64,000 bases of DNA, from positions 1 through 64,000 of IMG/VR virus record IMGVR_UViG_3300027782_000066, one strand, 5' to 3'. The stretch is from a virus. The notes below the pieces were generated by a model. It ran no database searches. It saw only the letters and a program-made list of their open reading frames with translations, and had not been told where the DNA came from. Below, in pieces: positions 1-64,000 of this stretch. Position numbers and translations under genes: made by a program. Numbering within the stretch: the stretch's first letter is position 1; each line of letters opens with the position of its first letter.

Positions 1-2
1 CT

Positions 3-1346
3 ATTTCTGGAAATACGAATGTAAATGGCGGCACAATTGATACTACAGCAGCAACAGGATATGTTTTTAATTATAATGCAACAACTATTAATGCCTTTGG
101 TGCTGCTACTAGTTTAAATATTGGTGCAACTACAGGAACTTGTACTATAAAAACTCCAACAGTAGTTGGTACTCAAACAACACAAAATCTTTATAACACA
201 GTAGCAACTACTGTAAATGCTTTTGGTGCAGCAACTGACATTACTATGGGTTCTGCTACTGTTAGTGGAACATTCAGAGTAAGAAATCTAGCATCTTATT
301 TTGATGGCACAGTTAATGTAAATGGTGGTGAACTTCTTTCTTCTACTAATAATTTTAATCTTTTAATTAATAATAGTGGAGTTAATATTGGTTCTGCTAT
401 TGGAACTGGGACTACAATAATTAATAATTCCTTTCAAGTAAAAGGTTCGGCAATTGATTTGACAAATCAAGGAGTTACAGTATCAGTTAAAGATAATTTA
501 AATCCAGCATTAAGTATCAAAGAAGGTGCTAATAGTTACTTGGATTTTCAGACTACTGATGGTCTTGAAAAAATTATTGTTTATAAGGCTGCAAGTTTTT
601 TAAATAATATAAGTGGTGCTACAGCATCATTTACTGGTGATATAACTGCTTCTGGAGTTACAGTCAACGGTAATCTAATTGTCAATGGAACAACTACCAC
701 AATTAATTCTACAATATTAAGTATTGATGATATTAATATTATTCTTGCCGATGGTGCTTCAACATCAGCAGCAGTAGATGGCGCTGGAATTACATTAGGA
801 ACTACTGGAATTGGATTCTCCTATTCAAATACTGGAACTCGTTGGTCATCAACTGAGAACTTAAATATTGCTAGTGCTAAAACATATCAGATTAATGGCA
901 CTACTGTTCTTTCTAGTACTCAAGTTTTAGGAAAAGGTTTTAGTACAACATCTGGTGATATTGTAACAATTGATGGATCTCAAACATTAACTAATAAAAC
1001 TTACGGTAATTCAAGTTCTACTACTGATGCAGATGCTACAGTAGATTCGGCAACCACTTCATATTATGCATATGTTCAAAGTTCTAGTGGTACTGCAAGA
1101 ACAATTAATATCAGCAATCTTACTGCTGGTAGAGTTATTCAACTTTACTTGAGAAATACTAATGCTGCTACAAAACTAATCAACATTACATCAAGTACAA
1201 CAACTACAGGATTTGCAGCAGTAAACTTATCTAAAGGGGATGCTGGTGGTGCTAGTGTAACTTCAGTGACATTGGCAGTAACCAATGGTACTGCAGTTGT
1301 TACCGTATTTAATGCAAATGGTGTGATTGGCGGCAGCATCTCATAA
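3..1346 (+). CDS. Tail fibre / virion appendage protein, 5'-truncated by window edge
   Basis: Frame is open from base 3 (ISGNTNVNGG...) into the listed ORF 246..1346; G/S/T/N-rich; repeated (I/V)NAFGAAT; 'GNLIVNGTTTTINST...IDDINIILA...DGAGI' segment typical of T4-like phage fibres. Confidence 0.7.
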   Translation: MSGNTNVNGGTIDTTAATGYVFNYNATTINAFGAATSLNIGATTGTCTIKTPTVVGTQTTQNLYNTVATTVNAFGAATDITMGSATVSGTFRVRNLASYFDGTVNVNGGELLSSTNNFNLLINNSGVNIGSAIGTGTTIINNSFQVKGSAIDLTNQGVTVSVKDNLNPALSIKEGANSYLDFQTTDGLEKIIVYKAASFLNNISGATASFTGDITASGVTVNGNLIVNGTTTTINSTILSIDDINIILADGASTSAAVDGAGITLGTTGIGFSYSNTGTRWSSTENLNIASAKTYQINGTTVLSSTQVLGKGFSTTSGDIVTIDGSQTLTNKTYGNSSSTTDADATVDSATTSYYAYVQSSSGTARTINISNLTAGRVIQLYLRNTNAATKLINITSSTTTTGFAAVNLSKGDAGGASVTSVTLAVTNGTAVVTVFNANGVIGGSIS

Positions 1347-1353
1347 TTCGTCC

Positions 1354-1382
1354 TTGACAACCCTTATAAATTATAGTATGAT
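1354..1382 (+). promoter_or_regulatory. Sigma70-type (early/middle) promoter TTGACA-N17-TATGAT
   Basis: TTGACA 1354-1359, 17-nt spacer, TATGAT 1377-1382, 23 nt upstream of the glycosyltransferase ATG. Confidence 0.75.
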
Positions 1383-1405
1383 GTGTATGAACCCTTATTG
1401 GTCTT

Positions 1406-2587
1406 ATGAGTAAAAAGAAAATATTATGGATTGGAGATTGCGTAATCCCAAGTGGATTTGGTAGGGTCTCCGAATCTATTCTTACAAGAATTGATAAAGA
1501 ATTTGATATTAATGTTATGGGTATCAATTATTTTGGTCAAAAGCATGATTTCCCATTTAATATCTTTTCAGCATCAACAAAAGGTGGTCAGCAGGTAGAT
1601 CCATATGGATTTAAATATATTGAAGAACTTTATAATGCAATAAAACCAGATATTATTGTTGCTTTCAATGATGTCTGGATTATTAAATATTACTGGGAAG
1701 TTTTAAAAAAATATAAAGAAGAAGATGGATTTAAGTTTGTTACTTATTTCCCTGTAGATGGGGGAGGATGGTTTCCTGAAGTAGTAAAATTTTTAAATGA
1801 TATTGATCTGTCAATTACATATACTGATTTTGCTGCTAATGTAATCAAAGAAGCTGGTTATACTGGCAGAATTGAAACTCTGGAACACGGTATTGATAGT
1901 GATATTTTCTTCAGGAAAAATAAGCAAGAATGTAGAGATATTATTGGTCAAATGAAGAAGGATGATTTTATTGTCTTTAATGGCAATAGAAATCAACCTC
2001 GTAAGAGAATTGATCTTACTATTATGGCATTTGCTAAATTTGCTGTAGGCAAACCAAACACAAAACTTTATCTCCATATGGGTATCAAAGATTGTGGTTG
2101 GGACATTGTTCCACTTTTTTCTGCAGAAATGGCAAAAAATGGACTTGATTCAGAAGGAAGATTATATCTTTCTGGAAGTGACCTTACCCCAGAAAAAAAT
2201 AAAATTACTCCAGAAGTTTTAAATATTATTTACAATTCTTGCGATGTAGGAATTAATACTTCTGAAGGTGAAGGTTGGGGACTTGTTCCCTTTGAAATGG
2301 CAGCAACTGGCACTCCCCAAGTTCTTCCTAATTATGCAGCAAGTGCTGAACTTTTTGAGAATTGTGGAGAGTTGGCTGATATCTGTTTTATGGGTAAAGA
2401 TATTAATTATGGTATTGATAGAGCATATGTTTCTGTTGATAGTATTGCGGAAAAATTAAATAAATTATATTCTGATAAAAAGTATTATACAAAACAAGCA
2501 AAAGCGTGTTCTGCTATGACACAAAGACCAGAATATCAATGGGATAACATTGCTAAAAAAATGACCACTTATTTACAATCTATTTGA
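1406..2587 (+). CDS. Glycosyltransferase, GT-B fold, family 4-like
   Basis: N-terminal 'ILWIGD...SGFGRV', 'HGID', 'NRNQPRKRID', and C-terminal 'SEGEGWGLVPFEMAATGTPQV' (E-x7-E signature). Confidence 0.88.
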   Translation: MSKKKILWIGDCVIPSGFGRVSESILTRIDKEFDINVMGINYFGQKHDFPFNIFSASTKGGQQVDPYGFKYIEELYNAIKPDIIVAFNDVWIIKYYWEVLKKYKEEDGFKFVTYFPVDGGGWFPEVVKFLNDIDLSITYTDFAANVIKEAGYTGRIETLEHGIDSDIFFRKNKQECRDIIGQMKKDDFIVFNGNRNQPRKRIDLTIMAFAKFAVGKPNTKLYLHMGIKDCGWDIVPLFSAEMAKNGLDSEGRLYLSGSDLTPEKNKITPEVLNIIYNSCDVGINTSEGEGWGLVPFEMAATGTPQVLPNYAASAELFENCGELADICFMGKDINYGIDRAYVSVDSIAEKLNKLYSDKKYYTKQAKACSAMTQRPEYQWDNIAKKMTTYLQSI

Positions 2588-2595
2588 GGAGAATT

Positions 2596-2787
2596 ATGAA
2601 CGCACAAGAACTTAAAGAAAATTTTACTAATCAATTTAATGCAGTGGTTGACGAAATCGGCAACCTTGAAAGTCAATTGGTAGCAAAAAAAGAAATGGCA
2701 CTTAAACTTAAAGGTGCTCTTGAAGCTCTGAATATTTTAGAACCGCCCGAAGTAGTGGCAGAACCAGAACAAGAAACTGAAGAATAA
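2596..2787 (+). CDS. Small acidic coiled-coil hypothetical protein
   Basis: GAGGAG Shine-Dalgarno then ATG at 2596 (in frame with ORF 2584..2787); heptad-like helix. Confidence 0.7.
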   Translation: MNAQELKENFTNQFNAVVDEIGNLESQLVAKKEMALKLKGALEALNILEPPEVVAEPEQETEE

Positions 2788-2794
2788 TAATCCG

Positions 2795-2828
2795 ACCTTC
2801 CTTATAAATAATAGGAAGGTTTTTTTTT
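2795..2828 (+). terminator. Intrinsic terminator with late promoter TATAAATA (2803-2810) in its loop
   Basis: accttcct-tataaataat-aggaaggt followed by a T run. Confidence 0.8.
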
Positions 2829-2832
2829 ATAA

Positions 2833-3165
2833 ATGTCTGCTATAACCATCAATATTGTCATTGAGAAAAATACAGATTTCTCTGCAAAGTTTACTATTAA
2901 AAATTTTGATGGTTCGTATCTGAATTTAACAGGGTATTCAGCAGAAGCAAAAATGAAAAAAAGTTATTATACCAGCAATTCTGTAGCATTAAATGTTGCA
3001 TTTGTTGATAGAGTTAAAGGTATAATTTCCTTATCAATGTCTGCAGCAACGACTGCGACATTAGATCCTAAACGTTATGTTTATGATATTGTGCTTACTT
3101 CACCATCTGCACTTAAGACAAGAGTAGTGGAAGGAATTGCTACTGTAACTCCAGGAGTAACATAG
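2833..3165 (+). CDS. Conserved small virion structural protein (baseplate-upper N-domain-like beta sandwich)
   Basis: 'INIVIEKNTDFS...LNLTGYSAEAKMKK...RYVYDIVLT...RVVEG.ATVTPGVT' pattern recurrent in T4-like cyanophage tail regions; late promoter upstream. Confidence 0.7.
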   Translation: MSAITINIVIEKNTDFSAKFTIKNFDGSYLNLTGYSAEAKMKKSYYTSNSVALNVAFVDRVKGIISLSMSAATTATLDPKRYVYDIVLTSPSALKTRVVEGIATVTPGVT

Positions 3166-3866
3166 TGTCTGATTATCAAGTAACGTTAAACCAACCATCT
3201 TATTTGGTAACTGGAGAAAATCCAGATCTTTATAGGATTGGTATTAATTATCAATCTCCGCCAAAGTCAATTCAATATCAAAATTTAATCATTAATAATT
3301 TGTCTGGACAATTTGATTGTATCAAAAAAACTTTTGATATTAGAGTTGGTGGAATTCTTTATAATCCACTCAATGATCAGCAACTTATTATATCTATAAA
3401 TAATATTATATTGCAACCTGGCGTAGGATATTCTGTATCAGGGAGTCAGATTACATTTGCTACTGCTCCTTGTAATGTTTCATTTTTTGGTATTGCTTTA
3501 GCAAATACTGCTGATTTGACTAGAACTATTAATTATGTTGTTGATTATGGTTCAAGTACAATTACTCTTGGCGACAAGGGTTGTCTTGCAATTGATGTGA
3601 CGGGTGTGATAGAATCTTGGGTATTGGTTGCCGATAAAATTGGCAGCTTAGTTCTGGATATTAAAAAATCATCATATACTGATTATCCTAACGTTACTAC
3701 AATATGCGGGGGTGTTAGACCCTCATTAGTGAATCAAAACAAAAACACCAGCGACAATTTAAGTGCTTGGAATAAAGTTCTTAACGCTGGAGACATCTTA
3801 AATTATAATGTTATTTCAGCGACTGGGATTAATAAATTCTCAATTGCACTGAAAATAAAATTATAA
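3165..3866 (+). CDS. Putative virion structural protein
   Basis: GTG start overlaps previous TAG; 'LIISINNIILQPGVGYSVSGSQITFATAP' fibre/baseplate-type repeat. Confidence 0.6.
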   Translation: MSDYQVTLNQPSYLVTGENPDLYRIGINYQSPPKSIQYQNLIINNLSGQFDCIKKTFDIRVGGILYNPLNDQQLIISINNIILQPGVGYSVSGSQITFATAPCNVSFFGIALANTADLTRTINYVVDYGSSTITLGDKGCLAIDVTGVIESWVLVADKIGSLVLDIKKSSYTDYPNVTTICGGVRPSLVNQNKNTSDNLSAWNKVLNAGDILNYNVISATGINKFSIALKIKL

Positions 3867-3869
3867 ATA
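3862..3869 (+). promoter_or_regulatory. T4-type late promoter TATAAATA
   Basis: Exact T4 gp55 consensus, upstream of AGGAGG SD and ATG 3916. Confidence 0.75.
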
Positions 3870-3915
3870 GATTTGAATTAATTACAAAATCAATTTCCTT
3901 AGGAGGAACTTTTAA

Positions 3916-5097
3916 ATGGCTCTTTTAGTCCCAAATATTGGTGAGGTAGATTCGCTTCGCACTCTTCTGAATGCGACTCATCAGATTCCAAGAAACTTGG
4001 TTCTGAAACTCTTCACTTCCAATACGACTCCTGCTGAAGGTGACGTTCCTTCTGCTACTGCGTATTTTGAACCATATAACTCTACCAATACTAATGGTTA
4101 TGGTTCTGCTCCATCAACTGGTTATCCAGCACTGGTAAATAACCGTTCCGATCAAGATTATGTTGCTAACTATGGCATTCTTTTGAATGGTAATCGTTGG
4201 GCAGTTACAACTGCTTCAGATCCTGTCGCTTCTTCTACTGGTTCAAGTGGTACTTCTGCTGCATTTCAGATTACAGTAACTGGTCTTACTGGTACAGTTA
4301 GCGTAGGTAATATTGTTTCGGGTACAGGTATTGCTTCTGGTGCTAAGGTTAGTAATGTAAGTGGTTCAGTGATTACTCTGAATACAGCTAACACGGGTAC
4401 TGTTTCTGGTCCTATTACCTTTGCTGGCGGTGTAACAACTGCTACTTATCCAGAGCAAGTTTTTACTTTTACTGCTGCTGCTGGTAACGTTTATGGTTAC
4501 TACCTTTCTAGAGCACAAAATCTTCCTGTTGCGATTCAAGGAGTAACAGATGCTGCTACTTCTACTGCTAATGGAACTGTTGCTAAAGGTGATAACTCAA
4601 ATCCTTGTATTGGTGTTGTTGGCAACAACTTCATCACTCTTCCTAACGTTGCTCAAGTAATGGACGATGTTACAGTAGGTCAAAGAGTAACAGGTAACAC
4701 TGCTGTTGCTTCTGGTACTACAATTACTGGTATTGATATTGCTCTGAGAAGAGTTTATCTGTCTTCTAACCTGACTGATAACATTCAGGTTGCTACTGAC
4801 TCAAGTGTTGATCTTAACTGGTCTGCAGTTTCTACTGGTGCTGTTGCACACAATCTTCAAGTTGGTGATGTAATTTATATCGCTGCTGGTTCTGGTGGTT
4901 CTACAGTAACTCCTGGTCACTATACAGTATTTACTAAGACATCAACAGGTTTCACAACAACTCCTGCTCTTGCAGGTGCTGGTAATGCAACTTTACTACC
5001 TAGTATTCTCTTCGCTGAAAGATTCACAAATGGTCCATACCCAATTCAAAACAATGGTGACCAAATCAAGATCACTCTAAATGTCAGCCTTGACTGA
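3916..5097 (+). CDS. Virion structural protein with inserted G/T-rich modules
   Basis: Late promoter, strong SD, flanked by terminator; modules 'VSVGNIVSGTGIASGAKV' and 'VTVGQRVTGNTAVASGTTI' resemble repeats in the 3400-aa protein. Confidence 0.65.
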   Translation: MALLVPNIGEVDSLRTLLNATHQIPRNLVLKLFTSNTTPAEGDVPSATAYFEPYNSTNTNGYGSAPSTGYPALVNNRSDQDYVANYGILLNGNRWAVTTASDPVASSTGSSGTSAAFQITVTGLTGTVSVGNIVSGTGIASGAKVSNVSGSVITLNTANTGTVSGPITFAGGVTTATYPEQVFTFTAAAGNVYGYYLSRAQNLPVAIQGVTDAATSTANGTVAKGDNSNPCIGVVGNNFITLPNVAQVMDDVTVGQRVTGNTAVASGTTITGIDIALRRVYLSSNLTDNIQVATDSSVDLNWSAVSTGAVAHNLQVGDVIYIAAGSGGSTVTPGHYTVFTKTSTGFTTTPALAGAGNATLLPSILFAERFTNGPYPIQNNGDQIKITLNVSLD

Positions 5098-5130
5098 TTT
5101 TTGATCTTATTACTTATATTATTCAGTTTG

Positions 5131-5157
5131 AGGGGATTACTACGGTAGTCCCCTTTT
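5131..5157 (+). terminator. Intrinsic terminator followed by TAAATA late-promoter core (5162-5167)
   Basis: aggggattac-tacg-gtagtcccct + T run. Confidence 0.8.
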
Positions 5158-5177
5158 AATTTAAATAGAGAGTATTA

Positions 5178-8100
5178 ATGGCAGTATTTTCCTACGATTC
5201 CAGAATTAATTCTGAAGTAGGCGAAGTTGTATTTTCGCCCGTAGGGAATTCTGTATTCAATTTAAGTTTTAGTTACAAAAGTAACCCACCACAAATTGTA
5301 CAAACTGTAGATTACTACACAATTAATGAATCTGCAAATGTAGTAATTGATCTTGGTTCATTAGAATTCACATATGAATATGCAAACTATGGATTTATTG
5401 ATATTTCATATACAGATAAAGTATTCAAAACAATAGGAAGTTCACAATCTTCTGCATCTTATAATAATAATGTTAAAGTAAATATTAATCTGTATAATTA
5501 TGAATCAAAAAATAATGTAATTTTTACTTGGGTAGGTAATGGCACCTTATTTGAAATAGGTGGTGATATTACTTTAATTGTTGCTCCTGGAATTACGGGA
5601 CCACCAAGACACACAAATGCTTATATTGGAAATGCAAATATTGACTTTAGTGGCGAAGCAGATACAGCAAAATATTACTATGGTGGTACATTACCACTAA
5701 TCACTGGTCCAGTTACATATAATTATAATTCTACTACTGTAAATGCACCTTATTCCACTGACTATGGACGTATTTACGCTACAACTACAAATGCGTTTGA
5801 TTACGGTGCGGTATCAGAAACAGCAGTAAATAGAATTGATTATGCTGATGATTTAGTACAATCATATAAGTATCCATTTGGTACTGTATTACTCTCTTCA
5901 TATACAGAATCTCATTTCGTACCATCCTATAATGGATCTGGTACTATTTCTATTTTTAAAAGTGGTATAGAATATAATTCATCTTCTCCAATTACTATAG
6001 GAGAGGGGACATTATTTGCCTTTGATAGTATTGGTACATATTCTCTGGTCATACCAGCTCCATCTGGGTTTGGACTATTTGGAATTTTTGGCAAATCAGA
6101 AAATTCTCATAATTACACTTATAAAGCATTTACACAAACTTCAGTACCAGATTATAAAAATTATGGTGATTTAAATTCATATTCAATATCTTCTGATTAT
6201 GGTTTCGTTGGAGATAAAGCATTAACTCCTGATCAAGATTATGGATTACTTGAATATCCACTTAGATTTGGTTCATATAAATTTAATTCTTCTACAGAAA
6301 CAACTACACCAAAAAATTATGTAGGTTCTGGATTATTCTCAACTATTTCTGGTTCTACTCAGTCAAAAACAAATACTATTGAAATTAAACCAGAAACCTC
6401 TCTGTTTGCAATCTATGGTGCCGCATACACCATTCAGCCAAGAACTAATCAAATATACACATATACTGTTTCAGACGTTCTGTACGCCCTAGGAAGTGCC
6501 AATGAGGCATTTGTATACAAGTATTATAAAACAAAACCATTTAGTATTAATTCTATTGATCTGGGGGTAATTAGTGAGTATGCATCCACTATTGATTACG
6601 GTCTAGTAATTAATGTATTTACGAGTGCATATGATTATGAATACCTTGTAGATAAGAGTGTTGGTGATGGTAAAAATCTCACAAATATTATTGGAAGTTC
6701 TGAACCTGTTATCAGAACCTTTGGGTATACTGGAATTGGTAAAATTAATACGTTTAAATCTGCATCTGTCACATTTACAGAACCAACTCCACAAACAATT
6801 CCTACTGAAGGATTTGGATTATTTACTGTCACTGGATCTTGTGGTGTCAGATTTAATACCACATATCCTTATACGGGATCTGGTTTTGCATATTCCAATT
6901 CTGAATCAATTAATTCTTTCTCAAGAAGATATATTTTTGTTACATCATCGGAAGATCTTTACACGACATTAAATCTCGGTAGTGTTAATGAATTTGGATC
7001 TACAATTGATTATGAAACAATTGATACAAGAGCAACTTCTGGAGTTAATTATGGATTAATTGTAGCAGAATCTGATCTTCCATATAAAGGTTTCAGAGTT
7101 ATTTCTGGATCTGCAGATTCTTATTATAATCATTTATACATTAATTCTGGTTCTGGAACTACAAGATTGTTTGGTGGATCTGCACAAACAGAATCTATTG
7201 TTGTAAAACAACCAGAAAGTACTGATCTCTTCACAATCAGTGGTTCCTGTTCGTCGAATACTACTCTGGTACTTACCAGTGCTGGTATTAATTATGTGTA
7301 TGGTGGATCTACGAACAAATATACACACAGATATTCTGGTTCTTCAATCAATACATTCTTCTCTGTTGATCTTGGAGATATTATAACTTCTGGTTCCTCA
7401 ACTAATTATGGATCTATTGGTGATGATAGTGATCAAGAAATTAATTATGATTATATTATTAATACCGATTATGTTTATCCATACGGTAAATTTATTTACT
7501 CTGGTGCCTGTAGTGAAGTTCGCGTCCTACCATCATATAATGGATCTGGTTCGAATAAAATTTCTGGAGCAGCAACAGTTACATTTACAGAACCAACTCT
7601 ACAAATTTATGTTGAAAGAGATTATGGGTTATATGCAATTAATGGTTCTGCAACAACTGCATATAAAACTTCTTACGCATATAATGGTTCTGGATCAATC
7701 TATAAAGATAGTGGATGTAAATTCTCTGTCATTTATAATTATACTCTTGCATCAACAATTGCATTCTCAACAGAGAATTATGGAGATATTGTTTCTTATG
7801 GATCTATATCAGATTATGGTTCAATTTCAGAATTCAATATTGCAGCAATTAATTATGGATATGTAATTCATACTGAACAAATTAGACCTTACGGTTCTAC
7901 AAGTATTTCTGGTTCTGGAGTTACAACAAAACAAAATATTTACAAGCAAGTTGGTTCTGGATCACTCTTTACATTTAAAGGATCTGCAGATTTTGCTTTA
8001 CCGCTTCTTACAACAGATACATCAACATCTCTCTTCGGGATTCAAGGTAATGCATCTGTACTGTTCAGAGGTTCTTATACTACTTCAGGAAACATTTATG

Positions 8101-11100
8101 TAGGAAATTATGAAATATCACAAACACCTACAAGTACTGAAACGTATAGTTATAATTCTTCTTCTGTATCAGTATTCTCAACATCTGATGCTGGGACAAT
8201 TATTACTAGTGGCGATACAGCAAATTATGGTTCTGTAATTATTGGTAGTGATGTTGGATTTGATTATGGTGTAATTATTAACACGAGAACCATTTATCCT
8301 TATGGTTTACTGAATGTAACAGGATCTTCCACAACTAAAAAATCACAAGTTGTTGTTGGATCTGGAATACTATCAACTATCGGAACTGCAACAGTTTCAT
8401 TTGTTGAACCAACACCACAAATTTATGTTTCTGTTGAATATGAATTTAATTCTATTTACGGCAAACCAGCAATTATTGCAACTGGTTCTGCGTCAACAAT
8501 CTTCTATAGAAGACCATCATATATTGGATCTGGATCTCTATTTACAATCAGCGGTTCCAATTCTTCTGTAAGTTTTAATTATGATTTTAATTCAGTTAAT
8601 TACTTTACCACATCTGATTATGGTGATGTAATTACTTCTGGTTCAACCACTAATTATGGATTTATTACTGCTGGTAGTGGTAGTAAAATTGATAGTGGTT
8701 ATATTATTAATACAACTACAGAATTCCCATACAGAGGTTGTGTATCTGTAAGCAGTTCTGCTTCTGTTCAATTCTGTAGAATACCTTCGTATATTGGTTC
8801 TGGTAATCTGTTTGCATTCAGTACGAAAGAGCAAAATAGAATTGATAGTGTTAGAACAGATACATCAACATCTCTGTTTAGTGTTTATGGTTCAGCATTA
8901 ACAAAACAAAGTCCTTCTTTTGTTGGTACTGGATCACTATTTGAAGTTGGGGTAGTTACTAACTCTACAGTATACAGTTATAATTCTTCTTCAATAACAA
9001 TATTCTCTACTGATAATTATGGTTTAGTCAGCAACATTGCTGATATAACTTCAAATTATGGAACAATTTTTGTTGGTAGTGACGTTGGAATTGATTACGG
9101 TTCTGTTATTGACACAAAAAATAATTATCCATATGGCACTCTTTCAGTCAATGGCTCTTACAACATTGCAAAGAGATCATTTAGTCATCAAACCACAGGA
9201 TCTATCAATATTTCTGGTGCTGCAACAACTGCTCAAGCACAACCAGTACCACAAATTTACATCTACAGAGATACCAATCTTTATACTGTAAGTGGCGTCT
9301 CTGCTACAGCATTTGTAAGAATTACTAAAGGTTCTGGAACACTCTTCGCAATTAGTAATTCTTCTGCAGCGATTGCATACAATTATAATACATCTTCAAT
9401 TAAAACATTTGATAGTTCTGATTACGGTGCAATTACTGTTTCTGGAACTACAGTTAATTATGGGAATATTGGAAATCTTGGCGATGGATTCTTTAACTAT
9501 GGTTCAATTGAAGACACAACCACTTATTATCCATTCGGTCTTCTCAAATTCTTTGGTTCTGCTGGAATTGCAAATCTTGCTGGCATTACATATTCTGGTT
9601 CTGGTTCAATCTCCACAATTCGTGGCGGCGCATCATCTGTAGCATTTGTCACAAAACAACCAGAAACTACTGATCTCTTCACAATTAGTGGTTCTATTAC
9701 TGAAAAATATACAAGCAAATACTTTGGTTCTGGATCTATTCTTACAGTTGGTGGTGAAGCAAACTCTGCTTCCTACAGTTATAATATATCGTCGGTAGGA
9801 ATATACACCATTAATGATCTTGGAACCATTACAACTTCTGGTTCTACAGTCAATTATGGTTCTATTACAATTGGCGCTGATATAGTTCTTAACTATGGTT
9901 CAGTTAAAGATATTCAAAACGTATATCCTTACGGATCATTTGTAATTACATCTGTTGCATCAAGTTCAAAAATTGCTGTATACATTGGTTCTGGTGCAAA
10001 AACTTTTATCAAGGGATCTGCAAGTTCTTCAGTATATACTGCCAAGCAACCAGAAACAACAGATCTTTATGCAATCACTGGAACTGCAACAGTTTTTGTA
10101 AGAAATGCATTTACAACAACTGGTTCACTCTTTACAGCGTCTGGTTCTGTAACCTCTGCAGCATACAATTACAATACTTCTTCATTAACAACCCTCTCTA
10201 CAAATGATTTTGGAACCATTACAACTTCTGGTTCTACAGTCAATTATGGTTCTATTGTTGTCGGAAGTGACATTGGAATTGATTATGGTTATGTAATTGA
10301 TAGAACTGACAATTACCCATTCGGTAATCTCAATCTTAACGGTACTCACAAAACTCTCAGAACATTTGGATTTGCTGGTTCTGGTTCTGCAAATATCAGT
10401 GGTGCTGCTGGAGTTATCTCCACACAACCATTTGTAAATATTTACGTTTACCCTGAATATTCTAAAGATATTGATTTAATTATTGAAGATGATTATATCG
10501 TAGAATATGATTATGAAATACTATATGGAAGTAGAAATACTAATCTTTACACTATAAGTGGTACTGCTACAACACCTTCTGCAACAGCAATATACAAATC
10601 TTCTGGTTCATTATTCTCTTTTGGTGGATCAGCATCTTCAATTACTTATGCTTATACACTGAATTCACTTGAATACTTCTCAACACTTGATCTTGGAACG
10701 GTTAACACAACTGGAACAAGTAGTGATTATGGTTCAATAACTGTAGGTCATAATGCAATACTTGATTATGGTTCAGTTTTTGTTACTCAAACCGATTTTC
10801 CATATAAAGGAAAAGTATTTGTTACTGGTGCTGCTACAACTCAAAAATATAATGTTTACACGCAGGTTGGATCTGGCACACTCAATGTTATCAGTGGATT
10901 TGCAAATTCAATCTACGAAGGTAAAAAGAAGCTTGAATCAACAGACCTCTTTAGTATCAGTGGAACTCCATATGTTACTCTCACCAATAAGTTCTTTGGT
11001 TCTGGTTCTCTCTTAACTGCAGAAGGATCTGCAACTACTGGAACATATAATTATAATTCTTCTTCAATTACATCATATTCAACCACTGATTTTGGAAGCA

Positions 11101-14100
11101 TTACAACTTCTGGTTCTACAGTCAATTATGGTTCTATTGTTGTCGGAAGTGACATTGGAATTGATTATGGTTATGTAATTGAGAGAGAATTTAAATATCC
11201 TTATGGTCTTTTTAGAATTAGTGGTAATTATCAGACTTCTAATAGATCCTTTGGACACACAACTGTTGGATCTATTAGTATTTTTGGATCTGGAACAACT
11301 TCACTGGTTGAACCAACACCACAAATTTACACTTACCCAGAATATCCTACAGATGTTGATTTAATTATTGAAGATGATTATATTGTAGAATATGATTATG
11401 AAATATTATATGGATCTACAACTAGAGATACCAATCTTTATGTTGTATCTGGTTCTGCTGCATCACCGAGAACATTCATCTCTCGTGGAATTGGATCGCT
11501 GTTTACATTAAACAGTTCTGCACCTTCTGTAACATACAATTATAGATCTGTTGATATTGAATATACTTCATCAATTAATTACGGAACTGTAGCAACTACT
11601 GTAAATTCTATTGATAATGGATTGATTACAAATTCTGTAGATCTTTATACAGATTATATTTCAATTACGATTGATGAAAAAGCAATCAGATTTGGTTCTA
11701 TCAATACCTCTGGTTCTTCAACCTTACTCAAAACATTTACTCCAGTTGCTTCTGGTTCTCTGTTTGCCTCCAAAGGAGCAGCATTTTCTACATTCGTTCC
11801 AGTTGCTACAGATACAGTACTGTTCACAATTTCTGGTTCTGCAACAAATCTACTTCGTACATTTGGACATACATCATCTGGTTCACTCTTTACGATTGGT
11901 GATCACACAGAAAGAGTTACTTACAATTACCATATTGATTCTGTCAACACATACTCAGCTCTTGATTATCAAACTATTACATCCACTGGAACTTCTGAAG
12001 ATTATGGTTTCATTGCTTCCAGTGCAAATGAAGTTCAACCAGTTGATTGTGGTTATATTAATGTATCAGAATCTGTACGAGCTTATCAAGGATCTATCAG
12101 GATTACTGGTACTACCAAGATCACCTATATTCCTCTTCTCATCTACACCAGTACTGGTGGATTTAAGATTAGTGGTGCTGTCACTACAATTGGTATTCTT
12201 ACTGCAAAAGGAAGACCAGAAAGCACAGATCTTTATAATGTTAGTGGTAGCGCAAACTCCAGTGTCACCAGACCTACATTTACAGAAACAGCTAAGTTCA
12301 GTACATTCTCTGGTGCTGCCGAATCAACTACAAGGATATATAACCAATTTTCAATCAATGAATTTAGTAAGATTGATTATGAATTAATTACTGGATCTGG
12401 TTCAGCAATTGATTATGGATTGATATTTAATAGTTCTAATTCAATTTTCAATTATGGAGATATTTTTAATAGAGAAACTGTTCTTCCATATGGAAATATA
12501 ACAATTGGGGCGGGTGCGGTTGATTATAAATTTGTACCTAACTTTGCATATACTGGAACAGGATCTCTGTTTGCATATACGGGATCTGCAGATGCAAGAT
12601 CTTTCTCTCAAGGTAAGGATGTTGAAACTAGACTCTTTAATGTTTCTGGATCAGCTTTAACAACAGCACCAAAAATTTATACTTCAACTGGATCTCTATT
12701 TAATATTGGATCTAAGATTGAAAGTGCTGCTTATTCATATAATTCTTCATCTATTAATGTATTCTTGTCTAATGACTATGAATATATTACATCTATTGCA
12801 GACACAACAGTTAACTATGGATTAATTTCCGAATCTTCTGTTGGTGATACTGATCTTGGATATATTGTAAATCAGAATACTTTATATCCATATGGAAGAT
12901 TTACTTTTGCTGGTCAATCTTCTATTGAATTCTATAGAAGACCTTCTTACGTTGGATCTGGATCTCTGTTTGCATATACGGGATCTGCAGAAACAAGATC
13001 CTTCTCACAAGGAAAAGATGCTGACACACAACTATTCAATGTTTCTGGATCTGCTAATACACCATTCAGCAGACCTTACATCGCATCAGGTTCGCTGTTT
13101 AATATTGGTTCTAAAGATGAAAGAAGAACTTATGTTTATGATGCATCTTCAATCGTTACATTCTCTGATTCTGATTATGAATACATTAATTCTACAGCAT
13201 CTGTATACAAAAATTATGGATTAGTTTCACAAATTGCTGATGGTGATACTGATCTTGGATATGTTACAAACACTGATATTGCATATCCATTCGGAACATT
13301 AATTCTGTCTGGTTCTTCACTAACGAGTAATCCAAGAATTCATAAGGGTTCTGGATCCCTGTTTGCATTCAGTGGTGTTGCACAATCTTCTGTCAAATCA
13401 ACAACGACAGAAACTTCACTGTTTACAATTTCTGGCACTTCCAGCAATATCAGAAGATTTGGATACGCTGCAGCAGGATCTCTATTTAATATCGGATCTA
13501 AGATTGAAAGAGCGGCATATGCTTATAATCAATCTTCTATTACTGAATACTCAACTAATGATTATGGTTATGTTTCATCTATTGCAGATACAACAACTGA
13601 TTGTGGATTAATTTCCGAATCTTCTGTTGGTGATATTAACTTTGGAGAAATTAGAGTTAATCAAAACCAATATCCATTTGGTTCGTTTGCATTCTACGGT
13701 GCTGCAACTCAGAAATTTACCAGATCTGGTTATATTACAACAGGTTCGCTGTTTGCAATTAGTGGCAGTGCTCAAGCAACAAGCAAATCCTTCCAAACAG
13801 AAACTTCACTGTTTACAATTTCTGGTACTTCCAGAAATATCAAAGCATTTGGTTACTCAGGAACAGGATCTCTGTTTGATATCGGAAGCACAATTGAAAG
13901 TAGAACATATGTCTATAATGAATCATCAATTCTTAATTATAACACACTTAATTATGAAGACATTGGAGAAGGTGCAACTACATTCAATAATTATGGAACT
14001 ATAACTGAAGGATCATCTGAATACTATAATTACGGTTCTGTATCTGACACCGATATTGTATATCCATATGGTGGATTTAATATCTCTGGTGGAACTGAAG

Positions 14101-16613
14101 ACAAATTTGAACCTATTCTTGCTTGGACAGGATCTGGAAATATTAATGTTTCTGGTTCTGTATACATTGTATTCAATCTTTCTACTAAGTCAGAACCAAC
14201 ATCTGATGATACTATCAAGATCTCTGGATCTTCTAAGTCTCTCTTCTCTCTCAGACATATTGGTTCTGGAAGTGTCTTCAACATTGGTAAGAAGATTGAG
14301 AAAGCAGCATATTCTTATAATACATCTTCAATTGTTTCATATGGAACAGCAGATTATCAATTTATTTCCAGTGCTGCAGACTTAACACCAGATTATGGTT
14401 CTGTATCAGAATCTAGTGCTGGTTTAACAGATCTGGGATCTATTGTCAATCTCGATTATGTATATCCATTCGGAACTCTTAAAGTTTCAAATTCTGTTAT
14501 TCAGAAAGCAACTTCTGTATATCGTGGATCTGGTTCGCTGTTTGCTATTGGTGGAGCGAGCAATGCATACAGCAGAATTGCTAGTTCGGAAACTCAACTA
14601 TTTGTTGTTTCTGGAAATGCTGAAACACCAAGATCCAAAGTATTTACTGGTTCTGGTTCACTCTTTACATTCAGAAGTCTTACAGAATCCAGTGCTGTCA
14701 ATCCACCAGCAACTGGTCTGTTCAGAATTTCTGGCATTGCCAAAGAAAGAGCTACAGATTCTTGGCTTGGTGCTGGTTCAATTACCTTACAGACAGGAAT
14801 TTATCCAGAATACTTATACTATCGTCCAACTCCTCGCTATGTCACAGTTTTTGGAACATCTCATATTTCAGGATCTTCCACTACAGCGTATATCTCAACT
14901 TATACCAATGTAGGTTCTGGTGTAATTTACAATTCTGGTTCTGCATTAACGCCAAGAACCAGACCATTTATTGGTGCTGGCACAGAATTTATTTCTGGAA
15001 AACTGAAAGAATCTTTCAGCAAAGGAAACTACGCTGGATCTGGTTCTCTGTTTACATTCAACGGTCTTACAGAATCTTCAACCAAAGTTCTTGCATCAGA
15101 AACCAGACTTTACAAAACTTCTGGATCTGCTGCAACTACTCGTTCCGAAGTATATCGTGGAACAGGATCTCTGTTTACGACCAAAGGAATTGCAGAATCT
15201 TTTGTTCGTACAGTTCCATCAGAAACTCAACTCTTCAAAGTTTCTGGAATTGCAAAGATTCTTCTTGCAAACAAATTTGTTGGTTCTGGATCACTCTTTA
15301 CATTCAAGGGTGCTACAGAGTCTACAACTATTATCACATCAACAGAAACTCAACTCTTCAAAGTTTCTGGAATTGCAACAACACGTTACAACGCAGTTTA
15401 TACATCTTCTGTTGGTGGAACAGAATTTATTTCTGGTGCAGCAACTCAGACCAGATATGTTCCGAAATATACTGGTTTTGGTTCACTCTTTACATTCAAT
15501 GGTCTCACAGAATCTTCCACAAGAACACTTTCATCAGAGACCAGACTGTTCAGAATTTCTGGTTCTGCGTTAACACCAAGAATCAGACAATTTATTGGTT
15601 CTGGAACAGAGTTTATTGCCTCAAACACTGCTACCAGCAAGACCACTATTTACAGTGGTTCTGGTTCACTCTTTACACTCAAGAGTGCTACACAATCCAA
15701 AACAGATGTTTCAACATCAACAGTTCTATTCAAAGTTAGTGGAACTGTTGGAGAATCGTTCATCAGAACCACTTATTTTGGTTCTGGAAAAGTTTCTCTG
15801 CTTCGTGGTGCTGCAGAATCTTCATCAGTCAGAGTACCACCAGAAACACAACTGTTCAGAATTATTGGTGTCTCTACACAATCTACATCAAAAGGAAATT
15901 ATACAGTTTCTGGATCAGAATTTGTTTCTGGACTTGGAACAGAATCTACAAGAAAAATTTACACAGGTTCTGGTTCACTCTTTACATTCAAGAGTGCTAC
16001 AGAATCCAGTTCTTTTGTTCCAGTATCGAAAATTACCGATATCAAGATTTATGGTTTTGCGACTACAACTCATACAGAATCTTATCAAGCAACTGGATCA
16101 ACATTTGTTTACAATTCTGCAAAAGTATCTCGTACATATCCAACTTACAATGCTTCTGGCACAGAATTTATTTCTGGTGCAGCAAATCAAAGAGCAATTT
16201 CTTCCTATCAAGGAAAAGGAAATATTACGGAATTTGGTGGTTCTGCTCAATCTACATTCACTACAATTCCACCAGAAACTCTTCTTTACAGAATTTCTGG
16301 AACAGCAACAACCAGTTTCAAAACTGTATACACAGCAACATCATCTGGTCAATTTACTTACAAAGGAAATGCAGATCTACTTCGCAGACAAGCATTCACT
16401 GGATCTGGATCTCTATTTGCAATCAACTCTGCAACAATTGCACAAAGAGTTACACTTATTGTCGAGACAAATCTCTTCAAAATTAGTGGAGGTGAACGTA
16501 ATAGTTACACAAGAATTTCCATATTTGAAGGCGGTCAAATTAATACTTCTGGTAAGTCTACAGATGAAAAGGTATTATTCACACCATCAAGAATTTTTGG
16601 TACGATAATCTAA
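5178..16613 (+). CDS. Giant (3811 aa) repetitive S/G/T/Y-rich virion appendage/fibre protein
   Basis: Uninterrupted 11.4-kb ORF; many units of triple (D/N)YG...YP(Y/F)G alternating with GSGSLF / ETxLFxISG beta repeats; located in the late structural region. Confidence 0.75.
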   Translation: MAVFSYDSRINSEVGEVVFSPVGNSVFNLSFSYKSNPPQIVQTVDYYTINESANVVIDLGSLEFTYEYANYGFIDISYTDKVFKTIGSSQSSASYNNNVKVNINLYNYESKNNVIFTWVGNGTLFEIGGDITLIVAPGITGPPRHTNAYIGNANIDFSGEADTAKYYYGGTLPLITGPVTYNYNSTTVNAPYSTDYGRIYATTTNAFDYGAVSETAVNRIDYADDLVQSYKYPFGTVLLSSYTESHFVPSYNGSGTISIFKSGIEYNSSSPITIGEGTLFAFDSIGTYSLVIPAPSGFGLFGIFGKSENSHNYTYKAFTQTSVPDYKNYGDLNSYSISSDYGFVGDKALTPDQDYGLLEYPLRFGSYKFNSSTETTTPKNYVGSGLFSTISGSTQSKTNTIEIKPETSLFAIYGAAYTIQPRTNQIYTYTVSDVLYALGSANEAFVYKYYKTKPFSINSIDLGVISEYASTIDYGLVINVFTSAYDYEYLVDKSVGDGKNLTNIIGSSEPVIRTFGYTGIGKINTFKSASVTFTEPTPQTIPTEGFGLFTVTGSCGVRFNTTYPYTGSGFAYSNSESINSFSRRYIFVTSSEDLYTTLNLGSVNEFGSTIDYETIDTRATSGVNYGLIVAESDLPYKGFRVISGSADSYYNHLYINSGSGTTRLFGGSAQTESIVVKQPESTDLFTISGSCSSNTTLVLTSAGINYVYGGSTNKYTHRYSGSSINTFFSVDLGDIITSGSSTNYGSIGDDSDQEINYDYIINTDYVYPYGKFIYSGACSEVRVLPSYNGSGSNKISGAATVTFTEPTLQIYVERDYGLYAINGSATTAYKTSYAYNGSGSIYKDSGCKFSVIYNYTLASTIAFSTENYGDIVSYGSISDYGSISEFNIAAINYGYVIHTEQIRPYGSTSISGSGVTTKQNIYKQVGSGSLFTFKGSADFALPLLTTDTSTSLFGIQGNASVLFRGSYTTSGNIYVGNYEISQTPTSTETYSYNSSSVSVFSTSDAGTIITSGDTANYGSVIIGSDVGFDYGVIINTRTIYPYGLLNVTGSSTTKKSQVVVGSGILSTIGTATVSFVEPTPQIYVSVEYEFNSIYGKPAIIATGSASTIFYRRPSYIGSGSLFTISGSNSSVSFNYDFNSVNYFTTSDYGDVITSGSTTNYGFITAGSGSKIDSGYIINTTTEFPYRGCVSVSSSASVQFCRIPSYIGSGNLFAFSTKEQNRIDSVRTDTSTSLFSVYGSALTKQSPSFVGTGSLFEVGVVTNSTVYSYNSSSITIFSTDNYGLVSNIADITSNYGTIFVGSDVGIDYGSVIDTKNNYPYGTLSVNGSYNIAKRSFSHQTTGSINISGAATTAQAQPVPQIYIYRDTNLYTVSGVSATAFVRITKGSGTLFAISNSSAAIAYNYNTSSIKTFDSSDYGAITVSGTTVNYGNIGNLGDGFFNYGSIEDTTTYYPFGLLKFFGSAGIANLAGITYSGSGSISTIRGGASSVAFVTKQPETTDLFTISGSITEKYTSKYFGSGSILTVGGEANSASYSYNISSVGIYTINDLGTITTSGSTVNYGSITIGADIVLNYGSVKDIQNVYPYGSFVITSVASSSKIAVYIGSGAKTFIKGSASSSVYTAKQPETTDLYAITGTATVFVRNAFTTTGSLFTASGSVTSAAYNYNTSSLTTLSTNDFGTITTSGSTVNYGSIVVGSDIGIDYGYVIDRTDNYPFGNLNLNGTHKTLRTFGFAGSGSANISGAAGVISTQPFVNIYVYPEYSKDIDLIIEDDYIVEYDYEILYGSRNTNLYTISGTATTPSATAIYKSSGSLFSFGGSASSITYAYTLNSLEYFSTLDLGTVNTTGTSSDYGSITVGHNAILDYGSVFVTQTDFPYKGKVFVTGAATTQKYNVYTQVGSGTLNVISGFANSIYEGKKKLESTDLFSISGTPYVTLTNKFFGSGSLLTAEGSATTGTYNYNSSSITSYSTTDFGSITTSGSTVNYGSIVVGSDIGIDYGYVIEREFKYPYGLFRISGNYQTSNRSFGHTTVGSISIFGSGTTSLVEPTPQIYTYPEYPTDVDLIIEDDYIVEYDYEILYGSTTRDTNLYVVSGSAASPRTFISRGIGSLFTLNSSAPSVTYNYRSVDIEYTSSINYGTVATTVNSIDNGLITNSVDLYTDYISITIDEKAIRFGSINTSGSSTLLKTFTPVASGSLFASKGAAFSTFVPVATDTVLFTISGSATNLLRTFGHTSSGSLFTIGDHTERVTYNYHIDSVNTYSALDYQTITSTGTSEDYGFIASSANEVQPVDCGYINVSESVRAYQGSIRITGTTKITYIPLLIYTSTGGFKISGAVTTIGILTAKGRPESTDLYNVSGSANSSVTRPTFTETAKFSTFSGAAESTTRIYNQFSINEFSKIDYELITGSGSAIDYGLIFNSSNSIFNYGDIFNRETVLPYGNITIGAGAVDYKFVPNFAYTGTGSLFAYTGSADARSFSQGKDVETRLFNVSGSALTTAPKIYTSTGSLFNIGSKIESAAYSYNSSSINVFLSNDYEYITSIADTTVNYGLISESSVGDTDLGYIVNQNTLYPYGRFTFAGQSSIEFYRRPSYVGSGSLFAYTGSAETRSFSQGKDADTQLFNVSGSANTPFSRPYIASGSLFNIGSKDERRTYVYDASSIVTFSDSDYEYINSTASVYKNYGLVSQIADGDTDLGYVTNTDIAYPFGTLILSGSSLTSNPRIHKGSGSLFAFSGVAQSSVKSTTTETSLFTISGTSSNIRRFGYAAAGSLFNIGSKIERAAYAYNQSSITEYSTNDYGYVSSIADTTTDCGLISESSVGDINFGEIRVNQNQYPFGSFAFYGAATQKFTRSGYITTGSLFAISGSAQATSKSFQTETSLFTISGTSRNIKAFGYSGTGSLFDIGSTIESRTYVYNESSILNYNTLNYEDIGEGATTFNNYGTITEGSSEYYNYGSVSDTDIVYPYGGFNISGGTEDKFEPILAWTGSGNINVSGSVYIVFNLSTKSEPTSDDTIKISGSSKSLFSLRHIGSGSVFNIGKKIEKAAYSYNTSSIVSYGTADYQFISSAADLTPDYGSVSESSAGLTDLGSIVNLDYVYPFGTLKVSNSVIQKATSVYRGSGSLFAIGGASNAYSRIASSETQLFVVSGNAETPRSKVFTGSGSLFTFRSLTESSAVNPPATGLFRISGIAKERATDSWLGAGSITLQTGIYPEYLYYRPTPRYVTVFGTSHISGSSTTAYISTYTNVGSGVIYNSGSALTPRTRPFIGAGTEFISGKLKESFSKGNYAGSGSLFTFNGLTESSTKVLASETRLYKTSGSAATTRSEVYRGTGSLFTTKGIAESFVRTVPSETQLFKVSGIAKILLANKFVGSGSLFTFKGATESTTIITSTETQLFKVSGIATTRYNAVYTSSVGGTEFISGAATQTRYVPKYTGFGSLFTFNGLTESSTRTLSSETRLFRISGSALTPRIRQFIGSGTEFIASNTATSKTTIYSGSGSLFTLKSATQSKTDVSTSTVLFKVSGTVGESFIRTTYFGSGKVSLLRGAAESSSVRVPPETQLFRIIGVSTQSTSKGNYTVSGSEFVSGLGTESTRKIYTGSGSLFTFKSATESSSFVPVSKITDIKIYGFATTTHTESYQATGSTFVYNSAKVSRTYPTYNASGTEFISGAANQRAISSYQGKGNITEFGGSAQSTFTTIPPETLLYRISGTATTSFKTVYTATSSGQFTYKGNADLLRRQAFTGSGSLFAINSATIAQRVTLIVETNLFKISGGERNSYTRISIFEGGQINTSGKSTDEKVLFTPSRIFGTII
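10217..11182 (+). repeat. 84-bp exact direct repeat (10217-10300 and 11099-11182) within the giant gene
   Basis: cattacaacttctggttctacagtcaattatggttctattgttgtcggaagtgacattggaattgattatggttatgtaattga occurs twice; 47 bp also shared with 9820-9866. Confidence 0.9.
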
Positions 16614-16620
16614 AAAATTT

Positions 16621-16628
16621 TATAAATA
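16621..16628 (+). promoter_or_regulatory. T4-type late promoter TATAAATA
   Basis: Exact consensus in the intergenic gap. Confidence 0.75.
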
Positions 16629-16652
16629 AAGTAGCATCTATTAATCTCTTAA

Positions 16653-16841
16653 ATGACGACACAAGTACAGTTTCGTAGAGGAACTACATCTCAACACGCA
16701 GCATTTACTGGTGCTCAAGGTGAAATTACAGTAGATACTGATAAAAAAACCGCAATTATTCATGATGGTTCTACAGCTGGCGGAATTGAATTAGCCAGAG
16801 CCGATGGTGCAATTGCTATGGCAATTGTATTCGGTTTATAA
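16653..16841 (+). CDS. Stand-alone Mtd-N / hyaluronidase-N-type fibre attachment domain mini-protein
   Basis: 'QVQFRRGTT...FTGAQGEITVDTDKKT..IHDGSTAGG' is the N-terminal domain of many phage fibres; ends in AIAMAIVFGL. Confidence 0.75.
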   Translation: MTTQVQFRRGTTSQHAAFTGAQGEITVDTDKKTAIIHDGSTAGGIELARADGAIAMAIVFGL

Positions 16842-16891
16842 TTTAGATATATAGAATAACGTAAAAACGACCTCGCAGGAATTTTAAACAA

Positions 16892-19800
16892 ATGGCAAAG
16901 CAGTTATCGTACTACTACACTTTTACACCAGGAACTAGAACGGTTGTAATTAGTGGTAATGTTAATAGAAAAAGATTGTTATTGATTACCAATACAACAC
17001 GTAATGTAATTGTTTATAATATGACCCAACCATCGTTGGGTGCATCAGCAATTACTTATAATGCCGATAATGATGAAACTACAGTTGTATTAACATATGA
17101 CACTGGAGCTGCTGGGCATCAATCGGGAGATACTCTTCAAATTTTTGCTGAGCAAGATACAGTAAAATTTGAACCCGCTGAGTATCTGATTGATCCTGTT
17201 AGCAAACTGCGTGTATCGCAACCAAACACTCTGATTGATACGGACTTTGAATATGGTCTGCAATCTACTAAATGGGAAACACTTGAAAGATGTAATAACG
17301 TTCCATCATTCTATTCAGTTGCTGGCGATACAAGTATTTCTAATATCACTGCTATTACTACAAATGGTGGTAGAGAAGTTACTGTAACTACTGCAAGTGC
17401 TCATGGTTTAACGACAGGTATTCCTATTGATATTCGTGGTATTACCTCAATTACTGTTGAAGGTACTTGGTTGATCCGTAAAACAACTGACTATCAATTC
17501 ACTTTCGAAACTCCTTTTACTCAGTTAGGAACAACTTCAGTTCCAGTTTCAATCTTAACTCCTTACTCTACTATTATTGTTGGTAGATTTTACGTTAACT
17601 CTGTACTCAACTTAGATAATAGTGTAACAGTTGATGAAGGTCCTATGGTGACCGATGGTGTATCACCTGCCAGCACCATTTCTGTAACTACATCATATGA
17701 TCACGGATTTGTAACTGGTTCGCCATTCTACCTTACAAACTCTCTTGGTAATATTTCCGTAAACTTTGACCCAGCATCTTTCTCGGTCGGCGGTAATATT
17801 GAAGATAGAACTTCATTTGATTATGATACAGGTTTCTTCAACCCTTATGAGCCAATTCATGATGGTTGTACCCTTAAAAAAATTCCCGCAAACTTTATTG
17901 ATAGCAACACTGGTGCTACAATATCAACAACTGGATCTATTGCTACATTTACACTGACCACAACAGGTAACCCAGCACTGCTTGCGGGTCATACAATTAC
18001 TGGTACTGGTGTTGCACCTAACACCATTATTTTAAGTGGTTCTGGTAATACTTGGACAGTTAATATTTCACAAACTACAACTAATGGTCCTCTGACTGCA
18101 TCTTTCCCAACTGCTGGTTTTATCAGAATTGATAATCACGGATTGGAAAATGGAGATCCACTTTGCTACATTGGTACTACTCATACCACTAGTCCACAAA
18201 TTCTTGCGGTATCATCAGGATACTTCCAAATTGCTTCTGGTAATCTTCCATCCTATAATAATGATGGTACTGGCGGTGCAAACGCATCTGGTTGGTTATA
18301 TGCTGCAGTAATTGATGAAGATCATATCAGAGTTGCTACTAACCCCAAAGATGCTTATGATCGTACCAATTTAATTTCATTCTCAAGTTTTGGTGGTAAC
18401 TCCACTGCAACTCTGTTCTTCGGTCTGATGAACAAGAGAGGATATGAAATTCAATCAAGCATTTTTTCTATTCAAACGATTGCATCTTCTTCCGAAGTAA
18501 GAGTAGCATTCCCTGCTGGTACTACTTGCAAGTCTCTGAATATTTACCCAGAGATGCAAATTTCACTGAACAACACTGGCGTATCTTCACTTGATGGTGT
18601 CTATGTTGTCAAAGAGTATCCTGTAACTTCTAATTTTACTAACGATATTTTTAATGAAAATGATACTCACTTTATTATGGAGGGTCCAACAAACTCTTCT
18701 GGCAACTTTGCCACACAAGCATCTAGCGTAACATATTCATTCTCTGGTTCCGCTGCTTCTGTAAATACTATTTTAACTCTCAGTAGCTATGAAAGATCCA
18801 TTCAACCAACTTCAATTACTGCAGTTTCTGGTAGCACTGTAACTATCAATGGTGTTTCTGCTCTTGGTGATGGCACTAATCCTTATCGTGTAGGTTCTGT
18901 TGTAAGATTTACTGCATTAGGTTCATTGACTGGAGTAACTCCTAACTTAGATTATTTCATCTCTGCAGTAGGAGCACTTAGTTCAGGTTCTGTAACTCTT
19001 ACACTTTCTACTACGCATCCAACAATTGCAACAACTGCTGTAACTCTTGGTGGTACAACTAGTGCTGGAACCTTTACTGGTAGTATTACTGGTAATACTT
19101 TAACTGCTGGTTCTGTAACTGGATATGTTCAAGTAGGACAATTAGTTACTGGTACTGGTATTACTGCTGGTACAGTTATTACTGGATTTGGTAGTGGCAC
19201 TGGTGGCGCTGGTACTTATTTTGTAAATACTCAGCAAACAGTAACCAGTACTGCAATGACTGTTTCTGCTAACTTGAAAATTTATACTAATGGTATTCGT
19301 GCTCAAGTACATTCTGGTGCTAATTCTTGGCAGAACCACACAAGAATGTCCATTCATGATTGGTCTTCCTTGACTGGTAAAATGTTTACTCGTGAAGCAA
19401 TTTCCAATACAGGACATTCCATCTATATCAAAAATCACGGTCTTTCAAACGGTCAACCATTGATGTTTGTTGGTGGTGGTAATGGATTTGTAAACTCTGC
19501 TGGTAGTGGTACTGCAGTTGCTTCTAACTATGCTATTTTAAACGAATCTGTAAACCAAGGTTATGTTTATTTCGTTTTAGTAACAGATAGAGATAATTTC
19601 ACACTTTGGACCTCTGAACCAGATGGATTTACTGGTGCATATGGTGGTTGGGTAACTACACCAACTGTTGGTGGAACTATGGGTACATTGAGTGGTAACG
19701 TTGCTCAAGTAGTTTTAAGTCCAACTGGTTCACCTTCAGTTCTTCCAATCACTCAGTCTGGTGGTATCTATCAACTCCATCCTGGTTTTATGGTTGGTAA

Positions 19801-22800
19801 CTTTAGCTATAATACCAACTCCGTTTCTCAAGGTAGAGATCGTGTTATCTCTAATCAAGGAAAACTTCCTGCCTGGTTGACTGATAATGCTCCTGTTATT
19901 GTTAAATCAAACGTAGGTGCTACTGTTCCAACTAACGTTGGATTTACTCCAAATACTTATGCTTGGTATAATAAGTACTTTACAAGAGGTGTTCAAGAAG
20001 CAATTACTAACGTAACTTCGTTTAGTGGTGGTATTAGTGGAACTACTCTTACAGCAACTACAATGACCTATGGCGCTCTGCAAGTAGGTCAAGAAGTAAC
20101 TGGAACTGGTGTAACTGCTGGTACATTCATCACTTCATTTGTCACTGGTACTGGTCAAAATAACGGTGGTACTTATACCGTTAATATTTCACAAACTGTT
20201 GCTGGCGGCACAACTTTAGTTGCATATCAAAAATCAGAAATGGCAACTTCAGGTAAAGGTGAATTTGGTATTTCAATTGTGCAGAATGGTCAACCCATTG
20301 ACTTCGGTGGCAGTCCAACTCCTGGTACTTCAACAGCGACTGCTCCTGCTAAGTTCTTCTGCACAAGAATTGTAGAAAATCTATATTCCAACTCGTTCTT
20401 CCTACCATTCCACGGCGGCACTATTGGACAAAGAACAAATTATGTAACTGGCGCATTTGCTGGATCTACTGATACATCACCTGTTCTCCCAGTAGCAACA
20501 GGATATCCAAAACCAGCATTTGATTATGTAACTGACCGTTATAACATTAGGTGGCCAAGAATCAGTCTGTTTATGTCACAGACAGGTACTGCTGGACAAG
20601 GTACTACAACCTTTACTGGTAACGTTTGGGGTACTGGTAACGTAGCATATTCTTCAATGCCTGTTGCTGCTGGTGGTGCTACTAACGCAATTTCTTCAGG
20701 TTCTGCTGGTGTTCTCGGAACAACCAAGTATAATATGGTTCCAGTAACCAATGATATCTTCAAGATTACTCAAACTGGTACTTCATTCCTACCAACAGGT
20801 CAACCAACAATTCAATTTACAATTAACTCTTCACAATCAATTTCTTATGGTGCGTTCAACAACGCAACTGTAGGTACAAGAGGTACTTCATCTGCTGGTG
20901 GTCCTTTAGGTGTAACAGCGTTTAAGTTTGCTACAACTTCTTCTGCTAAAATTCCTAACTCCAATAGTAACAGAATTATTGTTCCTATTCAGAAAATGTC
21001 ATTCTTAGAGAATGATCTGGTACGTTATGATACAAGTGGTGGTACTGAAATTGCTAGTTCATTTACTGGTATTTCAGGTCTTCAAAATGGACAAGTTTAT
21101 TCCATTAAGAACGTTTCATTAAAAACTCCTATTGCAACTTCATTAAATACAGCAAGAACATTAAGCGCAACTGCAACTGTATTTGATCTTGATACCAGCG
21201 TTACTGAAGTATTTACTGGTTCTATTGCAGGTAATACTTTAACTGTAACTGCAGTAACTACAGGAGTACTTCAAGTTGGTATGGTTATTACTGGTACTGG
21301 TATTACTGCTGGTACTGTTGTAACTGCATATGGTACAGGTCTTGGTGGTGTTGGTACTTATACTGTCAATGGTCAATCACAAACAGTATCTTCCACAACA
21401 ATTCAAGGTATCACGTCAGTTAATATTCTAGCAGGTGATATTCTTCAAATTGGTACTGATGGTATTGAACAAGTTTTCGTACTTCCTCCTGCAACATTTA
21501 CTGCAACAATTTCTGGCACTACTTTAACAGTATCTGCTGTATCTGGAACTCTTGCAGCAAACCAATTAATTACAACTTCTGGACTTACCTCAAATCCATT
21601 ACAAACTGTTGTTGATAATACTACGATTGTAAGTCAGAGTAGTGGTACTCCTGGTGGTGTTGGTGTTTATGTAATCAACAATGCTCAAACAATTTCAACT
21701 GCAACTAATATGACTGCTTCTTCTGGAGGCAATCAAATTACTGTAACCAGAGGTTATGGTGGTACAATTCCCACAATTATTCCAGAAGGAACACCAATTT
21801 ATAAACTCTACGGTTCATTCCAATTGTACTCACAAGTACTTCTGCAACCAAGAGCACTTGGTTTTGGTATTACTCTTGGGCAGATTGATGCTACCAATAT
21901 GATCTTCCACTTTGGTGGTACTGTAGCTTCTTCTGGTACTCCAAGAGCACATAACCTGCGTACTGGAGATCCATTGCTTCTGTCATCTGGTGGTGGTGGT
22001 ATTGTTGATCCATTTACTGGTAATACTATTACTACTGGCATAACAGTTTTTGCTATTGTACTTACTGACTTTGCATTCAAGATTGCTCCTACAAGAGAAG
22101 CAGCATTCTCTGACTTCTCAATGACCATTACAAACGTTGCTACATCATTCACTACAATTGTAGATACAATTCCTCTGAAGTCATATGTAAATATCTCTGA
22201 TGTCACACATAAACTTCTGAACGTTTCTTCTACTGGTTCTATTGACGGTCCTTATAATGCATCTTCCGTAACCACAAGAAAAGTTAATCTGAGACCACAA
22301 ACAAATACATCTCTGACAATTAATGCTAGAGATTTAACATTCAACCCAGCAAAAACTCTTAACCAAAAAACAGGTCAGTTCTTGTATGGCGGTCACGGAT
22401 TTTCAACTGGTTCGAGAGTAATCTACTCTAGAAATAATAATCCATTTGAGATTGGTAGAGAGAGGCAAAAGAATTATCAGATTAATAACGTAACTAGAGT
22501 ACAGCAGGCAACTGCAACTGGTACTCCTGGACTTGCAACTCTGACATTCACTGCACCACACGGTCTGACGATTGGTCAAATTTATCAAGCACAATACATC
22601 AATATTGATGGTACTGGTGCTACAACTGAAACGTTTGATGCTGTAAGTGTTCCTGTATACGTTAGTTCAACAACTCAAGTTCAATACATCAGTCCTATTT
22701 CAAACAGTGTAGTAGGTTCTACAAGTGTAACTGGTACGATGTCTTTGAGAGGAACTAATCATCCTCAGCTTGGTTATAATGCACTTTATGATCTTGATCT

Positions 22801-25800
22801 GACTGCTGCTCCTTCAGGAAACGGCGCAACCGTAACTTATACCTTTGCAAATACATATGAAGAAGCTTTCGCAGTTGGTGATAGTGTAAACGTAACTGGT
22901 GTTCTGGTTGCTGGTAGCACTACTAATGGATACAATGGAACCTTCAAGGTTACTAATTGTACTACTACAACTGTTACTGTAACAAATACAACAACTGGTG
23001 GTTCACCTTCAATTACTGCTACTGGATGTTCTGTAAGAGGTACTTATTATGTAATCAGAGATAGCTTTGATCTGTTCCGTCTTGCAAGAACAAAAGCAAA
23101 TTCTTTTGCTGGTATTGCAATTGCTAACTACTCTACAACTGGTTCTAACCAGATTGTACCAGCACAATTCAATATTCACACAATTCAAAGAACTTCTGGT
23201 GTAACTACAGTTACAACTGGTCAGCAGAATGGTGGGGTACTTGGTCACAACTTAGTAATTGGTATGGTTTATAATGCATCATTCATTGATATCAACTGCG
23301 GTGGTGCTTATATTTCTGGTTCTACTGTAGTTCCTTATAACTCAATGAATGCAAGTAATATACAAATTACTGTAACTACAACTACTCAGTTTACATATTC
23401 CAATCCTGGTCCTGATATTCCATCAACAAACATTGGTACTACCAATACACCAATTCTTGGTACAATGACCATTTCTGGTGTAAATGAAACTGGACATAAA
23501 CTGATTTCATTCCAAGTAGCTGGTGAAACGATGGGTAATGGTACTGCTACCATTAACTCTAAGGATGCTCTCCTGACTGATCCAACTAGTACATCAAACA
23601 ATATTAGACCAGCGACTGAAAGAATTGTTCTCACTTCACACGGGTTCCAAACTGGTGATCGTGTTATCTATCGCGTATGGGCGAATGGTACTCCAATTCT
23701 TGGTCTGGCTAATGGTGGTGAATATTATATCAATAACACAGTCAACCAAATTTCATCAGGTCCTTTGGTTCGTGGTGGTACTGAAAGTGGTCAAACTGCT
23801 AACCAGTTCTCACTTCACAACTCTTGGGTGGGTGCTTATACAAACACTGACCTAGTTGATATTCTTGGTGGTGGTACTGGTAACGTACACCAATTCAAGA
23901 TTTCTAACCCAACATTGAAAGGAACAACATATAAAGGCGAGTGGTCTTCAGGAGATAACTATTTCTACGGCGATATTGTTCTTTTCCGTAGTCAGTATTT
24001 TATGTCTAATAATGGTGTAGTTACTACTGCTGGTACTTTTGCTAATAACAACCAACAGCCTGTAAGAAATGATGGTTTATTTAATAATAACTGGCAAGAA
24101 GTTCCAAACCTTCCCGCATACTCTTCAAGATTCCTTGCTCAGTATAAAGGTGGTGATATACTGAAACTTAGTAATACAGTTCCTTCAAGAACCGTACCAT
24201 TTGCATTCAGTGCTGTATCAACAACAACTGGTATCTTTAGTGTAAGTAGTCACAGATTAACAACTGGTGATGCTGTAATCTATCGTGTAAATGCTGCTGG
24301 TGGTAACAATAGTAATGCATCAACACTTTCTAACATTTATGGTCAAGTTAATGGTACTGGTGATTTCCCGATGAAACCACAGGCAGGAAATAATTCTGCC
24401 ACAAATAATGATAAACTAATTGCTGATTATGTTTACTATGTAAACGTACTTGATACTTCAAACTTTACTCTGCATACATCACTATCTGGTGCTATTGCTG
24501 GTCAATCTTACACTTCAACAGCACTTAATACAATCTCTGGTGCTGGTTTCACATTCTCTAGTGTTTCTGGTTCTAGAACTGCTGCTGGTCTTGTAAGTAT
24601 CACAACTGGTGCTCACGGTTTACAAATAGGTGCTACTTACCTTGCTTCTATCAACGTTGATACTGCTGGTTTTGAAAACTATGATGCTTATAATGTAACG
24701 ATCAACGTACCTAGCTCTACGGTAATTACATATCAAACAAACATTCTGAGTGCAAACTCAGGTACAATCACTGGTACATTCCGTCTGATTGATCAAACTG
24801 ATCTGGTTGTTCCTGGAGCACCGACTAATACTGTAGCATATAATGGTCTTGGTTCTTATCATAGACTTGAAAAACTTGAAGGGCAAGTTTACGAACCAAT
24901 TATTATTGCGGTTAATAGTGATACTGAAATGGTTATCACTGATCCATACCCATCCAGACAGTTCACCTTCAACCCTCAAGGTACATTTAATTCACCATCA
25001 GGTACTCAGTTACCAAATGTTAACTTAACGAATGGTGATTTTTATATTCCATCTCACGGAATTATGACTGGTACTAAAATGTACTATTCTCCTGGTTTAA
25101 ATATTGGTATCAGACTTGGTAATATAACTGCTGGTGGTACTTATTATGCAATTAAAATTAATGATGATGTAATTCGCCTTGCTACATCACTTTCTGATGC
25201 TCTCTTAATGGTTCCAGTTATCCCAACTAACACTGGCGCTGGTTTCTATCACTATATCGTAGTTGCAACTCCTGCTGGTTCTACAAATATTCGTTATAAT
25301 ACAAGTGGAGCTCTAATTGGAGATACTCAGGGTTCTGGTACTCAGTTTGCGGGTATCGCATCTTCAAACTATTATAGTAGTCAAACTTCTGCTAATATCA
25401 GTCCTGGTGTTCTTCAAGGTTTGAATTTCCTTTATCCTACCAGTGTTTATGCAAGAGCAAATTGCATCAATCTTCACAGACCATTTGATGGTGGTGTTGA
25501 ACTTCAAAATGCTAAGAACCCACAGACACAAGTTATCCGTCAGACACGTAAATACTTCCGTTATCAGTCTGGTAAAGGTCTGCAATATTCTAGTGGTATT
25601 AACTTCAGTCCATCAATTGATGTTTCATACATCACACACGATGGAACTACATATGCAACTCTTGTTAGCAGAAAAGCTCATAACTTCTCCGCTGGTAATA
25701 GAATTAAAGTTGAAGGTGTGGCAGTAACAAGTGGTGTTGCAACTCCTTATACAAATCCAGCAAACGGTCTATACTTTACCGTATTTGATACTCCTGATGA

Positions 25801-27094
25801 ATTCACACTTCGTTATGCTACTAATGGTGTGCCAGCTGATTTAGCACCATCAGGATATCCAGATCTCTTCCCATATGAGTGGACTGATGCTTCTGTTCGC
25901 GCTGGTATGTATGACGACCAAAATGGTATGTTCTTCGAATTTGATGGTCAAAATCTTTATTGTGTAAGAAGATCTTCTACCGCTCAACTTGCTGGATTTG
26001 TATCAACAACATTTAATAGCAATGTTATTACTGGTGTTGATACTAGATTTACTAAGCAATTAGTTGCTGGTGATTATATTGTGGTTCGTGGACAAAGTTA
26101 TAAAGTAACTTCTGTAACTTCAAATACTACCATTAATATTTCTCCTGCATATAGAGGTGCTGCTGGTACAAGATTGATTTTAACTAAAACTGATGAATTG
26201 AGAATTCCACAATCTTCTTGGAATATTGATAAGTGTGATGGAACTGGAATTAGTGGATTTAGATTGAACATCAATAGAATGCAAATGGCATATATGGATT
26301 ACTCCTGGTATGGTGCTGGTAGAGTTCGCTTTGGTTTCAAAGATACTCACGGTAAAGTATTCTATGTTCACGAATTTGTTCACAACAACAAAAAAACTGA
26401 AGCATACTTACGTTCTGGTAACCTCCCCGCACGTTATGAAATTCTGAATGGTAACAACCCAACATATTCACCATCACTCTACCATTGGGGTGCATCGGTA
26501 ATTATGGATGGTGGATTTGAGGATGACAAAGCGTATCTGTTTACTGCTGCTTCAGGTTCTGGTGGTTCTGATATTATTACAGTTCCTTCAGCACTATTTG
26601 GTACTCAGGTTCCAATCATCTCAATGCGTCTGGCACCTTCTGTAGATAGTTCTTTGGTTGGCGCTCTTGGTTCACGCGACCTGATCAACAGAATGACACT
26701 GAAGCCTAACTCTTGCGGTATCGTTATTACTAACACTAACAACAGAGCCTGCTCTGTTCGCCTGATTCTGAACGGTAACCTCTCACAGTCTGCATACTTC
26801 ACGAACTACGGTTCACCTTCACTGACCCAAGTAATTAAGCACACTGGTGCTATCAACGATACCATCTCTGGCGGTACAGTTGTATTTGAATTCCGTGCTG
26901 CTTCTGGTGCATCGGTAACTCAAGATCTGGGTCAACTGATTGAACTTGGTAACTCAATTATGGGTGGTGATTATGTATATCCTAACGGTCCTGATATTCT
27001 GTCTATGGCGGTCGTACCAACAGATCCTACTGCTGGTACTGCTGGCAATACATTCGTAACTGCACGTCTTACTTGGACTGAATCACAAGCGTGA
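16892..27094 (+). CDS. Giant (3400 aa) modular virion structural / tail-associated protein
   Basis: Conserved-looking ends ([24 protein letters not shown]; [13 protein letters not shown]; [12 protein letters not shown]) with inserted HG(L/F)xxG and FTGSIxGxTLT repeats; directly upstream of gp13. Confidence 0.75.
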
Positions 27095-27117
27095 TTTTTT
27101 CTCAAAACTGAATCAAG

Positions 27118-27149
27118 GAGGGGGGAAACCCCCTCTTTTTTTATAAATA
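27118..27149 (+). terminator. Intrinsic terminator overlapping late promoter TATAAATA (27142-27149)
   Basis: gagggg-gaaa-cccctc + T run continuing into TATAAATA. Confidence 0.85.
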
Positions 27150-27173
27150 CTTTTATAGGAATATTATAACCCA

Positions 27174-27983
27174 ATGGCACGTCCATCATCACGCCAACAA
27201 TTAATTGATTATTGTCTGAGAAGATTAGGTTTTCCAGTATTGGAAATTAATATAGACGATGATCAAATTGAAGATCTGGTGGACGATGCTGTGCAATTTT
27301 TTCAAGAACGTCACTTTGATGGTAACATTCGTACATTTTTAAAATATAAAATTACACCTGAAATTACAGCGGCTGCAAAAACAAATAAAACTATTACAGT
27401 ATCTGGTGCAACTCCAGCAATTCTTTATGAGCAGAATAACTATGTACCAATTCCTGATCATATCCTAAGTATTCAACAAGTATATGCTCAGGATAACAGT
27501 GTGTCTTCTGTATCAGGAAATATTTTTAGTATGAAATATCAGTTATTTTTAAATGATTTTTATAATTTTGGTTCGATGGAAATTTTAAACTATTATATGA
27601 TTAAAAGTTATATGGAAACTCTTGATTGGGTACTTTCAAACTTTAAACCAGTACGTTGGAATAAGAGAGAAAATAAATTATGGATTGATACTGATTGGGA
27701 TCAACTATCATCAGGAAATTATTTGATTATTGATTGTTATAGAATGCTTGATCCAAATGAAAGCACAGAAATTTGGAATGATGTATGGATGAAGAGATAT
27801 CTTACTGCACTGATTAAACGTCAATGGGGACAAAATCTTATCAAATTTAAAAACGTTGCATTACCTGGAGGCGTTACATTAAATGGCAGAGAAATTTATG
27901 AAGACGGTGACAATGAAATTCAGCAAATTATGGCAGAGTTCCAACTGGCAGCAGAACTTCCACCATTGGATATGATAGGATAA
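27174..27983 (+). CDS. gp13: Neck protein gp13
   Basis: 'LIDYCLRRLGFPVLEINIDDDQIED', 'LIKRQWGQNLIKF...LPGGVTLNG'; synteny. Confidence 0.93.
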   Translation: MARPSSRQQLIDYCLRRLGFPVLEINIDDDQIEDLVDDAVQFFQERHFDGNIRTFLKYKITPEITAAAKTNKTITVSGATPAILYEQNNYVPIPDHILSIQQVYAQDNSVSSVSGNIFSMKYQLFLNDFYNFGSMEILNYYMIKSYMETLDWVLSNFKPVRWNKRENKLWIDTDWDQLSSGNYLIIDCYRMLDPNESTEIWNDVWMKRYLTALIKRQWGQNLIKFKNVALPGGVTLNGREIYEDGDNEIQQIMAEFQLAAELPPLDMIG

Positions 27984-29089
27984 TGGCAAGAAATCTTTAC
28001 TTCACTCAAGGTACTAAGGGTGAACAAAATTTAGTTCAAGATCTTATTGATGAGCACATCAAGATTTATGGTATTGAATGTTATTATATTCCCAGAAAAA
28101 TTTATGAAGATAAACTTTGGAAGGATATCTACTATTCAGAGTTTAAAGATAGTTATCTAATTGAAATGTATCTTGAAAACTTTGAAGGATTTGGTGGCAA
28201 AGGAGATATCCTTTCTAAGTTCGGATTAAAAGTTAGTGATGAAATTACTCTCACAGTATCACGTCGTCGTTGGAAAGATTTTGTAGATCTTTCTACTAAT
28301 AAAATTGTACAAGGAAGACCTAATGATGGTGACCTTATTTTCTTCCCATTAAATCAAAACGTATTTGAAATTAAATTTGTAGAAAATCAAAGTCCTTTCT
28401 ATCAATTAAATAAATTATACATCTATACTTTGACGTGTGAAATATTTGAGTATGGTGATAGTATCTTTGATACTGGAAATGCTGAAATTGATAATCTTGA
28501 TAAAGAAAGTGGAGACTATCCTATCATTCTCAATGTTGGTGGTACTGGAAACTTTACTCCAGGAGAAAAGATTTTCGGATCTAAATTTACAGCAACTGCT
28601 TCAGGAGTATTGGTAGATAATTATCTTGGAACTATTAGAATAACTTCGTCTGGTTCTGGATATGTAACTCCGCCAGTAGTTTCTGTCTACAGTGCTCAAG
28701 GCAACTTTATTGATAATGGTTCTTGCACAATTTCTGGCGGTAAAGTTAAGCAAATAACTGGTCCAACAGCAATTTATACATTCTCTGGTGTTCCTTCAAT
28801 TCTTCTTGGAGCATCACCACAAGATTCAACTGCAAGTGTTGCTACTTGGGATCCTGATAATAGAACTGTCACTGTTGTTTATACTAAAGGAGACTTTGCT
28901 GACGGAGAACTTATTAGAGGAGAGACCTCCAAATCTGCTTGGAGAATTACTAGCACTGATGATATTGATACTAGTGTTGGAACCGATTACTCAGAAAATA
29001 GACAGATTGAAGATGTTGGAAATCTTCTTATTGATTTTTCTGAAAGTAATCCATTTGGTAATTATGGAGATATGGAGGAATTATTCTAA
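27983..29089 (+). CDS. gp14: Neck protein gp14 (with inserted beta domain)
   Basis: 'EQNLVQDLIDE.IKIYG', 'RPNDGDLIFFP', 'DFSESNPFG'; synteny. Confidence 0.92.
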   Translation: MARNLYFTQGTKGEQNLVQDLIDEHIKIYGIECYYIPRKIYEDKLWKDIYYSEFKDSYLIEMYLENFEGFGGKGDILSKFGLKVSDEITLTVSRRRWKDFVDLSTNKIVQGRPNDGDLIFFPLNQNVFEIKFVENQSPFYQLNKLYIYTLTCEIFEYGDSIFDTGNAEIDNLDKESGDYPIILNVGGTGNFTPGEKIFGSKFTATASGVLVDNYLGTIRITSSGSGYVTPPVVSVYSAQGNFIDNGSCTISGGKVKQITGPTAIYTFSGVPSILLGASPQDSTASVATWDPDNRTVTVVYTKGDFADGELIRGETSKSAWRITSTDDIDTSVGTDYSENRQIEDVGNLLIDFSESNPFGNYGDMEELF

Positions 29090-29892
29090 TGTTAGGAAAT
29101 TATTTTTACCACAAAATTATTAGAAAAACAGTTTCCACATTCGGTACACTGTTTAATAATGTACAAATTAAAACATATGACGGTCAAGCAAAATTCATAA
29201 AGCAGGAAAAAGTTCCTTTGGCATATGGAGCTATGCAAAAATTTCTTGCTAGATTAAAGCAAGCTCCAGATATTGATAAAAATTTTACTATCAATGTACC
29301 AAGATTGTCATTTGAGATGACAGGAATTTCGTATGATGGCGGTAGAAAAGTTCCGCCTATTCAAAAGAATAGAATAGTTAATGAGGAGACTAAAGGATAT
29401 GATGTGCAGTATATGCCTGTTCCTTATAATGTAGAATTTGAGTTAGGTATCATTACGAAATCGCAAGATGATGCTTTACAAATTCTTGAACAAATTCTTC
29501 CATTTTTTCAACCACAACTGACTGTAACTATTGAAATAATTCCAGAAATGAATGAAACTCGTGACATTCCAATTATATTAAATAGTGTTGACTTTAATGA
29601 TGACTATGAAGGTGATTTAATGGAACGCAGAATTATTACCTATACATTAAGATTTACAGCAAAAACTTATCTGTACGGTCCTATTAGTTCTGGCGACATC
29701 ATTAAAAAATCTATTGCCAATATTAATATTGGTAATAAGGTTACTAATGCTAAGGTTCTTAAATATCAAGTAGAACCAGAAGCAATTACAGATTTGAATA
29801 ATGATAATGTTGTGAATGCTGCTGACACAGCATTACTTACAGCAGAAGATGATTTTGGATTTAACGAAGGTGTGACCTATTATGGACCATAA
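29089..29892 (+). CDS. gp15: Tail sheath stabilizer/completion protein gp15
   Basis: 'YFYHKIIRKTV..FGTLFN', 'VPLAYG', 'EQILPFFQP', 'DDYEGD'. Confidence 0.93.
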   Translation: MLGNYFYHKIIRKTVSTFGTLFNNVQIKTYDGQAKFIKQEKVPLAYGAMQKFLARLKQAPDIDKNFTINVPRLSFEMTGISYDGGRKVPPIQKNRIVNEETKGYDVQYMPVPYNVEFELGIITKSQDDALQILEQILPFFQPQLTVTIEIIPEMNETRDIPIILNSVDFNDDYEGDLMERRIITYTLRFTAKTYLYGPISSGDIIKKSIANINIGNKVTNAKVLKYQVEPEAITDLNNDNVVNAADTALLTAEDDFGFNEGVTYYGP

Positions 29893-30304
29893 ATTTCAAG
29901 AGAATATGGAAAACATTTTTGACATTGAAGCAGTAGAAACGGAAACAGAAGTTGTTTCTGAAAATTCTGTCGTGGAAAATATAGATGATATTGATAGTGA
30001 TTATAAGTATGCTCGTACTGAGTTATATGAATTAATTAAAAAAGGACAAGTTGCTATTGATGAATTAATTGATGTTGCTCGTAGTAGCAATCATCCTAGA
30101 GCATATGAGGTTGCTTTTCAAGGAATTAAAAATGTTGCTGACATTACAGATAAGTTAGCAGACCTTCAAAAGAAAATGAAAGATATTAAAGCAGAAGATA
30201 AAAAATCTAATCCAACTATCGTTAATAATACTATGTTTGTTGGATCAACTGCTGACCTTGCGAAGATGTTAAAGAACGCTTCAAAAAACCTAAATAATCA
30301 ATAA
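29882..30304 (+). CDS. gp16: Terminase small subunit gp16
   Basis: 'DYKYAR', 'HPRAYEV', 'NNTMFVGSTADL'. Confidence 0.93.
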   Translation: MDHKFQENMENIFDIEAVETETEVVSENSVVENIDDIDSDYKYARTELYELIKKGQVAIDELIDVARSSNHPRAYEVAFQGIKNVADITDKLADLQKKMKDIKAEDKKSNPTIVNNTMFVGSTADLAKMLKNASKNLNNQ

Positions 30305-30317
30305 ACGGAAAATTAGA

Positions 30318-30575
30318 ATGAGAACCAGATTACTTGGAACGCAAGTAGCATTATCAACAACTAGTGGTAATACTTTTACTAATGCTACTGTACTTAGATT
30401 AATTAATACTGCAACTAGTGGTGTAACTATTACTTTAAATGAAAATGATGACACAACTTTAGTGGGAGTTATAACTCTTTCTGCTGGTCAAGTAGAATTT
30501 TTAGAAAAAGATTCTGACCAAAGAGTTCGTGGTAACACTGCAGTTTATGGCAATAAGGTGGCGTATACTCACTAA
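30318..30575 (+). CDS. Small hypothetical virion protein
   Basis: 85-aa beta-rich ORF between gp16 and gp17; CTAAATA late motif at ~30290. Confidence 0.65.
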   Translation: MRTRLLGTQVALSTTSGNTFTNATVLRLINTATSGVTITLNENDDTTLVGVITLSAGQVEFLEKDSDQRVRGNTAVYGNKVAYTH

Positions 30576-31225
30576 TGGCACAATTTAATAAGGTATTACA
30601 AACTTTTCTTGGTCAACAAAAATCACTTTATGAAGTGATGATGCTTGCCAATAAAGATGGAGACCCAATTAACCAAGCAAATCCACTTCATGTTTCTCTG
30701 GGAGCAGAAAGTATTACAATTACTGGTTCTGCAGGAAGTTTTTATTCCTTCAACAATCACGCAACAAATACAAATCGTGGTTGGACTATGGATGATACAA
30801 TGAGACCTGTAATCAGTATTAGAGTGAATAGTTCTGGAACTACTACATCAGACTTGACAGAAATTACAGAATATGAAATTGGAAATAATAATGCAAGTCA
30901 AAGCACTATCATCTATGAGTGGTATGAGGGTGATATTAATATTGCTGGAGCAGCAATTCCTGCTTGGAATTCACTAGGAACAAAATTACAATATAGAATA
31001 TATCAAGATAAGTATAGTAGTAATGCAGGAAATACCTTCACACAAAATAGTTCTGTTATGAGACATAGTGGAGTTATTATTGGAAAAAATACTTCTGGTG
31101 ATGAAGGACCATCAACTATGCATGGTGGAGCATCTCCAAATATGCTTACACTTTGTATGAAAAGAGTTGATAACTCAACAAAATTAGATGTTTGGTTTGC
31201 TTTTACTTGTAAGGAATTATTATGA
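30575..31225 (+). CDS. Hypothetical virion protein sharing C-terminal motifs with the 3400-aa protein
   Basis: 'RPVISIRV...PNMLTLCM...FTCKEL' resembles 'VPIISMRL...PDILSMAV...LTWTES'. Confidence 0.6.
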   Translation: MAQFNKVLQTFLGQQKSLYEVMMLANKDGDPINQANPLHVSLGAESITITGSAGSFYSFNNHATNTNRGWTMDDTMRPVISIRVNSSGTTTSDLTEITEYEIGNNNASQSTIIYEWYEGDINIAGAAIPAWNSLGTKLQYRIYQDKYSSNAGNTFTQNSSVMRHSGVIIGKNTSGDEGPSTMHGGASPNMLTLCMKRVDNSTKLDVWFAFTCKELL

Positions 31226-31968
31226 AAAAAATAGTTCCTACCGAAAAAGAAATTGCTCGGCAACATGGAGTTTCTGTTAAATATGTTATACGTCAGGCAG
31301 AGATTGGTTCTACCGTTGAGCGTGAGCATGTAACTACGCATGAAGAAGCTTACGGTATTGCCCTTCAGCATATTATGGAGTTCCCCGATTACTACAAACA
31401 TTTACTACCTATGGAAAAACAACTTAAATCAGAGTGGAAGAAGAAAGACCCGATTAAAGAAAATCATATTGCCATTGCTATGGGCCAAATGCTTGATGAT
31501 GAAGGTAGTATGATCATCAATCAACTTGATGAAATTGAGCGTTATGTACAAATGCTTCGTGGAGTTATCACTGGACCTGAGATGCAAGTACCTGGATGGG
31601 TTCAATCAAAGGTAACTCTAGCAACAGATTATATGAATACTGTTGCAAATTATATGTCAAGTAAGAACGAAGAAGTTCAATTGGATAAGTTATCATTCAA
31701 AGAATTCACGGAAATTTGCGAAGGTGCTGCCTGGACTAAAAGTTCAGGAAAAAATAAAAATGGTGGTCTCAATGAAAAAGGAAGAAAATCTTATGAAAAA
31801 GAAAATCCTGGTAGTGATTTAAAAGCACCATCAAAAGAAGTTGGTAATTCTCGTAGGTCTTCATTCTGTGCGAGGATGAAAGGTATGAAGAAGAAACTTA
31901 CATCAAAGAAAACTGCTTCAGATCCAGATAGTAGAATTAATAAAAGTTTAAGATCTTGGAATTGTTAA
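31222..31968 (+). CDS. Modular hypothetical protein (three short domains joined by Glu-ending linkers)
   Basis: Modules 'VEREH...IALQHIMEFPDYY', 'WVQSKVTLATDY', 'AWTKSSGKNKNGGLN...SFCARM...SLRSWNC'; translationally coupled. Confidence 0.7.
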   Translation: MKKIVPTEKEIARQHGVSVKYVIRQAEIGSTVEREHVTTHEEAYGIALQHIMEFPDYYKHLLPMEKQLKSEWKKKDPIKENHIAIAMGQMLDDEGSMIINQLDEIERYVQMLRGVITGPEMQVPGWVQSKVTLATDYMNTVANYMSSKNEEVQLDKLSFKEFTEICEGAAWTKSSGKNKNGGLNEKGRKSYEKENPGSDLKAPSKEVGNSRRSSFCARMKGMKKKLTSKKTASDPDSRINKSLRSWNC

Positions 31969-31971
31969 AGT

Positions 31972-33636
31972 ATGTCTAATCAAGTATATAAGGGTTCGCC
32001 AAATCTTAAAGCGGCGAACGTGCAAATGCAGTTCACTGCAACTGAAATTGAAGAATGGTTGAAGTGTAAAGATAACCCAGTATATTTTACTAAAAATTAT
32101 ATCAAAATTGTTTCTCTTGATCACGGTTTAGTACCATTTGAAATGTGGGACTTTCAGGAAGAAATGATTGACAGGTTTCATAACAATCGTTTTAATATTG
32201 CTAAACTCCCAAGACAAACTGGTAAAAGTACTACTGTAGTAGCTTATCTTTTACATTATGCTATTTTTAATGATAACGTTAATATTGGTATCCTAGCAAA
32301 TAAACTATCAACTTCCAGAGAACTATTAGGAAGATTGCAGTTGGCATACGAGAACCTTCCCAAGTGGATGCAGCAAGGTATTGTATCGTGGAACAAAGGT
32401 TCTTTAGAACTTGAGAATGGTTCTAAAATAATGGCAGCATCTACTTCAAGTTCTGCTGTTCGTGGTATGTCATTTAACATCATCTTCTTGGACGAATTTG
32501 CGTTTGTTCCTACCCATATAGCTGAACAGTTCTTTAGTTCTGTATACCCCACCATCTCATCGGGTAAATCTACAAAAGTTATTATCATTTCAACCCCTAA
32601 CGGGATGAATATGTTTTATAAACTTTGGCACGATGCTGAGCGTGGTAAGAATGAATACATTACTACAGAAGTTCATTGGAGTCAAGTTCCTGGAAGAGAT
32701 GCTAATTGGAAAGCACAAACAATTGCAAACACTTCACAACGTCAGTTTACTCAAGAATTTGAATGTGAATTCTTAGGATCAGTTGATACTTTAATTGCTG
32801 CGTCTAAACTTAGAACAATGGTCTATGAGGACCCTGTACAGTCCTCTGCTGGACTTGATGTTTATGAGGAACCTAAGGAGGATCACGATTATATAATGAC
32901 TGTGGACGTTGCTAGAGGCACTGGGAATGATTATTCTGCCTTTGTCGTATTTGATATTACTCAGTTCCCATACAGAATTGTTGCCAAGTATAGAAACAAT
33001 GAAATTAAAGCAATGATTTATCCAACAATCATTGATCAGGTTGCAAAATCTTATAATAGAGCATACCTTTTAATAGAGGTAAATGATATTGGTGATCAGG
33101 TAGCATCAATGATACATTATGATCTTGAATACGATAACGTTCTGATGTGTGCTATGAGAGGTAGAGCTGGTCAAATTGTTGGTACTGGGTTCTCTGGAAA
33201 GAAAACTCAGTTAGGTGTAAAGATGTCCAAGACAGTTAAAAAAATTGGATGTCTAAACTTAAAAACTTTTATTGAAGATGATAAATTGATGATACCAGAT
33301 TATGATACCATCAGTGAACTAACAACTTTTATTCAAAAAAATAATTCATTTGAAGCAGAAGAAGGTTGTCACGATGACCTTGCAATGTGTTTAGTAATCT
33401 TCTGTTGGTTGGCAGTTCAAGATTACTTCAAAGAAATGACGGATAATGATATTCGTAAAAGAATTTATGAAGAACAAAAAAATCAAATTGATCAAGATAT
33501 GTCACCATTTGGTTTTATTTGTGATGGTGTTAATGATGAAGAAAAGAGTTTTGTAGATGTAGATGGTGACCGTTGGTACTTAGATGAATATGGTGATACC
33601 TCAAGTGAATTCACATATATGGCATCATACCTCTGA
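31972..33636 (+). CDS. gp17: Terminase large subunit gp17
   Basis: Walker A 'PRQTGKST', Walker B 'IIFLDEFAF', 'ISTPNG', nuclease 'VDVARG' and 'HDDL'. Confidence 0.97.
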   Translation: MSNQVYKGSPNLKAANVQMQFTATEIEEWLKCKDNPVYFTKNYIKIVSLDHGLVPFEMWDFQEEMIDRFHNNRFNIAKLPRQTGKSTTVVAYLLHYAIFNDNVNIGILANKLSTSRELLGRLQLAYENLPKWMQQGIVSWNKGSLELENGSKIMAASTSSSAVRGMSFNIIFLDEFAFVPTHIAEQFFSSVYPTISSGKSTKVIIISTPNGMNMFYKLWHDAERGKNEYITTEVHWSQVPGRDANWKAQTIANTSQRQFTQEFECEFLGSVDTLIAASKLRTMVYEDPVQSSAGLDVYEEPKEDHDYIMTVDVARGTGNDYSAFVVFDITQFPYRIVAKYRNNEIKAMIYPTIIDQVAKSYNRAYLLIEVNDIGDQVASMIHYDLEYDNVLMCAMRGRAGQIVGTGFSGKKTQLGVKMSKTVKKIGCLNLKTFIEDDKLMIPDYDTISELTTFIQKNNSFEAEEGCHDDLAMCLVIFCWLAVQDYFKEMTDNDIRKRIYEEQKNQIDQDMSPFGFICDGVNDEEKSFVDVDGDRWYLDEYGDTSSEFTYMASYL

Positions 33637-33648
33637 AATGCAGTAATT

Positions 33649-33656
33649 TATAAATA
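33649..33656 (+). promoter_or_regulatory. T4-type late promoter TATAAATA
   Basis: Exact consensus upstream of gp18. Confidence 0.8.
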
Positions 33657-33693
33657 AGTTTAGAATAAAAAATTTGATCTTTAGGGGTAAAAG

Positions 33694-35646
33694 ATGGCAA
33701 CACAATTATCGCCAGGAATTGTTGTTCAGGAGCGCGATTTTACAAATTCACGTCTTCAGGAAACAATTACAAATATTGCAGCTCTTGCTGGTCCTTTTAC
33801 AAAAGGCGAAGTTGGTGTAGCAAAGCTTATCACTAGCGAAAAAGAATTAGTAGAAACTTTTGGTAAACCAACTTCTGATAATTTTGAGTATTGGTTTACT
33901 GCTTCTGAATTTCTTAACTATGGCGGAAATCTTCAACTAGCAAGAATTTCTTCTTCAAGCGCTAGTTATCTTACGAATGCAAACGCTACTGGTGCAGTAG
34001 CAAGTGGTGTTGCTTCTGTAAAAATTAATAACATTAAGGATTATGAAACAAACGTAGAAAATACTGCTCAAACATACAAATATGCTGCAAAAAATCCTGG
34101 TACTTGGGGCAATGCTCTTACAGTAGCATCAATTGATGCTGGTGCCGATCAAATTCTTACACTTGCTTCTGGAGTTTCATTTGCTCAGGGTGCTACTGTA
34201 ACTAACGGAACTGCAACTGGTAAAGCATATGTAGCAAATAGTGGCGACACAACTAAGGTTGCTGTTGTATTAAATACTGGTTCAGTTAAATTTGCTTCTG
34301 CAACAACTGTTTCTGGTTCTTTGGTTTCATCAGTAACTGATTGGTATGATGAGCAATATGCTATTGCTGGATCAGTCAAGTGGAATTCTATTGCTCCACG
34401 TCCTCGCACTTCTCCTTATGCAGCATCTAAAGGTGGCTCTAATGACGAAATTCACGTAATTGTAATTGATACTACAGGAGCTATTACAGGACAAACAAAT
34501 GCAATTGTTGAAAAACTTCTTTATCTTTCAAAAGCATCTGATGCTAAGACAACTGAAGGAGAAAACAATTTTTATAAGAGTGTAATTAAAGGACGTTCAC
34601 AGTACATATATCTGGGTTCACACGAAGCATCTTATGATTATTCACCAGCTGGAGCGGTATCAATTTCTGATACTGGATTATCAGCATCTACATTCAAGTT
34701 TACTGGTCCTAAGTCCTACGCTTTTGCTGCTGGTACTGATTACCAAAATTATAATGTAGGAAATGAAACTCAAACTTATGTTGATGTTTTCATGGATACA
34801 GAAACAATTTCAATTGATTATATTCTTACTGGACCATCAACTTCTAGCAAAGCAAATTCAATAATCAATATTGCTACAACTAGAAAAGATTGTATTGCAT
34901 TTGTTTCACCTAAAAGAAGTGATGTTATTGGAAGTGATGCTTCTACAACATCGGCACAGAAAACTAATGTAGTTGCATTTTTTGAATCAATTAGTGACAG
35001 TTCTTCTTATGCTGTATTTGATAACAATTATAAGTACATCTATGATAGATTTAACGATGTTTATCGTTATATTCCTTGTAATGCTGACCTCGCTGGTTTG
35101 TGTGTAAATACTGCCGCTGTTTCAGAAGCATGGTATTCACCTGCTGGTTTCAACAGAGGTAACCTTCGCAATGCTATTAAGATTGCATTTAATCCAACTA
35201 AGGATCAGAGAGACGAACTTTATGCTAAGCGTGTAAATCCTATCGTATCATTTCCTGGTCAAGGTGTAGTTCTTTTTGGTGATAAAACTGCTCTTCGCAG
35301 TCCTTCAGCATTTGACAGAATCAATGTTCGTCGTCTCTTCTTAATTCTTGAAAGAACTGTTAAGGATTTTTCAAAGAATGTTTTGTTTGAATTAAATGAT
35401 GAAACAACACGTAATAATTTTACTTCACAAGTAAATAATTATTTGCGTGATATTCAAGCAAGAAGAGGTCTTACTGATTTCCTCGTAGTTGCTGATGAAT
35501 CTAATAATACTGCTAGTGTGATTGATAGAAATGAATTTGTTGCAGACATCTATATCAAGCCAAGTCGTTCTATTAATTTCATTACTCTTACCTTTGTTGC
35601 AACTCGCACTGGGGTAAGTTTTGATGAAGTAATTGGCAAAGTTTGA
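33694..35646 (+). CDS. gp18: Tail sheath protein gp18
   Basis: 'LSPGIVVQERD', 'WYSPAGFNRG', 'SAFDRINVRRLF', 'IYIKPSRSINFI'. Confidence 0.97.
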   Translation: MATQLSPGIVVQERDFTNSRLQETITNIAALAGPFTKGEVGVAKLITSEKELVETFGKPTSDNFEYWFTASEFLNYGGNLQLARISSSSASYLTNANATGAVASGVASVKINNIKDYETNVENTAQTYKYAAKNPGTWGNALTVASIDAGADQILTLASGVSFAQGATVTNGTATGKAYVANSGDTTKVAVVLNTGSVKFASATTVSGSLVSSVTDWYDEQYAIAGSVKWNSIAPRPRTSPYAASKGGSNDEIHVIVIDTTGAITGQTNAIVEKLLYLSKASDAKTTEGENNFYKSVIKGRSQYIYLGSHEASYDYSPAGAVSISDTGLSASTFKFTGPKSYAFAAGTDYQNYNVGNETQTYVDVFMDTETISIDYILTGPSTSSKANSIINIATTRKDCIAFVSPKRSDVIGSDASTTSAQKTNVVAFFESISDSSSYAVFDNNYKYIYDRFNDVYRYIPCNADLAGLCVNTAAVSEAWYSPAGFNRGNLRNAIKIAFNPTKDQRDELYAKRVNPIVSFPGQGVVLFGDKTALRSPSAFDRINVRRLFLILERTVKDFSKNVLFELNDETTRNNFTSQVNNYLRDIQARRGLTDFLVVADESNNTASVIDRNEFVADIYIKPSRSINFITLTFVATRTGVSFDEVIGKV

Positions 35647-35652
35647 TTATAA

Positions 35653-35660
35653 TATAAATA
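35653..35660 (+). promoter_or_regulatory. T4-type late promoter TATAAATA
   Basis: Exact consensus upstream of gp19. Confidence 0.8.
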
Positions 35661-35682
35661 CCACTAAGGAGATAATCAAACA

Positions 35683-36282
35683 ATGGCAAATTTAACTGAA
35701 TTTAAAGGAAAAATTGGATACGGCATTCGCCCTAATCTGTTTCAAGTTTCAATTCCCACAAAACCAACAGCAGTAACTTTAGCTTCAGCTTACGCTGATG
35801 ATTTTACATTTCTCTGTCGTTCAGCTGGTATTCCAGCAGCAAGCGTAGGTACTGTAGAAGTTCCTTTCAGAGGAAGAGTTATCAAACTTCCAGGAGACAG
35901 AACATTTGAATCTTGGACAATAACTGTATTTGGTGATCAAAATTTAAAACTTAGAAGTTATTTTGAAAAATGGTTGGATGTATTAAATGAGCACACAAGT
36001 GGTGCTGGTTATACTACATCACTAAGTTATTCTGCAACTCTTCAAGTTGATCAATTGTTTAGAGGTAGTGGTACATCAACTACTACAGATACTAAGAGTC
36101 CTCATTCAGTAATTAGATCTTACCAATTTCTTAATTCTTTTCCGACAAATATTTCTCAAATTGATTTGTCTTATGACAACAATAATAGCATTGCTGAATA
36201 TACTGTAGAATTCCAATACGATTATTGGACGACTAGTGCTACAGTTGCTGGAACTGCTACTATCGGTAATGGCACTATTTAA
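35683..36282 (+). CDS. gp19: Tail tube protein gp19
   Basis: 'RPNLFQV', 'VPFRGRVIKLPGDRTFESWTIT', 'FPTNISQIDLSYD'. Confidence 0.96.
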   Translation: MANLTEFKGKIGYGIRPNLFQVSIPTKPTAVTLASAYADDFTFLCRSAGIPAASVGTVEVPFRGRVIKLPGDRTFESWTITVFGDQNLKLRSYFEKWLDVLNEHTSGAGYTTSLSYSATLQVDQLFRGSGTSTTTDTKSPHSVIRSYQFLNSFPTNISQIDLSYDNNNSIAEYTVEFQYDYWTTSATVAGTATIGNGTI

Positions 36283-36316
36283 ACAAACTAAATAATATAA
36301 GGTTTGAATTTATAAA

Positions 36317-37963
36317 ATGGCTGAATTGTTTGGATTTTCGTTAGATAAAAATGGCGAGAAGAAAAAAAAGCAGCAGGGAGAATTATCTCCTGTTGCTCCT
36401 AATAATGATGATGGGGCCGTAGCAATCTCTGCTGGAGGTTATTACGGTCAATATGTTGATATTGAAGGTATTTCAAAAAATGAATTTGAAATGATTCGTA
36501 AGTATCGTGAGGTATCTTTGCACCCAGAAGTAGATGGGGCTATTGATGAAGTAGTAAATGAAGCAATTATTTCTGATTTAAATGACTCCCCAGTAGAGGT
36601 TGAGTTATCTAATTTGGAAGTTAGTGAAAGTATTAAGAAAAGAATTCGTGATGAATTTAAAGAAATTAAACGTCTATTACAATTTGATAAAAAGGCATAT
36701 CAAATGTTCCGTCGTTGGTATATTGACGGGAGATTATATTATCATAAAATAATTGATGTAAATAAACCTGGAGAAGGAATTAAAGAAATTCGTTATATTG
36801 ATCCACTAAAGATCAAAAAAATGAGGGAGATCAAGAAACCAGATAAACCACCAATTAATCAATTAGCACAAATTGATTTTGGTGACATCAAAGAATATTA
36901 TCTTTTTAATCCTAAAGGTATTTTTTCAAGTACATCTACAGTACAAGCTCCCAGAGATTATATGGGAATTAAAATTTCTGTAGATGCTATCACATTTGTA
37001 CCTTCTGGTCTTATGGATCTAAATTTAAATATTCCTTTGTCATATCTTCATAAGGCATTGAAGGCAATTAACCAACTGCGAATGATTGAAGATTCGCTGG
37101 TTATCTATCGTATGTCTCGTGCTCCAGAACGCAGAATTTTTTATATTGATGTAGGTAACCTTCCTAAAGTAAAAGCAGAGCAGTACCTCAGAGAGGTTAT
37201 GTCACGCTATAGAAATAAATTAGTGTATGACGCACAGACTGGTGAGGTACGTGATGATAAGAAGTTTATGAGTGTGCTAGAGGACTTCTGGCTGCCTCGC
37301 AGAGAGGGTGGTAGGGGCACAGAAATTACTACTCTTCCTGGTGCTCAAAACTTAGGAGAACTGAGAGACGTTGAGTATTTTAAATCAAAATTATATAAAT
37401 CTCTTAATCTACCACCTTCTAGAGTTGGTGAAGATAGTTCTTTTAGTATTGGTAAATCTGATAACATTTTAAGAGATGAACTTAAATTTGTTAAATTTGT
37501 TGGAAGACTTCGTAAACAATTTGCAACTTTATTTAACGATATTTTAAAAACTCAATTAGTTCTTAAAAATGTAATTTCATTAGATGATTGGGAAATGATG
37601 GAGGAGCATATTCAATATGACTTCTTGTTCGATAATCATTTTTCTGAACTCAAAGATATTGAAATGATGAATGAACGTATGAATATTGTTAATCAAGTTC
37701 AACCATTTATAGGCGTTTATTTTTCCAACCAATATGTAAAGAATCAAATTCTTAAACAGACCGATCAAACTGTTAACGATATAAATATTCAAATTCAATC
37801 TGAAAAGAAATCTGGTGAGCTTATGGATATTCCTATGGCACCAGTTGAACCAGATCCGATGGCAGTAGAACCTCCGAAAAATGGACCTAAAGAAACTAAA
37901 ACAAAGGATTCTTTGAAACCACAATCGTCCAATAAAGGTACGTCAAAAGATAATATTAAATAA
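36317..37963 (+). CDS. gp20: Portal vertex protein gp20
   Basis: 'FRRWYIDGR', 'IYRMSRAPERRIFYIDVGNLPK', 'EDFWLPRREGGRGTEITTLPG'. Confidence 0.98.
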   Translation: MAELFGFSLDKNGEKKKKQQGELSPVAPNNDDGAVAISAGGYYGQYVDIEGISKNEFEMIRKYREVSLHPEVDGAIDEVVNEAIISDLNDSPVEVELSNLEVSESIKKRIRDEFKEIKRLLQFDKKAYQMFRRWYIDGRLYYHKIIDVNKPGEGIKEIRYIDPLKIKKMREIKKPDKPPINQLAQIDFGDIKEYYLFNPKGIFSSTSTVQAPRDYMGIKISVDAITFVPSGLMDLNLNIPLSYLHKALKAINQLRMIEDSLVIYRMSRAPERRIFYIDVGNLPKVKAEQYLREVMSRYRNKLVYDAQTGEVRDDKKFMSVLEDFWLPRREGGRGTEITTLPGAQNLGELRDVEYFKSKLYKSLNLPPSRVGEDSSFSIGKSDNILRDELKFVKFVGRLRKQFATLFNDILKTQLVLKNVISLDDWEMMEEHIQYDFLFDNHFSELKDIEMMNERMNIVNQVQPFIGVYFSNQYVKNQILKQTDQTVNDINIQIQSEKKSGELMDIPMAPVEPDPMAVEPPKNGPKETKTKDSLKPQSSNKGTSKDNIK

Positions 37964-37985
37964 ATAAAAGGAGAAGGTTAAAAAA

Positions 37986-38162
37986 ATGTCTATTACTAAA
38001 GAATTAATTAATCAAATTGTTAATGGTCAAAATATTACTGCTTCAGATGAAGTGATTAATATTTTATATAATAAAGCCATCTCACAATTAGATGATTATA
38101 AGCAACTAGTTGCTTCACGTTTAATGAATACACCAGAGGAAGAATCCACAGAAGAACAATGA
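37986..38162 (+). CDS. Small (58 aa) prohead core-like protein, absent from the ORF track (gp67/68 position)
   Basis: ATAAATA at 37960, AGGAG SD, MSITKELINQIVNGQNITASDEVINILYNKAISQLDDYKQLVASRLMNTPEEESTEEQ*, ATGA overlap with gp21. Confidence 0.75.
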   Translation: MSITKELINQIVNGQNITASDEVINILYNKAISQLDDYKQLVASRLMNTPEEESTEEQ

Positions 38163-38803
38163 AACTTATTGTAGAGCACATTGAGGACATTGAGTTTCTC
38201 GTAGAAGAAAAAGATGGAAAAGAGTATACATACATTCAAGGAGTATTCCTGCAGGGGGATATCAAGAACCGTAATGGTCGTGTATATCCTATGCCTATTC
38301 TTCAGCGCGAGGTAACCAACTATAGTACTAACTATATTGACAAATCTCGTGCTCTTGGAGAATTGGGTCACCCTGATGGTCCTACCATTAATCTCGATAG
38401 AGTTTCTCATAAAATTGTAGAACTTTATCAAGATGGTTCTAACTTCATTGGTAAAGCAAAATTGCTTGAAACTCCGATGGGTAATATTGCTAAGAACCTC
38501 CTTCGTGAAGGTGTACAACTAGGAGTTTCTTCTAGGGGTGTTGGTAGTTTGGATTCTAAAGGTGGTTCTAATTATGTTCGTGATGATTTTATGCTCACCA
38601 CTGCTGCAGATATTGTAGCAGATCCTTCTGCTCCAGACGCATTTGTGAATGGAATTATGGAAGGAAAAGAGTGGGTATGGGATAATGGTCTTCTCAAAGA
38701 ATCAGAAATCCAAAAAGTTAAAGAACAGTTAAATAAAGTTTCTAAAGCACAACTTGAGGAGACAATCCTTGAGTCATTTGAAAAATTATTGTTTAACTTA
38801 TAA
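38159..38803 (+). CDS. gp21: Prohead protease gp21
   Basis: 'NRNGRVYP', 'ALGELGHP', 'GVSSRGVGS', 'DIVADPSAPDA'. Confidence 0.97.
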   Translation: MKLIVEHIEDIEFLVEEKDGKEYTYIQGVFLQGDIKNRNGRVYPMPILQREVTNYSTNYIDKSRALGELGHPDGPTINLDRVSHKIVELYQDGSNFIGKAKLLETPMGNIAKNLLREGVQLGVSSRGVGSLDSKGGSNYVRDDFMLTTAADIVADPSAPDAFVNGIMEGKEWVWDNGLLKESEIQKVKEQLNKVSKAQLEETILESFEKLLFNL

Positions 38804-38853
38804 AATTAATAAATAAGTATTAGAAAATCAAAGTATCCGTAGGGGTAATTTTA

Positions 38854-40038
38854 ATGTCAAATTCGTTAAACGAGAAATTCAAAGATTTTGTATCAGAAAA
38901 TATTAATGCGGAAACTGTTACAGAAATGAAAAACGCTGTAACTGCTGGCTCTGTTCCCGCAGAAGCTTCACATCTTTCTAAAGCATCTGCTTCAGAAGTT
39001 GCTGTCGCTAATGTAGAACCAATGGCAGCAGGATCTTCTGCTGAGTACAATGGTAAGTTTGAAAACTCTGGCGCTAAAGCAGCCGCCGCTGTTAAGAAGT
39101 CTAAGACTCAAGTTAACGCTGGTGAGGGTGGTCAAGACCCAATGCCTAAACTAGGATCATCATTTCCAGGAGATCGTGGTGGTAAAGGAACCACTCGTGG
39201 TGGTGGTGAATCAATGCCGACTGTTACTAAAGAAGGCAAAGAAGTTGAGAAGGAAGTTGAGAAAGAAGAAGGTCATGAAGATGAAAAACAAGATAAAAAG
39301 TTCATCAAAAAAATGATGAAGAAAGAAGATCTTGATATTAGTGCTGATGTAAATGCTTTGATAAATGGTGAAGATCTTTCAGAAGAATTTAAAGAAAAAG
39401 CAACTACTATTTTTGAAGCTGCTCTTGTTTCCAAACTCAATGAAGAAATTGGAAAAATTGAAGAGCAGTATGTTGCTCAATTGAATGAACAAATTGAAGT
39501 GATTAAGGAAGAAATGGCTGGTAAAGTTGATTCATTCCTTAACTATATTGTAGAACAATGGATTCAAGATAATAAACTTGCGGTTGATCACGGTGTTCGC
39601 ACCGAAATCGCAGAATCGTTTATGTCTTCTCTCAAAGATGTCTTTGTAGAACACTACATTGATATACCAGAAGAGAAGTATGACATGGTTGAGGGTATGA
39701 CTGACAAACTAGATGAGATGGAACAGAAACTCAACGAACAAATTGAAAAAAATATAGATTTAAATTCTGCTCTTGGAGAATTCATCAAGGAGTCAATCGT
39801 TGCTGAAGTATCACAAGGTTTAGCAGATACTCAAAAGGAAAAACTTTCCTCACTTTCTGGGGGTGTAGAGTTTACCACTGAGGAAACCTATCGTGAAAAA
39901 ATTGAAACAATTAAGGAAAATTATTTCCCCAAAGTTCAAATTTCAGAATCTGCTGAAGCATCTGAGCCAGTGATTGAACGGGAAGTTCCTGCTCATATGG
40001 CTGCTTATGTTAATGCAATAGCTCGTTATTCAAAGTGA
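38854..40038 (+). CDS. gp22: Prohead core scaffold gp22
   Basis: 'LSEEFKEKATTIFEAA', acidic coiled coil, 'MAAYVNAI'; ATAAATA at 38809; synteny. Confidence 0.92.
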   Translation: MSNSLNEKFKDFVSENINAETVTEMKNAVTAGSVPAEASHLSKASASEVAVANVEPMAAGSSAEYNGKFENSGAKAAAAVKKSKTQVNAGEGGQDPMPKLGSSFPGDRGGKGTTRGGGESMPTVTKEGKEVEKEVEKEEGHEDEKQDKKFIKKMMKKEDLDISADVNALINGEDLSEEFKEKATTIFEAALVSKLNEEIGKIEEQYVAQLNEQIEVIKEEMAGKVDSFLNYIVEQWIQDNKLAVDHGVRTEIAESFMSSLKDVFVEHYIDIPEEKYDMVEGMTDKLDEMEQKLNEQIEKNIDLNSALGEFIKESIVAEVSQGLADTQKEKLSSLSGGVEFTTEETYREKIETIKENYFPKVQISESAEASEPVIEREVPAHMAAYVNAIARYSK

Positions 40039-40047
40039 TCTTTAATT

Positions 40048-40055
40048 TATAAATA
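40048..40055 (+). promoter_or_regulatory. T4-type late promoter TATAAATA
   Basis: Exact consensus upstream of gp23. Confidence 0.8.
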
Positions 40056-40092
40056 GTTCAAACCTAACAATTCCTAAAGGAGAAAAAAGCAA

Positions 40093-41448
40093 ATGTTCAA
40101 CACCGAGCATCTGCAGGAAAAGTGGGCACCTGTTCTGTCTCACGGCAATTTGCCTGAGATCAAGGATAATTACAAAAAGGCTGTCACTTCAATCCTGCTC
40201 GAAAATCAAGAGAAGTTCCTCCGTGAGGAGAGAATGCTGACCGAAGCTTCACCTACAAATCACGGTCCTATTAATACTGCTACCACTGGTGCAGGTAACA
40301 TCGCAGGTTTTGATCCCGTACTGATCTCATTGATCCGTCGTTCAATGCCTAACCTGATTGCTTATGATATCTGTGGCGTTCAGCCAATGAACGGTCCTAC
40401 AGGTCTTATCTTCGCAATGCGTTCACGTTACGATGGACAAACTGGTACTGAAACCTTCTTCAACGAAGTCAACAGTCAGTTCTCTGGTTCACCATACGTT
40501 ACCGCTTCTGGTTCAACTGGTTCTGCTCCTACTGGCACCAACCCTGCTGTCCTGAATGATTCAGGCACTTATGGTTCTGGTTCAGCAATGAGCAGCACTA
40601 CTGCAGAAGCTCTGGGTGATGCATTTACTAATGCATTTCCTGAGATGGCATTCAGCATCGAGAAGATTGCTGTTACTGCTAAGTCAAGAGCACTGAAAGC
40701 AGAATACACCATTGAACTTGCACAAGACCTCAAGGCTATTCACGGTCTTGATGCTGAAACTGAACTGGCAAACATTCTGTCTGCTGAAATTCTGACAGAA
40801 ATCAACCGTGAAGTTGTTCGTACCGTATTCCGTTCTGCTAAGCCTGGTGCTCAACAGAACGTTGCATCTCAAGGTACTTTCGACCTTGACATTGACTCCA
40901 ACGGTCGTTGGTCAGTTGAGAAGTTCAAGGGTCTTATTTTCCAGATCGAGCGTGAAATGAACGCTATCGCTAAGGAAACTCGTAGAGGCAAGGGCAACAT
41001 GCTCATCTGTTCTTCAGATGTTGCTTCAGCTCTGTCAATGGCAGGTGTTCTTGATTACACCCCTGCTCTTAACAACAACCTCAACGTTGATGACACTGGC
41101 AACACCTTTGTTGGTGTTCTGAATGGTCGCATTAAGGTTTATATTGATCCTTATTCTGCACTTCCTTCAGAAGGCAACACTGCTGCTCAGTTCTTCGTTG
41201 CTGGTTATAAGGGTACTTCCCCTTATGATGCTGGTCTGTTCTACTGCCCATACGTTCCTCTTCAGATGGTTCGTGCAATTGGTCAGGATACATTCCAACC
41301 CAAGATTGGCTTCAAGACCCGTTATGGAATGGTACTTAACCCATTCTCGAAAGGTTCTGCTGCTCTGTCTGATTCAGACCCAATTGCTGGTGGAAACCTC
41401 TCTACCAACGTTTACTATCGTCGCGTAAGAGTTACTAACCTAATGTGA
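40093..41448 (+). CDS. gp23: Major capsid protein gp23
   Basis: 'LQEKWAPVL', 'DICGVQPMNGPTGLIFAMR', 'SRALKAEYTIELAQDLKAIHGLDAE', 'FQPKIGFKTRYG'. Confidence 0.98.
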   Translation: MFNTEHLQEKWAPVLSHGNLPEIKDNYKKAVTSILLENQEKFLREERMLTEASPTNHGPINTATTGAGNIAGFDPVLISLIRRSMPNLIAYDICGVQPMNGPTGLIFAMRSRYDGQTGTETFFNEVNSQFSGSPYVTASGSTGSAPTGTNPAVLNDSGTYGSGSAMSSTTAEALGDAFTNAFPEMAFSIEKIAVTAKSRALKAEYTIELAQDLKAIHGLDAETELANILSAEILTEINREVVRTVFRSAKPGAQQNVASQGTFDLDIDSNGRWSVEKFKGLIFQIEREMNAIAKETRRGKGNMLICSSDVASALSMAGVLDYTPALNNNLNVDDTGNTFVGVLNGRIKVYIDPYSALPSEGNTAAQFFVAGYKGTSPYDAGLFYCPYVPLQMVRAIGQDTFQPKIGFKTRYGMVLNPFSKGSAALSDSDPIAGGNLSTNVYYRRVRVTNLM

Positions 41449-41470
41449 TTTAATTCACCACAGGTCCTTA

Positions 41471-41499
41471 AAGACCCCTCCTGAGAGGGGTCTTTTTTT
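41471..41499 (+). terminator. Intrinsic terminator after gp23, followed by CTAAATA late motif
   Basis: aagacccctc-ctga-gaggggtctt + T run. Confidence 0.88.
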
Positions 41500-41523
41500 A
41501 TCTAAATAATTTTATTTAAAATA

Positions 41524-42042
41524 ATGTCTCAATCAACTTGGGTTAAAGAAAGAATTAATAATAGAAATTTTCTTGCGCCTAATGGGTTTAAATTATCATT
41601 AATTAATTTCCCTCAAGTTTCTTTCTATTGCCAATCAGCAAACATTCCTGGAATTTCTATTCCTGAAATCACTATCCCTACACCATTCAGAGATTACCCA
41701 GTTGCTGGTACTGAAACTGAGTATGAAGATCTAAGAGTAAATTTTCTAGTGGATGAAGATATGACTAACTACTGCACCATTCATAAATGGTTGCGTAGAA
41801 CTGGTCTTGCCGAAACTTTTGATGAATATAAAAATCCATTAGAAGGTCAAGGAGTTTTACAAATTTTAAATAGTAATTGGAGAGCAAATATTACTATTGA
41901 ATTTGATGATATATTCCCTGTTTCTATAACTGCTTTAGAGTTTGATGCTACGGATACAAACGTAGAATACCTCACCGCTGCAGCGGTCTTTAAATATAAG
42001 ATATATAGAATTAAGAACAAAGATGGAGATGTTATTTCATAA
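41524..42042 (+). CDS. gp3: Tail completion / sheath terminator gp3
   Basis: 'NRNFLAPNGF', 'FYCQSANIPGI', 'FLVDEDMTNY'; synteny. Confidence 0.88.
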   Translation: MSQSTWVKERINNRNFLAPNGFKLSLINFPQVSFYCQSANIPGISIPEITIPTPFRDYPVAGTETEYEDLRVNFLVDEDMTNYCTIHKWLRRTGLAETFDEYKNPLEGQGVLQILNSNWRANITIEFDDIFPVSITALEFDATDTNVEYLTAAAVFKYKIYRIKNKDGDVIS

Positions 42043-42470
42043 TGAATTTTGAAGATATTATGCAAATGTGGGAACAGGATTCGAAAATTGATCCGATAGA
42101 ACTTGATACTGCTTCTATTAATATACCATCACTACACGCTAAGTATTTAAAAATTTTTTCAGATTATCGTTTTAGGAAAAAGCAGGTAACTCTGCAAATG
42201 AAACAACTAGTTCGCAGTAAGTTTGAATATTATACAGGTAAAGCATCTGCACAAGAATATAAAGATAAGCCATTTGATTTAAAAATTCTTAAATCGGATC
42301 TGAATCTTTATATTGAATCTGATGAAGAAGTTAAAAATTTACAATTACGAATAGACCAGTACGAGATCATTATTGATTACCTTGATGGGGTAATTAAAAT
42401 GCTCAACAATAGATCGTATCAGATTAAAAACGCCATCCAATGGAAAACTTATATTGAAGGAATCACTTAA
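42042..42470 (+). CDS. uvsY: Recombination mediator UvsY
   Basis: 'IPSLHAKYL', 'EYYTGKA', 'YQIKNAIQW'. Confidence 0.92.
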   Translation: MNFEDIMQMWEQDSKIDPIELDTASINIPSLHAKYLKIFSDYRFRKKQVTLQMKQLVRSKFEYYTGKASAQEYKDKPFDLKILKSDLNLYIESDEEVKNLQLRIDQYEIIIDYLDGVIKMLNNRSYQIKNAIQWKTYIEGIT

Positions 42471-43936
42471 TGTCAGACATTATTATCCGAAAGCGCAACG
42501 AAGTATATCTTGAAATTGAATGTGAAGCGCATATTAAATATGAACTTTCGGAATATTTTACGTTTGAAGTTCCTGATGCAAAATTTATGCCACAATTTAA
42601 AAATAGACTGTGGGATGGAAAAATTCGTTTGTTCAGTCCAGCAGAAGGAAAACTTTACATAGGGTTATTATCACATCTTATGGAATGGGCAGGGGAGTGT
42701 GAATACTCCTGTCTGTTTGAAGAAAATCAATTTTACGGTAAACCTAATGAAACAGATCCATTAATCTCACCAGAAGGTGTCAAAGATTATATGGATTACC
42801 TTACCGATAAAATTAAACCTCGTGACTATCAATACGATGCTGTCTATAGAGCATTAAAAAATTATCGCAGAATTATTATATCACCAACTGGATCTGGTAA
42901 GTCATATATGATTTACTCACTAGTAAGATATTTTACTGCTGCTCATCTCAAAACATTAATTATTGTACCAACTATTTCTTTGGTGTCTCAACTCTTTAAT
43001 GATTTTAAAGATTATGGTTGGGATGCTGAGGGTAATTGTCATCAGGTATTTTCTGGTGAGGCAAAGTTATCTGATATGCCTGTAGTCATAACCACTTGGC
43101 AAAGTGTCTACAAACTTCCTAAAAAATATTTTGACAGTTATACTGCTGTTATTGGAGATGAATGCCACACCTTTAAAGCAAAATCTCTTACTGGCATTAT
43201 GACTAAACTTCACGAAGCAAAATATCGTATTGGATTTACTGGAACTTTAGATGGTACTAAAACACATCGCTTAGTTTTGGAAGGTCTGTTTGGGCTTTCA
43301 AACAAAGTAACCAATACTGCTGAGTTAATGAAGAGAGGTCAACTTGCAGATCTTAAAATTAATATTTTATTACTTCAACACGAATCTTATAAATTTGAAA
43401 GTTATCCTGATGAGATGGATTATATTGTAACACATCAGAAAAGAAATACATTTATTAAAAACTTAGTCAAAGATCTTTCGGGTAACTCTTTAGTTCTTTT
43501 CAACTACGTTGAAAAACACGGTGAACCTTTGTATGACATTATAAATAATGATATAGGATCTGAACGTAAAGTTTTCTTTGTTCACGGTGGAGTTGAAGCC
43601 GAAGAACGAGAACAGATTCGTCAATTAACAGAACAACAAAATAATTGTGTAATCATCGCCAGTTACGGAACATTTTCAACTGGCATTAATATTAAAAATT
43701 TACACAATATTGTTTTCGCTTCTCCGAGTAAATCAAGAATTAGAAACCTACAATCAATTGGTAGGGTATTAAGAAAGGGTGATAATAAATCTCAGGCAGT
43801 ATTATATGACATTGCTGATGATTTTTCTAAAGGAAATTATAGAAATTATACTTTAAACCATCTTAAAGAAAGGATTAAGATTTATAATGAGGAGAGTTTT
43901 AATTATGAAATTATCCCAGTAAATATAAAAAAATGA
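42470..43936 (+). CDS. uvsW: SF2 DNA/RNA helicase UvsW
   Basis: 'WDGKIRLF', 'SPTGSGKS', 'DECH', 'LQSIGRVLR'. Confidence 0.96.
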   Translation: MSDIIIRKRNEVYLEIECEAHIKYELSEYFTFEVPDAKFMPQFKNRLWDGKIRLFSPAEGKLYIGLLSHLMEWAGECEYSCLFEENQFYGKPNETDPLISPEGVKDYMDYLTDKIKPRDYQYDAVYRALKNYRRIIISPTGSGKSYMIYSLVRYFTAAHLKTLIIVPTISLVSQLFNDFKDYGWDAEGNCHQVFSGEAKLSDMPVVITTWQSVYKLPKKYFDSYTAVIGDECHTFKAKSLTGIMTKLHEAKYRIGFTGTLDGTKTHRLVLEGLFGLSNKVTNTAELMKRGQLADLKINILLLQHESYKFESYPDEMDYIVTHQKRNTFIKNLVKDLSGNSLVLFNYVEKHGEPLYDIINNDIGSERKVFFVHGGVEAEEREQIRQLTEQQNNCVIIASYGTFSTGINIKNLHNIVFASPSKSRIRNLQSIGRVLRKGDNKSQAVLYDIADDFSKGNYRNYTLNHLKERIKIYNEESFNYEIIPVNIKK

Positions 43937-44340
43937 ATGAAAATCAATTCTTTGCTTCAGTAAAATTAACGACAGGAGAAGAAGTTCTCGGACTTATTAA
44001 ACTAGAACAAGACGGCATACTTATTGAAAATCCTTTGATCTTAGAAGATATGCATATATTTGATGAAGTATCAGAATCTCTATCATCTAAAGGATTGAAA
44101 CTTTCAAAGTGGATTAAATCTTCTACTGAAAATTTATTTTTTATTAAAGATGATAAAATTATTACTATTAGTGAATTGCAAGAACCAGGATTAACTGGTT
44201 ATAAAAGAGCAGCAATAGATATTGAAAGAGATAATCAAAATTTAAATAATCATATTACAAATAAGAAAAAATATGGTGGACATCATAGTAAAGTAAAAGA
44301 TGCTCGTATTAAATTTGAAAAATTATTTAATGATTATTAA
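43933..44340 (+). CDS. Conserved hypothetical protein, Sm-like beta-barrel candidate
   Basis: 'SVKLTTGEEVLG...IENP' motif; position between uvsW and gp55. Confidence 0.7.
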   Translation: MNENQFFASVKLTTGEEVLGLIKLEQDGILIENPLILEDMHIFDEVSESLSSKGLKLSKWIKSSTENLFFIKDDKIITISELQEPGLTGYKRAAIDIERDNQNLNNHITNKKKYGGHHSKVKDARIKFEKLFNDY

Positions 44341-44376
44341 TTAAAGATACTATTGGGTTTCAACCCTGACAGAGTT

Positions 44377-44405
44377 ATCATACTCGTATTTCAGAGTCTT
44401 GTCAA
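44377..44405 (-). promoter_or_regulatory. Antisense sigma70-type promoter TTGACA-N17-TATGAT
   Basis: Reverse complement of tgtcaa (44400-44405) and atcata (44377-44382) with 17-nt spacer. Confidence 0.7.
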
Positions 44406-44428
44406 GCCCCCTTAAAATGTGGTATAAT
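44399..44428 (+). promoter_or_regulatory. Sigma70-type promoter for the gp55 operon (TTGTCA-N18, extended TGnTATAAT)
   Basis: TTGTCA 44399-44404; TGG-TATAAT 44420-44428. Confidence 0.7.
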
Positions 44429-44464
44429 ATGTACATACAAACACTAAACGAGTAATGAGCGTCA

Positions 44465-44941
44465 ATGAGAATCAAAAAAAAGCCAGAGCATTATGTAGAC
44501 AATAAGGAACTTTTATCTGCTCTATCCCTCTACAAAATTAGAGTTAATAGGGCATTGACAGAGGGGACCGCTCGTCCTATCATACCAAACTACATTGGAG
44601 AATGTTTTTTGAAAATTGCCACTCACCTATCATACCGTCCTAATTTTGTCAACTACCCGTTCAGGGAAGATATGATAAGTGATGGTATTGAAAATTGTGT
44701 TCAATATATTGATAGATTTGATACAGAACGTACAAATCCATTTGCTTATTTTACACAAATTATTTACTTTGCTTTCCTTCGAAGAATTCAGAAAGAAAAA
44801 AAACAACTGGAAATAAAATCAAAAATTCTTGAACGATGTGGATACGATGAAGTATTACATGCAGATGTTAATGAATTAAATTTTTCTTCCGCTGATTATA
44901 ACAGCATCAAACACAACATTGAACAAAGAACTAGAAGATGA
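44465..44941 (+). CDS. gp55: Late transcription sigma factor gp55
   Basis: 'HYVDNKE', 'YIGECFLKIA.HLSYRPNF', 'NPFAYFTQIIYFAFLRRI'. Confidence 0.96.
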   Translation: MRIKKKPEHYVDNKELLSALSLYKIRVNRALTEGTARPIIPNYIGECFLKIATHLSYRPNFVNYPFREDMISDGIENCVQYIDRFDTERTNPFAYFTQIIYFAFLRRIQKEKKQLEIKSKILERCGYDEVLHADVNELNFSSADYNSIKHNIEQRTRR

Positions 44942-45984
44942 AAGTTGCTCTGCTTACAGATACACATTATGGGTTTAAGAAAGGTAATCAAGATTTCCAT
45001 GATTACTTTTTAAAATTTTATAATGATGTATTTTTTCCTACTTTAAAAAAAGAAAAAATTAAGCACGTTATTCATATGGGTGACGTGTTTGATATTCGTA
45101 AAAATATTGATTTTTGGAGTTTGAATTGGGCAAAGAAAAATATCTTTAAACCATTAGAAGAGATGGGTATCACTTGTGATCTTCTTGTTGGTAATCACGA
45201 TAGTTTTTATAAGAACACTCTAGAAATTAACTCTCTGGAGTGTTTGCTTTTGGAGTTTGCTAATCTTAAGGTCTTCAGTAAACCTTCAGAAGTTACTGTA
45301 GACAAAACTAAACTGATGTATGTTCCTTGGATTTGTCAAGATAATGAGGAACAAACTCTTAATCTTATTCAAGATACTGAAGCAAAGGTAGTATTGGGTC
45401 ACTTAGAACTCAAAGGTTTCACTGCTAATCCAGGATGGACTTGTGAGCACGGCTATGATGCATCTATCTTTGATAAGTTTGAGTTAGTAATGTCTGGGCA
45501 TTTCCATACTCGCAGTAAGAAAAGTAATGTTCAGTATGTCGGAAATTCATATCAGATGTATTGGAATGACTATAATGATAAGCGTGGGTTTAATATCTTT
45601 GATACTGATACTCAAAAACTTAAGTTTTATGAAAATCCCTATCAGATGTTTCATAAAATATTTTATGATGATATTAAGAATGAGTATTATGATGTTGACT
45701 TTGAGCAATATAGAGATACTTGTATTAAGTTAATTGTAGAAAACAAAACTGATTATACGCAATTTGATCACGTTATTACTAATCTTCAAGATGTCGTAAT
45801 TGATCTTAAAGTAATTGAAGATTTTTCAGTCGAAGGTGAGACAGACGATGATATTGAACTGGAGCATGAAGATACATTGACTATTCTAGAAAAATATATT
45901 GACGAAATGAATACCAGTTTAAATAATGTAAAGATTAAAGAAATTATGAAATCACTTTACGTTGAGGCATTGGAGGTGGTATAA
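44938..45984 (+). CDS. gp47: Recombination endonuclease subunit gp47 (Mre11/SbcD-like)
   Basis: Metallophosphoesterase motifs 'TDTHYG', 'GDVFD', 'GNHD', 'SGHFH'. Confidence 0.95.
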   Translation: MKVALLTDTHYGFKKGNQDFHDYFLKFYNDVFFPTLKKEKIKHVIHMGDVFDIRKNIDFWSLNWAKKNIFKPLEEMGITCDLLVGNHDSFYKNTLEINSLECLLLEFANLKVFSKPSEVTVDKTKLMYVPWICQDNEEQTLNLIQDTEAKVVLGHLELKGFTANPGWTCEHGYDASIFDKFELVMSGHFHTRSKKSNVQYVGNSYQMYWNDYNDKRGFNIFDTDTQKLKFYENPYQMFHKIFYDDIKNEYYDVDFEQYRDTCIKLIVENKTDYTQFDHVITNLQDVVIDLKVIEDFSVEGETDDDIELEHEDTLTILEKYIDEMNTSLNNVKIKEIMKSLYVEALEVV

Positions 45985-46250
45985 TGTATATTCTATGCCT
46001 TGACGGGAAAGAAGATGAAGGTGCTTATGCAATGGCAAATAGTAATGGCGAAAAAACTCTTTTGATTTTTGAAGAAGAGGATGATGCCGACCGATATATT
46101 GGAATGCTTGAAGCAGATGACTTTGCTGCTTTAGTTGCTGTAGAAGTTGACGTTGATTCTATGATTAATATGTGTAAACATACTGGATATGAATTTATGA
46201 TCATATCTCCCAATGAACTTGTAATTCCACCTTCTCATAATAATTTATGA
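45984..46250 (+). CDS. Conserved hypothetical protein (cyanobacterial/cyanophage 'FEEEDDADRY' family)
   Basis: 'EGAYA...LIFEEEDDADRY.GMLEA...LVIPP' between gp47 and gp46. Confidence 0.75.
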   Translation: MYILCLDGKEDEGAYAMANSNGEKTLLIFEEEDDADRYIGMLEADDFAALVAVEVDVDSMINMCKHTGYEFMIISPNELVIPPSHNNL

Positions 46251-47980
46251 TTATCTTTAAAACTATTCGCTTTAAGAACTTTCTTTCAAGTGGTAATAAT
46301 TTCACAGAAATTTCCTTAAATTCTCATAGCAATAATATTATCATTGGAACTAATGGAGCAGGTAAGAGTACCATTTTAGATGCTCTTACTTTTGGTTTGT
46401 TTAATAAACCTTTTCGTAAGATTAACAAACCACAACTAGTTAATTCTATCAATGGTAAAGATTGTTTAGTGGAAATTGAATTTTGTATTGCTAAGAAAGA
46501 ATATAAGGTTATTCGTGGGATGAAACCCAATGTGTTTGAAGTTTATGTGAATGGAAAAATGCTTGACCAAGATGCTGCTACTGTAGATCAGCAGAAATTT
46601 TTAGAGCAAACTATTCTTAAACTGAACTATAAATCATTCACGCAAATTGTTGTACTTGGTTCTAGTACTTTTGTTCCTTTCATGCAACTGCCACTGGCAT
46701 CTCGCAGGGAAATCATTGAGGATCTTTTGGATATTCAAGTATTCAGTATTATGAATACTAATCTAAAAGAAAGAATGAAACAATTAATGGATGATATTCG
46801 CCTCACTGATAGTAATATTGATCTTGCTAAACATAAAATTGGAACACAGAAAAATCTGATTGTAGAATTAGAAAATAAAAGTGACAGTATCGTTCTAGAT
46901 AAGTCAAATAAGATTGATGAATTTTCTAAGCAAAGCAATTTGCTTCTTAAAGAAAATAAAGATCTGAATATTTACATAACTGAAAAGCAATCCCTGCTTG
47001 ATAATCAAGATAAAATTTCCAATAAGTTTGATAATTTAAAAGAAATAAAATATAAATTTAAAAATAAAGTTTCAAATCTAATTAAAGAAAACAAATTTTA
47101 TAATGAAAATGACAACTGCCCCACCTGTAAACAAATCTTAGATGAAAGTTTTAAGTTAGAAAAGATTGCTAAGAACTCCAGTACTCTGAAAGAGACAGAG
47201 AATGCTTGGACTGAGTTAGAAACCGAAATGCAAAAGGTCGGAGAGCAATTAGATAATTTTAAAATAATTAATTCGGATATTCAAACCAGATATTTACAGA
47301 TTGATAAAAACAATAGTATGATTAATCATCTACAAAGACAGATTACTCAACTAGAAAAGGAAATTGATGATGTTCAAGATCAAAAAAATACTTCTAATAA
47401 AGAGAAGGAAGTTCTTGAGAAATTGAATTCTCAATTAGTAGCATACGAAGAAATTCTTATTGATTATAAACAGAACAAAGATTATTATAGTCTCTGTTCA
47501 AACTTGCTGAAAGATACTGGTATTAAAACCAAGATCATCAAACGGTATTTGCCTGTAATGAATAAACTTATTAATCAGTTTCTTCAGCAAATGGATTTCT
47601 TTGTAAACTTTACTCTCAGTGAAAGTTTTGAAGAAACTATTAAGTCTCGTTATCGAGATGACTTTAGTTATCCATCATTCTCGGAAGGTGAAAAATCTCG
47701 TATTGATATCGCTCTGATGTTGACTTGGCGTTCTATAGCAAAACTTAAGAACAGCGTGGACACCAACCTGCTGATCCTAGACGAAATCTTTGACAGCTCA
47801 CTTGACAACACGGGCACTGATGAGTTATCATTTATATTGAGGAACTTCACCACCGACGTAAACCTCTTCATCATTTCCCATCGGGAGCATATGGTTGATA
47901 AGTTTGATAGGGTTCTTAAATTCAACAAAGTGAAAAATTTTAGTAAAATGGAGGAATTGACAAATGCAATGGAAGTATAA
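46247..47980 (+). CDS. gp46: Recombination endonuclease ATPase subunit gp46 (Rad50/SbcC-like)
   Basis: 'GTNGAGKST', zinc hook 'CPTC', 'FSEGEK', 'LILDEIFD'. Confidence 0.96.
   Translation: MIIFKTIRFKNFLSSGNNFTEISLNSHSNNIIIGTNGAGKSTILDALTFGLFNKPFRKINKPQLVNSINGKDCLVEIEFCIAKKEYKVIRGMKPNVFEVYVNGKMLDQDAATVDQQKFLEQTILKLNYKSFTQIVVLGSSTFVPFMQLPLASRREIIEDLLDIQVFSIMNTNLKERMKQLMDDIRLTDSNIDLAKHKIGTQKNLIVELENKSDSIVLDKSNKIDEFSKQSNLLLKENKDLNIYITEKQSLLDNQDKISNKFDNLKEIKYKFKNKVSNLIKENKFYNENDNCPTCKQILDESFKLEKIAKNSSTLKETENAWTELETEMQKVGEQLDNFKIINSDIQTRYLQIDKNNSMINHLQRQITQLEKEIDDVQDQKNTSNKEKEVLEKLNSQLVAYEEILIDYKQNKDYYSLCSNLLKDTGIKTKIIKRYLPVMNKLINQFLQQMDFFVNFTLSESFEETIKSRYRDDFSYPSFSEGEKSRIDIALMLTWRSIAKLKNSVDTNLLILDEIFDSSLDNTGTDELSFILRNFTTDVNLFIISHREHMVDKFDRVLKFNKVKNFSKMEELTNAMEV
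47802..47831 (+). promoter_or_regulatory. Possible internal sigma70 promoter within gp46
   Basis: TTGACA 47802-47807, 18-nt spacer, TATCAT 47826-47831, upstream of the gp45 block. Confidence 0.35.
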
Positions 47981-48275
47981 TGAGGATAAAATTCTCAAGG
48001 ACATTGAAGATTATATTGCGAGTACCTATGGTAGTCATTACTGCGGTCACGGAGAAGAATATAAAGATATTCAAACAATTGATTTGATGGCAGCAAAAGA
48101 CTTGGCATCAGATTTCTGTCAAGCAAACATCATCAAATATGGTAGTCGTTATGGAGACAAGGATGGTCACAGCAAGCGGGACTTGCTAAAAGTAATCCAC
48201 TATGCTATGCTGTTACTTCACTTCGACCGTCACTACAGTCGTACAGAAAACGGTCTCTCTGAATTCAAATTTTAA
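47964..48275 (+). CDS. Conserved hypothetical protein (T7 gp1.7/SaV-like nucleotide kinase candidate)
   Basis: 'SHY...FCQANIIKY.SRY..K....DLLK.IHY' pattern. Confidence 0.6.
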   Translation: MQWKYNEDKILKDIEDYIASTYGSHYCGHGEEYKDIQTIDLMAAKDLASDFCQANIIKYGSRYGDKDGHSKRDLLKVIHYAMLLLHFDRHYSRTENGLSEFKF

Positions 48276-48277
48276 TT

Positions 48278-48937
48278 ATGAAATTATCTGAAAGCACATT
48301 CAACATTCTCAAGAACTTTTCTAATATCAATCAATCTATTTCTGTCAAGTCAGGCAATACTCTTCGCACCATTTCTGTTGCCGAGAATATTTTCTGTGTG
48401 GCACAGGTAGAAGAAGATTTTCCTCGTGACTTCTCACTCTATGATCTTAATGAGTTTCTGGGTGGTATTTCTTTACTGAAGAATGCTGAAATGGTATTTG
48501 ATGACCACGACTTTGTTCGCATCAAGACCAATCGTTCACAAATTAAATATTTCTTTTCTGACCCTAGTTTGATTAAGCAAGCACCAGAGAAAGATATTTC
48601 TATGCCCGATGAGGATGTAAAATTCTCATTGTCTGAAGCAGATCTTAACAGTGTTATTCGTGCTGCTTGTGTATATCAACTTTCAGATTTTTCTGTGGTT
48701 GGTGATGGTAAAGATATCAGTATTGTTGCTCGTGATAAGGACAATGATACTTCAAATACTTTCTCTATTTCTGTTGGTGCTACCAATGAAGATTTTGTAT
48801 TCAATCTTAAAGTAGAGAATATTAAACTTCTCAAAGGTGATTATCACGTCACCATTTCTAAGAAACTGATTAGTAAATTTGTTCATCAAACAATTCCTCT
48901 TGTGTATTATATCGCACTAGAACCTGACTCTAACTGA
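48278..48937 (+). CDS. gp45: DNA polymerase sliding clamp gp45
   Basis: 'MKLSESTFNILKNFSNINQSI', 'YDLNEFL', 'YYIALEPDS'. Confidence 0.96.
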   Translation: MKLSESTFNILKNFSNINQSISVKSGNTLRTISVAENIFCVAQVEEDFPRDFSLYDLNEFLGGISLLKNAEMVFDDHDFVRIKTNRSQIKYFFSDPSLIKQAPEKDISMPDEDVKFSLSEADLNSVIRAACVYQLSDFSVVGDGKDISIVARDKDNDTSNTFSISVGATNEDFVFNLKVENIKLLKGDYHVTISKKLISKFVHQTIPLVYYIALEPDSN

Positions 48938-48954
48938 CCTTTACCCCCTTTATA

Positions 48955-49896
48955 ATGAACCATAAATATCTCTGGGTGGAGAAATACCGCCCACAGACGA
49001 TTGAAGAATGCATCCTTCCCGAGAGTATTAAACGGGACCTTCAACAACAGGTTGCTGCTGGTGAGTTGAATAATCTTCTTCTCACGGGTCCTCCTGGTGT
49101 AGGTAAAACAACTGCCGCTAAGGCACTCTGTAACGAACTCAACCTATCTCATATTGTAATCAATGGATCTGATGAAGGACGATTTTTGGACACGGTACGG
49201 AACCAAGCAAAGCAGTTTGCTACGACCGTATCACTTCAAGGAACTAAGCACAAGGTCATCATTATTGATGAAGCAGATAACACAGGGAACGATGTACAAC
49301 TCCTACTTAGGAGTAGTATTGAGGTGTATCATAGCAACTGCAGATTCATCTTCACCTGCAACTACAAAAACAAAATCATTGAACCCATCCAATCAAGATG
49401 TTCAGTCATTGATTTTACATACAAACGAAAAGAACGAGCGTCCGTCGCTTCTCAATTCTTTAAGAGAGTACAGGAAATCTTGGTTGCAGAGGGTGTTGAG
49501 TATGATCCGAAGGTAGTTGCTGAACTGATTCAGAAACACTTCCCTGATTGGAGGCGTGTTCTAAATCAACTTCAGAAGTACGGTAATACTGGTTCTATTA
49601 ACACTGGTATTCTTACAGAAGTTTCTGATGTTAATCTTCAAGAACTTTTGAGTGCTTTAAAAAATAAAGAGTTTGGAACTGTTCGTAAGTGGGTAGTCGC
49701 AAATTTGGATAATGATTTCAATATGATTATTCATCGCATCTACGAAGCATTATATAATGTTCTTGTAGAAAATACTATTCCTGCTGCAGTTCTTATTATT
49801 GCTAAGTATCAGTACCAGGCGGCATTTGCTGCTGATCAGGAGATTAATCTTCTTGCCTGTCTTATAGAAATCATGATGGAGTGTCAATTTAAATGA
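48955..49896 (+). CDS. gp44: Clamp loader large subunit gp44
   Basis: 'LWVEKYRP', 'GPPGVGKT', 'IIDEAD', 'SRC'. Confidence 0.97.
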   Translation: MNHKYLWVEKYRPQTIEECILPESIKRDLQQQVAAGELNNLLLTGPPGVGKTTAAKALCNELNLSHIVINGSDEGRFLDTVRNQAKQFATTVSLQGTKHKVIIIDEADNTGNDVQLLLRSSIEVYHSNCRFIFTCNYKNKIIEPIQSRCSVIDFTYKRKERASVASQFFKRVQEILVAEGVEYDPKVVAELIQKHFPDWRRVLNQLQKYGNTGSINTGILTEVSDVNLQELLSALKNKEFGTVRKWVVANLDNDFNMIIHRIYEALYNVLVENTIPAAVLIIAKYQYQAAFAADQEINLLACLIEIMMECQFK

Positions 49897-50180
49897 ATGT
49901 AAAACTTATTCGTATGTCCTCTGGTGAGGATGTCATTGCTGATGTAGTAACTGAATTAGATGAATTTATTAGAATTCAAAATGCTATTGTAGGTGTACCT
50001 ACAGGGCAAGGAACATTAGCATTTGCTCCTTGGTCTCCTATGATTAGTAAAAAAGATAAAGAAATTGTTGTAGATCGTAGGTTCATAGTTTATATTGCTA
50101 GGGCAGATGAAAAAATTGTTGAGCAATACATGCAAATGTTTTCAGTAATTTCAACTTCAACCAAGAAACTTATTATTTGA
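49893..50180 (+). CDS. Conserved hypothetical protein, Sm-like candidate
   Basis: 'VKLIRMSSGEDVIA...FAPWSP...Y..MFS...KKLII'. Confidence 0.7.
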   Translation: MNVKLIRMSSGEDVIADVVTELDEFIRIQNAIVGVPTGQGTLAFAPWSPMISKKDKEIVVDRRFIVYIARADEKIVEQYMQMFSVISTSTKKLII

Positions 50181-50216
50181 TGAAATCTTTAAACCTTGAC
50201 CTTCCAATTATTAACT

Positions 50217-50432
50217 ATGACTAAAGAATCTTATTTCGTTATTGCTAAAAACGGTGTTGCTCAACTCCGTAGTTTGTCTGGTCCTGTTGCCACATTTGGT
50301 AAGGATGTTTCTTCTGCCGTAATTCAGGGAGATAACATTGTAGTTACTCAGTATAATGGTACTATACAGATCTTCCAATTCACTGCATCTGGTAAAGGTG
50401 TGATGGGTCCTATTCGTACAATTAAATCATGA
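50217..50432 (+). CDS. Small beta-rich hypothetical protein
   Basis: ATG 50217 in frame with ORF 50196..50432; ATGA overlap with gp62. Confidence 0.6.
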   Translation: MTKESYFVIAKNGVAQLRSLSGPVATFGKDVSSAVIQGDNIVVTQYNGTIQIFQFTASGKGVMGPIRTIKS

Positions 50433-50809
50433 AAACTGAACTGAAGCATTGGTTGAATTCCATCAACCACGAAAAAGAAAATATTATGACGGAGGATAAT
50501 AAAAAAGAATATCCTCCTTTTATTATCAATCGTTGTCTCTCTGGTTTCATTGATACAGTTATGGCGGCAAATGAAATGAATATTAATCATCACCTTTCTT
50601 CCGAACTACAATATCACTTCTTACTAAATAATATCAGACCAAAAAGAAGATTTTCTCCGTGGTTGAAAAAAGAAAAATTAGATGATCTTGAAGTAGTCAA
50701 ATCTTATTATCACTATAGTGATGAGAAAGCAAAATCTGCTTTAAATATTCTTTCTAATGATCAACTTAATTCTATTAAACTGAAACAAATTAGAGGTGGA
50801 AAACAATGA
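50429..50809 (+). CDS. gp62: Clamp loader small subunit gp62
   Basis: 'LKHWLNSIN', 'YPPFIINRCLS', 'RRFSPWLKK'. Confidence 0.93.
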   Translation: MKTELKHWLNSINHEKENIMTEDNKKEYPPFIINRCLSGFIDTVMAANEMNINHHLSSELQYHFLLNNIRPKRRFSPWLKKEKLDDLEVVKSYYHYSDEKAKSALNILSNDQLNSIKLKQIRGGKQ

Positions 50810-51243
50810 CAACAGCAACTGATATTGAAGTATCTTGGACACCAGATCAAATGGTCGAAGTTACTTTGGCTGAACCTGATGATTTTCTTAAAGTACGTGA
50901 AACGCTGACCCGTATTGGAGTTGCCTCACGTAAAGAAAAGAAACTCTATCAGAGCTGTCATATTCTGCATAAACAAGGACGATACTATATTGTTCATTTT
51001 AAAGAACTGTTTGCACTTGATGGTAAACATTCTAATCTAACACTGAATGATGTTCAACGTCGTAATCGTATTACTCAACTATTAGTTGATTGGGAATTGA
51101 TTAGTGTAATTAAACCTGATCAGATTGAGGATGTATCACCGCTCAATCAAATCAAAGTCATTGCATATAAAGAGAAGAGTGAATGGATTTTGGAAGCAAA
51201 GTATAACATTGGTAAGAAAAGAGTAGTGCCAACCGAAGAATAA
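50806..51243 (+). CDS. regA: Translational repressor RegA
   Basis: 'DDFLKVRETLTRIGVAS', 'LYQSCHILHKQGRYYIVHFKELF'. Confidence 0.97.
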   Translation: MTTATDIEVSWTPDQMVEVTLAEPDDFLKVRETLTRIGVASRKEKKLYQSCHILHKQGRYYIVHFKELFALDGKHSNLTLNDVQRRNRITQLLVDWELISVIKPDQIEDVSPLNQIKVIAYKEKSEWILEAKYNIGKKRVVPTEE

Positions 51244-51283
51244 TATACGGGGGCTTCTACCCTCTTGTTTTATAAAATGTGGT

Positions 51284-51345
51284 TAAATAGTAATGTCGCC
51301 TTCGGGGACAACTAAACTAACTACAGACGCTTAAGGAGGTCTACT
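51284..51345 (+). promoter_or_regulatory. hsp20 leader: TAAATA late-type motif plus two hairpins, the second covering the SD
   Basis: tgtc(g)cc-ttcg-gggaca 51294-51310; agac(g)ctt-aag-gaggtct 51325-51342. Confidence 0.55.
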
Positions 51346-51786
51346 ATGTTCACTACTACTAACGTGGTCAAATATAATGTCACAGACATTGATAAACTTT
51401 TAAATGATGCTAATAGATTTGGGATTGGAATGGATGAATGGATTCGTAGGTTTGCTACAGTACACGAATCAACGCCAAATTTTCCACCATACAATCTTAT
51501 TCAAGAAAGTTCTACCCAGTATATTTTAGAAATTGCTCTGGCTGGATACAGAAAAGAGGACATTGAAGTTTCCACTGAATGGAATAAACTCTTTGTTGAA
51601 TGTAAAAAATCAGAAGATGAATCTGAATATTTACATAATGGTATTGCTAAGAGAGCATTTACTCGCACTTGGACTTTATCTGATGATGTAGAAATTGGTA
51701 ATGTAAATTTTGCTGATGGTCTTCTGACTATTACACTTAATCGTATCATTCCAGAACATCAGAAGAAAAAAACATATACGTTATAA
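51346..51786 (+). CDS. hsp20: Small heat shock protein Hsp20
   Basis: 'NFPPYNL', 'LEIALAG', 'YLHNGIAKRAFTRTW.L', 'DGLLTI' alpha-crystallin domain. Confidence 0.95.
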   Translation: MFTTTNVVKYNVTDIDKLLNDANRFGIGMDEWIRRFATVHESTPNFPPYNLIQESSTQYILEIALAGYRKEDIEVSTEWNKLFVECKKSEDESEYLHNGIAKRAFTRTWTLSDDVEIGNVNFADGLLTITLNRIIPEHQKKKTYTL

Positions 51787-51796
51787 TAAATAGTAT

Positions 51797-51858
51797 TGAG
51801 CTAACTATCGTTGCCACTGGAGCCTCCCTGCCAAATAACAGGGGTGGCTCCTTTTTTT
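51797..51858 (+). ncRNA. Candidate ~60-nt late small RNA (also serves as hsp20 terminator)
   Basis: ATAAATA 51786-51792, ~22-nt unpaired leader, hairpin ggagcc-tccctg...caggg-gt-ggctcc 51819-51851, T7; no ORF. Confidence 0.45.
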
Positions 51859-51865
51859 ATAAATA
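51858..51865 (+). promoter_or_regulatory. T4-type late promoter TATAAATA
   Basis: Exact consensus overlapping the terminator T run. Confidence 0.75.
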
Positions 51866-51883
51866 AAAATAAACTCCTGCCTG

Positions 51884-52594
51884 ATGAAAACCTATAGAGA
51901 TTTGAAATTAACTCTGCGTTATCATAATACTCTTAATTCTAAGTTCTGGGTTGGTGAGGCAATTAAGCCAGAAGTCAGAGAAGCATTATTGAAAATTGCT
52001 GACGAGTGGGCACGGTTTGCTAACATTCCACTTCACGCTATTCAAGATGTAATCTTGGTTGGCGGTAATGCTAACTATAATTACACCAAGTATTCTGATT
52101 TAGATCTTCATCTATTAGTAAGGAAAGAAGAGATTGCTAACTGTCCAGAATTAATTGATGATTATCTTCAGGATAAGAAGCAACTGTGGGCATTAACTCA
52201 TAACATTCAAATCTATGGGCACGATGTAGAATTATATGCTCAGGATTTATCTGCACCAACTCCATCAGGTCAAGGAGTATTCTCACTTCAAAGTAGTTTG
52301 TGGTTAATCCGTCCCGTATATCAAGAAGTTAATTTATCTGATCCAGCAATCACTGCTAAAGTGAAACAGTATATGGATAAGATTGATTTTCTTATTCAGA
52401 ACAAAGCAGATGACCGTGATGCTTTTGAAAAGTTGAAAGAAAAAATTCGTGAAATGAGAGCATCCTCAATTCAACGTGGTGGAGAATTTGCTGTAGAAAA
52501 TCTTGTATTCAAAGAACTTCGTAACAGAGGATACTTAGATAAACTCAGTCAGCATTTGAAAAGTCTTAAGGTAACGAGCTTGTCATTGAACTAA
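51884..52594 (+). CDS. Pol-beta-superfamily nucleotidyltransferase-like protein
   Basis: 'DVILVGGNANYNYTKYSDLDLHLLV' (hG[G/S]-x~9-DxD) and third acidic strand 'DVELYAQD'. Confidence 0.75.
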   Translation: MKTYRDLKLTLRYHNTLNSKFWVGEAIKPEVREALLKIADEWARFANIPLHAIQDVILVGGNANYNYTKYSDLDLHLLVRKEEIANCPELIDDYLQDKKQLWALTHNIQIYGHDVELYAQDLSAPTPSGQGVFSLQSSLWLIRPVYQEVNLSDPAITAKVKQYMDKIDFLIQNKADDRDAFEKLKEKIREMRASSIQRGGEFAVENLVFKELRNRGYLDKLSQHLKSLKVTSLSLN

Positions 52595-52608
52595 CTCTGT
52601 GCTATAAT
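52580..52608 (+). promoter_or_regulatory. Sigma70-type promoter for the gp43 operon
   Basis: TTGTCA 52580-52585, 17-nt spacer, TGc-TATAAT 52600-52608. Confidence 0.75.
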
Positions 52609-52631
52609 TGGGTATATTTCGTGAGAGGTTT

Positions 52632-52955
52632 ATGACCGTTCAACTCGTGCTGCTTAAGTCGGGGGAAGAACTTATTGCAGATGTAAGGGAAATTGTGGAT
52701 AAGGATACTGAAAAATCTATGAGTTTAGTATTCATTAATCCTCATATTTTAGTGACCTCTGGTGATACTTTAGTGTTTGATCCGTGGCTTCCTTTGTCTG
52801 ATTCACGACAGTTTTTTATCCCTTATGACTGGGTAGTAACTGTTTGTCAGCCAGTCAATCATATTGTAGAAGAATTTAACAACCAATTTGGAGAAAATAA
52901 TGACAGTCAAAGTGATTCTATTGAAAACCCATCAGTGTCTGATCTCGGAGATTGA
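52632..52955 (+). CDS. Conserved hypothetical protein, Sm-like candidate
   Basis: GAGG SD + ATG 52632; 'VQLVLLKSGEELIADV...NP...PWLPLS...DWVVT..QP'. Confidence 0.72.
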   Translation: MTVQLVLLKSGEELIADVREIVDKDTEKSMSLVFINPHILVTSGDTLVFDPWLPLSDSRQFFIPYDWVVTVCQPVNHIVEEFNNQFGENNDSQSDSIENPSVSDLGD

Positions 52956-53229
52956 AGAACGAGAAGATGAAGATGCTGATTGCGTACTGATTAATCCTAA
53001 AGAAATTGTACGCAACTATCTTTATGAAGAAGAAGATGAAATCCCACCTAATTGTTTAGAATTTGGAACAGAATTTCTTGGTAAGAAGGGGGCACGGGTA
53101 TATTTGACTCTTGATAATTATATTGATTATACTTATCAAAAACAAATTCCCATCAGATCTACTGATATTATGACCATTGTAGATCCTCGTGAGGATGTGC
53201 TAAAATTTTATCATGAAGTTGTTGGTTGA
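52900..53229 (+). CDS. Conserved hypothetical protein, Sm-like candidate
   Basis: GGAG SD + ATG 52900; 'VKVILLKT...LISEI...LINP...DIMTIVDP'. Confidence 0.7.
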   Translation: MTVKVILLKTHQCLISEIEEREDEDADCVLINPKEIVRNYLYEEEDEIPPNCLEFGTEFLGKKGARVYLTLDNYIDYTYQKQIPIRSTDIMTIVDPREDVLKFYHEVVG

Positions 53230-55721
53230 TGAATTTTTACACAAATGTTGTTATTGTTTCCGACACGGTTCTTTATCGTGGTTTCTCGGGAGGTGAACGT
53301 GTTGAGTTGAGGGAGAAATTCTCTCCAACTCTTTTTGTTTCAAGTAAGAATGAAACCAAATATAAAACTCTTGAAGGTGAATGTGTAGAACCTATTAAGT
53401 TTGGTGGTATCAATGAAGCAAAAGAATTTGTCAAGAACTATGAGGCAGTAGAAAATTTTACCATCTATGGTAATACCAAGTATCTGTATCAATACATCCT
53501 GTCGGAGTATCCTAAGGAAGTTGATTATGATTTTACTAAACTGAATATTATTTCTTTGGATATTGAAACTACTTCGGAGAATGGTTTCCCAAATGTTGAA
53601 GAAGCAATTGAGGAAATTCTTTGCATCACAGTCAAAGATTTTACCTCCAAGAAAATTACAACTTGGGGTTGTGGTGAGTTTGAAAACTCTCGTGCTGATG
53701 TGAATTATATCTATTGTGAGAACGAGAAAGATCTTCTCTTAAAATTCCAGCACTTCTGGGTTAATGCAACACCAGACATTGTTACTGGATGGAATGTTAA
53801 GCACTTTGATATTCCATTCATCTGCCGTCGTATGAATCGTGTACTTAACACTAAGCATATGAAATCTCTATCTCCTTGGAACCTCGTGTATGAGCGTGAT
53901 GTTTATATTAAGGGACAGAAAAAGATTTACTATGACATTCTCGGAGTAGCTACATTAGACTATTACGATCTCTATCAGAAATTTACATACACCAATCAGG
54001 AGAGTTATCGCCTGGATCATATTGCATCTGTGGAACTTAATGCAAACAAACTAGACCACAGTGAGTTTGAAAACTTTCAAGATTTCTATCGTAACAACTG
54101 GCAGAAGTTTATTGAGTACAACATCCACGACGTAGAACTTGTGGACATGTTGGAAGATAAAATGAAATTGATTGAACTTGCTGTGACGATGGCATATGAC
54201 GCAAAGGTAAACTTTGAGGATGTGTTCTATCAGGTTCGTATGTGGGACAGTATTATTTACGATGCTCTTTCACAGGAGAATATTGTCATTCCTCCAAAGA
54301 GTAATAGTACTAAGGACCAACAATATGCTGGTGCTTATGTGAAAGAACCTGTTCCTGGTATGTACGATTGGGTGGTGAACTTTGACTTAAACTCTCTGTA
54401 TCCACACCTGATTATGCAGTACAACATCAGTCCTGAGACGCTCCTGGATGAGCGTGTGAGTGGCATTAATGTGGACCGTCTCCTTAATCAAGAGATTGAT
54501 ACGAGCACCCTGCAGGGGGTTACGCTGTGCCCTAACGGCACTCTGTACAACACCACCAAGCAGGGGTTCCTCCCTAAACTGATGCAGAAGATCTATGATG
54601 AACGTACCATCTATAAAAAGAAAATGCTTGCTGCTAAGCAGGAGTATGAGAACACTAAAAATCCTGAATTGCTGAAGGATATTTCTAAGTACAATAACAT
54701 TCAGATGGCACGTAAGATTCAACTTAACTCTGCCTATGGTGCTATTGGCAATGAGTATTTTCGCTATTTCCGAATAGAGAATGCTGAAGCAATTACTCTG
54801 TCTGGTCAACTTTCAATTCGCTGGATTGAAAAGAAAATGAATGAATACCTTAACCGTATCTTAAAAACAGGAGACAAAGATTATGTCATTGCTATTGATA
54901 CTGATTCCATTTATCTCAATCTGGGTGATCTGGTGCAATCTGTATTCAAGGGAAGAAAAACGCCTGATGAGAAAATTGTTGGGTTCCTTGACAAGATCTG
55001 TCAAGTGGAACTTGAACCTTTTATTGAAGGTTGCTATGAAGAACTGGCGAAGTATGTAAATGCTTATGCTCAGAAGATGAATATGAAGCGTGAGAACATT
55101 GCCAATCGTGGTTTCTGGACCGTGAAGAAGCGTTATGTTCTTAACGTATGGGACAGTGAAGGTGTTCGTTATAAAGAACCTAAGATGAAAATCTGTGGTA
55201 TGGAAACTCAACGTTCTTCCACTCCATCATACTATCGAGATAAATTATATGAGGCATACAAAATCATTATCAATGGTACTAATGATGACCTTATTATATT
55301 CGTTGATAAGATCAAGACCGATAGTAAAAAGCAAAGTTATGTTGACGTAGCATCACCCAGAGGTTGTAATAATCTTGAAAAATATAGAAGTTATAGTAGC
55401 GTTTATAAACCCGCTACGCCAATTGCTGTCAGAGGTGCATTACTTTATAATCACTATGTACGAGAGCATAAGATTACTAATAGATTTCCTATCATCCAAG
55501 AGGGAGAAAAAATCAAATTCATCTATTTGAAAACTCCAAACCCAATTGGAGAGAACGTAATCTCATTCTTCCAGAGTATCCCGCCTGAATTTGGTCTGGA
55601 AAAGTACATTGACTATACACTGCAATTTGAAAAGTCCTTCTTAGAACCGCTCAAATCTGTGTTAGAATGCATTCACTGGCAATACGAACGTCGTGGTTCA
55701 CTTACAAATTTCTTTAGTTGA
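53229..55721 (+). CDS. gp43: Family B DNA polymerase gp43
   Basis: Exo I 'DIET', 'DLNSLYPHL', 'KIQLNSAYG', 'DTDS', 'KKRY'. Confidence 0.98.
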   Translation: MNFYTNVVIVSDTVLYRGFSGGERVELREKFSPTLFVSSKNETKYKTLEGECVEPIKFGGINEAKEFVKNYEAVENFTIYGNTKYLYQYILSEYPKEVDYDFTKLNIISLDIETTSENGFPNVEEAIEEILCITVKDFTSKKITTWGCGEFENSRADVNYIYCENEKDLLLKFQHFWVNATPDIVTGWNVKHFDIPFICRRMNRVLNTKHMKSLSPWNLVYERDVYIKGQKKIYYDILGVATLDYYDLYQKFTYTNQESYRLDHIASVELNANKLDHSEFENFQDFYRNNWQKFIEYNIHDVELVDMLEDKMKLIELAVTMAYDAKVNFEDVFYQVRMWDSIIYDALSQENIVIPPKSNSTKDQQYAGAYVKEPVPGMYDWVVNFDLNSLYPHLIMQYNISPETLLDERVSGINVDRLLNQEIDTSTLQGVTLCPNGTLYNTTKQGFLPKLMQKIYDERTIYKKKMLAAKQEYENTKNPELLKDISKYNNIQMARKIQLNSAYGAIGNEYFRYFRIENAEAITLSGQLSIRWIEKKMNEYLNRILKTGDKDYVIAIDTDSIYLNLGDLVQSVFKGRKTPDEKIVGFLDKICQVELEPFIEGCYEELAKYVNAYAQKMNMKRENIANRGFWTVKKRYVLNVWDSEGVRYKEPKMKICGMETQRSSTPSYYRDKLYEAYKIIINGTNDDLIIFVDKIKTDSKKQSYVDVASPRGCNNLEKYRSYSSVYKPATPIAVRGALLYNHYVREHKITNRFPIIQEGEKIKFIYLKTPNPIGENVISFFQSIPPEFGLEKYIDYTLQFEKSFLEPLKSVLECIHWQYERRGSLTNFFS

Positions 55722-55727
55722 GGTATT

Positions 55728-56738
55728 ATGAGTTTTTTAAACAATGTTATTAAAGAGTTAGACAATCCATACGCAAATGTTGTGGATGATTCAACTGTAT
55801 GTAAGACGTTTGTTGATACTGGGTCTTACATACTCAATGCTCTTATCAGTGGGAGCATATTTGGTGGTCTCCCATCAAATAAAATCACTGCACTTGCGGG
55901 AGAATCTGGTACAGGTAAAACTTTCTTTGCTCTCTCCATCGTCAAGCACTTTCTTGATAGCAACCCAGAAGCACAAGTAATCTATTTTGAATCTGAATCA
56001 GCTATCGAAAAGGATATGCTTGGTGTTCGTGGTATTGATATTAAACGTGTTGGTTTAGTTCCTGTTACTACGGTACAAGAGTTTCGCACTCAAAGTATTA
56101 AAGTAGTCGATGAATATATGAAACTTAAGAAAGAAGTTAGACCTCCGCTGCTTTTTGTGCTAGACTCCTTAGGTATGCTCTCTACTACTAAAGAGGTTCA
56201 GGATGCTACCGATGGTAAGGAAACTAAAGACATGACCCGTGCTCAGGTTATCAAATCCATCTTTCGTATTCTTTCACTCAAGTTGGGTCAAGCAGAAATT
56301 CCTTTGATTGTTACAAATCACACATACGATGTGGTTGGTGCTTATGTACCAACTAAAGAAATGGGTGGCGGCAGTGGTCTAAAGTATTCAGCATCGTCTA
56401 TTCTTTTTCTTTCCAAGAAGAAGGAGAAAGATGGCACTGAAGTTATTGGCAACATCATTAAAGTGAAGGCACATAAGTCACGCTTTACAAAAGAAAATTC
56501 CATTATTGAAACGAGGTTATACTATGATGCAAGAGGTCTCGACAAGTATTACGGGTTGGTCGAACTTGGAGCAAAGCACGGAGTATTTGAACCTGTGGGT
56601 AACCGTGTTAAGGTGGGGGATATCACTGTATATCCTTCGGTCATTTATAAAGATCCTGATAAGTATTTCACTCCAGAAATCCTCCAAGCACTTGACGAAT
56701 GTGCCCGAAAAGAATTCTCCTACGGATCTGAATCTTGA
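55728..56738 (+). CDS. uvsX: RecA-like recombinase UvsX
   Basis: 'GESGTGKT', 'VLDSLGML', 'DMTRAQ', '[12 protein letters not shown]'. Confidence 0.96.
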
Positions 56739-58120
56739 TGGAAACGATTGAAAGTACAATTCTGAAGAACCTCGTTTCTAACGAGAGTTATATGCGTAAG
56801 GTAGTACCTTATATCAAGGGTGAATACTTTACGCAGTATTCTGATAAGATTATGTTTGATATTATTTCAGACTTTGTAGTTTCATATGGTCAATGTCCTA
56901 CTAAGGAAGTTCTACAGATTGAAGTAGAGAATCGTAAGGATTTGAATGAAGATTCTTATAAGGAGTTACAAATCAAGATTGATGATATCAGCAACACTGA
57001 AGTAGATTTTCAATGGATGTTGGATTCTACTGAGAAGTGGTGTAAGCAGAGAGCAGTATATCTTGCACTTCTTGAGAGTGTAAAGATTGCAGACGGCAAG
57101 GATAAGAACCGTACTGAAGATGCCATTCCAAGTATTCTTCAGGAAGCACTTGCTGTATCATTTGATGAACATATTGGTCACGATTATATTGAAGATTTTG
57201 AAAAACGATTTGAATACTATCACCGAAAGGAAAATAAAATTCCGTTTGATTTAGAACTCTTCAATAAGATTACCAAAGGTGGTCTGCCTAATAAGACATT
57301 GAATGTTGCCCTCGCTGGTACTGGTGTGGGTAAATCATTGTTTATGTGTCACTGTGCTGCTGCTGCGCTCACCGAAGGTAAGAATGTTTTATACATTACT
57401 TTGGAGATGGCAGAAGAAAAGATTGCTGAACGTATTGATGCTAATCTTCTCAATGTCAATATCAAAGACATTGAGGATATGCCAGAACAATTGTTCAGTA
57501 GTAAGATTACAAGACTAGCACAGAAAACTTCAGGGAAACTTATTGTTAAAGAGTATCCAACTGCATCTGCTCACTCTGGGCATTTCAAAGCACTTCTTAA
57601 TGATCTTTCAATGAAGAAAAATTTCAAACCAAATTTAATCTTTATTGATTATCTGAACATCTGTTCCTCGTCTAGATATAAAGGATCATTGGTTAATTCT
57701 TATACCTATGTTAAAGCAATTGCAGAGGAACTTAGAGGGTTGGCTGTGGAGTTCAATGTCCCCATTATGTCTGCTACTCAAACTACTCGTAGTGGTTATG
57801 GTAGTACTGATGTTGACCTTACCGACACTTCTGAATCCTTCGGTCTTCCTGCTACTGCTGACTTTATGTTTGCTCTTATAAGCACTGAAGAATTAGAAAA
57901 CCTTAATCAGATTATGGTTAAGCAACTGAAGAACCGTTACAACGATCCTACTATATTCAAAAGATTTGTGGTGGGTATTGACAGAGCGAAGATGAGGTTG
58001 TATGATGTAGAACAATCTGCTCAGAAGGACATTGGCGATTCTGGGCAGCAATATGACTTTGAGGAAGTTGCCAAAACTCAAAGTACTTCAAAGGCAAAAC
58101 TAACCGATTTTAAATTTTAA
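56738..58120 (+). CDS. gp41: Replicative helicase gp41
   Basis: 'AGTGVGKSL', 'IVKEYPT', 'IFIDYLNIC', 'SESFGLPATAD', 'KQLKNRY'. Confidence 0.97.
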   Translation: METIESTILKNLVSNESYMRKVVPYIKGEYFTQYSDKIMFDIISDFVVSYGQCPTKEVLQIEVENRKDLNEDSYKELQIKIDDISNTEVDFQWMLDSTEKWCKQRAVYLALLESVKIADGKDKNRTEDAIPSILQEALAVSFDEHIGHDYIEDFEKRFEYYHRKENKIPFDLELFNKITKGGLPNKTLNVALAGTGVGKSLFMCHCAAAALTEGKNVLYITLEMAEEKIAERIDANLLNVNIKDIEDMPEQLFSSKITRLAQKTSGKLIVKEYPTASAHSGHFKALLNDLSMKKNFKPNLIFIDYLNICSSSRYKGSLVNSYTYVKAIAEELRGLAVEFNVPIMSATQTTRSGYGSTDVDLTDTSESFGLPATADFMFALISTEELENLNQIMVKQLKNRYNDPTIFKRFVVGIDRAKMRLYDVEQSAQKDIGDSGQQYDFEEVAKTQSTSKAKLTDFKF

Positions 58121-58123
58121 TCT

Positions 58124-58528
58124 ATGACTATTGATTTGGATAAGTATGTTCAATTTGTTGGTGCTGTTACCAGTCCAGCATCCCGTAATACCACAGAGTT
58201 TGTTGATCGCATTCTTGAATTGAAAGATCAAGGTGCTGACATTCAACGTCTGCTTACTGCTGCTTGTGGTATTACTGCTGAGGGCGGAGAGTTTACTGAG
58301 ATTGTAAAGAAGATTGCATTTCAAGGAAAACCTTATAATGAAGATAATGTCTATCATATGAAGCGGGAACTTGGAGATATTATGTGGTACATTGCTCAAG
58401 CGTGTATTGCTCTTGATATGTCATTTGAAGAGATTGCTCAGATGAACTTTGATAAGTTGAATGCACGATACCCAGAAGGAACGTTCAGTATTGAACGAAG
58501 TGAGAACCGAGTAACTAATGATATCTAA
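58124..58528 (+). CDS. mazG: MazG-like NTP pyrophosphohydrolase
   Basis: 'AEGGEF.EIVKK', 'RELGDIMWY', 'KLNARYP'. Confidence 0.92.
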   Translation: MTIDLDKYVQFVGAVTSPASRNTTEFVDRILELKDQGADIQRLLTAACGITAEGGEFTEIVKKIAFQGKPYNEDNVYHMKRELGDIMWYIAQACIALDMSFEEIAQMNFDKLNARYPEGTFSIERSENRVTNDI

Positions 58529-58556
58529 TAAATACCCCCTATAAGGGGGATTTTTT
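58528..58556 (+). terminator. Late promoter ATAAATA directly upstream of a terminator / SD-sequestering hairpin
   Basis: ATAAATA 58528-58534; ccccct-ata-aggggg 58535-58549; T6 then ATG 58557. Confidence 0.75.
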
Positions 58557-59903
58557 ATGGCTAGATCTGGAAAGGAGGCGTGGGAAAAATATTTTAAAGG
58601 ACAAGAAGTACAAACTACTGTTAAGGCAAATAGCAAATCCAGTGCTAGTACTAATAACCTTAATGTAGGTAGTTCTAAAACTAAATTAGAACATGGAACA
58701 CCGATCACTGTTTTTGGTGGAGATGAATATAAAGCACAATTAGGTGTGCGATTAAAGGATGGTACATATGGTTTCTTACCTCTTACCAGTATTCAGAAAC
58801 CTACAGAGCAAAAAGTAAGATATAATATTGAGGCATATAAGTTAATTCAACTTGGTAAAAAAGAAAAACGAATGTACAATGGAGTTGAGTATGACTTCAG
58901 AGTATTTAAAACTTCGGAAGAATTAGCAAAATCAATTCTTCACGGACTAGAAAATGAACCATCGGTTCCTGAATATCTTGTTGAGCAAATGTTTGAATTT
59001 TTTTATGAGAACGTTGAAGGTGATGTCTCTAAGATAAATTGGAATGCTAATGTTTTAGGTGGTGATAAAACTGAAATTGGAAAATATATTGGTGAGTTAC
59101 TTCCTGGATTTTTAATTTTATCTAAGAAATTTTCTGCCTTTAGTCAGCAAGATTTTATTTACACTGGTTCTCTTCCAGAATATATTGTACCAGAAGATCC
59201 ATCATTCTCTGGTGTTGATAGTATGTTTGATTATAGAGAAGTTCAAAAAGATGGAGGTATTTCTGCCATCTCAAGTAAGTATGGTGTTGGTGCTAAAGCA
59301 TCATTCTGGTCTAATATTATGCCAGAAGTACTTAAGTATCCAGATAAATTTTCTAAAATGTCTAGAGATTCTACAATAAAAAGATTAATTTCTATTGCTA
59401 GTAACTATAATAATGTAGAAAGATCTGGTAGAAGTATTGTATTTCAATATGGAATGGAATATTTTCTGGGAGATTTAGTTCACAATCCAGAAGATATTTA
59501 CAAAAAGATAGCAGCAAATACTACAAAGGTAGATCCTGATGTTGCATCAGTTTCTCGTACAGCAAAAAATAAATTAAGTGTATTAAATAGTAGTGTATAT
59601 AAAGAAACTTCTGCACCAGTTTTACTTCGTAATTTAAAAGGTGGTAAGTCACTGACATCTATATTTTCTCGTGCAATTGCTGATGAATTGAATGCTGATA
59701 ATAAAACTATTGCAGCAATTAAAGAACTGGTATCTGGTAAAAATTTCTTTCAACTCAATTTAGATGAAAGTAAATTTAAGAGAGGACAAATTTATTTTAA
59801 TGTTAAAAAATCATCTGCTGTACAAATTACATTCACTGGAACAAAAGCAGCGACTAATGATATTGCAGCAAAACAAGGAACAGTAAATTACTTATTAAAT
59901 TAA
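58557..59903 (+). CDS. Hypothetical protein, putative PD-(D/E)xK-fold nuclease with SH3-like N-terminus
   Basis: 'KYIGELLPG', 'PEDPSFSGVDS', 'ISAISSK' spacing resembles a restriction-endonuclease-like active site; function inferred. Confidence 0.5.
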   Translation: MARSGKEAWEKYFKGQEVQTTVKANSKSSASTNNLNVGSSKTKLEHGTPITVFGGDEYKAQLGVRLKDGTYGFLPLTSIQKPTEQKVRYNIEAYKLIQLGKKEKRMYNGVEYDFRVFKTSEELAKSILHGLENEPSVPEYLVEQMFEFFYENVEGDVSKINWNANVLGGDKTEIGKYIGELLPGFLILSKKFSAFSQQDFIYTGSLPEYIVPEDPSFSGVDSMFDYREVQKDGGISAISSKYGVGAKASFWSNIMPEVLKYPDKFSKMSRDSTIKRLISIASNYNNVERSGRSIVFQYGMEYFLGDLVHNPEDIYKKIAANTTKVDPDVASVSRTAKNKLSVLNSSVYKETSAPVLLRNLKGGKSLTSIFSRAIADELNADNKTIAAIKELVSGKNFFQLNLDESKFKRGQIYFNVKKSSAVQITFTGTKAATNDIAAKQGTVNYLLN

Positions 59904-61111
59904 TGGCAAACATAGTAAAACTAAAACATCTTGAACATTTAGAAGATGAAGTTCTGAATTATGGTTCGGAAGGATGTTTTGCTATTGTTAGATTTCTTAC
60001 CGAACTCAAAGATATGATTGGTAAGAAATCAACAGGAGGATTTCTACAGACAAAATGGGATGGAGCACCTTCAGTAGTTTGTGGTATGGACCCAATGACT
60101 GGTGGATTTTTTGTAGGAACTAAATCAGTATTCAATAAGAAAGATCCAAAGATTTGCTACACAGAGGGTGACATTGACGGTATGTATGAGGGTGAGTTAA
60201 ATAAAAAACTTAAAGATTGTTTAAACTATTTCTCTCAACTTGGTATCAGTGGTGTCATTCAAGGGGACCTTCTATACACTAGTGATAAAAAAACCCAAAG
60301 AATAAATGGTGAAGAACTAATTATATTCAGACCTAATACAATTACTTATGCTATCCCAACTGATCATCCGATTGGTCAAAAAGTCAATAGATCTAAAATT
60401 GGAGTGGTTTTTCATACTCATTATGCTGGCGGCCCTGATCTTGCAGATATGTCTGCAAGACCTCGCGTGGATATTTCAAAGTTTAGTTCTGTTGATGATG
60501 TTGCCGTTATCTCTAATGATACGCAGGTACAGAAAGTATCGTTTACGCAATCAGAAGAACAAACATTCGACAGATACATTCAACGAATAAACAGAATGTG
60601 TGAGATTTCTGCATCATTCCACGACTATATTGTAGAAAATTCTGGTACTACTGGTGATGCAAAATTTTTTGTTGGGTCTTATATCAAACCATTTTTCAAT
60701 AATGAAATTAAGGAAGCAAGAACTATTACTAATGTTGATGCTACTCTAAAATCGTTTGCTGAATTTTATAAAGCAAAGATGGATAAAGAAATCTCCTCAG
60801 TTAAAACTGCAGCAGCACAGACAAAGAAGCGTGAATTTTTCTACACTGGTGTTAAATACTTGGAAGATAATGTAAAAGAATTCAAAGCATTTGTGGCACT
60901 TTATAAAACTATTCAGGAAGCAAAGTTATTCATCATCTCAAAATTGGACTCACTTGAACAGTTCAGAACTTTTGTTGAGATTGACGGTGGGTATAAAGTT
61001 ACTACTCCCGAAGGTTATGTTCTCCACCAAGATGGAGATATGGTGAAATTAGTTAATCGTATTGAGTTCAGTAAAAACAATTTCACTATAGAAAAAAACT
61101 GGAAAAAATGA
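59903..61111 (+). CDS. Conserved phage protein with ATP-dependent ligase/capping nucleotidyltransferase motifs
   Basis: Motif I 'TKWDG', III 'IQGDLLY', IV 'PEGYVL', V 'VKLVNR'; N-terminal 'HLEHLED'. Confidence 0.65.
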   Translation: MANIVKLKHLEHLEDEVLNYGSEGCFAIVRFLTELKDMIGKKSTGGFLQTKWDGAPSVVCGMDPMTGGFFVGTKSVFNKKDPKICYTEGDIDGMYEGELNKKLKDCLNYFSQLGISGVIQGDLLYTSDKKTQRINGEELIIFRPNTITYAIPTDHPIGQKVNRSKIGVVFHTHYAGGPDLADMSARPRVDISKFSSVDDVAVISNDTQVQKVSFTQSEEQTFDRYIQRINRMCEISASFHDYIVENSGTTGDAKFFVGSYIKPFFNNEIKEARTITNVDATLKSFAEFYKAKMDKEISSVKTAAAQTKKREFFYTGVKYLEDNVKEFKAFVALYKTIQEAKLFIISKLDSLEQFRTFVEIDGGYKVTTPEGYVLHQDGDMVKLVNRIEFSKNNFTIEKNWKK

Positions 61112-61680
61112 GCCTCATAGAATATAAAAGTTGTTACTTCACATTCGGTAGATTTCAACCCTGCACCACAGGTCATGCAGATAACTTTGCGAACCTGAAA
61201 AAGATTGCTGGTAGTAATGATTATCGTATTTACATCAGTCAGTCAGTAGATGCTAAAGGTAATAATCCTTTACCTCCCGATGTTAAACTTAGCTATATGA
61301 ATAAGTCATTACCAGAACATCGTGGTAAAATATTCAGTAGTGCTAGTACCAATTCTCATGTGAGTATCCTACAGGAACTACAATCTCTTGGGTATGATAA
61401 TGCATATTTTGTAGTTGGATCTGATAGAGTTGCAAAATTTCAATATATAAAACAATATAATGGTAAGGACTTTGTATTCAATGAACTTGATATAATTTCC
61501 TCTGGTGATCGTGATGCTGATGGTGATGGTTTTGCTATATCTGGAACTAAAATGAGAAGAGCAGCATTTGCTGGTGACTTCAAAACCTTCAGAACTGGTA
61601 TTCCTACAGCACTAACTGATCCTGACTGCAAGAAACTTATGAAAGAAATTGCATCTAAATTGCCCACAAACTTTAAATAA
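61108..61680 (+). CDS. Cytidylyltransferase-like (HxGH/TxGH) nucleotidyltransferase
   Basis: 'FTFGRFQPCTTGH', 'NPL', 'VVGSDRV', 'ISGTKMR'. Confidence 0.85.
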   Translation: MSLIEYKSCYFTFGRFQPCTTGHADNFANLKKIAGSNDYRIYISQSVDAKGNNPLPPDVKLSYMNKSLPEHRGKIFSSASTNSHVSILQELQSLGYDNAYFVVGSDRVAKFQYIKQYNGKDFVFNELDIISSGDRDADGDGFAISGTKMRRAAFAGDFKTFRTGIPTALTDPDCKKLMKEIASKLPTNFK

Positions 61681-61688
61681 AATTCCCA

Positions 61689-62420
61689 ATGAAAAAATTA
61701 ACATTTGACGACGCTAAAAATAATAAAATATTTACTATCATTGAAAAGAATGGTGATAGTAAATATATTAATTTGATTGAAGATGCATATGAGAAAGCAA
61801 AAAAATATGAAAGTAAACTTCCAGAATGGGTTATTACTATGGAAGGAATGTCTGGCGTTCAGTACAGACACTTCATCAATAACTTATTTGAGAACATTGA
61901 AACCTCTGACTACCTTGAAATAGGATGCTGGAAGGGGTCTACAACCTGCTCTGCCACTTATAAAAATTCAGTTAAGGCATATTGTATTGATAACTGGAGA
62001 GAGTTTGGTGGACCCAAAAATGAATTCTTAAGTAACATTCAGAGATGTATGAATGAAAGTGACGGTAAATGTGATATTCAATTGGTTGAAAATGATTTCA
62101 GAAGATTGGAATATAATAACATCGGTAAGTATAATGTGTATATGTTTGATGGTCCACATTCATTAGATGATCAGAGAGATGCATTAATATTTGCTAAGGA
62201 TGCACTTGAGGATGAATTTATTTTTATTTGTGATGACTGGAATTGGGGTCATGTAAGAGAAGGTACTATACAAGGATTAGAACAATCTAATATGGAAGTA
62301 ATTTATTCAATTGATCTTAGAACTACTCCTGACAATACTACTTGCACTCACGAGAATGGATATGAAAGAAGTGACTGGCACAACGGCTATTATATTTCAG
62401 TAGTTAAAAAAATTAAATAA
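61689..62420 (+). CDS. Class I SAM-dependent methyltransferase
   Basis: 'YLEIGCWKGST', 'CIDNW', 'FDGPH', 'FICDDWNW'. Confidence 0.85.
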   Translation: MKKLTFDDAKNNKIFTIIEKNGDSKYINLIEDAYEKAKKYESKLPEWVITMEGMSGVQYRHFINNLFENIETSDYLEIGCWKGSTTCSATYKNSVKAYCIDNWREFGGPKNEFLSNIQRCMNESDGKCDIQLVENDFRRLEYNNIGKYNVYMFDGPHSLDDQRDALIFAKDALEDEFIFICDDWNWGHVREGTIQGLEQSNMEVIYSIDLRTTPDNTTCTHENGYERSDWHNGYYISVVKKIK

Positions 62421-62446
62421 ATATAATATCTCTTAATTCAGTATTA

Positions 62447-63499
62447 ATGTATAATTTTTCTGAATACTCCACAAAAATTTATATGCGTGAGAAGTATTAC
62501 AACGGTGAAGTGTTCCCAGAAGGAATGAAAGTAAGAAATAATAGCGATAGAGTAGGTGTTATAATTCGTCGTGGACCTAATTATGTTATCTGCTTGGGAG
62601 AAGATCAGAAAACTTTTAGGAGTTGGATTTCTGATATTAGTGAGGTCCACGAACTAGGTACTGATGAAACGAGAGAATATCTACAATCAATAACTCCCAA
62701 TCAAAAAGTTGAGAGGTATGGCAAAACCAAGACCCCTAAGCATACTACTATGATAAATAATAAAAAAGGTACTTACAAGGAAATGTTTAACGATAGTTTT
62801 TCTAAATCTTTGATTGAAAGATCTGCCAATGGAATTGGCGGCACAGATTGTTTTGGGGAGGTTGAGAATAAGCAGGAAGTTACAACCGAGTATAATAATT
62901 CCTTGATGCAAAGTGCAGTAGAGCATATTACGTCAGGTAAATTGTTTGAGGCTAAGAATAAAAAAGGTAAAGAGCAAGGTGCTGATGGCAAAGCTTGCTG
63001 GGATGGTTATAAGTATGCTGGTACTGAGAACGGTAAAGATAAGTGTGTCAAGGTAGAAGGGTATGGTACTAAGAAAAAAACTGAAGCATTAGATCCTGTC
63101 GGCAAAGAAGATGGTGATGTTGATAATGACGGTGATACTGATAACTCTGATAAGTATCTGAAGAAGCGTAGGGCAGCAATCTCTAAATCAGTTAAGAAAG
63201 AAAATTTTTCTGATTGGAGATCTGAACTTAATGAAAAATGTAATTATACTGAAGAAGGTGTGGAATGCCCTGAGCACGGCAAGGATGCCTGCTCAACAGT
63301 TAAGGAAGCAGATTGTGGTTGTGGCACTCCTTCAAAGATGAAGAAGGAAGAAGCTTTAACTAAAGGTGAAACTGACAAGAAAGAAAAAATTGTTCGTTCA
63401 ATGAAAAAAAATCTTAAGGATTTTAAATCACGCTATGGAGAGCGTGGTAAATCAGTTATGTACGCTACTGCCACGAAAATGGCAAAGAATGATAAATAA
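62447..63499 (+). CDS. Modular hypothetical late protein (SH3/KOW-like N-domain plus short Glu-delimited modules)
   Basis: ATAAATA 62417; 'GVIIRRGPNYVIC...FRSWISD'; modules 'CWDGYK...CV', 'DGDVDNDGDTDNSDKYLKKRR', 'VMYATATKMAK'. Confidence 0.7.
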   Translation: MYNFSEYSTKIYMREKYYNGEVFPEGMKVRNNSDRVGVIIRRGPNYVICLGEDQKTFRSWISDISEVHELGTDETREYLQSITPNQKVERYGKTKTPKHTTMINNKKGTYKEMFNDSFSKSLIERSANGIGGTDCFGEVENKQEVTTEYNNSLMQSAVEHITSGKLFEAKNKKGKEQGADGKACWDGYKYAGTENGKDKCVKVEGYGTKKKTEALDPVGKEDGDVDNDGDTDNSDKYLKKRRAAISKSVKKENFSDWRSELNEKCNYTEEGVECPEHGKDACSTVKEADCGCGTPSKMKKEEALTKGETDKKEKIVRSMKKNLKDFKSRYGERGKSVMYATATKMAKNDK

Positions 63500-63525
63500 A
63501 AGCAAACCACATTAACGAGGTCACT

Positions 63526-63711
63526 ATGTCAATCGCAGCAATTTTCGCTTGGGCGACTGCCAACCAAGCACTTATCGCAACTGTTCTTTTCGCAGTTTCT
63601 GAAGCACTTGGAGCAAATCCAAAGATCAAGGCAAACGGTATTCTTTCGCTCATTCTTTTACAAGTCCAAGGACAACTAAAAGCAAAGGGTGCTAAAGACG
63701 TTACGCCCTGA
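63526..63711 (+). CDS. Small membrane protein, holin-like candidate
   Basis: ATAAATA 63492, GAGG SD; hydrophobic helices, 'SEAL..NP.IKANG' motif, basic C-tail. Confidence 0.55.
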   Translation: MSIAAIFAWATANQALIATVLFAVSEALGANPKIKANGILSLILLQVQGQLKAKGAKDVTP

Positions 63712-63739
63712 TATAGTATAGTATAATATAATAATACTG

Positions 63740-63774
63740 ATGGGGGATTGCTATGTCCCCATTTTTTATAAATA
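63740..63774 (+). terminator. Intrinsic terminator overlapping late promoter TATAAATA (63767-63774)
   Basis: atgggg...ccccat + T run. Confidence 0.7.
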
Positions 63775-63804
63775 TAAAAAGAACGACTAAATTGGAGAAC
63801 TAAA

Positions 63805-64000
63805 ATGCCTCTCTGGGGAAAAAGTACAGGCGACGAGTCAAGACCTAAGTGGTTGAGACCAGAAGATCAACCAGCAAATAATCTTAACACCTGTTTTGCA
63901 GATGCTCGTGGTTGGGTTATTAAACACGCCAATGGGTTTGAAGAAGTTATTGCTACTATTGGTGGTCTTGGTGGCGCTGGTTCTACTGACCTTTTAGGCA
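63805..64000 (+). CDS. Probable virion structural protein, 3'-truncated by window edge
   Basis: Late promoter, GGAG SD, MPLWGKSTGDESRPKWLRPEDQPANNLNTCFADARGWVIKH... open to the end of the window. Confidence 0.65.
   Translation, partial: MPLWGKSTGDESRPKWLRPEDQPANNLNTCFADARGWVIKHANGFEEVIATIGGLGGAGSTDLLG

Follow-up and report, generated by a model that had tools for sequence, protein, structure and literature searches.

Off-frame stop codons are depleted by synonymous-site selection in the C-terminal repeat domain of a giant phage gene family

For twenty years the case for selection on off-frame stop codons has rested on weak genome-wide signals, and such stops are usually expected to be neutral or useful. 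The ambush hypothesis of hidden stop codons (Seligmann and Pollock 2004; re-examined in PMC5909447; see also bioRxiv 10.1101/2025.10.02.679949) resembles the case described here in that it too concerns selection on out-of-frame stops by way of what happens to frameshifted ribosomes, with synonymous codon choice as the means. Ambush keeps or enriches these stops weakly and genome-wide, whereas the giant phage gene purges them (1 against 45 expected) in one domain of one family. Overlapping (overprinted) viral genes also have long alternative reading frames, far above codon-permutation expectation and kept in relatives; the giant gene differs in having a -1 frame without a start, both alternative frames open, an unreduced synonymous rate and off-frames that behave like non-coding sequence. 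Programmed -1/+1 frameshift genes (lambda G/GT, T7 10A/10B and dnaX) share an alternative frame that is open downstream, which there gives shifted ribosomes a longer product. In contrast, the giant gene has no slippery heptamer or single conserved entry point, and, because none of its open frames passes the normal stop, they yield no extension. Repetitious coding sequences (Ohno 1984) and frameshift-prone tandem repeats (PMC12871928) are likewise repeat-built with three open sense frames, but the units of the giant gene are long (123 nt) and diverged, and their openness is upheld by selection at variable sites rather than inherited from a short oligomer. A literature search found no earlier description of the trait.

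The window analysed here is a 64,000-nucleotide stretch of IMG/VR virus record IMGVR_UViG_3300027782_000066. The relevant features are as follows.

5178..16613, + strand: giant gene of 3811 aa, PHROG 11522 family, with about 20 repeat units bearing (D/N)YG "knobs" and then a C-terminal repeat domain without them
14624..16483, + strand: zone open in the -1 frame (frame +2), in two runs (14624-15736 and 15740-16483), with 1 stop against 45 expected
15737..15739, + strand: sole -1 frame stop in the zone, a TAG from GTT AGT, kept at the orthologous position in an 83%-identical relative (L002)
15574..16605, + strand: longest +1 frame open run, 1032 nt, with an earlier second run at 15007-15570
16484..16567, + strand: return of -1 frame stops, eight in 84 nt, over the C-terminal stretch outside the repeats, whose end is the conserved PxR(I/T)(F/Y)G(T/W)II terminus
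16606..16613, + strand: +1 frame stop (16606-16608), one codon before the true stop (16611-16613)
16621..16628, + strand: T4-type late-promoter-like box TATAAATA, read directly from the sequence, just downstream of the giant gene

The gene comes from a freshwater T4-like phage and lies in its tail-fibre/virion module; the function of its family is unknown. Residues 2609-3811 match the PHROG 11522 profile (E = 2e-88), and the best stretch spans profile positions 1908-2130 of 2130, so that the C-terminal end is included. The terminus listed above is common to the window gene, the Synechococcus phages S-CAM1 and S-CAM3 and the IMG/VR homologs. Assignment to a T4-like (Kyanoviridae-type) module is based on synteny with virion structural, tail and neck genes: a phrog_10330 virion protein is the 5' neighbour, and on the 3' side lie a phrog_9648 "tail protein" ORF (likewise 3' of the giant gene in S-CAM1 and S-CAM3) and a tail-fibre-like gene of 3400 aa, with neck proteins and the major head protein (phrog_138) beyond them. 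Given the late-promoter-like box, the downstream genes are probably independent of read-through from the giant gene. A Pfam search with the giant protein and a blastn search of the region against a phage collection gave no match, a profile search of PDB sequences returned only chance-level WD40 and HslV matches (E 0.2-1), and the ESM Atlas returned only unnamed viral clusters, below 0.9. An AlphaFold2 model of the C-terminal 450 aa, built on a 41-sequence alignment, was all-beta with a mean pLDDT of 34 and was discarded as unusable. No tRNA genes were found within the window.

The open zone coincides with about 15 diverged 41-aa GSGSLF/ETxLFxISG repeats without knobs. The first-pass annotation had counted six stop triplets on the + strand between 14624 and 16483, and all six lie exactly where it placed them: five in the +1 frame (14911, 14923, 14947, 15004, 15571) and one, at 15737, in the -1 frame. 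The stop-free intervals that it gave (15007-15570 and 15740-16483) and its closure of the +1 frame at 16606 were reproduced as well. Synonymous shuffling that preserved protein and codon usage (14622-16484, 621 codons, 2000 shuffles) upheld the proposed depletion for the -1 frame, with 1 stop observed against 45.1 +/- 4.2 (lowest shuffle 30). For the +1 frame the same test gave 5 against 7.1 +/- 1.9, which alone is not significant; the count is low when upstream codon usage serves as the null (14.5 +/- 2.9, P about 3e-4). Within 15573-16607 the +1 frame has no stop, against 4.1 by permutation (P about 0.005) and 6.1 under upstream codon usage (P about 3e-4), and elsewhere in the window no gene has a +1 open run above 354 nt. 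The window signal is strong in the -1 frame and modest in the +1 frame, and in relatives the +1 signal is strong. Ambush-type enrichment would put off-frame stops at or above the shuffled expectation, whereas the zone is strongly depleted; the upstream part of the gene shows no enrichment either (86 against 108 and 342 against 356 expected).

The openness is achieved by codon choice. Codons ending in C or A take the place of T-ending codons before AA, AG or GA, a switch already described in the first-pass annotation: T is used at 1 of 108 such sites in the zone, against 342 of 682 upstream. AGA and AGT are replaced by CGT/CGC and TCN, and NTA codons are reduced. Before AC, AT, GG, GC or GT, T is as frequent as expected or more so (TGG 51 against 31, TGC 30 against 21), TAC, TAT and TGG occur at normal levels, and antisense stop triplets are at expectation, so that the depletion is specific to stops and to the sense strand, as had been proposed. 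No other gene in the rest of the 79-kb contig shows the trait, including the two that the annotation had already named as lacking it, the major head gene (gp23) and the 3400-aa neighbour. Repeat homogenisation had been raised as a caveat, but the copies in the zone are 60-80% identical, and a test with the repeats collapsed, which leaves 40 unique amino-acid pairs, finds a single T-ending codon where 22.6 would be expected (P about 1e-18); repeats therefore do not explain the depletion. The scarcity of in-frame starts (ATG 1; GTG 1 of 230 Val; TTG 4 of 190 Leu) was considered as a sign of selection against partial products and set aside as not specific, because Met and GTG are scarce in several more of the contig's structural genes as well.

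The depletion recurs in homologs, where the annotation had suggested looking for it, and the trait is a property of the PHROG 11522 family. It is found in S-CAM1, S-CAM3 and most of 63 IMG/VR homologs, usually in both alternative frames and down to only 27% amino-acid identity. The last 1070 codons of S-CAM1 hold 1 stop against 15.4 expected in the +1 frame and 1 against 73.5 in the -1 frame; the last 904 codons of S-CAM3 hold 1 against 20.7 and 6 against 58. At most of the 63 loci z lies between -8 and -10 in the -1 frame and between -4 and -7 in the +1 frame, compared with means of -1.1 and +0.7 in 101 neighbouring control genes, among which the trait was not found. The open zone matches the repeat domain exactly, and the off-frame stops of S-CAM1 are grouped in knobs, with none in strand repeats. 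GSGSLF strands further upstream in the same gene are only patchily depleted. Close relatives L007-L011 are open in the +1 frame only, and the family has seen at least four gains or losses of the trait; any benefit must therefore be lineage-dependent.

Selection on the synonymous sites of the zone is ongoing between the window phage and L002. At the critical junctions 10 of 11 differences are among A, C and G, with C-T exchanges suppressed, and at 7 junctions where the next codon can complete a stop in one phage only, A or C stands in that phage and T in the other. Taken together, the comparative evidence shows off-frame stops to be kept out of the C-terminal knob-free beta-strand repeat domain in both alternative sense frames, by selection on synonymous sites. 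The broader suggestion of the annotation, selection on out-of-frame reading, is supported by the specificity, the repeat correction, the homologs and the coupled codon changes, but none of the three mechanisms that it named (degron tails, frameshift/compensation cycles and programmed alternative C-termini) finds support in the data considered below.

The preferred reading, which is plausible but held tentatively, is an "anti-ambush" in which selection targets out-of-frame ribosomes and prevents their release inside the knob-free repeat domain. The gene's avoidance of slippery patterns (X_XXN z of -5 to -8) was counted in its favour. A -1 frame without start codons could be entered only by loss of frame, and we infer that selection must act on slipped ribosomes; slipped transcripts or frameshift mutants are less likely targets. 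Stop-free frames would keep release factors from discharging slipped ribosomes inside the repeat domain, and these ribosomes would run to its end. Speculatively, the benefit may be that no stable, near-full-length chains are cut off within a self-associating repeat array, where they could poison fibre assembly, while chains that run on into a long non-native tail would be kept out or broken down; that a junk-tailed chain does less harm than a truncated one is conjecture. Mean Kyte-Doolittle values are -0.36 in the -1 frame, +0.03 in the +1 frame and -0.12 in frame 0, and the rare-codon load of the off-frames equals that of other genes' off-frames. The hydrophobic degron tails of the annotation are thus not supported, and the fact that off-frame products are neither notably hydrophobic nor rich in rare codons was also counted against the preferred reading. 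So were the absence of the trait from the 3400-aa neighbour and other fibre-like genes, the patchy depletion of the upstream GSGSLF strands, the +1-only openness of L007-L011 with the repeated gains or losses, and the one conserved -1 stop in the zone.

It is unlikely, though conceivable, that more than one frame of the repeat domain is read at an appreciable, perhaps condition-dependent rate (tRNA starvation, tRNA-cleaving host defences), with shifted ribosomes kept on the message on purpose. A minority of fibres would then carry aromatic/Cys-rich or Leu/Gln-rich tails, a form of translational bet-hedging, or frame errors on the 3800-codon message would be sent to a quality-control pathway.

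An equally improbable explanation is that the off-frame products are themselves functional, either as overlapping genes or as C-terminal variants made by programmed frameshifting, for example with aromatic/Cys-rich or Leu/Gln-rich tails on some fibres. Open frames of 250-1070 codons do persist over deep divergence, and the signature is the one that overlapping-gene detectors seek. However, the -1 frame has practically no start of its own (0 ATG, 0 GTG and 1 TTG in the window zone; none of the three in S-CAM1), and both alternative frames are open simultaneously. Four-fold divergence in the zone is 0.23-0.25, like that upstream and in neighbouring genes, and in the test for an overlapping gene the values of 0.23-0.31 again equalled those of the neighbours. 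The off-frames are conserved no more than frame 0 imposes: their amino-acid identity is 56-71%, and the four-fold sites of the off-frames themselves diverge by 0.01-0.12. They evolve like non-coding frames, with openness alone constrained. Off-frame translations matched nothing in Pfam or PHROG. The slippery heptamer X_XXY_YYZ is absent from the zones of the window gene, S-CAM1, S-CAM3 and two further homologs (L018, L040), X_XXN patterns are depleted (z -2 to -8), and the off-frame sequences lack conservation at the protein level, all of which argues against programmed frameshifting and the alternative C-termini proposed earlier. Since the -1 frame lacks starts (the one TTG aside), synonymous sites diverge normally and both off-frames behave like non-coding sequence, the zone is not an overlapping gene, and no second protein is encoded in it.

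Slightly less probable again is a frame-blind agent, a factor other than the slipped ribosome that recognises UAA, UAG and UGA in this region of the transcript. Depletion in both alternative frames and its restriction to the sense strand would suit such a factor, but the avoided set is exactly that of the release factors, with UGG, UAC and UAU not avoided, and the avoidance is limited to one domain of one gene. We know of no nuclease with UAA/UAG/UGA specificity.

That open frames serve evolvability, by allowing a frameshift followed by a compensating frameshift in receptor-facing repeats or by tolerating frequent indels, is very unlikely and already largely refuted. Short paired +/-1 gaps do occur in pairwise alignments of relatives, but per 100 mismatches the zone has 1.79 indels that are not multiples of 3, no excess over the 1.43 of the flanking DNA. 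No other part of the gene is as conserved as the zone, where between-strain divergence is 0.6-0.8% against 2.5% and amino-acid identity to L002 is 83% against 40-70% elsewhere, and this, with the lack of an excess of frameshift indels, speaks against a diversification device. BLASTP of the off-frame translations against the frame-0 proteins of four homologs found no match. The indel polymorphism that the annotation had proposed to look for was not seen at 11000-16900 in contigs of four freshwater metagenome studies, where the zone was free of +/-1 and +/-2 indels and all changes, one deletion of 6 nt and one of 123 nt, kept the frame; these are consensus contigs, in which rare indel variants could go unseen. 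A neutral legacy of amplification from a short unit that lacked stops by chance (Ohno-type), or of gene-conversion homogenisation, is hardly credible: part of the unit does derive from (TTCTGG)n-like sequence, open in all frames, but the copies have diverged, and the reading is refuted by persistence in distant homologs, coupled codon changes between orthologs and the repeat-collapsed test.

The signal in this family is near all-or-none, with 0-3 stops where 40-75 are expected, and its direction is opposite to that of the ambush hypothesis. Overlapping-gene detectors that rely on stop-free alternative ORFs would call false genes in the zone. Because the cultured phages S-CAM1 and S-CAM3 carry the trait, any fitness cost of off-frame stops is directly testable by synonymous recoding. 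The trait is restricted to a single structural domain of a single phage gene family, where it is deeply conserved and yet has been gained or lost several times. Should the domain prove to be decoded in several frames, it would represent a new class, a reading-frame-independent domain upheld purely by synonymous-site selection.

The giant gene lies in the virion/tail-fibre module of a 79-kb contig (35% G+C) from a T4-like phage of freshwater metagenomes. A virion structural protein is encoded upstream, and a small 'tail protein' ORF, a 3400-aa fibre-like gene, and then neck genes and the major head protein follow downstream.

5178-16613, + strand: giant gene, 3811-aa product, PHROG 11522 (function unknown)
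16621-16628: late-promoter-like box TATAAATA, directly after the giant gene
16653-16841: 62-aa ORF following the box, partial match to phrog_9648

A Pfam search found no domain in the giant protein. Its repeat units alternate (D/N)YG segments (knobs) with GSGSLF and ETxLFxISG strands, and the final ~660 residues comprise strands only, with a period of ~41 aa (123 nt). Methionine occurs only as the initiator, alongside 8 Cys, 3 Trp and 17 His. In-frame GTG accounts for 1 of 230 Val codons and TTG for 4 of 190 Leu codons (shares in other genes are 7% and 12%); CTG is normal. Several further genes of the contig that are likely structural, e.g. 33691-35643 and 75908-78049, are also very low in Met. 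This scarcity may serve to avoid internal starts, or to keep oxidation-prone residues off exposed fibres. At matched synonymous divergence (four-fold divergence of ~0.3), the giant protein changes faster than the neighbouring proteins do: amino-acid identity is 76% against 85-94% (S-CAM1/L065 and window/L002, L numbers being homologous loci). Its differences fall mainly in the N-terminal part, which carries the knobs. Of the 152 positions of phrog_9648, a 'tail protein' family, the 62-aa ORF matches only the first 51 (E = 3e-20); in Synechococcus phages S-CAM1 and S-CAM3 the corresponding place after the giant gene is taken by a 'tail protein' gene of full size.

Stop codons are strongly depleted from the unused sense frames at the 3' end of this gene (14622-16484, 621 codons; the zone). 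The six stop triplets reported by the first-pass annotation between 14624 and 16483 (14911, 14923, 14947, 15004, 15571 and 15737) are all present, and there are no others. The synonymous shuffling that it proposed, done by permuting synonymous codons inside the zone, predicts 45.1 +/- 4.2 stops in the -1 frame, where one is found.

Off-frame stop codons observed and expected
Zone, -1 frame (frame +2): 1 observed; 45.1 +/- 4.2 expected; minimum 30 in 2000 shuffles
Zone, +1 frame, within-zone shuffle: 5 observed; 7.1 expected; not significant
Zone, +1 frame, upstream codon usage: 5 observed; 14.5 +/- 2.9 expected; P about 3e-4
15573-16607, +1 frame: 0 observed; 4.1 or 6.1 expected; P about 0.005 or 3e-4
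S-CAM1, last 1070 codons: +1 frame, 1 observed, 15.4 expected; -1 frame, 1 observed, 73.5 expected
S-CAM3, last 904 codons: +1 frame, 1 observed, 20.7 expected; -1 frame, 6 observed, 58 expected

At 1032 nt, the +1 open run has three times the length of its longest counterpart among the window's other genes. Antisense stop triplets in the zone match expectation, and within the contig the depletion is confined to this gene. Codons ending in T precede AA, AG or GA at 1 of 108 such critical junctions in the zone versus 342 of 682 upstream; T before AC, AT, GG, GC and GT is normal. TTT encodes Phe (26/29) and ATT encodes Ile (30/32) in other contexts, but TTC and ATC are used before stop-making codons. 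For Arg, AGA gives way to CGT or CGC, and for Ser AGT is disfavoured.

The zone begins just past the last knob and ends where the repeats give way to a non-repeat terminus of ~43 aa, in which eight -1 stops fall within 84 nt. In the window, L002, S-CAM1 and S-CAM3, no more than a few codons separate the end of the open +1 frame from the true stop. Along the upstream half of the S-CAM1 gene, off-frame stops cluster inside knob segments and are absent from strand repeats. The few of them in the +1 frame (1874-4790) recur every ~740-765 nt, once in each large repeat unit and at homologous places in the knobs.

Homogenisation of repeats, a caveat of the first-pass annotation, is rejected as the cause, because the copies share only 60-80% identity and the depletion survives when each of the 40 distinct amino-acid pairs is counted once (T-ending codons, 1 observed versus 22.6 expected; P about 1e-18).

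Stop depletion is a family trait under maintaining selection. The zone recurs in the closest relative (L002/L004), whose amino-acid identity there is 83%, and in S-CAM1 and S-CAM3, at 26-27% identity in the matched C-terminal region, the depletion is stronger and affects both frames. A C-terminal profile collected 63 IMG/VR loci; over the last 600 codons, z in most of them lies between -8 and -10 for the -1 frame and between -4 and -7 for the +1 frame, often with partial depletion further upstream. In 101 genes that neighbour the giant gene in these loci and span 350 codons or more, z averages -1.1 and +0.7 and goes no lower than -4.0. Comparison of L002 with the window gives 11 differences at critical junctions, 10 of which exchange one of A, C and G for another; in the upstream part C<->T changes predominate. 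At seven junctions the next codon is stop-making in one phage only; that phage has A or C and the other T. A quick tree built from 41 C-terminal domains requires at least four changes in -1 openness, and one clade (L007-L011) keeps the +1 frame alone open.

Across the repeat domain, selection keeps the two unused sense frames open; openness is all that is constrained. Functional off-frame products would offer one explanation, though an improbable one. Overlapping genes are rejected: the -1 frame contains no ATG or GTG in the window zone and no ATG, GTG or TTG in the S-CAM1 zone, synonymous divergence at four-fold sites is the same in the zone as in the upstream part and in neighbouring genes, the off-frame ORFs evolve as non-coding frames do, and neither Pfam or PHROGs matches to their translations nor deep conservation was found. 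Programmed frameshifting, suggested earlier as a source of alternative C-termini, fails because X_XXY_YYZ heptamers are absent from every zone examined, slip-prone patterns are depleted across the whole giant gene, and the open frames terminate at or before the normal stop. Along the gene, X_XXN across codon boundaries is strongly under-represented (z -5 to -8 in the window, L001, L003, L018 and L040).

Other rivals are less probable still. A diversification device, including the proposed frameshift/compensation cycles, is rejected: the zone is the most conserved portion of the gene, gaps that are not multiples of 3 are no more frequent than in flanking DNA, and contigs from four metagenome studies, searched for the suggested indel polymorphism, vary in length only by in-frame steps, one of them the loss of exactly one 123-nt unit. 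One such contig (run X7) lacks exactly 123 nt at 15219-15343, one 41-aa repeat unit, a natural in-frame copy-number variation. Contigs from runs X2, X4 and X5 match from 15279 onward and carry unrelated AT-rich sequence before it, one with an A11 run; this break could reflect recombination at the edge of a repeat or the existence, in related phages, of a shorter stand-alone C-terminal module. Hydrophobic degron tails, also proposed earlier, are rejected in any simple sense, as hydropathy and codon rarity of the off-frame products are ordinary; aromatic residues would, however, make up 25% and Cys 7% of the -1 product, and Leu 23% of the +1 product. Given the promoter-like box directly 3' of the gene, the depletion is unlikely to be driven by polarity on downstream genes.

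No earlier description of such a domain was found in the literature. Two ideas come closest: the ambush hypothesis, of opposite sign, and overlapping ORFs without stops; the features that define the latter were tested for in the giant gene and are absent from it. Since the avoided set is exactly the release-factor set and the -1 frame is closed to initiation, the selective agent would be ribosomes that have lost frame. Going by what is generally known of processivity errors, such ribosomes may represent a percent-level fraction of chains, with 620-1070 codons at risk at the end of a message of 2000-3800 codons. The out-of-frame-ribosome account as a whole is held tentatively, with somewhat less than even confidence. 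Speculatively, chains released within the array would be truncated yet stable, would end in an unterminated repeat and could disturb fibre assembly, and running on to the domain end would give a product that is excluded or degraded.
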